Position numbers and translations under genes: made by a program | Origin: the human T2T-CHM13v2.0 reference genome, Homo sapiens | Assembly (NCBI RefSeq): GCF_009914755.1 | Contig: NC_060927.1 | Length of the DNA: 64,000 nucleotides | Strand: one strand, 5' to 3' | Shown: piece by piece, positions 1 through 64,000 of the stretch | How positions within the stretch are numbered: the stretch's first letter is position 1 | Layout of the letters: every line of letters begins with the position of its first letter | The notes under the pieces: generated by a model | Told to the model about the DNA's origin: nothing | The model's input: the letters and a program-made list of their open reading frames with translations, nothing else | Database searches by the model: none

Positions 1-125
1 AACTGAGAAAGTCACTTAACCTCTCTGAACCTTAACTTCGTCATCTATAAAGTGAATCTAACATTTTCCCCCCGGCCTACCTCACAGGGTTGTTGTGAGG
101 ATCAAATGAAATAATGTACATGAAA
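1..125 (+). mobile_element. MIR SINE fragment
   Basis: MIR core-like motifs aagtcacttaacctctctgaacct, tcatctataaa and acctcacagggttgttgtgaggatcaaatga. Confidence 0.8.
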
Positions 126-516
126 AGACATATATAAAATGTATAATACAGACAAAGGGTCCTGTTACACAGTTGGAAGTCATTCCCTCAGATTTTGGGC
201 CTAGGAAGGTAGGTGATTTAAACTCACTGAAAGCATGTACCATGTCCAGGTTGGATACATGGCAACAAGGCTATGTTAAATTTTTTTTCTCTGAGTTGAG
301 TCCCTAAAATACTATCATGGGCTAATTCTAAGAAGGAGCACGAATATATATTCCCCTAAAATTATAGCTTAGCATTGTCAATGCTTTAGAGCAGTTATGG
401 GAGTTATAGATTATAACATATTAGTGATTTGTGAAACTTTTTTACTAAAATGTGACCCTCATTTTTCTTTACATGAAAGAACATAGAATATTTCACAATG
501 CATCCCACGTGGTAAG

Positions 517-610
517 AATAAAAAATTGTTTTAGTTATATGTACAAATGTGTGTGTGTGAACGTGTGTGTACTTGGTCATTAAATAAAATGTACTTTTTT
601 TTTTCCTGTG
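517..610 (+). terminator. Candidate tandem polyadenylation signals (3' end of an upstream + strand transcript)
   Basis: AATAAA at 517-522 with a GT-rich tract at 548-570, and a second AATAAA at 583-588 with a T-rich tract. The preceding sequence is unique, AT-rich and UTR-like. Confidence 0.45.
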
Positions 611-611
611 A

Positions 612-1290
<679 letters not shown>

Positions 1291-2716
1291 TAATGCCTTC
1301 CTACACATTTGGATTCCTAGGAGACTCAGCATTTTTTTTCACTTTATGCTACTACTCGTGACAAAGAATTTAATATCAATTTGACTTATGGTGTAATTGA
1401 AATATTTTTTATTTTGTAGCACAGAGAAAGCCTATATGCCTTATGGATATTTAATATTTTAATATCTATTCTGATAATAGCATTTAAAAGGTTGCTTCAA
1501 CCTCTACTAGCAGAAGGATTGTGTCAAATATTTTGCTTTTTAATTTTTTTTTACTTGTATCTTTCTGGCCTAATGGCAAACAAAACCCTCCTTTTAGCAT
1601 TACTTGAGGACTAAGTAGAGAGAGGCTATCGAGAATGTAGTTAGCATGACTGGGAATTTGATGGTCTCTGGAAAAGAAAATGCCATTTCTTTTCTTTCTC
1701 TGAGTAACTAGGTTTATCTTTAGTTTAATGATTTAAGATAAATAAGTCACTGACATTAACTTGTTCAACTGTTACTCCTAAAAATAGATATCTCCCTCTT
1801 TGATGATAGCATTGGTTAGGTTAGCATAGGTGACTTTATTATAGTGTCCGTGAACAATAGGGCATGGTTGTGCTTTCCAATTCATTGATGAAGAACTAAT
1901 TTTTTAGTGCTTTAGTGTACTGAAATGCTGTCTTTAGTGCCCTGGAATTACTTATTTAAACTGTGATAGAAGGTTGTACAAGGTATTACTTTTCTCTGCT
2001 TATAAATTATATGAATGTACATAGTCCTAGCAATATGAATATTTATCAGAAGATGTATAATGTAGAATCCAACTGCCTCATTCTTCCTGAACAGCCATGG
2101 CCAAACTTCTTGCATTAATGGAGACAGAATGAATTGCAAAGGTTGTATAAATCGAGGCTGTTATGTTTATGACAATTGGCAGCTGTGGCATAAAAGGCTC
2201 ATTACTATATGTAATTGACATTTTGTTGTTCCTTCTTCCTCCACTCCTTTGCCAAAAAATGGCATTGGTATTACTACCTCTCCATGTAGGAAGTAGGATC
2301 TACCTATGAGAAAGTTCAAGAGAGTAGTTAAGCAACTTCAGCTATCCCTGACCTTCTTCCACAACCCTCATGAAACTAATCCATTGCAAAATTCTGTCTT
2401 TTCTACTTCCTAAATATCTTTCAAATTATTCACCTGTTTCCATGTCCATCCTTATTTATTTTATCATCTTCGCCTACATTTTTGCAATAACTCTTCAATG
2501 GTTTTTTGTATTTACTCCTCCCCCCTCTAATCTCATTGCTTTTAGACTGATTTTTAAAAATACAATTCTAATCTTTTTGGTCCTCCAATCTAAACTCTTA
2601 TTATCTTATTGCCCTTAGAATTCAGCCCCAAATCTTCAATCATTCTTTGTCTACTAAGCTCAAGCCATAATGGTCTTCCAATTCTCTGACAATGCCATTT
2701 TTTTTTCTTCAGGGTA

Positions 2717-3034
2717 TTTGTTGTTGTTTTTGTTGTTGTTGTTGTTGTTGTTTTTGAGACGGAGTTTTGCTCTGTCGCCCAGGCTGGAGTGCAGTGGTGC
2801 AATCTTGGCTCACTGCAACCTCCGCCTCCCAGGTTCAAGCAGTTCTCTGCCTCTGCCTCCCAAGTAGCTGGGATTATAGGCGCCCGCCACTATGCCTGGC
2901 TAATTTTTGTATTTTTAGTAGAGATGGGGTTTCACCATGTGGGCCAGGCTGGTCTTGAACTCCTGACCTCGTGATCCACCCACCTGGGCCTCCCAAAGTG
3001 CTGGGATTACAGGCGTAAGCCACAGCGCCCAGCC
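2717..3034 (-). mobile_element. AluS (Sc/Sg-like) with (TTG)n tail
   Basis: Full Alu with the gacctcgtgatcc variant and a microsatellite tail. Confidence 0.9.
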
Positions 3035-3492
3035 TTCTTTAGGGCTTTTGCAGAGCAGATACTTTCTGCTTGGAATGCCCTCCTCTCTCCTGTTCCTCTT
3101 CACATAACCCACTTCTACTCATACTACCAGTCTCACTTTAAATATTATTTTTTCCAAGAAGCCTTCCTCCATATCTCAGACTAGATTAGACCTCCCTTCT
3201 CTATCATTCTGTCATAAATCACCCATTTTTTTCTCACATCTAGCATAGTTGTAATTATTTCTCATATATAATCATTTATTAATAATCTTACAAGACAACC
3301 TTCAGGAGGGCAATGACTGGTGCATGTTTTATTACACTGTATGCCCAGTGTTTAGGAAATTTCCTGGCAAATAGTAGGGATTCAGTAAATATTTGTCAAC
3401 TGATTCTTCCCACAGCCACCACTCTTCACTTAGATATTTCAGTACTGTAAGTTCTGGGTTGTTTAACTTCCTCTGTTCAAAACCCTCCTCTT

Positions 3493-3796
<304 letters not shown>

Positions 3797-4971
3797 TCAG
3801 TTGCTTCTCATCTCACTCCAAGTATGAGCCCAAGTCCTTATAATGGTCTCCAGGGCCTTACCTGATATGCCTCTGCTCTCTCCTTACCTCTCTACCATCT
3901 ATTGGACTACCCAGCCCAGATCTCTTAGCTGATCCTTAGAAATGCCAAGCTTCCTTCTGCCTCAGGACCTTTGTACTTGATATTCCCTGTGCCTGGAATA
4001 CCCTTGCCTTAGATATCTATCTGGTTTAATCTCTCATCTTCTTTAGGCCCTTCAGGTTATGTGACCTCAGTGAGGCCCTCTTTGACCATCTTATTTAAAA
4101 TTGTAACCTCACTACATGGCATCCCTAGTCTTCTCTGCTTTACTGTTCTCCATTGTACTTATCTCTGATTGGCATTCTCTTCATAGGTATTTTCCCCAGT
4201 GTTGAGAACAGTGACTGACACATGGTGGGCCCTTAGAACTTATTTATTAGTTGAGTGAATTTAACCTGTACTCACAGAGATGCATATTTGGGACAATGAG
4301 ACCTGTAGCCCAAATTATGAGGACTTAATATTTCAAGATGATTTTACAAGATGAATTAATTAAATTTATTTATATCCTGCCTTGTTCTAAAAAATATTTT
4401 AAAATGCATATAGTATGTAGGATGGGGACATAAAGAGAATAAGACAAAGCAAATGTAATAGTATTAAAGTGGGTAAAGTTAATGTACAGAAGGTCCTGCA
4501 CAGTGGCTAAAGTCATGTTATAAATTTGACTTATTAGAGAGTTAGGTTGCTCAGAAATGATTGAACTGGAATCAAGAATTTGTTCTCTGGCACAGGTCAC
4601 AGATATTTGAGTCTTACATAGAAACCCAGAAAACCTATTTAACTATAAGACATTGTGCAGTTACTCTTCTAAAAAAAAACTTGCTTTCTGTATTAGGAAA
4701 TTTCCTATTGGCATAAAATGTACACAGTCTGTCCATTACAAAGGCTCTGCTACATTTGAGAGATGGTAGTCACAGCTACTACCTCTGCTTATGTCATGTC
4801 CAGGACATTCCCAAGGTTGATTTAAACCTAGTAATTGGATATTTTTGAAAGCTGTGAAAAATACCAACCAGCACATCAATTACCCCAGTTTCTCCTCCTC
4901 TAATCATGAGGTAGCATGAGAGTCCAGTGGTTGTGGCTTCCTTCCTTTTGAGGTAGATAATTGGCAACTTA

Positions 4972-5362
<391 letters not shown>

Positions 5363-5552
5363 TCAAGAAATTTTTCACCAATACAGTAACCAAAATAAGA
5401 GCTACTCTCTCTCTCTCTCTCTGTGTGCATACAATTAATAGATATTGTACAGTACATGTCTTTCTGTTCATGGTATGTATAGTTTCCTAATTCTGTCTTT
5501 TTTTTTTTTTGTCTTTTAAAACTGAGTCTGAGAATTATTGCCATGTCTGCAG

Positions 5553-5631
5553 GCCAGAGATAAAGCAGGGAACGTGGCGACGGACTACAGGCCTTTCAGT
5601 AAACTCTGCAGTACCTCACTAAACAAAGCTG
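5553..5631 (+). other. Weak candidate exon (possible alternative terminal or cassette exon)
   Basis: ctgcag| acceptor-like site with an upstream T tract, locally retained CpGs and G|GTATTT at 5631. One frame reads PEIKQGTWRRTTGLSVNSAVPH* (TAA 5620-5622). Confidence 0.2.
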
Positions 5632-6579
5632 GTATTTTTGAGGCAAAAGATAAGAATATTTAGCTAAATGGTGTTCCACTTGCAAAATGTGCTAGTTCTT
5701 ATTTGATTTTTTTCTTCTTTCTTAGAAAGCTTTCTCTTTTCTATCTTTTACTTAGAGATAAATATTACATTTGAAGTCACATCTGTCCCACACCATTTTT
5801 TTCAGGGTTGAAAGAGGAAAACTAAATGAACCATAGACTTAGGGAAATAATGGAAATATGTATGTTTTAAAAAAACCATTTATGTTCCACGTATTTCAAG
5901 GAAAGGAAATGAGGAGAAACATTAAGAACACCACAGAACCATTAAAATGGACAACTCAAAGGGAAAGTATTTTACCAAAAGCATTATGTATAACATGTTG
6001 CTGATTAAATTTGTGTTGTTATATTTAATGTGTAAGTATACATTATCCTAACTAATTTAAAATATGTTTATTGAATTTACTTTACATATTTTATTTATTT
6101 GATGGAACTTTATGTTCATTTTTTAAGAAGTCAAGTATCTCCTCATTTTGGCATTTGATGAGTAACGGGAGAAAACCTGAGAAGAGACAGAAGTAATGCA
6201 AAGGTCACCGTATCTTCCAGCATAAGTGATGTAGAAACAGAAAGATCTTATTTTCAGTCAAAGTGGTGAAGTGGCAGAAAGAAAATATCCCCCAACTGGT
6301 TTGCTGACACTAATTTTGCCATATAGTGAGGACAAAAAAAACATGTCTAGGCGTTTAACTCATTATCTCCTAAACTATGGTACACAGAATGTCTGACACA
6401 ACTGCAAGAGATTTTGTAAGCCAAAAGGGTTCTGTAATGACATGTTTGGAAAATGTTGCAGTCTTTTTTGAAAGTTTATAGTGTATCTTAACACGTTCCA
6501 AACGTGTAATCACAATTCTTTTTCGCTCATAAAATCTATTAATAACCCTTGGAATCATCTTTCAGGAAATGCTGAAAAT

Positions 6580-6957
6580 TTTGCTTCTGTTTAGGATGTA
6601 GAATGTTGCAAGAGAACATTGTTCCCATCATAACAATGAGAAAAATCTTGATAATCCACAAAGTCATGATGCTTCTTGAGCTCATCAGAGAGTTGAGGTC
6701 ACAAGGCAATCAGATGAACTGAAATTCCAAAGAGAGGCAAGCCCTTTTGAAGAGAGACAGGACACAGAAACTGTGTTACCTTTGGCAGAGCATAGGAGGA
6801 AGAGAAGGCACCGTAAAGGTAGGTAAGAAGAAAGCAGCTAAAACTGTAATGAATTCTTAAAGGCTGAATGTGGGCTAATGTAACATTTCAGAATAACGGG
6901 AAGCCCCAGTCACAAAAGGAGCCTGCACTCACTTGCAAGCTTTCTTCTGTGGGCCCT
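6580..6957 (+). mobile_element. Old L1M 5' region, part 1
   Basis: L1M 5'-like sequence that appears to resume at ~16730 after the nested insertions. Confidence 0.5.
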
Positions 6958-7075
6958 TGTGTTACTTTCCTAGGGCTGCCAGAATGAAGTACAGCAATGT
7001 GCTGTGTAACAACATTTCAGTCGATGACCCCATCTTCATATTGCTATCTTCTCTGTATGTCTGTCTGTTTTCTCT
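6958..7075 (-). mobile_element. MLT1 (MaLR) LTR, part 1
   Basis: tttcctagggctgcc...aagtacagcaa and catcttcatattgctatcttctctgtatgtctgtc; continues at 16547. Confidence 0.55.
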
Positions 7076-7084
7076 CTCTCTCTC

Positions 7085-7395
<311 letters not shown>

Positions 7396-7591
7396 CTCTC
7401 TCTCTCTTTTTAAAACAATTTTTAAAGATACAGTACAGTAGTGTTAACGGTATATATATTGTTGTGAAACAGATCTCTAGAACTTCTTCATCTTGCAAAA
7501 CTGAAACTCTGTACCCCTTGAATAACTCACCTTTTCTCTCTTCCCCATTCTACTAGTAGCACCATTCTACTTCCCATTTCTAAGAGTTTGA

Positions 7592-8343
<752 letters not shown>

Positions 8344-9541
8344 TAATATCCATTGTGTGAATATACCAAATTTTCTTTATTCATCTGTTGGTGGACATTT
8401 AGGTTGTTGGCTATTGTGACCAATACTGCAATGAACATGAGCGTGTGAATATCTCTTTGAAATCTTGTTTTGAATTCTTTTGGATATATACCCAGAAGTG
8501 GGATTGCTAGGTCATATGGTAATTCTATTTTTAATTTTTTGAGGAACTTCCCTACTGTTTTCCATAGCAGCTGCACTATTTTACATTCCCACCAACAGTG
8601 TACAGAGACTCCAAGTACTCTACATCCTTACCAACACTTATTATTTTTATTTATTTATTTATTTTTAATTAATTAATTTTTTAACAGTGGTCATCCTAAT
8701 AGGTATGAGGTGATACTATTCTGGTTTTAATTTCCCTTTCCCTGATGGTTATTGATGTTGAGGATCTTTTCATATGTTTGTCGGTCATTTGTATCTCTTC
8801 TTTGGAGAAATGTCTGTCAAGTTCTTTGCCCATTTTTAAATTGGATTTTTTTTTTTTTATTATTGAGTTGTAAGACTTCATTATATTAATATATTCTGGA
8901 TTTTTGTCAAGTTCTCTTGAGAAACTTTTTAAGGTTGCCTTTTCACTCTTAGATTATTTCCTTTGCTGCATGTAAGTTTGTAAGTTCGCTGTAGTCCCAT
9001 TTGTCTAATTTTTGCACTTGTTGCCTGTGCTTTTCATGTCAATATCCAAATAATAATTGCCAAACCCAATGTCATTAAGCTTTTCCCCTGTGTTATCTTC
9101 CAGGAGTGTTATAGTTTCAGGTCTTACAGTTAGGCCTATGATCCATTCTGAGTTCATCTTTGTAGTCAAATTTTATAGGACCTTTGTATGGCAAGGGTCC
9201 AACTTCATTCTTTTGCATGTGGACATCCAGTTTTCCCAATGCCATTTGTTGAAGAGACTGTCCTTTTCCCATTGTGTGACCTCAGCACCCTTGTCAAAGA
9301 TCATTTGACCATATACATGAGGGTTCATTTTGGGGCTATTCTGTTCCATTGGACAATATGTCTGTTTATGCCAGTACTATTCTGTTTTGATTACTAAAGT
9401 TTTGTAATATATGTTGAAGTCAGGAAGTTTGAGGCCTTCAGCTTTTTCTTCTTTCTCATATTTTTTAAGGCTATTCAGAGCCTTTTGAGATTTCATATGA
9501 ATTAAAAATTTTTGTTTTCTATTTCTGCAAAAATGTTGTTA

Positions 9542-9983
<442 letters not shown>

Positions 9984-12074
9984 TCACTCCATGAGTATGG
10001 GATGTCTTTTCATTTATTTGTGTCTTCTTTAATTTCTTTCAGCAATGTTTTATAGTTTTCAATGTACAAGTCTTTTCCCTCCTTCTTTACATTTATTCCT
10101 AATTATTTTATTCTTTTTGATGCTATTATAAATGGGTTTGTTTTCTTAGTTTCGTTTTTCAGATTGGTCATTGTTAGTGTATAGAAACACACTGATTTTT
10201 GTGTTTTGTATTCTGAATCATTGATTTTGTATTCTGCAACTTTGCTGAATTCATTAATTTTTTGTGGAATCTTTTGGTTTTTCTACATATATAATCAAGC
10301 CATCTGTGAACAGAGATAATTTTACTTCTTTCTTTCCAATTTACATGCCTTTTATTTCTTTTTCTTGTATAATTGCCCTGGCCAATACTTCCAATACTAT
10401 GTTGAGTAGAAGTGGTGAAGGTGGGCATCCTTCCCTTTTTCCTGATATTAAAGGGAAAGTTTTCAGTATTTCACCATGGAGTGTGACATTGGCTGTGGAC
10501 TTTTCATAAATGGCCTTTATTGTATTAAGATAATATCCTTCTATTTTTAGTTTGTTGGGTGTTTTTATCATGAAAGGAGATTGAAGTTTATCATGCTTTT
10601 TCTGAATCAGTTGAGACGGTCATATGGTTTTTGGCCTTCATTGTGTTAATGTGGTATATTATATTGATTGATTTCATATGTTAAGCCATCCTTGTGTTCC
10701 GAGAATAAATCCCACTTTATCATAATGTATAATCCCTTTAATATGCTGTTGAATTCTGTTTGCTAATATTTTGTTCAGGATTTTTACATCAGTGTTCATC
10801 AGGGATATCAGTCTGTAGTTTTCCTAGAGTATCATTGTCTGCTTTTAGTATCAGGGTAGTGGTAATTAGTTTGGAAGTGTTTTATCCTCTTCAATTTTTT
10901 GAAAGAGTTTGAGAAGGATCAGTGTTAATTCTTCTTTAAATGTGTGGTAGAATTGTCCATTGAAGGCATCTGGTCCTGGCTGTTTTTGTTGTTGTTGGGA
11001 GGTGTTTGATTACTGATTCACTCTCCTTACTAGTTACAGGTCTTTTCCAATTTTTTTTTTTTTATGATTCAGTCTTGGTAGGTTGTATGTTTCTAGAAAT
11101 CTATCATTTTTTCTATGTTATCCAATTTGTTTGCATATAATTATTCATAGTACTCTCTTACAATCCTTTTTATTTCTGTGGCATCAGTTGTAATGTCTTC
11201 TCTTTTGTTTTTAATTTTTGTTATTTGAATCTTCTCTATTTTTTACCTTAGTCTAGCTAAGGATTTGTCAATTTTGTTGCCTTTTTTAAAAAGACAAGTT
11301 CTTAGTTTTGCTGATTTCTTTCTATTATTTTTCTATCCTCTATTTTATTTATTTATGTTCTATTTTTTATTATTTCCTTCCTAATACTAATACTGGGTTT
11401 AGTTTATAATTTTTTTTTGGTTCCTTGAGGTGCAAAATTAGGTTGTTGATTTCAGATCTTTCTTCTTTTTTATTGTGTGTTTACCACTAATAACTTTCCC
11501 CCTTAGTACTACTTTTGATGCATCCCATACCTTTTGGTATGTTGTGCTTTTGTTTTCATTTGTCCTCAAGATATTTCCTAATTTTTTGTGATTTCTTGTT
11601 TGACCAATTAGTTATTGAGCATATTGTTTATTTTACACATATTTGTGAGTTTTCCAGTTTTCCTTTTGCTGTTGATTTCTCGTTTTGTTTCCTTGTGATT
11701 GGAAAAGATGCTTGGTATGGTTTCAGTCTTCTTAAATTTGTTAAGACTTGTCATGTGGCCTAACGTGTTATCTGTCCCAGAGGATGTTCCATATGCCCTT
11801 GAGAAGAATATGTGTTCTGCTGTTGTGGAGTAGAATATTCTGTACGTCTGTTAATACCAATTGGTCTGTAGGGTTGTATAAGTCATCTGTTCTCTTATTG
11901 ATTATCTGCCTGGTTGTTCTATCCATTATTAAAAGTGGGGCATTGAAATCTCCTACTATTATTGTGTTACCATCTGGTTTTTCTTTCAGTCTGTCAATGT
12001 TTCCTTTATATATTTGGGTGTTCTGCTGTTACAAATATAAATACATATTTATAATTGCTATTTCTTCCTAGTGA

Positions 12075-12461
<387 letters not shown>

Positions 12462-13267
12462 ACCCCTGTTCTCTTTTGGTTATCATTTGCATGGAATATC
12501 TTTTTCCATCCTTTCACTTTCAGTCTATGTGTGTTCTTATATCTAAAGTAAGTTTCTTATACATAGCTTATAGTTGGGTCTTTCTTTAAAATCCATTTTC
12601 TATGTCTTTTGATTGAGAGTTCTGTTTACATTTGAAGTAATTATTGTTAGGGAAGGACTTACTATTGCCATTTTAATATTTCTTTTCTATATGTCTCGTA
12701 GTTCTTTTGTACCTGTTTTCCTCTCTTGCTGCTTGCCTTTTTGTTCTGTTGACTTTTTGTAGAGAGAGACATGCTTTGACACCTTTCTCACTTTCTCTCG
12801 TGTATCTTCTAAAGGTATTTTCTTGGTGTTTACAATGGGGATTACATAAAACATCTTATAATTGTAACAATCTATTTTAAACTGATGTCAGCTTAATTTA
12901 AACCATGTACAAAAACTCTACTCCTTCACATATCCTCTACTTTATCAATCTCACAAATTATGTCTTTTATACTTTGTATCTAGTAATATAATTTCATAGT
13001 TATAGTTTTTTTATGCTTTTATCTTTTAAATTCTACATGGGAATTAAAAGTGATTTATGTGCCATCATTACAGTATTACATGATTCTGTATTTACCTGTG
13101 TATTTACCTTTACAGAGAGCTTTACGTGTTTATATGCTTTCAAGTTGTTATCTACTATCCTTTTATTTCAACCCGAGGGACTTCCTTTCGCATTTCTTGT
13201 AAGGCAGCTCTAGTGCTGAACTCCTTCAGCTTTTGATGATCTGGAAAGGTCTATTTTTTTCCTTCAT

Positions 13268-14455
13268 TAAAATTTTTGAAATTGTATATATTTATTTTTA
13301 TAATTTCAACTTTTATTTTAGATTTAGAGGATATATGTGCAGGTTTGTTACATGGGTATATTGCATGATGCTATGGTTTGGGATACAGTTGATCCTGTCA
13401 CCCAGGTAGTGAGCATAGTACCCAATAGTTAGTGTTTCAACTCTTGTCTCCCTTCCTCCCCTTCCTCTCCCGTCTGCTAGTCCCCAGTGTCTACTGTTGC
13501 CATCTTTATGTCTATGTGTACCCAATGTTTAGCTTCCACTTGTAAGTGAGAACATGTAGTATTTGGTTTTCTATCCTTGTGTTAATTCTCTTAGCATAAT
13601 GGCCTCAAGCTGCATTCATGTTGCTGCAAAGAACATGATTTCATCCTTTTTTTATGACTGCATAGCATTTCATGGTATACATATATCAAATTTTCTTTAT
13701 CCAATCCACCATTGATGGGCACCTAGGTTGATTTCATGTCTTTGATATTGTGAATAGTGCTGTGATGTACATGAGTGCATGTGTCTTTTTGGTATAACAA
13801 TTTATTTTCTTTTGGATGTATACCCAGAAATGGAATTGCTAGGTTGAATGGTAGTTCTGTTTTAAGTTCTTTGAGAAATCTCCAAACTGCTTTCCACAGT
13901 GGCTGAACTAATCAACATTCCCACCAACAGTGCATAAGTATTCTCTTTTCTCCACAGCCTTATTAGCATCTGTTGTCTTTTGACTTTTTTGTAATAGTCA
14001 TTCTGACTGGTGTGAGATGGTATCTCATTGTGGTTTTGATTTGCATTTCTCTGATGATTAGTGATGGTAAGCTTTTTTCATGTTTGTTGGGCTGCATGTA
14101 TGTCTTGTTTTGAGAAGTGTCTGTTCAAAGTTCCTTTGCACACTTTTAATGGGGTTATTTGACTTTTGCTTGTTGAATTCTTTAAGTTCCTTATAGATTC
14201 TGGATATTAGACCTTTTGGTGGTTGAATAGTTTGTGAATATTTTCTCCCATTCTGTAGGTTGTCTTTTTACTCTGTTGATAGTTTCATTTGCTGTACAGA
14301 AGCTCTTTAGTTTAATTAGGTTCCACTTGTCAATTTTTGTTTTTGTTGCAATTGGTTTTGAGGACTTAATAATACATGCTTTACCAAGGCTAATGTCCAG
14401 GATAGTGTTTCCTAGGTTTTCTTCTAGGATTATTACAGTTTGAGGTCTTATTTAA
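13268..14455 (-). mobile_element. 5'-truncated L1PB/L1PA16-class 3' end nested in the older L1
   Basis: aacttttattttagat...atgtgcaggtttgttacatgggtatattgcatgatgc. Host L1 resumes at 14457; tccttca occurs on both sides. Confidence 0.85.
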
Positions 14456-15053
14456 ACTCCTTCAGTTTTGAAGGACAGTTTTGCTGGCTACAGTATTTCT
14501 GATTGGCAGTTTTTTCTTTTAGCAGTTTGAATGTATCATACCACTCTCTCGTCTGCAGTGTTTCTCCTGAGAAATCCAATAATAATCTCATGCGAGTTCT
14601 CTTGTATGTGACAAGTCACTTTTCTCTTGCTGCTTTCAAGATTCTTTGTGTCTGGCTTTTGATAGTTCGGTTACAATGTGTCTCTGTGGGCCTCTTTGGA
14701 TTCATCCTAGTTGGAGTCCTTTCAGCTTGTTCAATTTAGATTTCCATTTCTTTCTTCATGTTTGGGACATTTTCAGCCATTATTTTTTCAAGTAACCTCT
14801 CTGTCCTTTTCTCTCTCTCTCTCCTTCTTTTGATAATCCAGTTAATGCATATATTGGTCAACTAGATGGTGTTCCATAAGTCCCTTAGGCATTCTTCACT
14901 TTTCTTCATTCTTTTTACTTTTTGTTGAATTATCAAGCAGGAGCTGGATAATTCTTAATGGGTTTGCTGATTTTGTCTTCTGTTTGATCAAGTTTGCTGT
15001 TGAATCTGCTTAGTGTAATTTTTAATTCAGTTTTATATTCTTCAGCTCTATAA

Positions 15054-15372
<319 letters not shown>

Positions 15373-16546
15373 TTTAAAATAGTTTTTATCTCTTTGTTGG
15401 TATTTTCATTTTGTTCATGTATCATTTTCCTGACTTCCTTTATTTGTCTATCTGTCCTCTTGTAGTGCATTGAGTTTCTTTAAGACAACTATTTTGAGTT
15501 CTTTGTCTGGTGATTCATAGACTTTCATTTCTTTGGGGTCTTTTTTTTTTTTTTTTTTTTTTTGAGACTTACTTTGTTCCCTTGGTCGGGCCCTTATTTC
15601 TTTGTATTCTTGATTATTTTTTGCTGGGATTTGCACATTTTTAAAAAACAGCCACGCTCCCAGTCTTCTGGACTGGCTTCATACAGGGAGGAAGAGATGT
15701 TAAGACTCTCTTTAGCCCAGCTATAGAGTCTTAGGGCCTCTCAAACCTTTAATGGGGTTGTATCTCCTCTGAACTGTGCCTGTAATTTCCCAATTACAGA
15801 AGTTTGCTGGTTTCTTTTTTAGGCACTTGCTCCCTCTGGTGTCTTTCCATGGTACTGCTGGTTTTCTGGTGTTCCTACAAGCTGCCTAGGTCTCTTTTGT
15901 TCTCAGCAGTTCCCAGGCATGCAAAAGTTGCCAGTTCTGTCAGCATTCCAAGTCAGGTAAGACAGAAAGCCATCTCTTAGGCAGTCCCCAGAAAAGCTGA
16001 AAGGTTGGATATACTTTCTACTCTTCTCTTTTCTTCATGAGAGAAAGGCCATGAGTTGGGCATTTTCTCCCAATAACACTGAGTTCTGTTGTCTTCTGTC
16101 GGCTGTGCTGCAGGTTCTCAGGTGCTGCAGTTAGCTGCTGAACTCTCCGCTGTTCTCAGTGGACCCCAAGCATCCAAAGTATTCTGGTTCTGTCAGTGTT
16201 CCACATCAAGCTGGACAGTAACCATTCCCTTGGGCACTTCCCTAAAAAGCTAGAACTTTGGATGCACATTCTATCCTTTTCTTTCCCTTCTGATGAGAAG
16301 ATGCAAGTTTGGCATTTACTTGCAATTATGTAGGGCTGGACTGGCTTGGGGAAGGCCTATTATGGGTGAAATGCATTAGCTTTTCTTGCCTGTTTCAATG
16401 TGGCTGTTCTTGGCTTTGAGCTTGCCTGGGATACTGTGACTTTTTAACTGGTTTCTGGAGTTCTCATAAAGTCTTTTTGGGCCATATGTTGTTGTTAAGT
16501 CAGTATCTCTGTGGGGGAATGAGGTCTGGGGATTCCTATTCCACCG

Positions 16547-16728
16547 TGTTTTCTCTTCTTATAAGGATGCCAGTCATGTTGGATTAGGGCCGCACACTAT
16601 TCCAGTGTGATCTCATCTTAACTTGATTATATCTGCAAAGAGCCTATTTCCAAATAAGGTCACATTCACAGGTGCCAGGGGTTAGGGCTTTAACTTATCT
16701 TTTAGGGGTACATAACTGAACCTACAAT
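16547..16728 (-). mobile_element. MLT1 (MLT1C-like) LTR, part 2
   Basis: tcttataaggatgccagtcatgttggattagggcc...tctgcaaagagcctatttccaaataaggtcacattcacaggtgccaggggttagg. Confidence 0.8.
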
Positions 16729-16729
16729 A

Positions 16730-18290
16730 ACTTCCACCACTGCTCATAAAAAGATTGAGGCTGGATGCTCACTCTGTGATCCCAGCACTTTGGGAGGCCA
16801 CAAGGTGGTGGGTGGATTGCTTCAGCCCAGGAGTTTAAGACCAGCCTGGGCAACATGGTGAAACCCTGCCTCTACAAAAAGAAAAAATAAATTAGCTGGG
16901 TGTGGTGCCACATGCCTGTAGTCCCAGCTACTCCAGAGGCTGGGAGGTGCGAGGGTCGCTTGAGCCCAAGAGGTCAAGGCTGCAGTGAGCAGAGATCACA
17001 CCACTGCACTCCAGCCTGGTGACAAAGCGAGACCTTGTCTCACAAAAAAAAAAAAAAAAAAGAAAGAAAAAAGAAACAAAAAGATTGGGGCAAGTCAGCA
17101 GACTGAAGAGAGCCACTCTTTAGCGATACATAATTACATACCCTGCCTAAATTATCAGCTATTCTCTCATATGGAGCAAAAACTTTAAATGAAAGGAAAC
17201 CCTTTTGTCCTCAGTCCAGGCAAAGATTCACTGATTATGGGGGCAGGGTAGAAGCAAAAGCTGCCTGCCCTTAGGGAAGGCACAGAACATTCTCCAGCAG
17301 TAGCTGCTACTATTTTGTATTTAGTGTGATCCGTGGGATACTGGAGGGTTTTTGTTTTGTTTTGTTTTTACAGTGTTCCTCCACAGATATAAGGCAAAAT
17401 TTCATTGCCAAGAGGTTGGGGTAGGGGCACAGAAAGCCGCATACCCGAGGCCTAGGTGCACAGGGCCTAGCTAACACTGAGATATCAGGAGAACAATGAG
17501 TTCTGTTAATAGACTGGAGTTAAAAACAGCTGTAGCCTACTGCTGAGGGAGGGACAAGGATGGAGAGAGAGAACCCCCTCTATGGCACAGATATGCAGTG
17601 ACTGCTGAAAGCTGAGATTGGAGCAGGAACACTGAGTAAAATCCCTTGAACACTGTAGACTCCACATGAAGCACAAGATAGTAGCTGCCCACTGCTAGAG
17701 GAAGGTGCACAGAAGGTAACTACAGCAACAGGGAAACAACATCTCAACCACTGACTAGATTCTCTCTCTTTGGAATTTGTTCACCTGGTTGCCTGACAGA
17801 ATAGGCATCTCCATTTCCAGGAATAACTATTCTTTCCTTCAGTTTATACTGTTATTCTATGGACAATATTTGGAATTCTATAAAAAATTATGAAATATAT
17901 GAAAAAAAACACAACCATTTTCAAGAGATAAAGCAATCAACAGACCCAGACCCAGAGATGACTCAGATGTTGGAAATACCAGATGAGGACTTTAATTATG
18001 ATTGATATATTACAGGAACAAGTAGAAAAAGTAGGCCTCATGCATGAACAGTTGGGGAATTTCAGCAGAGAAATGTAAACTCTAAAAAGAGTCATATGGA
18101 CACACTAAAATAAAAAAACATGATATCTGGGATGAAGAACTCTTTTGACAGGCATTTCAACAGACTGGAAAGAGGTGAGGAATGAATAAATAAATTTGAA
18201 GGCAGATCCATAGAAGTTATTCAAACTGAAGCACAAAGAGAAAAAAAGAGTGATATGGAAAGGGAAAAAAAGATATATGAGAAAGAAATG
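16730..18290 (+). mobile_element. Old L1M 5' UTR/ORF1, part 2 (with AluJ insertion)
   Basis: ORF1-like A-rich sequence: aagcaatcaacagacccagacccagagatgactcagatgttggaa...ggggaatttcagcagagaaatg...caaactgaagcacaaagag. Confidence 0.7.
16759..17082 (+). mobile_element. AluJ
   Basis: J-like Alu; TSD aaaagattg. Confidence 0.88.
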
Positions 18291-18698
18291 AAAATAACTT
18301 GATATAACTCTTCAACTATCCATTTATTCCTGTGATAGGCAGAGGAGTCAATACCTGCCACTATGCTATCATTGCCATTTTTCTTTGTTCAATTCTGTAT
18401 TCCTTAGTGCTTCTCTGTTCTTGCTGTTTTCTGCTTTCAATATTCACAGTGATAAGCAAAGGTCGTACTCACATTCCAGAACACATCCAGGCTCTATGGT
18501 GGAACTTAAGACAACTTTGCAGAAGTTGAGTCAGAAGTCACTTTGAATTAAGCTATTTTGTGTTTCTCTAAATCATATGTCTCTAAAGCACTCAACAAGT
18601 GGTATGTTGATTTTCTTTTATTATAGAATGAGTTTCCTAGGAATATTCCTACTCCAAGTCATAGTAGCCTTTGTTTCCTCCTTTCGTAGTTAATCCTG

Positions 18699-19053
18699 TG
18701 TATTAGTTCATTTTCATGCTGCTAATAAAGACATACCTAAGACTGGGAAGAAAAAGAGGTTTAATTGGACTTACAGTTCCACATGGCTGGGGAGACCTCA
18801 GAATCATGGCGGGAGGCAAAAGGCACTTCTTACAGGGTGGCGGCAAGAGAAAATGAAGAAGAAGCAAAAGTGAAAACCCCTGATAAACCCATCAGATCTC
18901 ATAAGAGATTATTCACTATCATGAGAATAGCATGGGAAAGACCAGCCCCCATGATTCAATTACCTCCCCCTGGGTCCCTCCCACAATGCATGGGAATTCT
19001 GGGAGATACAATTGAAGTTGAGATTTGAATGGAGACACAGCCAAACCATATCA
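18699..19053 (-). mobile_element. THE1 (THE1C-like) solo LTR
   Basis: tgtattagt...ccaaaccatatca, 355 bp, with a perfect 5-bp TSD tcctg (18694-18698 / 19054-19058). Confidence 0.92.
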
Positions 19054-20482
19054 TCCTGTAATCTCATGTGTCTACCATAAGCCCCAACCCAGAATCACCT
19101 TTACTTATTTTCTTGGCAGCCTGGGGAGGTCCTCAGGCTCATCAAGGTTCCCTGATGTCTCAGAGTCCCCCAAATTGGTATGTAGACCTTTAGTTATTGT
19201 CTAGGCTCCCCTCTCCTTCTCATTTGGCTATTTTGAAAGAACTACATTTTTGGTTGAAAGCAAAGTGGGCAGATACTTAGGCACATGTTTTAGAAAATAT
19301 GGTAGTCTTTCATGCTTACCCAAGTAATCTACAAAAATGTTCATTGCATTACTGTTTTAAAAGAAAAAAAAGGAAACAGCCTACACAGTCATCAAAAGGA
19401 AAGTGAATGAATGAGCTTTGCTGGACTATTCATTCATTGGAATAAAATTTAACAATGAATTATAGGGCTTCACGTATCAACATAGATCAGTCTCAAAAAT
19501 CATGTTGAATATAAGTTGTGAAACTTATTGGCCTTGTAAGAGCCTAAATGTTATTTAGAAAGGCATTGGGTAAATAGCCACTGTGTCTTTGGTATCATGA
19601 GTGATTTCAGGAAACTGGGGAAACAGTGGGATTTTTGAATTCCATTTTTCCACGTGAAGAGGAACTCCTTCCTCTACTGGGTATTCTGAAAACTGACTAA
19701 CCTTTGCCCCAGGCTGCAAGCCAAGGAGAAGTATTTACTTGTATACTTCTGACTGGTAGCTACCTCCTCCAGTCAGGTCACATGACCCTCCAGAATTACT
19801 GCTGCTTTTCACTCTCCAAGATGCAGACAGAAGATAGAAGCTCGGATATCAGTTCCAATTTTGTTTCTTTGGCTGTGCTGTTATGAGTCTATCCATGCAT
19901 GTGTGTTTCAAGGGTCACGCAGAGAGATGCTTGGACAGAAATTGGGGATTACCCCTCTGGTTCTATCTCAGCAGGATTCTGTTGGGGATTTTAATGTTTT
20001 GAGGGGCAGGAAGGATTCATATTATCTTGGCAGAGAGTTATCCAGTGAAGAAGTATTTGGGGTTATACAATGCAGAGATTTCCCACTTTGTGCTGCCCTA
20101 GGAAGGGGATTAAATGCAATCGGGGCACTTCTAAACAAATTAACATTTATCAAGTAATTATATATGAGATATCAATTGTGGAAATATAGTATGCTGAAAT
20201 CAAAAGCATCTTGATGCAAATAGATTACATAATTATATGCAAACTATCAGTGTGGGATGATATTTTGAATAAAGTAGAAATAGATAATAAAGTTCTCTAA
20301 TGAAAATGCCTGACAGTTTATAAAGCAGCATGATTATTAGAAGGCCTATCCCCTGTTGATAGCCATTGAGAAAAAGTACATTTGAAAGTATGTTAGATGA
20401 ATATAAAATTCTAACAGTACATACGGACATACTTTCTGAATTTCATAATAAAAATAATAAAGAAATAGAAAATTAGAAAAAT

Positions 20483-20775
<293 letters not shown>

Positions 20776-20794
20776 TCACAAAAATGAACAATAG

Positions 20795-21098
<304 letters not shown>

Positions 21099-21860
21099 CA
21101 ATAGTACAATTTTTATTTGGAGAGGTAAACACCAAATTCAGAATAGTGATTAAAGTATTAGGGAGGAGAATATGAACTTGGAAAAGTACAGTTTCCTTTC
21201 CAAGTTTGAAAAGTAAAAATTTTGTAAAATACCTGATACAGACATGAAAAACATGAAGTAGTGGTGAAAAAAAAAAAGAAGGGTGAATTATTGTGAAGTT
21301 AATGATAGATTAGAATTGGGAAGCTCTTTGGACCCTTTGGTAACCCAGAAACTGGCTACCTTCTCTACTTGTCTCTCACGGCCTCTGCACTCTAACCAAG
21401 GAGGAATGACCTTACTGAGTTTGTTAATCCCTATCTGATGGGGAATGCTGCTCTGGCAATGCCTCTGTTTTGGGCTTGGATCCCTGGGGTTTAGGGCAGC
21501 AGAATGTGTTGCCAAGAAACAATGTTTCTCAGAAGTAGAGTGCAAGATTTTCTAAGAGATCCAGATTCAGTCCTTGACCTACTGCAGTTTGCCCCTCCTC
21601 TGCACGCTGTGCACTTCTGTTGCTGTATTACCAGCTGACATTGCGAATCCTGCATTTCTGCCTGTCTTCCTAGGCTATTGGTTATTCAAGCACTCATTCT
21701 TTGGCCATAGAGGGTGCTTAATAAATGTGGAATAAATGCAAGTGAGTGCTCCCTTGTAAGACATGGAATAAAAGTGGTAAAAAAAAATTGATTATACCGC
21801 AATACATGAAATATGTGGCTAAATGAGAATTTATTTGTTTTATTTAGAAACAAGTTCTCA

Positions 21861-22471
<611 letters not shown>

Positions 22472-22501
22472 ACAATTTTTAAAAAATAACTGATACATGT
22501 T

Positions 22502-23048
<547 letters not shown>

Positions 23049-23876
23049 ATTAGAAAAATCATGGGAAAAAATATGGAAATACATAATGAAAATAACAAAA
23101 TCAAATATCCCTTTCCTTCAAGTATCATTCCTTTGGGAATGGCTTCCAAAGAAATCCAAAACAAGCAAATTGTTTCACTATAACACTTAACAAATTTTGT
23201 TAGTGTACCCTATTGCAAATGGGATATTAACCACCTTTACTTTCAGGGACCTAATCTGTAAAATGAGGATAACAGTGTATCTTTTAACTAGAAATATCTC
23301 ACAGGGTTGTGAGGATTAAATTATCAAGTGTTCAGAACAGTGGATTAATATATATTGCTATTATTATATTAATATTTTTGGTTAAGATACATCAAAACTA
23401 ACCACAGAAAAGTGAGAAAGAGAGAAGTTCTGAATAGGAGATATTAATTTATGAGTCATTAAGGTATAGAAGATCAATTAGAGAAAGCCCTGAACAGAAA
23501 GGCAATATATTTTTGCTTACTTATAAAAATGAAATTGTATCTTAGAGGGCAAAGTGCGTCTTGATTTTGCATTTGAGAGTTTACTGTTTGATAGATAACT
23601 TCACATAAAAACCTTTGCATTGAAAAAAAATTATTTTATTGGAATTTTTTGGTTACAAATATATTTGAGCTAAAATATGTAAAAAATAAAAGAAGAGATG
23701 TTCTTGAAATTCCACTCCCCACCTCCTGGGATGCCAACATTTTTATTAATATCCTTTCAGACATCTCTCTATATTGCAATAACTTTTAAAGAAAGTGTTT
23801 GGGAAAGTAAAGGTTAGGAAATAGTTACAAATTCTTTATGTTAAATATTTTATTAATATCCAAAATAGCATCATCA

Positions 23877-24317
<441 letters not shown>

Positions 24318-26309
24318 TTAAAAATCAAGATTGCGGTTATATGTGGCATTAGTATCCCATCCTAAATTGGAGACGATAGGGATAGGAAACATTGTGAGCT
24401 TGGGCAGGAAGGACGATGACTGGGTTTTTAATTTGATCCTATAATTATTATGATGTCATGTTAATAGTTTAAACATTCTTGTTAAAAGACTTGTAATATT
24501 GAAAATATTCCAGCCACTGTTATAAAATAGTGTATTGAAATATTCTAGGAAAAATATTAAAAAGCAGTGCTTCCTTTGCTGGATTTCCCTGATACTCCAC
24601 TCTTTCTCCATTCACTCTTGTGTGCCCTTCATGTCAACTTCTGAAACACCAATATGTTCTGTAGAAACTCAGATTATGAAATCTGAGTTACGTTTTTTCA
24701 GCCCTGAAAACAGCTTTGGAGAGGAAGCTAGATGACTAGGCTAAAATTCCAGAGCAATCTTTATTGTTCTTTCGCCTTCTGAAAATGGGGGAGAGAAGTG
24801 CCAAGGGTGAAACTAGAGGTGTGGCCAGGTCGGGGAAATATTTTGTTTCTGCTCTAAATTGTCCTTCCTGTTGCCTATGACTGGAATGATCTTCAGTGCT
24901 TTAGGGTTAGTTTCATACTTGGCTCATGCTGGAAAGGAAAGGTTTCCTGAAGCCTTTTCATAGTTTATCTGAAGTGATTTCTGTCAGTGAAAATAGGTAT
25001 CTTAGAAATTCTAAAGTAAAACAAAAATGATAAATGCTTTATATTATCTAGACTTTTAGGTAGTTATACTAAGGTCACAGGAATTACGTATGGACTCAGA
25101 TTCTAACTTTAGCATGATATATTAAATGTCTGACAGACTTGAAAATAGACCTGTCTTTGAATAACTTAAAGCCATATCAAGAGTAAATTTCTTGAAGTGG
25201 GTAAACGTGAAGTTTTCTATGTATAATTGACCCTACATCGTGATAATGTCAAATATATTTATACTTGATCTCTTCTTAAATGGCCTAAGTGGGGAAGGGA
25301 AACCTTTCATTTTGTGTAAAGTTTATTGATTCATCTGTGGTGTAACATTCAAGTTCAAGGTATTGAGACAGATACTACTTGGCATACCATTCTAATGCCA
25401 CTTACAAAAGTGGTTTCTATTTGAAAGTTCCAAATAGATACTCCAGAACTGACAGGGGAATTCCAGCAAGGTCATTCACCCATTAAAACTTTAAAGAAAA
25501 AAAAAAAAGCGAAGGAAAAAAATTGCCTTTGTGTAAACATTAACCTATCTGCTTTTAAGTGGTTCTTTTTGTTTAATTTTTTTAATATTAAAGGGAGAGT
25601 TCAAACTGGTTTTTTAAATATTTCAAATCACAAATAATAAATTTAATTAATTTAGAAGTTAAGTTTATACCTTTGTGGTTTATTATATCTCTTCTGGGTT
25701 GGCAAAATATCCAATGCTTTAAAAAAAATGGCTTCCCATTGTGCAGCCCACAAAATACAAGAGACAGAGTACAGGCAGGAAGGAATTCTTAAAGCGTCTG
25801 TGGTATGTTATCCTTGGTAGTTATATCAGTTGAAACATACCAAGTTCTTGCTCTTGCAGCTTTATAAACCTGCCTGACAGACAGTCATTTGACTAAGCAA
25901 ACATTGCTGGAAATACATGATGAATTAAAGTATTGTCATTCTGTAAATGTCTTTTGTGAGGTCTAGATACACAGTGAAATGTTGACTGTTTAGAAAATAG
26001 CAAAAGCAGTTATTCATCCCTAGGCTGGCAGTTTATTCAGTCCTGAATCTTGAAATTCATATTTCATTTAATGTTAAAATTCTCACATATGGTGCCTCAT
26101 AAAATGATAGCACATTGAATTTAGTTTTAATTTTAATTATGTTGGTAGCTTTCAAATCTTTTTTGTTGGAGTTGTGTGAGTCTGTAGGGGCTTCTGTGAA
26201 AGTTTCTATATAATTTATGCTTTCAGTCCCTCCTGTTCCACAGACTCATACTGCTGCAGAGATGGCAGATACATTCATTGTCTACTTTGGACAAAATAGA
26301 GCTTTTAAA

Positions 26310-26890
26310 AAATGTTTATTAAATGTTGAGTAGATACAAAATATTTATAAAACATCTGTAAGGCTTATGGAATAACTATACAGAGAACATTTGTGTACCT
26401 ACAGCCTAGTTTAAGAAAGCAATATTACCATTACTTCTAGTGTCTCCTGTGGGCTCATTCCTGATTCTATACTTTTCTTGTACCCTCAGAAGTAACCAGA
26501 GTTTTAAATTTTGTGTTAATAATTCTCTTGCGGTTCTCAATGGTTTTATCACATTTCTATATATCCCTAAACAGTATATTGATTAGTTTTTCATGTTTTT
26601 GAACTTTATAAAAATGAAATCCTATTGTATGTCTTTTTCTGGGACATGCCTTTTTTTAAAAAAAAATCTACATTATAGCCTTAGATTTATCCATGTCAAC
26701 GCTTATAGCATTCCTCATTAGTTTTCACTGCTGTATAATGTAGCATTGTAGGAGTATTACAGAATTTCCTAGCAGATGAGTTGATGGATGAGCATTGTGA
26801 TGTTTCAGTTGTTAGTTATTACAAACATTGCACCTAAGTATACATATATTCCTGTGTTTGTATCTACCGCATATATGCAATCATTTCTCC
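26310..26890 (-). mobile_element. Old L1ME-like 3' fragment
   Basis: tttttgaactttataaaaatgaaatcctattgtatgtc...agatttatccatgt...ttcactgctgtataatgtagcattg. Confidence 0.6.
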
Positions 26891-26892
26891 AT

Positions 26893-27096
26893 CAATGTTC
26901 CCTAACCTTTCTTGTGTCACGGCACACATAGAAAATGATAGATGATATGTGTGCAATACACCAGGTTAAAGAAGTAAAGCTATGTCCTGGCCTGGGGGCT
27001 TCTGCTGAACTAGAGAGCTGAGTTCCATATCTGGGCACACCTGTCACCCATTCATTGCATACTAGGGTGCCTTGGCACACCAGTTGGGAAGCTCTG
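26893..27096 (+). mobile_element. hAT-Charlie-type MITE (Charlie15-like)
   Basis: TIR-like ends caatgttccctaacc ... cagttgggaagctctg; internal cggcacacatagaaaatga. Confidence 0.55.
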
Positions 27097-27569
27097 CTAG
27101 TGTGTGTGCCTGGGAGTAGAATTGCTGATTATAGGTGAATGCTTCTTCAGTCCTTCTAGGCTAGATACCAAATTGCATGGTGGTATTAATTATTTCACTT
27201 AACTGACATCTAAAGTGTTTGTATCAATTCACGTTCTCTAAATATATTTAAATCAACAAGATTTGAGAATTCTACCAACCTCCTAATTATGAATGTTAAG
27301 TAGGAAAAGAAATAATTATTCCCTAGGATATCAATTCAGATTTGCTTTCTCGAAACATGATAATATCAAAATTCTTTGACAATGTGACAGCAGAGAGTTG
27401 TAGGTAGTAGGCAATGTTAAAAAGTGACAACATGCCCCGTAGTTGTTATTAATTGTGAAAGCCACAGCTTAAGCGAAATGAATTACTTATGAGAGCTGTA
27501 ATTCTGTCTTCCAAGTTGGGTATTGCATTGGCTTTTTGTTTCTTAGCCTCAGGGACTGTTTTCAGATAA

Positions 27570-27915
<346 letters not shown>

Positions 27916-28505
27916 TAAGTGACTTTTAGTGTAGAAAGGCAAACCTTAAGAAACGAGCTAGTTTATCTTGACTACTCTTAAAATTGGTTTTCTTTTAAAC
28001 AGTAGAGATCTCAATCAGAATTACATTAGGTTAATAAATGATAATAATTTCTCCATTCAAATGACATCAGACTAGATGATTGATTTTAGAAAAATTACAA
28101 CCTGACATAGGTTTCCCATGGCATTTTCAAGAAGCTTCTGGACATTACCTCCACGGTTACCATTCTAATGGCTTGCTCATAGACAAATGTAAAAGAAATT
28201 TTTACTTGGTGGGAGTATTACCTTCCGGCTTGCAGGCTGAGGATATTTTAAATTAGATGGAAAATATGAGAGCAAAGATTTCAAACTCATGCTTACCCTG
28301 GTTTATGAAAATCTAATGCCAAATTTGTATTTTAATTTATTTGGCAGAGATTAAACTGCAATTTAAATACAGATTAAAACTGCATTTTCATTTTACTGGT
28401 ATACTGTGTACTACACTTAAGTCAGGGTCTCAGTTGTTTTTATATAAATTAGGATTGGAAGCATAGTACCAATTCTGGAATTAACACCTATAGTATGTGA
28501 CAGTA

Positions 28506-28845
28506 GTGCATGTGTGTGTGCGTGCATATATACATGCATGTATATATACATATGTGTATATATTATATGCGTGCACACATATACACATGCATGCACACAC
28601 ATATGCGTGCACACATATACACATGCGTGCACACACATATGCGTGCACACACATATACACATGTGTATATTACATATATGCGTGCACACACATATGCGTG
28701 CACACACATATACACATGTGTATATTATATATGCATGCACACACATATGCGTGCACACACATATACACGTGTATATTATATATATGCACACACAGATATG
28801 CACATACCATGCTCTCGTGTTTTACATATGTATGTGTGTGTATAG
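28506..28845. repeat. Alternating purine-pyrimidine minisatellite (CA/TA/CG mosaic)
   Basis: Recurrent gcgtgcacacacatat and acacatgtgtatatta units; unbroken RY alternation over 28564-28670. Confidence 0.95.
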
Positions 28846-29112
28846 TATTGATTGAGGCTCAATGCATATTCAACACTATCAAATAGCATTCATTAAGCAT
28901 CTGGTTATAGTCAGTTCTGTAACTTCACTCTCAGCATGTAGCTAAGCTCTAGCTACAGACATATAGGATACATAATAAATGAGACTCAATAGCAAAATAG
29001 TGGTAAATATGAACGATACATTCAAGATTTTTTTCATTATTTTTCTCCTTTGAATACAAAGTGTTTATTGTGATTTGCCACATGTGGCCATATTCTTATT
29101 TTTTTATTATAA

Positions 29113-29433
<321 letters not shown>

Positions 29434-30832
29434 TGACTGAGTTTTAATAGCAAGTACACATTTTCCTATAGCTGGCTATTATATAAGTGCTTCTTTAATT
29501 TCTACCCAAGTATCCCCTTACGGAAATGGTAAGTCAATTTATAGCCCTAGAAATAGGAAGATGACCTCCTGTAAGAACATTCTATGCTTGAAATGTCAGG
29601 ATTTGTCTTTAAAAGCTCATGTAAAATTTGCATTTTTCATTCTGTTTCAATATATTTTCCCCTATATAAAGTTGATACTACAGAAAGATCTGTTCTGCGG
29701 CTTCATATACCCCAGTTTGAGGAGCACGTTAAGTGGAATTCTATTTGCCAAAGGCCTTTAAATCAGAAGGGCTTTCTTCTAGGAAAATGTTGACTTCTGT
29801 AATCTGGGTTCCGTTTAGGCTTCACTGAAAGTGAAAGAAGTTTCTTGGGTGACTTTGGCCATCAGTGGTCTCTGTCTCTTTTTGTGATCATCTTGTCATC
29901 TTTTGTGTATCTTTGTTTCTTAGACAGTGCATTTGATGGAACCCTTTTTCCTAGATCTTTCTTTTGTCTTGGTTGCCAGGAAATTACACCATCCTGCTCC
30001 TTTTCAAAATCCTCTGTCCATCCCTACTCTGTTTTCCATGCTTCTCTGGTATTACCCTGTGTTTATATTTCACAGCTCAGTTTTGGCCGCTCCTTCCTCA
30101 CTCTGTATAATCTTTCTCAGTTATCTCAGTTCTGTTCTCTCATACTGTGTATCCAGATGCCTTTTGGACAATTCAACTAGGACATTTTAGAGTCACTTCA
30201 CACTTTGCCTTTATAAACTCACTCTCACATCCCCGGTGCCTTGCACAGTAGGTACCAACAAATATTTATTGAATGAATGAGTTAAATGAATCTCACTCCC
30301 TTCATCTCATTTCTGTCTTTTGTCACTGGTGTCACTGTTCTGATCTCTCTTTGATATTGCAAGTATTTTTTATTTTTTCTTTTGAAATACATTTTATATT
30401 TGATTATTTTCACTGTAATTTCATTATCTTTACCCTAATGTAGGCCCTCGTCACCTCATGCCAAGATTACTTCCACAGTTGCCCATCTGACCTTTTTGGT
30501 TCTAACTTCTCCTTTCTCCAAGCCATTTTCACTATAGCTGTTCTAATAATTTTTAAAATGTTTGTTTATTGGGAAAAAAGTCTATCTATTGTTTTAATAA
30601 ACTTTTTGTTTTTGAAATAGTTAGAGATGTATAGAAAATCTGCTAAGATAGTACAGAAAGTTCCTGTAGAAACTTTACCCACCTTCTCCTGATGTTAACA
30701 TCTTACATAACTATGGCTCATTTATCAAAATTAAGAAATTAACATTGGTACATGACTATTAACTAAAAGCCAGACTTTATTTGGTTTTCACCAGTTTTTC
30801 CATGACTGTAGTTTTTCTATTCCAGGATCTAA

Positions 30833-31177
<345 letters not shown>

Positions 31178-31519
31178 TAAATTCCAGTATCCTATTAGAT
31201 ATCTGTACTATAATTTAATTTACCAGTTCCTTCCTGATTTCCATCTTTTTCTTTTGCCAACAATGCTGCAGTTAATATTCACGTACATGTGTATGTTTTT
31301 AGTTATTGCTGGGTGAAAGTGTATGTGTTCATAATTTGATTGCCAATTTGCTCTTCAGAGAGGTTCTATCAATTTATCCTCCATTATTTTCCCATAACCT
31401 CACCAACATTGTATCTTATGAAACTTTTTTAACTTTGCCAATTTGTTAGGTGAAAATATAGGTTAAGATGACGTCATTGTACTTTTAATTTTGATTTCTC
31501 TTATAATGAGTGAGGTTGA

Positions 31520-31846
<327 letters not shown>

Positions 31847-32329
31847 GAGTGCCTTTTTATATATTTAAGAGCCATTTATATTTCTTCTCTGAACTGTTCA
31901 TGTACTTTGCCCACTTTTCAATTAGGTTGTTTATTAAAGCACCTTTATTATTTTATTTTCTCGCTTTAAAATCTTTTGATTCCTCCCATTTTCTGATATT
32001 TTAATTTTAAATCCTAGTCCCTTTTTCTAGACTTTACATTCTATGTTTCAATTCCGATTTCCCGGTACTTTTCAACAACCACCCCTGCTATGACCAGCCT
32101 GGTTTCTTCCCTCTCCCAGGGGCACACCGTGCTTGCCCCTTCCGCCATGCTTTCTTTTCTAATGTTCCCCTACTTTTCTCCTCCACTTATATCTCCTATT
32201 TTGAGACAGAGATTCATGTCATTTCCTCCATTTGTGTAAACTTCCTTTTAACCTCAAGGAGACTTCTAGAAAAAAGAATTAACTTATAGTTTGTAAACTC
32301 TTTAAAAAAATGATAATCACTAAGAACCG

Positions 32330-32800
32330 GCACAATTAAAAAAAAAAAAACTGCTCAAACAAACTACATCTTCATTTCCATTAGAGTTTGACAAGATTGG
32401 GATGCTGTGGACATGTCTTTACTTACAAGGTATTTTGTTCTCCTGACATATTTGAGGAACTACAAAAATATAAGCTGTATGAGAATAGGTGGTTTTGTAG
32501 CTGATCAAACATGTGCACCCAAAGAATATTGATTTATGGATCAGTATCAAACTAAAGGTCTCTAATAACATGTTTCAGAACTCTATTCTCAATCTTGACT
32601 GTTCAATGTTTATTTACTAATAATTTGGGTGAAATCATGGTCATTAAGTAGACGTAGTTAGGCTGAAAAGGTTACTTACTATGACAGAGGACAGCCAGCA
32701 TGATTCAAAATGATCTTAATAATTTGGAAAAGTGGGCTAAAACCAAAATGTGAAATGTAAAAAGGTTGTATGTAGGACCCTGTGTTTCATTTCTAAAATT
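32330..32800 (+). mobile_element. Ancient L3/CR1 LINE RT-region relic
   Basis: gaggacag...attcaaaatgatcttaataatttggaaaagtgggctaaaacc resembles the CR1 'QxDLxxLxxW' RT segment; ctgttcaatgtttatttactaataatttgg. Confidence 0.55.
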
Positions 32801-32827
32801 AACTGAGAAAAGAATGAGGGGGTTCTC

Positions 32828-32998
32828 TCACAAGGACAGGTCATTGGATTTAGAGCCCACTTAGATAATCCAGGATGATCTCATTTTGAGATCCTTAGTC
32901 ACATCAGCAAAGCCTCCTTTTCCAAATACAGTCACATTCATAGATTCCGGGGATTTGACATGGGTTCTTTCTGAGGGGCCACCATTCAGCCTACTACA
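32828..32998 (-). mobile_element. MLT1 (MLT1B-like) LTR fragment
   Basis: gtcattggatttagagcccac...ataatccaggatgatctcat...ccaccattcagcctactaca. Confidence 0.75.
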
Positions 32999-33269
32999 AA
33001 GAGGAACTTGCAGCCGTCACGTGTGTCGCTTTGCATCCCTTGCTCTCTCCTCCTCATAGACTGCTACCTTGGCTCAGTGTCACCTCAAAACTGCCTATTT
33101 GGTTTTGGGAGGTAGAGGGGTGGTTAAAAGCTGAGAAGGTAAGAAGGACCAGGTATGATCAGACTGGCTGTGAAGGGGATTCTGGAACTTGAAGCAGAGG
33201 CTTTGGGCAGGACCAGCTTCCTGTCAGGTTCAAGTGTTCCCTTGTCAATCACATTCTGTCCTTTGGCTG

Positions 33270-33765
33270 CTGAAAACCTTCCCATGGCATCTCAGTGTAT
33301 GAAATCCAAACCTCTCCCCACAGTTACAGGGTCCCTGACTACTTTTTTGGGCCTCACATTTGGTCCTTGATCTCTGCTTTGGCCACACTGGCCTTCGTCC
33401 TCTTGGTTCTTGAGCAAGCCAAGGTCATTCTTGCCTCTGAACCTTTACATTGGCTGTTCCTTTGGCTGAAACACTGTTCCTTTCTACTTGCTTCACGCTT
33501 GGTTCCTTCGCTTGAAACACTGTTTCTTCCCCTCACTCCTCAGTTCATGTTCCTCTCAGCTCAAACTTCCCTCCTTCTCAGTGAGTCCTGAATATTGAGT
33601 TTTCCCCAGTCACCCTGTTCTCTTATCATCACAGTACTTGGCACCCCATGAAATTTCCTGGTTTGTCTATTCTCCACCCTCCTGCTGGAATGTCCGTCCC
33701 GGGAGAATAGGAGTCTTGTCAGATGGATTCATTGCTAGCACAGTGCCTGGCAGGTAGCAAGTGTT
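33270..33765. mobile_element. L2 fragment
   Basis: gccacactggccttc...cttgcctctgaacctttacattggctgttcc...ctagcacagtgcctggca. Confidence 0.65.
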
Positions 33766-34009
33766 TACTTTGCAACTCCAGGGGAAAGTGGGATTCTCAG
33801 ACCCATGAAATCCAACTAGGATCAGCTCAAGCCCTTTCCACATATACTTAAAAGCCTCAAACCCCACCACGCCCCCAGGATTTTAGCAGAATCTGGAGTG
33901 GCTCCTGTTCTCCAGGGCACCTCTGCCCTGGAGCAGCTTATCTATTGATCCAGACACGAATCTTAGCCTGTTCCTCAGCTCCCACAAGAAAGCCCGTCCT
34001 TACAGTAGC

Positions 34010-34210
34010 AGCTGACATTTACCCAGCAGTTACTATGTTCCAGGCACAGGTCCAACTACTTTGTATGAGCTACATCACTTCATCCTACCTAAAAAGTAGG
34101 TGAAATATTGTGCCCGTTTTACAGATGAGTCAGCTGAGACCCAGAGAGGTTAAGCAAATTACCTAAAATCACTCAGCAAGTAAGGGATAGAACCAGGATT
34201 CACACTTGGG
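34010..34210 (-). mobile_element. MIR
   Basis: cccgttttacagatgag...ctgagacccagagaggttaagcaaattacctaaaatcactcagc. Confidence 0.8.
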
Positions 34211-34495
34211 AAACTTGTGTGTGTTTGATCCCAACACAGGAAAGAAAAAAAAAAATGAGGGTACAGCTAGGCACTTGGTTTAATGTAGCTCATGGGCCAA
34301 AGACTTAGGAGGCCACTAAGTTAAGAGTATAATGCTTTAAAAATTTGAAATAATCTTGATTTGCATTTATAAAAGTACAGCACCCAGATTAATGAATTTG
34401 ATAGTTCCACAACTTTTTTTCTGCATCAGTTTTCATTTGCGTATTCTGTTCAGTCTTGAGTATTATATTTTAAAGGAGCTTGAAATTAAAGTACC

Positions 34496-34967
34496 TGTAT
34501 TATTTTTCTATTGCTCCCATAACAAATTATCAAAAACTTTGTGGTTTAAAAACAACACAAGTTTATCTTATAGTTCTGTAGGTCAAAAGACCAACATGGG
34601 TCTCACTAGGCTAAACCAGGGTGTCATCAGGGCGGACACTCTGGGGAAAAATCAGTTTCCTTGCCATTCCTAGCTTCTAGAGGCCACCTGCAGTCCTCTG
34701 AGGCCCCTTCCTCCATCTTCGAAGCCAGCGAGAGCTAGTCAAGTCCTCCTATCACATCTCCCTGACCACAGCTGGGAGGGAAAAGTTCACTGCTTTTCAA
34801 GGATTCATGTGACTAGGTTGGACTCCTCCGGATAATCTCCCCATTTCAAAGTCCTTAAACGTTAATCACATCTGCAAAGTCCCTTTTGCCATGGAAGGTA
34901 ACATATTCACAGGTTCTCAGGATTAGGACATGGACATCTTTGAGGGGTGCATTATTTTGCCTATCAC
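34496..34967 (-). mobile_element. MLT1D-like solo LTR
   Basis: tgtattattt...ataacaaattatc...ttctagaggccacctgc...cacatctgcaaagtcccttttgccatg...ggattaggacatggacatctttg. Confidence 0.85.
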
Positions 34968-35142
34968 GGTGCTTGTTGCAGAAGATCCCCAGGATAGTGA
35001 AGGGGTCAAATTGGACTCAGAGAGTCAGACTGAAAAGAATTAAGATGATCTCCAAATTTATTGCCTGGGAGAGAATAAAATAATGTTCATAAAGTGATTA
35101 GTGCAGTAAGTATGTAATAAATGGTTGCTGCTTCAAAGGCTA

Positions 35143-35438
<296 letters not shown>

Positions 35439-35459
<21 letters not shown>

Positions 35460-35549
35460 GGAAGGAAGGAAGCAGGAAGGAGGGAGGGAGGGAGGGAAGA
35501 AAGGAAGGAAAGAAGGGGGAAGGAGGGAGGGAAGGAAGGAAGGAAGGAA
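35439..35549 (+). repeat. Polypurine (GGAA/GGGA)n tract derived from the Alu tail
   Basis: About 110 nt almost exclusively G/A. Confidence 0.9.
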
Positions 35550-35847
35550 TAAAATAAAGAAATATGGTAGCTCAGAAGGGAAAGAAGCTTAGGAATGTGG
35601 CAAGAGATGAAGCAGTATCATATTTTATCTTGCAAAGAATAGAATTTGGGATCCATGTTCTCACTTTACATCAGATCAGCCGGTGGTTTGAATGTCAGAA
35701 AATACTACGTTTACCAAGAACTTTCTTTCACTAGTAAAAAAGTCAGGGAGAATGGAGATGGGGGAGGACTATAGTGGAGAAACAACTTTCTGGCCCTTTT
35801 CTGCCATGATTGTACAATGTATAGCTTCTGAGGAGGAAGGGAAAGTT

Positions 35848-36078
35848 GTCTTTTTGTTTTTTGTTTTTTGAAATGGAGTTTCAAAAAGGAGCCTCAGCCT
35901 CCCGAGTAGCTGGGATTACAGGCACCCACCACCACACCCAGCTAATTTTTGTATTTTTAATAGAGACAGAGTTTCACCATGTTGGCCAGGCTTGTCTTGA
36001 ACTCTTGACCTCAGGTGATCCGCCCGTCTCGGCCTCTCAAAGTGCTGGGATTACAGGCGAGAGCCACTGCAGGTGGCT
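35848..36078 (-). mobile_element. AluS with internal deletion and fold-back junction
   Basis: TSD gggaaagtt on both sides; right-arm segment missing; junction tttttgaaa-tggag-tttcaaaaa. Confidence 0.85.
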
Positions 36079-36152
36079 GGGAAAGTTTTATGAGAGGAAA
36101 GCAAGATATTTGAAGCTCAGAGGACTATCCTTTTCTTTTTTCTTTTTTCCAG

Positions 36153-36491
36153 GAACATATGGGAAAGAAATCCCCTCGGAAACCAAAGCCCAGCCATCGG
36201 AGATTTTAAGATTTTTCAGGCTTTCCTTATAATCTTCCTTACATTTGTCTCTTTAAACACATTTAAGTCGACCTTTGAGAAGTTGCTGATAAGCAGTTAT
36301 CAAACAAGAGTTAGAGTAACAAACCCTCCCACCTCGCTGTGTTGGTTGGTAGCTTCCAAGGCCACTGTAAATGTGTATCAGTGTGAACCTGATCCAGAAA
36401 CAGCCAGGAAGGGAGCAAAGTTTAGTTTAGTCTGTGAGGAAACTGGCGGCTGCTGGTAGTTCCATGCTGTCTGTTCAGACTTCAGCTTGGT
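36153..36491 (+). other. Candidate exon / alternative first exon in unique sequence
   Basis: Strong acceptor (long Y tract, ccag| at 36152) and consensus donor GT|GTAAGT at 36491/36492. Confidence 0.35.
36287..36302. promoter_or_regulatory. Inverted double GATA motif
   Basis: TGATAA-gcag-TTATCA. Confidence 0.35.
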
Positions 36492-37422
36492 GTAAGTAGT
36501 TTTTTTTAAAAAAAACTATTATGACATTTTCATATAAAAAGGATTGTAAGAATAATTTCCATCAAAGATTAAATCAAGTTTCTACCTGGCTCTAAATCTT
36601 AGGGATTAGAACTACTGAAAAGAAAGTTTCAGCACTCAGCAGTAGTTTTATTTTTTTTTAATGGAAAAGAAAGCCGTGAGGTGTATCAGCAAGTGTGCTG
36701 CTAAAACAGGTCCCGCGTGCACGAAATGATTTCTAATGTCTTATGTTGAGTGCAAGTGTTTACAGTTAGAAAATAAAAGTGAGTATGTACCTAGTGCCGA
36801 GAGATTGTTTCTAAGCAGTGCTTAGATTTATCCTCATGTTCTTTCCAGTTGCTTTTCCTCTGGTTTAGATTCATAGTTACAGATTCATGTCAGCAAATAT
36901 TTAGCAGTCTCTCAGATCATTAAATTGGAGGTTTTGATGTTCAAAGAAATTAAAAGAATGAGAATAAAGTAGAACTTAATATCCTGTAACAAGATGTTGG
37001 GATCCAAGATTTAAGAGCAGCAGAATGTATTTTCAAAGAGGAAGAACTTTGTAAAACAGAAGTGGCAAGCAGCCTGAGGTTTCACGCAACTTCGGAGAAA
37101 TCTGTTTTCTTAAGATTTGACATCTGTATGGATTTTTCAGACTAAATTCCCAGTACTATGGTGCGTAAAATGAGTTTCATATATGAAATTAGAGTTGCCG
37201 TGTTTCAGCTCTTCTGTCTTGAGATTAGGATCCAGGAACTACACATTGTTACACAAACATATTGACTTTATTAATGCAGCCATGAGAATGTTAAGGTCGC
37301 ATGTGGTGTTGGAAAGGTTGGTATTTTCTATTTCCCTTTTACCACAATGCATTTTTAAAAAACCTGGTACATGACAATTATATGACTTTTAACTATATAA
37401 AAGGTCGAATTAGCCAGTAGCC

Positions 37423-37573
37423 TTTTTTTTTTTTTTTTTTTTTGAGACGGAGTCTCGCTCTGCAGTGGCACAATCTTGGCTGACTGCAAGGTCCGCCTCC
37501 CGTGTTCAAGTGATTCTCCTGCTTCAGCCTCCCAAGTAGCTTGGATTATAGGCGCCCGCCACCATGCCTGGCT

Positions 37574-37609
<36 letters not shown>

Positions 37610-37725
37610 TAGAGATGGGGTTTCACCATGTTAGCCAGGATGGTCTCGATCTCCTGACCTCGTGATCCACCCGCCTCGGCCTCCCAAAGTGCTGGGATTA
37701 CAGGCGTGAGCCACCGCGCCCGGCC
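37423..37725 (-). mobile_element. AluY/Sc-like with expanded middle poly(A) and small deletion
   Basis: TSD tagccagtagccttt; T32 at 37576-37607. Confidence 0.9.
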
Positions 37726-38289
37726 TAGCCAGTAGCCTTTCAAATCACTGGAGGAGTGCTCAGAAGAGAGATTATTTATATAGACGTTCACTGGGTTTCC
37801 CCTTCCTCTGTCTTCATCTCAGACCTCAGTCTGTTTCTCTATCCTGCTTCTTGTTTCTGCTGTACTGAGCGGGAGCTCAGATCATGGTGCTGGGCCCCAA
37901 CTGAATCTCGGTGAGATGGAATCCAGGACGCGTTGTCCTAAGGCTCTAGGGCTACAATGAACTGAAAACCTTAACTCACCCTCTAGCTTTCTGAATCTCG
38001 TGATTCTAGCCTCTTGAGCTGATTAACTTCTCCAAGTCAATAGCTTCTGCTGGGCCAAGTTCCTCATTTACTTGTTGGTTGAGGAGAAGGAGTGGAGGGC
38101 TGGGGGGTGTCCTGGGAAAGAAGCCAGTGTGGCAGGTAACATTGTTACTAGGGAAGCAGCTATTTTTCTCATGGGACTTGAAATGTTTCAGTCTTTTAAC
38201 AACCTGGAAGGCCATACAGGTGTGTACTAGCCGCATGGTAACAAGCCCCTTTGAAAACAATGTTTTTAACCTCCAGTAGGTGCCCATAC

Positions 38290-39160
<871 letters not shown>

Positions 39161-39199
39161 ACAACTGGTGTCATTAAAATTTATTTCCAACCATAGGAA

Positions 39200-40625
39200 T
39201 TTTTTGAATAGATGATATATTCACATTTCCAAGACCAAAACATATCAACTTCCCACTCCAGCCAGTTCTCCATCCATTCAGCTCCCATTCAGGGTCCCCA
39301 AACCACGGCTATTATTTTTCCATGTATCTTTCCAGAGTTTCTTGATATATGTAGTAAGGAAATATAAAAGTATAAATAGATTCTTATTTCCCTCCTTTTT
39401 ACACATAACATTATACGTAATGTTCTAAATGTTTTCAGTTGTAATATATGTTGAATCTCTTTCCATGTAAGTACATAGAGAGTGTCCTCATTTTTAAATA
39501 GCTGCCTACTAATCCATTGTACGGATGTACTGTAATTTATATAACCAGTCACCTGTTGATAGACATTTTGGTTGTTTCCAGTGTCTTCCTATTGTAAACA
39601 ATGCTGAAGTTCATAGCCTTGTACATGTATCATTTTATACATGCATACAGTATATCCATATGACTAAATTCCCCAAAGTAGAATTACTGGATCAAAAGGT
39701 ATCATAAATATTGCCTAACTGCCTTCTTTAGGGATTGTACCAATGTGTACTCCCCCCCCCCATTATAAGAGTACTGTTTCTCATATCCTTGCCAACAGAA
39801 TCATCAGACTTTTGGATTTTTGCCAGTTTGATAGGTTAAATAATGGTTTCAGCATAGTGTTTGTTTTTTAGAATTTACAATAAAATTTGTGTTGAAGTTT
39901 TAAAAACTAATTTTCATTTTTAATTGTGGTTAAAAATCCTATAACATAGGTAACCATTTTTAAGTGTACAGTTCGGTAGTGTTAAGTATATTCACGTTCT
40001 TGTGCAACAGATTTCCAGGACACTTCTGTCTTGTGAAACTGAAATTCTATACTCATTAAATAACAACTCTCCACTTCCTCCTCCTGCTAACTCCTAGCAA
40101 CTACCATTCTACTTTCTGTTTCAATGAATGACTAGTAGCTATCTCATGTAAGTGGAATCACACAGTAATTATCCTTTTGTGGCTGGCTTATTTCACTTAG
40201 CCTAATGTCCTCAAGGCTTATCCATGATGTAGTATATGGCAGGATTTCCTTCATTTGTAAGGTGAACAATATCCCATTGTATGTATATGCCATGTCCTGT
40301 TTATCCATTCATTCATCAATAGATATTTGGGTTGCTTCTACCTCTTGGCTATTGCGAATAAGGCCTCTGTGAACATGGATGTGCAGATATCTCTTTGAGG
40401 TCCTGCTTTCAGTTCTTTTGGCTATATACCCAGCAATGGGATTGTTGGATCATATGGTAATTCTATTTTTAATTTTTTGAGGAACCACCATACGTTTTCC
40501 ATAGCAGCTATACCATTTTATCATAGTTTTAATTTGTATTTCTTTCATTATGAGAGGGGTTGAGCATCTTTTCATATTTAAAATAAATGCCTTTTTCTTC
40601 TGTGAACTCTTCATATTCTTTGCCA
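39200..40625 (-). mobile_element. Old L1 3' fragments (L1ME/MC host with L1MB insert at ~39915-40520)
   Basis: ttttaagtgtacagttcggtagtgttaagtatattcac...gtaagtggaatcacacag...ggatcatatggtaattctatttttaattttttgaggaacc. Confidence 0.75.
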
Positions 40626-40709
40626 GTAATGGAATTTTTTTCCTATTTTTAATTTGATAACATTTTTTGTTCTTGTGCCCTTGAGTTTTCCAAATTTATA
40701 AGCTAGTCT

Positions 40710-40900
40710 AGTAGTCGTACATACAGGTATGGAATAAGACTACCTGGGTTTGAATTCTAGATCTACTAATAGCTGTGCAATCTTGATTGGACAAGTTACT
40801 GAACCTTTCTGAGCCACATTTTCTTATTTGTTAAATTGGAATAACATTGGATTGTTGTAAAGATGAGATGATGTATATTAGATACTTAGTATAGGGCTAG
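40710..40900 (+). mobile_element. MIR
   Basis: acctgggtttgaattct...agctgtgcaatctt...caagttactgaacctttctgagcc. Confidence 0.7.
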
Positions 40901-41135
40901 TATGATAAGGCAAAAACAAAAAAGGAAAAAGAAATTAAAAGACCTAAAGTGCAGAAAAGAAATAAAACTGTCATTAACAGATGACATGATTGTATGCATA
41001 AAAAACCTTATACAATCTATAAAAAAAACTTGAACTAATTAATGAACTTAGTAAGGCCACAGGTTAGAGTCAACATAAAAATCATACTAGAAACAACAGC
41101 TAAAATAGGTGAAAATATCACCATTAAAAATATCT

Positions 41136-41650
<515 letters not shown>

Positions 41651-42124
41651 CTATACTCAAGACTGTAAAACATTGCTGAGAAAAACTTAACAACTCAGAA
41701 ATAGAAAGTGCAATATATATATACCATGATCATGGATATAAATTGTTAAGGTGCCATTTCTCCCTAAATCAGTCTGTAGATCTAATGCATTCCCAATCAA
41801 AATTTCAGCAGGCAATATTGACGAAATTGACAAGCTATTTCTAAATTTTTTGTGAAAATACAAAAGATATACAATAGCTAAAACAATCTTGAAAAGTAAC
41901 AAAAAGGTAAATGACTTATAATACGTGACTTGAACACTTAACTCTGAAACAATAATCAAGACAGTGTGATATTGCCTTGAGGACAGGCAGATTTGTCGGT
42001 GGAACAGAATAGGGAAATCAGAAATAGATTCACACATATAAGGTCAATTGATTTTTGATCAGGTGGTGAGTCAGTTCAATGAAAAAAGAGTAGTTTTCTT
42101 TAACATGTTGCTGAAACAATGGAT

Positions 42125-42433
42125 TTTCTTTTTTTTTTTTTCTTTTTTTCTTTGAGATGAAGTCTCGCTCTGTCACCCAGGCTGGAGTCCAGTGGTGCCA
42201 TCTCGGCTCACTGCAATCCGCCTCCTGGGTTCAAGCAATTCTCCTGCCTCAGCCTCCCGAGTAGCTGGGATTACAGGTGAGTGCCACCACACGTGGCTAA
42301 TTTTTGTATTTTTAGTAGAGACGGTGTTTCACCATGTTGGCCAGGCTAGTCTCGAATTCCTAACCTCAAGTGATCTGCCTGCCTCGGCCTCCCAAAGTGC
42401 TGGGATTACAGGCATGAGCCACCTCGCCCAGCC
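42125..42433 (-). mobile_element. AluS (Sz-like)
   Basis: TSD aatggattttctt. Confidence 0.9.
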
Positions 42434-43082
42434 AACAAATGGATTTTCTTATAGGGGGAAAAAATTTCATGCCTCTCTCACTCTACACAAAACTGCAATA
42501 GACATGGATGTACTGATAAATAGACATGGATCATAGATCTAAACATAGAACCAGAAACCTTAAAAAAAAAAAACAGCAATCTTGGGTTATGCAAAGATTT
42601 CTTGAGAAGGACACTAAAAGCACTAACCATAATAGTACATTAAATACAATTAAATGAACTTATTGCAAGAACTTCTTAGGACCTTTAATATGTTAATGTT
42701 TCTAGTAAGAGGACCATGCAGCATTTTCTAAAGTGTTTGATCACAGAATCCTTTATTCATCTGGAACATGGAACATACTTGGAGAAGTGTTGCTTTGATT
42801 CTCTCCTCAAAATATAGTATTTTTGAGAGCTATAATAAGCCCCCTCTTTGATACAAAATAATGTAATTGGATCCCCTTCCCTTCAACAACTCGAGTAAAG
42901 AAAACCCTTCTGCCCAAAGAGCTGTGATTACACCCCATCCCCTATTTGCTGGTTGGCCAGCCAACTGTTGCAGTTACTCTAGGCTAATGTCACATTACAG
43001 CAGAATTCACCCTAGTAAGAGGGGCAAAGAGTGACTAAAGGTGCAAAGCATTTTTCATTTTCCTTGCTGCAGGTTCCATATA

Positions 43083-43376
43083 TATTGTCCCTCAGTATCG
43101 GTGGAGGATTGGTTCCACGACCTCCTAGGGATAACAAAATCCAAGGATGTTCAGATTCCTTATATAAAACCTATGTAACCTATGCACATCCTCTCATATA
43201 CTTTAAATCATCTCTAATTATTTATAATACCTAATGCAATGTAAATGCTATGTGAATCATTGTTATACTTTATTATTTATGAAATAAGAAAGCCTATACA
43301 TGTTCAGTACAGATGCAATTTTTTCCCCAAATATTTTCAATTTACAGATAGTGAGGAGGATAAGGAGGGCCAACTG
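43083..43376. mobile_element. MER2 (Tigger-family MITE)
   Basis: TIR-like ttgtccctcagtatc ... gataaggagggccaactg-TA; internal tactttaaatcatctcta...cctaatgcaatgtaaatgctatg. Confidence 0.85.
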
Positions 43377-43783
43377 TACTGGCTTGGCCTGCTCAGCCCT
43401 CCTCTCTCACTGCCTAGCAAACTCCAGGTTATTAACCCTTTGCTTCTCTGTACTCAGCTCCTATAGTCCTAGTTCCTAATGGCTTGAAGGGCTGTAGACT
43501 GACAGTCTTTATGCATTCTAGATTCTGTAGCATGCCTGGTCTCTGACTCATAGTTTACTGATGAATCAGATTCCCCTACCTGCTGTTGCTGCCCATGAAC
43601 TGAAGTTTTATGGAATATGAGTTGTCACATAAGAAGTAGGAGAGGAACCAGAAGAGAGAGTAGAGGCCAAACTTCACCTTAACCAGAATTTGACCCAAGG
43701 CCCATCCTGTTCAGGAAAATAAATCTCAAAAAGAAGTCAAAATGGAATGTAATGTCAGAATAAATATAAAAAGAAAAGAAATT

Positions 43784-44090
43784 GGCTGGGTGTGGTGGCT
43801 CACACCTGTAATCCCAGCACTTTGGGAGGCTGAGGTGGGCAGATAGCTTGAGGTCTGGAGTTCAAGACCAGCCTGGCCAACATGGTGAAACCCCATCTCT
43901 ACTAAAAATACAAAAATTAGCTGGGCATGGTGGCACATGCCTATAGTTGCAGCTACTCAGGAGGCTGAGGCAGGAAAACCACTTGAACATAGGAGGCGGA
44001 GGCTGCAGTAAGCCGAGATGGCGCCATTGCACTCCAGCCTGGGTGACAGAGTGAGACTCTGTCTCAAAAAAAAAAAAAAAAGAAAAGAAA
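43784..44090 (+). mobile_element. AluS
   Basis: Full Alu; aaaagaaaagaaa on both flanks. Confidence 0.9.
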
Positions 44091-44593
44091 GTTTAAGGAA
44101 GTATCCCTATAATATTTCTGGATTGTATTTTTAAAATTGAACTACTGTTATAGATATCAGTTTCTCCTGAATGTGGAAAGCTAATAATGAGATATGGAAA
44201 TGTCATCAATGTCATCTGAATAGGGCTTACTAGATAGACTATACATGACTGGAAGTTAAAAGGCTTTAACTTTAGATCTGCCACTAATTTGCCTTTTGAT
44301 AGCAAAATATACTCTTTTAAAGAAAAAAATTATTGCCCTCCCCTTATTACAAAAAAAGTATGAATATATGTGTGTTTATGTCTGTATCTATGTACATGTA
44401 CACCAGGATCTGTCCTAGATACTTCCTCATGTGCCATCTTATTTAATCATCTGTCTGTGTCTCAGCTCCTCAACCTGGAAAATGGGATAATAATATCTCA
44501 TTCTGCCTTCCTCACAGAACAACAAACGTGATTATAATGAAACAATAAAATATACTACTTTGAGCATGACTCTGTAATTTAAAGACTAAATCT

Positions 44594-44765
<172 letters not shown>

Positions 44766-45486
44766 TGAGATGCGTAGCAGTGGTTTCCATAGCAAAATGA
44801 TGTGATGAATCCTGGTAAAATTCATTTCAAAATACACTTGCAATACAAACTTAGAAGAAGCAACTTACACAGGATGTTTCACAGACACTCACAGAACACC
44901 TGGAAAGTACAGCAGCCTTTTCTCTAATTTTCAATAAAGGCAACACAAAGTAAACACACGCTTTACGGTATTTTATGACACATCTCATCTAAGAAAAATG
45001 GGCAAGAGAAACACTTAGGCAAATAAGTGGAGGCAGAATGCCAACGCAGATGATAATGAAAAGAATTTCACATCAGAACTTGAAAACTGATTTCGGGCCT
45101 GTGTTAACATAAAATGGGTGTTTAGAAGATGAGAAATTCCACAGAAGGCATATAGGGGGTTGTAGGAGGTGAAAGGAAAGAGGCTTATATAACTCTAATA
45201 CTTATTAACCTGGACCTAGTCACTGAAACTTGATCTCTTTTCTAGCAACCTGATTCTTTATTATTTATAATCAGAAGGTTTAAGAACTACTGGGCCTCAC
45301 CTCTAGGCTGTCTTTCCATTGTCTGTCCAGTTTTCAGAATTTAATAATATGGTGGGGGTGGGGAGGGGACACAATAGCTCCCAAGTATCTAGGAAACTAC
45401 AAATTTTCCTCACTAAAACTCCCTAAAATAACTAGGTTAACACAAACTAGGAAACAAGCTCATCAAGGAAAGACCATAAAAAGTCA

Positions 45487-45943
<457 letters not shown>

Positions 45944-46554
45944 CTAGAACTTTTCCCAGTCAAAAGGCTCAAGAATCAAGTGTTCAAACAATGTACTTAA
46001 GAAATTATACAAGAAATGACTTAGAAGCCATAAGTAGCAAGTTGGAAATTACTAACATATAAGTGGATGTTAATAGTGCTGGTTCACTGAATAAGGAAAA
46101 TATTATGAAAACCTTACAACTTAGTACAGAAGTTGCCTTCATTATATAACATTACCCCTATGCCTATCAAATTAATTCTTCAATTTTGATATTTTTTATT
46201 TCTAGCATTTCTTCTTGATTCTTTTTTATACTTTCCATCTCTGTGGTCAACTTCCCCATTTGTTCATGCTCCCCTTTCCTGCTACATCCTTTAACAGAGG
46301 GAATAATTGTGATGGCAGTTACATGAATCCACATATAAGTTAAAACTCTTAGAACTATACACCATAAAAAGTCAATTTTACTTGTGTTAATTTACAAAGA
46401 ATGAGATTCTGGCCTGTTTAAAGCAAAAATAATAACAATGTATAATAGAGTTAAGAGTGTATAAGGAAGTAAAAGACATAATAACAAGAGCACAAAAGGT
46501 GGAAACAAAATAGTGTGGTATATGAGGTATAATAAGTGTAATAAGTTAAAATTA

Positions 46555-46898
<344 letters not shown>

Positions 46899-46918
46899 AT
46901 AAAATGCTATCTCTAGAA

Positions 46919-47095
46919 CAGTGTGTTCTCGAAGTGTGTTCTGCAGACCAGCAGCATCAATATTACCTGGGATCTTGTTAGAGATGAAATTTTTGGGCTC
47001 CACCCCAGGCCTAACTGAATCAGAAACTCTGGGGGTATGGTACCATGATTTGTTTTTCTGTGACTGTGATGCATGCTAAACTTTACAAAACATTG
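46919..47095. mobile_element. MER5A-like hAT MITE
   Basis: cagtgtgttctcgaagtg...gaccagcagcatc...ctgaatcagaaactctgggg...aaacattg; flanks ctctagaa / ctttagag. Confidence 0.85.
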
Positions 47096-47103
47096 CTTTA
47101 GAG

Positions 47104-47328
47104 CAGGGGCTGGGAAATTTTTTTCTATAAAGGGCCACATATAAATATCTTCAGGTTTTGTGAGCCATGTAGTCTCTGTAGCAACTACCTAATTCTGCCA
47201 TTGTAGCACAAATGCAGCTATAGACAATAAATAAATGAAGGAGAGAGGCTGTGTTCTAATGAAGTGTTATTTGTAAAAATAAGCAGCCAGCTGGATTTGG
47301 CCCGTGGGCTATAGTTTGTCTACCTCTG
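47104..47328. mobile_element. MER58A-like hAT MITE
   Basis: caggggctgggaaattt...tctataaagggcca...ggatttggcccgtgggctatagtttg; flanks ctttagag / ctttacag. Confidence 0.85.
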
Positions 47329-48084
47329 CTTTACAGCAACTATTCACACACAGATACAGCTAAAATGGTGAAAAGAAAATAAAAGGAAACATTAAAACAT
47401 ACAGACAGCCCTCACTTAGTTATATGGGACTCTAAAAATGATCATGCAAGCTGAAACTATGCAAAGCAGTTTTAATAACCAATGGGAAAAGTTATTATTG
47501 TTTTGTGACCTTTAATTATTTCTTTTCCTTTTTTTTTTTGTCAAAATATATTTGGTAAGGGGTGGAGGGGAGGTGTCTTATTGACTGGAAAGATGCACCA
47601 GGGAACTTTCTAGAGGTTATAAAAATGTTTTAGGTCTTGTTTTGGGTGGTGGTTACATGAATGTATAGCATTGTCAGCATTATACTGAGCACGAGATTAT
47701 GAGTTTAATGTATGTAAAGAATATATAATCAAAGATTTTTTAATGATACAAAAGGTGTGGAATAAAGTATGCAGTTCACATTAGGTGACATTCTTATTGC
47801 AAATAAAACCTGATGTAAACTATGGGGTACTTCCCTGTATCCAAGGAAAAGAGGCGACAGGGCACTGTAGGGAGAAGAAGCAGTGAGGCCATGCAGCCTA
47901 ATAGGTTGGGAGAAGGAGCAGTTGCATTTGACTAGAGTGAATATTAAGGAAGTGGCAGGAAATGAGGACAGAGAAGTTGCTAAAGACGCATCAGGAATGG
48001 CTTTAGGTACCAAGTTAAGGAATGTGTACTTTATCCTGAGGATGATGAGAAACTTCCCTAAGATATTTCAGGGCTTAAGTGTCC

Positions 48085-48628
48085 CTTTTCTTTTTATAAG
48101 GACACCAGTCACTGGATTTAGAGCCCATCTGATATGGTTGGCTGTGTCCCCACCCAAAATTTCATCTTGAATTGTAATCCCCATAATCCTCACGTGTCAA
48201 GGGCGGGACCAGGTGGAGGTAATTAGATCACGGGGGTAGTTTGCTCTATGCCGTTCTTGTGATAGTGAGTAAGTCTCACAAGATCTGATGGTTTTATAAG
48301 GGTCTGGCATTTCCCCTGCTGGCACTCACTCTGTTCTGCCATGCTGTGAAGAAGGTGCTTGCTTCTCTTTTGCCTTCCACCATGATTGTAAGTTTCCTGA
48401 GGCCTCCCCAGCAATGCGGAACTGTGAGTCAGTTAAACATCTTTCCTTTATAAATGATCCATTCTCTGCTATTTCTTCATAGCAGTGTGAGAAAGGACTA
48501 TTACACCATCCTATCCAGTCTGACTTCATATTAACTTAACTAATGTAATACTTTATTTCCAAATAAAGTTACATTCTGAGATTCTGGGTAAATGTGAATT
48601 TTGGGGGCATACTATTCAACACACCACA
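48085..48628 (-). mobile_element. MLT1 LTR (5' half) split by THE1D
   Basis: ttttataaggacaccagtcactggatttagagccc [THE1] ...atttccaaataaagttacattctgag...tattcaacacaccaca. Confidence 0.75.
48130..48505 (+). mobile_element. THE1 (THE1D-like) solo LTR
   Basis: tgatatggttggctgtgtccccacccaaa...ggactattaca, 376 bp, with a perfect TSD ccatc. Confidence 0.92.
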
Positions 48629-48629
48629 A

Positions 48630-49071
48630 CACCAAATAGTGTCCCCCCAAAATTCACGTCCACCAGAACTTCAAAATGTGACCGTATTTGGAAACAGGCT
48701 CTTTATAGATGTAATTAGTTACATATGAGGTCATAGTAGTTAGGGTGGACTCTAAATCCAACAACTGGTATCCTTATAAGAAGAGGAGAGGACACACAGA
48801 GAAATATATAGAGAAGAGGACCATGTAAAGACAGAGGTTGAGACTGGAGTGAAGAAGCTATAAGCCAAGGAGCATCAAAGATTTCCAGGAGCCATCAGAA
48901 GCTATGAAGAGGCAAGGAACGGTTTTTTCCCAAAGCCTTCAGCAGGAGCATGGGCCTGCCAACACCTTGATTTTGGAGTTCTAGCCTCTAGAACTGTAAA
49001 AGAAAAAATTTCTGTTGTTTTAAGCCACCAGTTTGTGATAATTTGTTGAAATATGCCCGGGAAACTAATGC
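48630..49071 (+). mobile_element. MLT1B/C-like LTR
   Basis: gtccccccaaaattcacgtc...aatgtgaccgtatttggaaacagg...gaggcaaggaa...ctgttgttttaagccaccagtttgtg...gaaactaatgca. Confidence 0.85.
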
Positions 49072-49107
49072 AACGTTTAACCCACATTCTGCTTTCTGTG
49101 TTAAGCC

Positions 49108-49855
49108 TGTGGTAGTGATTTTAAGGCATGTCTAAATTTTCTTTTTTATTCCTCCCTTTAAGAGGTATAGCCTAATTCCTCTCCCCTTGGGTGTGGGCTG
49201 GACCTAATGACTAGCTTCTAATGAATAGAATAAAGAAGGAGCAAGAGGCTTCAAGTTTCCAGCCTTGGAGACCAGGTCAGAGATTGGCAAACTATAGTCC
49301 ACAGGCTGACTGCCTATTTTATAAATAAAGTTTTATTGGAACACGCCATGCCTATTTATTTGTGTATTCTATGTGGCTGTTTTTACATGACAACAACTGA
49401 GATGAGTAGCTGTGATACAGACTATAAGGCATACAAATCTAAAATATTTACTATCTAGCACTTTAAGAAAAAGTTTGCCAAGCCCTGAACTAGGTCATAA
49501 GAAGCACTGCAGCTTTTTGCTTGCTGTGAATAACTTGCTCTAGGGGAAGCCAGCTGCCTTGTCATGAGGAGACTCAGATGTCCCTGCAGAAAGGCCCACG
49601 TGACAAGTAACCAAGGCCTCCTGCAAACAGCCATGTGAGTGAACAATTTTGGAAGTAGTTCCTCCAGCCTTCAGGTGACTACATCCCTGGTCAACTGCTT
49701 GACTGCAACTTAATGAGAGACCCTGAGCCAGAACCACTCACCCATGCTGCTCCGAGATTCCTGCCCCTCAGAGACTGTATGAGAAAATAAATGTTAGTTG
49801 CTTTGAGTTGTTACGTTTTGGGGCAATCTGCATGCTGCAGTGCACAAGTAGTATA
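49108..49855 (+). mobile_element. MLT1F-like LTR split by MER58A
   Basis: ccccttgggtgtgggctggacctaatgactagcttctaatgaatagaat...tgactgcaacttaatgagagaccctgagccagaaccac. Confidence 0.75.
49278..49487. mobile_element. MER58A-like hAT MITE
   Basis: cagagattggcaaacta...aaaagtttgccaagccctg; flanks gaccaggt / aactaggt. Confidence 0.85.
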
Positions 49856-50268
49856 CTCATCTGTCCCTTCTGCAGTTTTCAATGCAACCTGCAAGCTGCT
49901 CTGTCTGTCTTATCTATGCCACAGGCTTTTGCTATTTTAGAAACATACTGGAAAACGAGACTTTTATATAAAGAAACTCCAAGATGACATAGACAAGACT
50001 TTTAGGAAACAAAGGACATTGGAAGGCAAGAATATTTTCATAATTCTCTATCTAATACAATACTAGATATGATTATTGCTACTGATATTAGGTCTATAAA
50101 TCATGCTTGAGTCACCAGGCAAGATGTTTGTTATGTTACTCACTATTATTTATACAAAAAGGAGTATTAGAGTATGCCATTATAATCTTTATTAGGTGCT
50201 TTTTGTAAATGTTTCCTGTAAATGTAAAGCAAGTTGTCTCTAGATGGAATAGTGTGAAGTTCTGTAGG

Positions 50269-50836
50269 TGTATTAATTTTCTCTTACTGCGTAACAATAT
50301 AATCACAAACTCAGTGGCTCAAAACAATACACATTTGTCACCTCAGTTACTGGGCATGGCCTAGCTTTGTCCTTCTCTGAGGGTCTCACATAGCTTCAGT
50401 CAGGGCTGCGTTCTCTGGATGCTTAACTGGGGAACTCATAGACATAAGTTATTAACACCATTCACTTCCTTGTGGTTTTAGGGTGTGGTTGTAGTACCGA
50501 GAACTACAGTTTTTTTTATTTTGTTTTTTTCTCCCTGTTGGCTAAAGTCTGCCCTTAGGTCATAGAGGCCACCCACATTTCCTTGCCATGCGGGGTTCCC
50601 CAACATGGCCACTAGCCTCCTTATAGCTAGCGAGGGAAGGAGAGACTCCAGACAAATGCTCCAGTTTTATATAGCATATTCACATATTACGTGCACGTAA
50701 TCATGTTCATCCCAGCACCTTTTCTGTATTATATTGATTGGAAGCAAGTATTACACTCAAAGAGGGGAATCACACAAGGGTGTGAACACGAGAAGGTAAG
50801 GATCATGAGGGGCACCTTAAGAGTTTGTCTGCCATA
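50269..50836 (-). mobile_element. MLT1E-like LTR
   Basis: tgtattaatttt...actcagtggctcaaaacaatacacattt...cactcaaagaggggaatcacacaagggtgtgaacac. Confidence 0.75.
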
Positions 50837-50911
50837 ATGGGCCTGGAGATTACACAAATCCTACTTGCAGGGTGGAATTAATGCCTTATCAAAGATGGTT
50901 TCTGTACCTAA

Positions 50912-51283
<372 letters not shown>

Positions 51284-52415
51284 GGATATTTTTTAATGAC
51301 TAGAAATGGAATAATAAAAATCAGGAGGGTAAAAGATATACATGATCCCAAAACATACCTTCAAACTGGAATGTACTGTAGTTAGAAACAGCTTGGCATG
51401 CAGCTAACTAGATTGACCTAAGCAAGGGCTTCCTGCCTGTAAGGAGCCAAAGGTGCTATTTTTAGGAGCCTAAAGGGAACCCATTTCCAGGAGATCAAAG
51501 ATACAGTGGAAAAACATTTCTTATTTGTTCCAATAAATGTGATGGATCACAAATCTACCTTGCTATAAGATATGCATGTGTTCATTCATTTAGAAAATTG
51601 CTATTGAATGTTTCCCATACACAAGGCCCTTTGCTAGATGCTACCCAATTTTGCATATGTTGATGGAGTATGTCTGTGGGAAAGAGTGCCACCATCTACT
51701 GTCTATACCTGCTATGGGTCTGGGAAGAGGCATAGAGGCACATGTGCCTAGTATCTGCTAGTCCTGGTATATAGTGTTTTTTCAAGAAGTTTGGTGGTAA
51801 AGAAAAGGGGAGTGAATAGATAAGTCAGAAGGAAATTTTGAAAAGGAGAGACATGGACGGGCTTATAGGCAAAGGAGAAACCCAGCCAATAAGAAGAGAC
51901 TTGATGATCTGTGACAAAAGAATCTGTTACATAATAGGTGCTCAGTTAATTATCTTACCCCTCTCCTTACACAGTTTCTCCTCACTTCTTTTTTCTTAAA
52001 CATATATTACCCTGCTCTGCTATACACTATACATGGCAGTAGATACCAAACTGAATATGCACTTGACCCCTTTCCATTTATGCCCCATCCAACTTGGAAA
52101 TATCATTAGCCATTTAATAATCACTTCCGCCCCCCTTATCAGCCTTTGGTCCTTCCTCCTCTGACTATGCCCAACACAGAGTACCGCCTTAATCGTATTT
52201 TCAGCTACCACGTTGATTGCTTTGCATCCTCAGTTAGGCCCTCATGGCTGATTGGTGGCCTTTCATTTCTAGCGACTGTTTCCCACAGTGGCTGTTGAAA
52301 CCTCTCTTGCTCCATAGAATCCCAAATCTGTCACCTTTTCCTTTCACCAGGTGATCTGCCTTCTATAATGTTATTGGAAATGGGATCTCGCAACTTCATT
52401 TCTACTAATCTCATA

Positions 52416-52695
52416 ATTTTTTTTTTTTTTTTTGAGACAGAGTCTCGCTCTGTCTCCCAGGCTGGAGTGCACTGCAACCTCTGCCTCCCAGGTTCAAATG
52501 ATTCTCCTGCCTCAGCCTCCCAAGTAGCTGGGATTACAGGCATGCGCCACCATGCCCAGCTAATTTTTGTATTGTTAGTAAAGACAGGGTTTCACTATGT
52601 TGGCCAGGCTGGTCTTGAACTCCTGACCTCAGGTGATCGCCTGCCTTGGCCTCCCAAAATGCTGGGATTATAGGCATGAGCCACTGCACCCAGCC
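52416..52695 (-). mobile_element. AluS with short internal deletion
   Basis: 18-bp TSD catttctactaatctcat. Confidence 0.9.
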
Positions 52696-52919
52696 CCATT
52701 TCTACTAATCTCATCATCTTTTATTGCCATCTGCACTTTTCTGTTTTCTCTCAAAAAAGTATACACACACACACATACACACACACACACACGTAAACGC
52801 ATACACCTTCTTCCGGTTAAGGCTTTTCATTCCAAATCCTCCCACCTCCTCAATGTATATCTCAGCCATGACCATCCCTCACTCTAGTGAAAAGACACAC
52901 TATCTATTACAGCATAGTG

Positions 52920-53449
52920 CAGGGGTCCCCAACCCCCTGGCCACTGACTGATGCTGGTCTGTGGCCTATTAGGAACTGGACTGCACAGCAGATGAGCAGC
53001 AGGCCAGTAAGTAAGCTTCATCTGGTATTTACAGCTGCTCCCCATCACTTGCATTATTCCCTGAGTTCCCCCTCCTGTCAGATCAGCGGTGGCATTAGAT
53101 TTTCATAGGAGCAGGAAACCTATTGTGAACTGCACATGTGACAGATCTTGATTGCGTGCCCTTTATGAGAATCTAATGCCTGATGATCTGTCATTGTCTC
53201 CCATCACCTCCAGATGGGACTGTCTAGTTGCAGGAAAAAAAGCACAGGGCTCCCACTGATTCTACATTACTGTGAGTTGTGTAATTATTTCATTATATAT
53301 TACAATGTAATAATAGAAATAAAGTGCGCAATAAATGTAATGCACTTGAATCATCCTGAAACCACCCCCTCCCATCCCGCCCCCTAAATCCATGGAAAAA
53401 TTCTCTTCATGAAACCGGTCCCTGGTGCCAAAAAGGTTGGGAACTGCTG
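52920..53449 (+). mobile_element. MER1A (hAT-Charlie)
   Basis: caggggtccccaacccc...ccggtccctggtgccaaaaaggttgggaactgctg, 530 bp; TSD gcatagtg / acatagtg. Confidence 0.92.
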
Positions 53450-53529
53450 ACATAGTGTATTACAGAATCATTTTCAGGCTATCTTGCTTAAATTAGAAGG
53501 GAAAAAATTGTAACAAGTTTTGTTTTTGT

Positions 53530-54390
53530 TTTACCTCACATACCTATTATTTATTTGTGGTGAAATATTTAAAATCTATTCTAGCAATTTTCATGTGTGG
53601 AATACATTGTTATTAACTATAGTCACTGTGTTATACAAGAGATCTCCTGAACTTATTCCTTCTAACTGAAATTTTGTATCCTTTGACCAACATCTCCCCA
53701 AAACCCCAATAACGCGTTTTCTTAAAGTTAAAATAATTTGGTTAAAATAGCAGTGAACTTTTCTTATCTTATCAATTTTTGTAACTTTTCCCAAAAGCAA
53801 TACATTTGTACTTCACAGATAATCTAGAAATTTATACTAAAAGAGAAGAAAATAAAATCACCAGTCTCTCTCTATCCAGAGATAGGCATGATATATGTAT
53901 GATCTGTATCCTTCAACCTTCTAGTCATCTATACATGTTAGATCACCTGGTATCTATTATTGTGTGGACTGCCTTTTTTCACACTTTGTCATGAATATTT
54001 TTACCTGTTCCTATACATTTTAGTATACAACCTGTAAAGGTTTTAAGTGTTCTATTGAATAGTTTTATCATAATTTATTTAATACCTTCCATTGTTAGGA
54101 GTATTATATTATTCCCAGTTATTTTTGTTTTAAATAATTATGTGATGAAGTCCTTGTAGCTAGATCGTTTTGCAAAGTACTGATTATTTATTTAGAATTA
54201 ACTTCTCAAACTTGAATTTTGGGTCAAAAGATATCTACATTTTAAGCCTACTGATACCTATTGCCAAATTGTACTTCAAAAAAGATGCAGCAATTATTTA
54301 GCCATCAGCAGTGTATAAGAGTATCTATTTTGCCTTACCCTTTCCAAAGGGTGCAAGATTTTTTCTGTGAATTGCTTGTTCATGACCTTT
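53530..54390 (-). mobile_element. Old L1 3' fragments (L1MA then L1ME-like)
   Basis: tttaaaatctattctagcaattttca...attaactatagtcac...cctttgaccaacatctcccc, then tattgccaaattg...cagcagtgtataagagt. Confidence 0.65.
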
Positions 54391-54496
54391 TCCTCCTCCT
54401 CCCTCTGCCTTATTAGTATGCTTATCTATCTACCTTGATAATTTTTGAACTCACATTTGTTCAAATTAGTAAAAGTGCATTTTGCACTACTTTTGA

Positions 54497-54824
<328 letters not shown>

Positions 54825-55130
54825 GAGATTTGCTTTTATATATTGGACAGACTACAGATTATGTATACAGATACAGATATATCAAGGTGTAGCTTTACAA
54901 AGCCATTTAATACTGTTCTGTGTAGCTTAATCTATTTCTTTATACATCTCTATTTACTCTATTTCTTATACATTGCCTTATTGATCATCATTCAGAGGCC
55001 TGGAATAATTAATAGTTTAGTTAAAAGTAAAGCATGACATTGATCTCGGTCTACTTGTCCGACTTATAAATTATTCTTTAATACTAGCCCATTTTCTCTT
55101 TCACATTTTTAAAACACATTTTTTAAGTTT

Positions 55131-55146
55131 GCAGTAGATGGCAGCA
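55131..55146 (+). promoter_or_regulatory. CTCF-like motif
   Basis: gcagtagatggcagca resembles the CCAGYAGRKGGCRSYA core. Confidence 0.3.
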
Positions 55147-55267
55147 GCAGAAAGCATTCTTTCATTCGATTGAAAATGTCACCAGGCATTTTGAGGGAAC
55201 AATACAAAAGAACTTGCCCTAAATGTGAAGAACTTGTAATGGAGGCGATTTCAGAAATATCAATGTA

Positions 55268-55587
<320 letters not shown>

Positions 55588-56177
55588 GAAATATAAATGT
55601 AGCATGAAATTGGCGACTATTTTATACTCCAACTAAGCAGTGAGCTCCAACAAATAATCTCCTGGGGAAAATGCATTTAATTTTTCAAGTGTTGCATTGT
55701 TTACTAATTACAGTATATTTTACTGGTTTTCTGGAATTCTACTTTTTCCTCCTACCTCTCTTTATATTTACTTATAGTGGAAGCCACTTCAAGACACCAG
55801 CCTCTTTTCTAGACAAATGGCCTTTTGAAGATGACCATTTATTATGGAGCCTCGAGTAATTTAATGAACTAAAAACACATCTAAGAAAATGTGGCCTTTT
55901 TAGGCCACTGCTTCCATTTTGAATGATATTCAATGGAGCTTCATTTTGCTCATTTTGAAATTTAGGCCCAATACATCTCTCGAGTATTTATAATAGTTTT
56001 CTCTAGATCATAACATTCCCCCTAAAGTTAGACAAGCATTTTCTGTAATTCACTCATAACAGGAGCAAGCAACACTACCATAGGGGACCTATGGACATGC
56101 TGCTTTTCTTTCCAAACTATACTGACAGGTGGATATTCTGTCCCCTAGACCACGAGGAGTGGCTATAAGATAGGCCT

Positions 56178-56500
<323 letters not shown>

Positions 56501-56675
56501 AGATAGGCCTAGTGGTTATGGGTTTTGAAAAGAAAAGAGGAGCACTTGGTACTCTGGCCGGTTGAAAGCTAATGGTGATTTCAAAGGCAGAGAAATCAGA
56601 TTGTTCTGAACTAGGAACAAGCAGCAGCTGTAAGCATATGGTACTGTAATCAAAGGCTTCCATTTCTACTTATTC

Positions 56676-57036
56676 TTTTTTTTTTTTAATTTTAGATTCA
56701 AGGGGCACATGTGCAGGTTTGTTACATTGGTATATTGTGTCATGGTGGGGTTTGGGCTTCTATTGAACCCATCATGCTAATATTGAACTTAATACCCAGG
56801 AGATGGTTTTTCAGTCCTTGCTCTCCTCCCTCCCTTCCTCAATGTCTCTTATTTCCATCTTTACGTCCATGTGTCCCCATTGTTTAGCTCTCACGTATAA
56901 GTGAAAACGTGTAGTATTTGGTTCTCTCTTTCTGCATTCATCCACTCAGGATAATGGCCTCCAGCTGCATCCATGTTGCAGCAAAGGACATGACTTCATT
57001 CTTTTTTATGGGTCTGTGGAATTCCATGGTGTATAT
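56676..57036 (-). mobile_element. L1PB-class 3' fragment
   Basis: ttttagattcaaggggcacatgtgcaggtttgttaca...ataatggcctccagctgcatccatgttgc. Confidence 0.85.
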
Positions 57037-57663
57037 GATCTACCCAATCTTAAGACTGTCTCAAAATGAGAAAGAACAGATTGGGATTCAACTAACTGAA
57101 GATGGTCTGGAGTGGTTTTCAAAAACTGTATTTTGGAATGAATAATTTTTTCACCCTTAATTCCATCCCAGCCCAAATTCTGTATGTGAGACGTATTAAG
57201 AAAGGAAACTTTCCAGTTCTAGACTGTAAGCTTCTTCAGGGCGAGGACTGTGTGTTTATCATCAGATCTCAGCTCAGTGCTAGCACATACCAAGTGCTCT
57301 GAACTGTCTCCTGAATGAATAAATGAAGTTAACTGCTTTATGGTGACTCTTTCCTTTCATGTCTCCCTAAGACTCCCCTTCTTTTCATATGCTCTTAGCA
57401 TGCTGTGTGCGTACACTGCAGTAGGCAGGAACTCTTTCTCTTCAGCAAGGACACAGCTTAGAAGACAGGTTTCTAGTAAAGAATGTCTATTGTTGGTTAG
57501 TCAGCACAAGGGAGACCCTGGGGCCAAAGCCTTCTGAGGTGGTTTTTAAAAGATTAAAGCATCAAAATTTTCCAGGCCACAGAAAAATAGAAATTTTTAT
57601 AAGAATTTAAAATATATTTCCAGACCCTAGCATGTTTTATTAGGTTCAACAGAGCACTTATGA

Positions 57664-58052
<389 letters not shown>

Positions 58053-58214
58053 TGACCATTGTCACTTATATCTTGTTGGATCTCTGACTATAATTGCTTG
58101 GGTCCATGTTTCTTGTTTGTTCATCCTTGTTTTAATCATACTATATGGTATGCTAGTATTTTCTCTTATGTTACATTTCAGATACTTTTGAGACAAAATG
58201 TGTGATTTTTCAAT

Positions 58215-58905
58215 AAGATACCATCTCACACCAATCAGAATGGCTATTACAAAAAGTCAAAAAATAACAGATGCTGGCAAGGTCACAGAGAAAAGGGAAC
58301 GTGTATACACTGTTGGCAGGAATGTAAATTAGTTCAACCATTGTGGAAAGCAGTTTGGCAATTTCTCAAAGAACTTAAAACAGAACTACCATTCGACATA
58401 GCAGTCCCATTATTCTGTATACACTCAAAGGAAAATAAATCGTTCTTTCCTAAAGACACATACATGCATATAATCATCATAGCACTCTTCACTATAGCAC
58501 AAACGTGGAATCAACCTATCAACCGTAGACTAGATAAAGAAAATGTGGTACATGTACACCATGGAATACTACACAGCCATAAAAAAGCATGAGATAATAT
58601 TCCGTGCAGCAACATGGATGGAGCTGGAGGCCATTATCCTATGTGAACTAATACAGGAACAGAGCACTAAACACCACGTGTTCTCACTTATAAGTGGGAG
58701 CTAAACATTGAGTACACATGGACAATAGACATCAGGGCCTATTTGAAGGTGGAGGATGGGAGGAGGATGCAGACTGAAAAACTACCTATTGGGCACTATG
58801 TTTATTACCTGGGTGATGAAATAATCTGTACACTGAACCCCCATGACACACAATTTATCTATATAACAAACCTGCACATATATGCCTGAAACTAGAATAA
58901 AAGTT
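58215..58905 (+). mobile_element. L1PB-class 3' end
   Basis: ORF2 C-terminus (WKAVWQFLKELKTELPFD), then 3' UTR ending aaacctgcacat...aataaaag. Confidence 0.88.
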
Positions 58906-59712
58906 TTTTAAAATGTGATTTTAAAAATCTTGTTGGCTTTCCTTTAGAATTGAGGACAGTTTTCTATGTCCCAGGATTACCGAGTGAATGTTAACTGACT
59001 CTGCCAAAGAAAGAGGCAGTGTTAGTGGTCACTGTTATCCACAGATGGGATGATGTCATGCAAAGAAGATCCCAGGAGACTGGTAATCAATTCCTGGCTC
59101 TGCCATGAATTCCAAGACTATGGACAAATCTCTGAACTTGCATTTATTCATATGTTAAAAAAAGGAAGACAGAGTAGATTGAGTTTTAAGATTTCTCCCA
59201 GTATCTTGGTTCTCTGAGTAACTAATTCTCAGAATGTCTAGAGCAATCATTTACTTATCTCATTTAATGAATAGCCACGTAACACCAAGTAGCAGGATAT
59301 ATTAGTGGGGTAGAGTAAGTAGCAGTAACAGAGTCTCAAAAAATTTGGTGCCTCATAAAAGGAAGAACACTCATCATTAGCAACCCTAAAGCAGGCAGGT
59401 AATTCAGGACAGATAGACAGCTTTGATTCATTAGAATATTCAAAGCCCAGGGTTACTTCTATTTGTTCTGCCATTGCCTAGGGTGTTGTCATCATCTGCA
59501 TGGTACAAGTTGACTCAGTGTGGCAATGAGGAAAAAGAGTCCAGGACAGCAGCTTCATCTCTAACAAGACCCGGAAGTTGCAAACATCACTCACTCACTC
59601 ACATCTCATTGACTAGAACTTAGTCATGTGGTCACGTGTACAGCCAGGAAAGTACAGAACTATTTAGCAGAGTGGCCACGTACCCACCTAAAACTTTAAA
59701 AGTAAGAGTGGG

Positions 59713-60018
59713 GGCCGGGCGCGGTGGCTCACTCCTGTAATCCCAGCACTTTGGGAGGCCAAGGCGGGCAGATCACCTGAGGTTGGGAGTTTGAGACCAG
59801 CCTGACCAACATGGAGAAACCCCATCTCTACTAAAAATACAAAATTAGCCGGGTGTGGTGGTGCATGCCTGTAATCCCAGCTACTCAGGAGGCTGAGTCA
59901 GGAGAATCACTTGAACCCAGGAGGCAGAGGTTGTGGTGAGCCAAGATCGTGCCATTGCACTCCACCCTGGGCAACAAGAGCAAAACTCTGTCTAAAAAAG
60001 AAAAAAAAAAGAAAAAAA
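59713..60018 (+). mobile_element. AluSp-like
   Basis: gaggttgggagtttgagaccagcctgaccaacatggagaaacc; TSD aaaagta(a/g)gagtggg. Confidence 0.9.
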
Positions 60019-60746
60019 GTAGGAGTGGGGATCAAGGATTCTCTTACCAAAAGGAAAGAGGAAAGATTGGATATTCGAGGACAATCTCTACCACTCTACC
60101 TTCTGTTATAATTTTAAGCCACTAAAACAATTTTTATTTTCCTATTTATTGTGTTTCTTGTCTAGTGAAATAGGCTGAGATCAGGCTCTGTGATTTATCC
60201 CTCTGTGTAAATACACCAGCATATGTTATCTTGAACATAGATGGCATGCATTAAAAAAATGTATACTTGATTTATATATTGATGTTCAGAGTATCTAAAA
60301 AAGCACTATGGCCAGCCCCCTTCCTCATTCCTATATTCTCCTGTATCTACTTATTACCTGTTTAATGAATGCTACCTGTACAGCTTTAATTCTCAACCTA
60401 GTTGAACAGACTGGATTGGAACCTATGAAGTAAAAGTTTAAAAATACAATATAAATTGATTGATTCAGGGCAGGTTGCTGCTAGTAGCAACTACTATCTT
60501 TTACTACTTGAGGTAAAGATATTACTATCCTATCTTGAGGTAGTACAATTACACGTAATGGAAAACCAAGAGCTTTCCAATGCGGCTTCATTATTTAATT
60601 GTAAGTGTATTTCCTGGACATAACGTATAATTACATTCATGAGTACACTTTAAAACAGAGTTTTTCCCTGAAAGATTTTTGAGTCCTTCCCCCTCTGTCC
60701 CCTTCATCAGTGTTTATAGTAAAGAGATGACTATAGTGCTGGGTAT

Positions 60747-61142
60747 TGTTAAAAACTTCAGCCAAATTAAATTTAAAGGAGTTTAATTGAGCAATGAACA
60801 ATTTGTGAACTTGGCAGCCCCCAGAATCACAGCAGATTCAGAGAGACTCCAGCACAGCCATGGGATGGAAGAGGATTTATGGACAGCAAAAGGAAAGTGA
60901 CAGTACAGAAAACGGAAGCGAGGGGCAGAAACAGCTGGGTTGGTTCCAGCTCAGTATTTGCCTTATTTGAACATGGTTCGAACAGTTGGCTACATTTGAT
61001 TGGCCAAAACCCAGTGATTGGCATAGGTGTGGGCTACGGTCGGTTTACACCTCTACTTGTTACAGTTTACAATATACAGAAAAATCTTTAGGCCAAACTT
61101 AAATACATAAGGAGGCAGCTTTAGGCTAAACTTGACTTAACA
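60747..61142 (-). mobile_element. MER57-family (ERV1) solo LTR
   Basis: TG...CA termini, 396 bp, perfect 4-bp TSD gtat. Reverse complement begins tgttaagtcaagtttagcctaaagctgcctcctta. Three ATTGG/GTTGG CCAAT-type boxes. Confidence 0.88.
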
Positions 61143-61706
61143 GTATGACTCTACATAGTATGGACCTGTTTATGGATGGTCATATAAGGCTCATTTTAAA
61201 ACTGACTTCACAATTTACTGATTCAGTGTTAATATCTTATCATCTTTGACTTCTAGTTCTTCACTTGCTGTACTCACACACTGTAATCTTATATTAGAAT
61301 GAAAAGTACTAATGTATGCCTTACCAGTTTTACATTTGATATGGACCTTGGGGGAATTGTCCCTGCTCTCTCATATCCAGTTTCCCCAAATCCTTCCCCT
61401 TCAAGGTCTACCTCCTTGTTGAAACTGACCATAACCACACCCCGCCCCCGCCAACCCCAAATGGTCATTCCATCAAAGAGAAGAAAGACTTAATTCAAGC
61501 TCTGGGTAAGAGGGTGGCAGTGCAGACTGGGACTAGTAGAGCAAACTGCAGCATTAGACCAGGCTGTGTTTGTGTAAGGACAAGCCTTTATTCCCTTCAC
61601 AAGCGTGCCAACTTGCCAAAGATAAGTAAATCGTAAGTATCGGCTATCATCTGGTCTAGGAAGAGCGGCTCTTGGCCTTGACTCAGCCTCACTTCACATT
61701 CCCAGA

Positions 61707-62127
61707 GCTCTTGATGAGCCTCAACTTGGGGCATCTTTGTTCTTGTCATATTTGTCTCCAGGGGACTTAGATGTTTCCCTAAGGGACAGGACATATCTAT
61801 CTGCTAAGGGTCTGCTCCTACCTCTCTGTGTCAACAGAGGGCAGCAGAGAGCATCACCCGGTAGCCTAACCTGTAGGCTTCAAACCGGGGCAACGGCAAT
61901 CCAAGTGCCTAGGGAAGCAAATGCCTGGGGAGTGTACGCATTGCCCCCGTTTGAAGCCTATAGGTTAGGCTACCGGGTGATGCTCTCCGCTGCCCTCTGT
62001 TGACATAGAGAGGTAGGAGCAGACCCTTAGCAGATAGATATGTCCTGTCCCTTAGGGAAACATCTAAGTGCCCTGGAGACAAATGTGACAAGAATAAAGA
62101 TGCCTCAAGTAGAGGCTCATCAAGAGC
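61707..62127. repeat. Long inverted repeat: 187-bp arms (61707-61893, 61941-62127), 47-nt spacer
   Basis: Manual alignment gives 178/187 matches, no gaps, and a longest perfect run of 63 bp (61765-61827). Confidence 0.97.
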
Positions 62128-62740
62128 CTCAAGAACAACACTGGGACTGTTATAAGTATGGGGGGGGGGCAGGGTACTAAATGTGTTGCTGTGTGTAGGA
62201 TGGTCCCATTCAAGGAAGTCTATTCTTGCCCCCAAATTTCAGTTACCTTTCTTCTAGTATTGTATCCCAAATTCAAGTAAAACATTCCTGTCTACCCCAC
62301 TAATTTAACATCTACACCATTTTGTATTGTTACTCATCTCACCAAAGCTCCTTGATACTTAGAAACTGGCTTTTTAATCTTTGCATTGCTACTTCTTAAA
62401 AATTTATCCTTAATTTTACTCATTGGATGATGAAAAACAGGTCTTTAAAGGGGGAGGGTTAACAGGTAATGGATAGAATTTAAAAGTATAGTCAGTTTCA
62501 ATAGATAACAGAGTTTAGATAAAAGCTATATTAGACGAGCCAATCTTCCCGGGGCCCTAATTTTCTCACAAGTAAAATGGAACCAACAACTACCCTATTT
62601 TAAAGAAAGTTGTAAACTGTAAAGTGCAGTATAAGATCGTTTACAAAGAATGTCTAGGACCAGATTTGCTCCCAATTATTATTTCTGGAATTTAGATATC
62701 TGAAACTCCAAAAGAGTGTAATATAATGAAGATACATTAA

Positions 62741-63211
<471 letters not shown>

Positions 63212-63879
63212 GCAAAGAGAACTCAGAATTGACTTTAAAATGAAGGTCAGAAAAAGGATAGGTCACAGGAAAAATACACTTTTATAACCTTTGAATAGAG
63301 AGAAATAGAAAAAAAAATTAAGAGATTCAAAGTTATAATCTGTCAACCACAGAATAAGAATAACCTAAGAGAAAATGCATGAAATTCAGAAATATAAAAT
63401 ATGTTTAGTTATAGTTTTGATTATGAGGTTATTGAGTAACATAACTAACATTGTTTACCATGCTGAGGTGCTGTGCTATACCTGTAATTACTTCCATTTT
63501 ACAGTGAGTCATTTAAGTGAACATTTAAGTAACCTTGCCCAGGGCTTCAGAATTAATGTATCTTAAAGCCTGGATGAATTGAGATAAACGGTAAAAAGAT
63601 TTCTGTGAAGGTCACTGACTTCAAAATATCAAAGATACAGCTTGCTATTGAGAGGAAATACTGGGTCTTTAAAATGTCGAACTTTTGATGGTGACAAAGA
63701 TAATAATAATAAAGTGTAAACACCATGTGAGAGTTAGAAGACAGAATTTGAAAGTTAGTCTACCAATATATTGAAATTATTAATGTCAGAAAAGGAATTC
63801 TATAGTACAGGGAATCTGATTTTAATTTGGTTTTCTTGAATAGGATGAAAGAGAATCAATTAATGACATTGTGTTAATA

Positions 63880-64000
63880 AGTACTCTTTTGGCTGCAAGT
63901 GACAGAAACCTTTATCAAACTTGTTTGTTTGTGTGTTTTTTAAAGGGAGTAAGGAGGGAGGGATTGATTGGCTTATGTAATTGGGAGGTCCAGCAGAGTA
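63880..64000 (-). mobile_element. Old MLT1 (J/K/L-like) LTR start, runs off window
   Basis: ttggctgcaagtgacagaaacc...caaacttg...attggcttatgtaattggga. Confidence 0.5.

What the first reader, a model, noticed from the sequence alone, without database searches (positions are those of the whole stretch)
61707..62127. Long, near-perfect inverted repeat not recognised as a transposon: candidate hairpin-RNA (endo-siRNA/ADAR) or cruciform locus
Seen: arms 61707-61893 and 61941-62127 (187 bp each) are reverse complements at 178/187 positions with no gaps, including a 63-bp perfect core, around a 47-nt spacer. The sequence is complex, matches no Alu, L1, LTR or MITE I recognise, and has no evident TSD. 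Established: long, close, high-identity inverted repeats are rare and unstable in mammalian genomes. When transcribed they form dsRNA that Dicer/Drosha, ADAR1, PKR and MDA5 can engage, and inverted duplications are a known origin of new small-RNA genes (e.g. Drosophila hpRNAs). Inference: a stem of this length could yield several phased ~22-nt duplexes and may be an unannotated hairpin-RNA gene or a fragile site. I cannot tell whether it is already annotated.
Basis: partly seen in the sequence, partly recalled or inferred. Interest (0 to 1): 0.85.

Follow-up and report, generated by a model that had tools for sequence, protein, structure and literature searches.

The report
Single-copy inverted duplication in MAP3K13 intron
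A stretch of unique DNA inside an intron of the human MAP3K13 gene was copied back-to-front next to itself some tens of millions of years ago, leaving a long hairpin-forming repeat that is real and not a transposon, with nothing so far showing that it is a small-RNA gene.

Summary
Arms 61707-61893 and 61941-62127 are complementary at 178 of 187 positions without gaps, with a 63-bp perfect run and a 47-nt spacer. Complementarity drops to chance just outside the arms and inside the spacer.

The arm occurs nowhere else in the T2T genome, by DNA, six-frame or pattern search. Length-matched controls from an old repeat gave thousands of candidates. Both flanks are unique. There is no target-site duplication and no significant Rfam match.

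Best reading: a one-step fold-back or template-switch inverted duplication of local intronic sequence. Arm divergence of 5% suggests roughly 10-45 million years of decay.

In the sense pre-mRNA it should fold into a ~187-bp stem (-394 kcal/mol). That stem is an expected ADAR substrate, degraded with the intron.

Small-RNA output is untested and disfavoured for mammalian somatic cells. No outgroup genome, Dfam, editing or small-RNA data were available.

It is a new member of a catalogued class, non-repetitive intronic dsRNA-forming repeats. Interest is modest.

The parts
61707..61893 (+). Left arm of the inverted repeat (187 nt). Tentatively the source copy.
   Evidence: GC 0.51, continuous with the GC of the left flank (0.45-0.49 at 61300-61700), whereas the right flank beyond 62200 is 0.32-0.36. 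This is only a weak hint of polarity.
61894..61940 (+). Non-palindromic 47-nt spacer, the apical loop of the hairpin.
   Evidence: Only 3 of 23 mirrored positions are complementary, so it is not a decayed palindrome centre. The c61894/a61940 mismatch is followed by a g61895-c61939 pair (read), so the repeat may once have been 189 nt.
61941..62127 (-). Right arm, the reverse complement of the left arm at 178/187. Tentatively the inserted copy.
   Evidence: It is the only other genomic match of the left arm (95%, E = 2e-78).
61150..61706 (.). Unique left flank.
   Evidence: The own-genome search returns only itself, 1 candidate. Complementarity with the right flank is at chance (21/100, 48/200).
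62128..62741 (.). Unique right flank, up to the Alu cluster.
   Evidence: The own-genome search returns only itself, 1 candidate.

Best explanation
A lineage-specific, one-step inverted duplication of about 187 (perhaps 189) bases of unique intronic DNA. I propose it arose by fold-back (snap-back) priming at a break or by an intra- or inter-strand template switch during replication. In the four-point model this is type '3-2-1-4' or its mirror. One arm plus the spacer is the original sequence; the other arm is the reverse-complement copy laid down beside it.

Since then the two arms have drifted apart by 9 substitutions. That suggests an age of roughly 20-25 million years (95% range about 10-45) on a neutral clock.

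The locus lies in a MAP3K13 intron on the sense strand. It is therefore transcribed with the pre-mRNA and should fold into a ~187-bp, ~98%-paired stem. The expected fate is promiscuous A-to-I editing by ADARs in the nucleus and degradation with the excised intron.

No selected function is required. I regard it as a neutral structural by-product that happens to be a strong dsRNA former.

Shown: the repeat, its sharp edges, its single-copy status, the absence of a TSD, and the fold energies. Inferred: the mechanism of origin, the polarity, the age, the transcription, the editing and the neutrality.
For: (1) Uniqueness. The arm matches only itself and the other arm in 3.1 Gb (1 first-look candidate). 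A 30-mer from the core with up to 3 mismatches hits only those 2 places, with 0 reversed-pattern control hits. A six-frame search with the 125-aa open frame finds only the two arms plus two hits at E = 1.5 and 9.4 (4 matches from 7 candidates).

(2) Controls. A 483-nt old repeat from the same window gave 13,152 candidates with non-self hits at 72-84% identity (40 scored). A 187-nt length-matched piece of it gave 3,166 candidates with non-self hits at 72-91%.

(3) Both flanks are single-copy.

(4) Sharp edges. Complementarity is 95% in the arms, 3/23 in the spacer, and 3/10, 9/40 and 21/100 outside. There is no gapped continuation and no TSD of >=4 nt.

(5) The 9 mismatches are spread along the arm: 6 transitions, 3 transversions, one at a CpG. 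This fits neutral decay, and the 63-bp perfect run is unremarkable (P = 0.22).

(6) Template switching is documented to create inverted repeats and whole hairpins from non-repeated primate sequence in one event (PMC5453318 passages; PMC10710096 abstract and passages).

(7) The hub annotation places the site inside the MAP3K13 span on the + strand, with no exon nearby.
Against: No outgroup genome could be examined, so the duplication, its polarity and its date are inferences from one sequence.

Documented template-switch hairpins are much shorter. The miRNA-like criterion in PMC10710096 was stems of 30-55 bases. Fold-back insertions described in the PMC11724301 abstract are mostly ~5-34 bp (search listing). 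A 187-nt copy is at the long end.

No clear microhomology is visible at either junction (read).

Five of the 6 transition differences keep a G.U pair in the sense-strand RNA, against 1 in the antisense strand. This gives 183/187 paired on + and 179/187 on -, and -394.1 against -378.4 kcal/mol. That is the direction expected if the sense hairpin were under selection. However, P = 0.11 one-sided, and the transcription-associated mutational asymmetry I recall would push the same way.

Dfam/RepeatMasker was not available, so a very old or very low-copy family below about 70% identity cannot be excluded. Gene conversion between the arms would make the repeat older than it looks.
Confidence: 0.6

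Rival explanations
1. An unannotated hairpin-RNA gene. The stem would be processed into endo-siRNAs or miRNA-like RNAs, by analogy with Drosophila hpRNAs or mouse-oocyte hairpin siRNA loci.
For: A very stable 187-bp stem forms on the transcribed strand. The sense strand keeps more pairs than the antisense. Inverted duplications are a documented source of new primate miRNAs (PMC10710096 abstract).
Against: No Rfam miRNA or other family matches above noise. No third copy exists in the genome to act as a target. The stem is about five times longer than the ~35-bp pri-miRNA preference quoted in PMC10710096. Mammalian somatic cells convert expressed long hairpins with single-stranded overhangs to siRNAs inefficiently (PMC6391682). 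The high-activity truncated Dicer is described for mouse oocytes (PMC8069103 abstract in listing). No small-RNA data could be consulted.
Confidence: 0.07
2. A selected cis-acting dsRNA or DNA element of MAP3K13. Examples would be an ADAR-, Staufen- or PKR-binding intronic structure that tunes splicing or expression, or a duplicated regulatory element.
For: There is a G.U-preserving bias on the sense strand (5 of 6 transitions). The block 61300-62200 is richer in G+C (0.45-0.58) than its surroundings (about 0.33). Long near-perfect inverted duplicates are reported as depleted even in pre-mRNAs (PMC7006430 passages), so a survivor might be tolerated for a reason.
Against: The bias is not significant (P = 0.11). 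The mismatches include 3 transversions and one A.C that break pairs. No RefSeq functional element lies here (hub table). Conservation could not be measured.
Confidence: 0.1
3. A relic of a palindromic non-autonomous DNA transposon (MITE) from a family of very low copy number or great age.
For: The whole unit is a terminal-to-terminal inverted repeat of MITE-like size (421 bp). The upper bound of the arm divergence (9%) just reaches the age of the youngest human DNA transposons. Hsmar1 is said to have been active until about 37 million years ago (PMC2800235 passage).
Against: No other copy exists in the genome, while the same tool finds thousands of 72-91% relatives for control repeats. There is no TSD of any usual kind; no TA or TTAA and no 8-bp repeat. 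Families young enough to keep arms 95% alike should have many similar copies.
Confidence: 0.06
4. An assembly or library artefact (a fold-back chimera).
For: Inverted chimeras are a known artefact class (from my own knowledge).
Against: The arms differ at 9 positions, mostly transitions, with a distinct 47-nt spacer. An artefactual fold-back would be identical. The unit is far shorter than the long reads behind a T2T assembly.
Confidence: 0.02

Closest known systems
Template-switch mutations that create inverted repeats or hairpins (four-point model, type 3-2-1-4 / 1-4-3-2; Loytynoja & Goldman 2017, Monttinen et al. 2023)
   Same: A reverse-complement copy of adjacent unique sequence is laid down beside its source. 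It has a spacer and sharp edges, needs no mobile element, and lies in a transcribed region.
   Different: The arm is 187 nt, against the tens of bases described there. The parent state is not observed here because no outgroup was available, and microhomology at the switch points is not evident.
Non-repetitive intramolecular dsRNAs of the human dsRNAome (dsRNAscan, Andrews & Bass preprint PMC11838218)
   Same: An intronic, non-repeat inverted repeat predicted to form dsRNA. That paper predicts about half a million non-repetitive dsRNAs, of which 4,597 are edited. It states that 96% of predicted dsRNAs in protein-coding loci are intronic.
   Different: This one is much longer and tighter than their medians for non-repetitive dsRNAs (75 bp unedited, 144 bp edited). 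It falls below their '>300 bp and >96% paired' class of putative MDA5 substrates. [quoted passage not shown]
Drosophila hpRNA and mouse-oocyte hairpin endo-siRNA loci
   Same: A long inverted duplication giving a single long hairpin transcript.
   Different: Those loci have sequenced Dicer-dependent siRNAs and homologous target genes. Here there are no small-RNA data and no homologous target anywhere in the genome. Human somatic Dicer is also poorly suited to such substrates.
Inverted Alu pairs, the usual ADAR substrates in introns
   Same: An intronic inverted repeat forming a few hundred bp of dsRNA in a pre-mRNA. The same window holds many.
   Different: This one is single-copy rather than SINE-derived. 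Its arms are 95% alike against 70-89% for the other 24 listed pairs, and its spacer is 47 nt against 77-2784 nt.

Membership tests
Palindromic MITE / DNA transposon | Multiple related copies dispersed in the genome | tested here: not met
   Only self and the other arm. Controls gave 13,152 and 3,166 candidates.
Palindromic MITE / DNA transposon | Target-site duplication flanking the terminal inverted repeats | tested here: not met
   No shared word of >=4 nt in the 15-nt flanks; no TA or TTAA at the ends.
Palindromic MITE / DNA transposon | Match to a curated repeat model (Dfam/Repbase) | not testable with these tools
   No repeat library is on hand. The hub's list of masked stretches gives only the 20 longest, and the 421-bp unit is not among them although stretches of 340 bp are.
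microRNA precursor | Match to a known miRNA family model | tested here: not met
   In the Rfam evalue scan the best hit in the repeat is mir-25: 22.2 bits against a gathering score of 40.5, E = 1.1.
microRNA precursor | Stem of about 35 bp with an apical loop and single-stranded basal flanks | tested here: not met
   The stem is 187 bp. The preferred geometry is quoted from PMC10710096.
hpRNA / endo-siRNA hairpin locus | Long hairpin from an inverted duplication within one transcript | tested here: met
   The locus lies inside the MAP3K13 span on the + strand (hub table). Transcription itself was not observed.
hpRNA / endo-siRNA hairpin locus | Homologous trans target (parent gene) elsewhere in the genome | tested here: not met
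   No third copy at DNA or six-frame level.
hpRNA / endo-siRNA hairpin locus | Dicer-dependent 21-23-nt small RNAs from the stem | not testable with these tools
   No small-RNA data are available.
Template-switch / fold-back inverted duplication | Reverse-complement copy of adjacent unique sequence with sharp boundaries and a non-palindromic spacer | tested here: met
Template-switch / fold-back inverted duplication | Parent state (one arm only) present in an outgroup lineage | not testable with these tools
   No other mammalian genome is held; one search states that G000 has no relatives here.
Template-switch / fold-back inverted duplication | Microhomology at the switch points | tested here: inconclusive
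   There is only one complementary pair (61895-61939) beyond a mismatch at the inner junction, and an ambiguous 'GC' at the outer junction (read). About 5% later substitution may have erased any signal.
Putative intramolecular MDA5 substrate (dsRNAscan and Barak et al. definition: >300 bp and >96% paired) | Length >300 bp with >96% pairing, and present in a cytoplasmic transcript | tested here: not met
   187 bp; 95.2% Watson-Crick, or 97.9% with G.U on the sense strand. It is intronic by the hub table.
Edited non-repetitive dsRNA / editing-enriched region | Clusters of A-to-I sites on both arms | not testable with these tools
   No editing database is on hand. Searches for MAP3K13 with 'A-to-I' gave 2 papers whose titles and abstract starts are unrelated to this locus; neither was opened.

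The most novel reading that the evidence does not exclude
A hominoid- or catarrhine-specific, single-copy 187-bp hairpin born by one template-switch event inside MAP3K13 that has been co-opted. It might be a source of Dicer- or Drosha-dependent small RNAs in germline or early embryo, or a sense-strand dsRNA element kept paired by selection (5 of 6 transitions retain G.U on the sense strand) that recruits ADAR or other dsRNA-binding proteins to regulate the host gene.
Probability: 0.07. Interest if true: 0.6.

Novelty: new member of a known kind. Interest (0 to 1): 0.25.

Why it matters
The locus would be a clean natural example of how a single replication or repair error creates a long, near-perfect dsRNA-forming structure from unique sequence inside a human gene. 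Unlike Alu pairs, reads from it map to only two places, so editing, small-RNA output and dsRNA-sensor binding can be assigned without ambiguity.

That makes it a convenient test case for three things: ADAR hyper-editing of non-repeat dsRNA, the tolerance of long intronic hairpins, and the early life of potential hairpin-RNA genes.

It does not overturn current views. Such structures are already predicted genome-wide, and most are thought to be neutral.

Tried and rejected
- Transposon: rejected as the leading reading on copy number and missing TSD.
- Known RNA family: nothing above noise.
- tRNA or SINE-like origin: ARAGORN found 0 genes in 61000-63000.
- Coding relic: the arm lies in a stop-free frame of 125 codons (61626-62000, +), mirrored on the other arm. 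Pfam gave 0 families for both translations. The six-frame genome search gave only the two arms plus two matches at E = 1.5 and 9.4. I treat the open frame as chance.
- Decayed perfect palindrome: rejected because the spacer shows 3/23 mirrored complementarity.
- Significance of the 63-bp perfect core: rejected (P = 0.22).
- Literature on this locus: 'MAP3K13' with 'inverted repeat' gave 2 papers (Drosophila JNK signalling; mouse thyroid response elements), judged unrelated from title and abstract start only. 'MAP3K13' with 'A-to-I' gave 2 papers, judged unrelated the same way. MAP3K13 has 0 occurrences in the dsRNAscan main text and in the 3 held supplement files of Barak et al. 2020.

Full report
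**Observation**

The inverted repeat is exactly as described. The repeat finder gives arms 61707-61893 and 61941-62127: 187 nt, 95% complementary, 47 nt apart. Counting base by base gives 178/187 with no gaps. The 9 mismatches fall at arm positions 17, 23, 33, 43, 58, 122, 140, 167 and 180, and the longest perfect run is 63 bp.

The chance probability of such a pair is about 3e-94 per placement.

| Molecule folded | Energy (kcal/mol) | z against 100 shuffles | Shuffles as good |
|---|---|---|---|
| + strand RNA | -394.1 | -38 (shuffles -147.6 +/- 6.4) | 0 of 100 |
| - strand RNA | -378.4 | -37 | 0 of 100 |
| Single-stranded DNA | -229.7 | -37 | 0 of 100 |

In the whole 64-kb window there are 74 inverted pairs of >=60 nt within 3 kb. 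Among the 25 listed, this is the only one at >=90% complementarity and the only one with a spacer below 77 nt. The 63-bp perfect core is not special given 9 mismatches (P = 0.22).

**Anatomy**

The edges are sharp. Outside the arms, complementarity is 3/10, 5/20, 9/40, 21/100 and 48/200, which is chance level. Inside the spacer it is 3/23. The best gapped local alignment of 300 nt of left flank against the reverse complement of the right flank is a 14-nt C-rich match. The unit is therefore arm, non-palindromic spacer, arm, and not a decayed perfect palindrome.

The 15-nt flanks share no word of 4 nt or more, so there is no target-site duplication.

At the inner junction, c61894/a61940 do not pair but g61895/c61939 do. 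The repeat may once have been 189 nt; this is inference.

The arms are 50-51% G+C with 2 and 3 CpGs against about 12 expected. The left flank has similar G+C (0.45-0.49), whereas the right flank beyond 62200 drops to 0.32-0.36. This is a weak hint that the left arm and spacer are the original and the right arm the insert.

**Is it a repeat family?**

The window's own genome (3.1 Gb) could be searched.

| Query | First-look candidates | Result |
|---|---|---|
| Arm, with spacer | 1 | Itself and the other arm (95%) |
| Arm, without spacer, E up to 10 | 1 | Itself and the other arm (95%) |
| 30-mer from the perfect core, up to 3 mismatches | n/a | Exactly those two places; reversed-pattern control 0 |
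| Control: 483-nt masked repeat from this window | 13,152 (40 scored) | 54 matches, non-self ones at 72-84% identity |
| Control: 187-nt length-matched piece of that repeat | 3,166 (40 scored) | 49 matches, non-self ones at 72-91% identity |
| Left flank 61150-61706 | 1 | Itself only |
| Right flank 62128-62741 | 1 | Itself only |
| 61000-62700 | 958 (40 scored) | 41 matches: itself, the repeat on itself, and 39 confined to the first ~148 bases, a common repeat ending near 61146 |

The tool therefore does see old interspersed repeats, and both flanks are single-copy.

Dfam was not available. A family below about 70% identity, or one with almost no surviving copies, cannot be excluded. A family young enough to keep its arms 95% alike should be easy to see.

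For scale, Hsmar1 is described as one of the youngest human DNA transposons, active until about 37 million years ago (PMC2800235, passage read).

**Other identities tested**

- Rfam at E <= 10 over 60500-63500 gave 14 matches. Within the repeat there were only mir-25 (22.2 bits against a gathering score of 40.5, E = 1.1) and a Brucella sRNA model (15 bits against 291). The significant matches are Alu-related, at 62742-63187.
- ARAGORN found no tRNA.
- The arm sits in a stop-free frame of 125 codons, mirrored on the other arm.
- Pfam gave 0 families for both translations.
- A six-frame genome search gave only the two arms plus two matches at E = 1.5 and 9.4 (4 matches from 7 candidates).

I treat the open frame as chance.

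**Origin (inference)**

A reverse-complement copy of adjacent unique sequence, with sharp edges, a spacer and no TSD, is the signature of a fold-back or template-switch event.

The four-point model of Loytynoja & Goldman describes exactly this outcome as type 3-2-1-4 / 1-4-3-2. That type made up 31% of their high-confidence human-chimp events (PMC5453318, passages).

Monttinen et al. show that such events create whole hairpins from unstructured primate sequence in one step (PMC10710096, abstract and passages).

The caveat is size. Their miRNA-like class had stems of 30-55 bases. Yeast fold-back insertions are mostly about 5-34 bp (PMC11724301, abstract in search listing only). No clear microhomology remains at the junctions.

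**Age (inference)**

The arm divergence is 4.8% (Jukes-Cantor 5.0%; Poisson 95% range 2.2-9.1%). With a long-term catarrhine rate of about 1.1e-9 per site per year, recalled from a human-macaque divergence of about 6.5% and not taken from a call, this gives about 23 million years, with a range of roughly 10-45. Gene conversion between the arms would make it older.

The accumulated differences themselves show that the structure has persisted. This argues against marked fragility and against an assembly artefact.

**What it does (inference)**

The site lies in a MAP3K13 intron on the gene's strand (hub table), so the sense pre-mRNA should contain the hairpin.

On the sense strand 183/187 positions pair when G.U is counted; on the antisense strand 179/187 do. 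Five of the six transition differences are G.U on the sense strand. This is suggestive of RNA-level constraint but not significant (P = 0.11 one-sided). It is also the direction expected from the transcription-associated mutational asymmetry that I recall.

The most likely fate is promiscuous ADAR editing in the nucleus and decay with the intron.

The dsRNAscan preprint reports several relevant figures (PMC11838218, sections read):
- 96% of predicted dsRNAs in protein-coding loci are intronic.
- Non-repetitive dsRNAs are sparse, with medians of 75 bp (unedited) and 144 bp (edited).
- The '>300 bp and >96% paired' class is rare.

Barak et al. find long near-perfect inverted duplicates depleted even in pre-mRNA (PMC7006430, passages).

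This stem is short of the 300-bp class and is intronic. MDA5 or PKR engagement would therefore need intron retention or lariat leakage.

Efficient siRNA production is unlikely in human somatic cells. Expressed long hairpins with single-stranded overhangs are poorly diced (PMC6391682, abstract and passages). The efficient truncated Dicer is described for mouse oocytes (PMC8069103, abstract in listing). There is no third copy to serve as a target.

**Is it in print?**

Searches for 'MAP3K13' with 'inverted repeat' (2 papers) and with 'A-to-I' (2 papers) found nothing on this locus, judged from titles and abstract starts only; none of the four was opened. MAP3K13 is absent from the dsRNAscan main text and from the 3 held supplement files of Barak et al..

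The dsRNAscan supplements and web resource, which may well list the locus, could not be seen.

**Verdict**

This is a real, single-copy, sharply bounded inverted duplication. It is a new member of the known class of non-repetitive intronic dsRNA-forming repeats, most likely neutral, and a good candidate for a non-Alu ADAR editing cluster.

| Reading | Probability |
|---|---|
| Neutral inverted duplication | about 0.6 |
| Hairpin-RNA gene | about 0.07 |
| Selected cis element | about 0.1 |
| Transposon relic | about 0.06 |
| Artefact | about 0.02 |

Noticed in passing
window 61626-62003 (+) and 61909-62238 (-): Stop-free frames of 125 and 109 codons run through the left arm and, mirrored, the right arm. 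Pfam gave 0 families, and the six-frame genome search found only the two arms and two hits at E > 1.
   Followed up: yes
window 61000-61146: End of a common interspersed repeat: 958 first-look candidates, and the 39 scored copies match only query positions 1-148 at 85-91% identity. The family was not identified because no repeat library was available.
   Followed up: partly
window 62742-63187: An Alu cluster (three Metazoa_SRP-like matches of 44-55 bits, plus mir-1268- and mir-3135-like sub-threshold matches) lies about 600 nt downstream of the repeat.
   Followed up: no
window 62163-62172 and 61441-61455: A run of ten G lies 36 nt past the right arm, and a C-rich tract (ccccgcccccgcc) lies 250 nt before the left arm. 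These two give the best, short local match between the flanks in reverse complement.
   Followed up: no
window 61905-61932 (spacer): The spacer holds two similar ~11-nt words in direct order (TGCCTAGGGAAG and TGCCTGGGGAG). This may be a trace of a more complex switch at the centre, or chance.
   Followed up: no
window 20610-20730 / 20808-20928 and 54526-54824 / 56178-56476: These are other close or long inverted pairs in the window: 121 nt at 84% with a 77-nt spacer, and 299 nt at 87% with a 1353-nt spacer. They lie in or beside stretches the hub lists as masked and are probably inverted SINE pairs.
   Followed up: no
window 38787-38940 / 41276-41429: The control repeat at 41129-41611 has an inverted, 70%-complementary relative at 38584-39036, so two old copies of one family lie in opposite orientation.
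   Followed up: no
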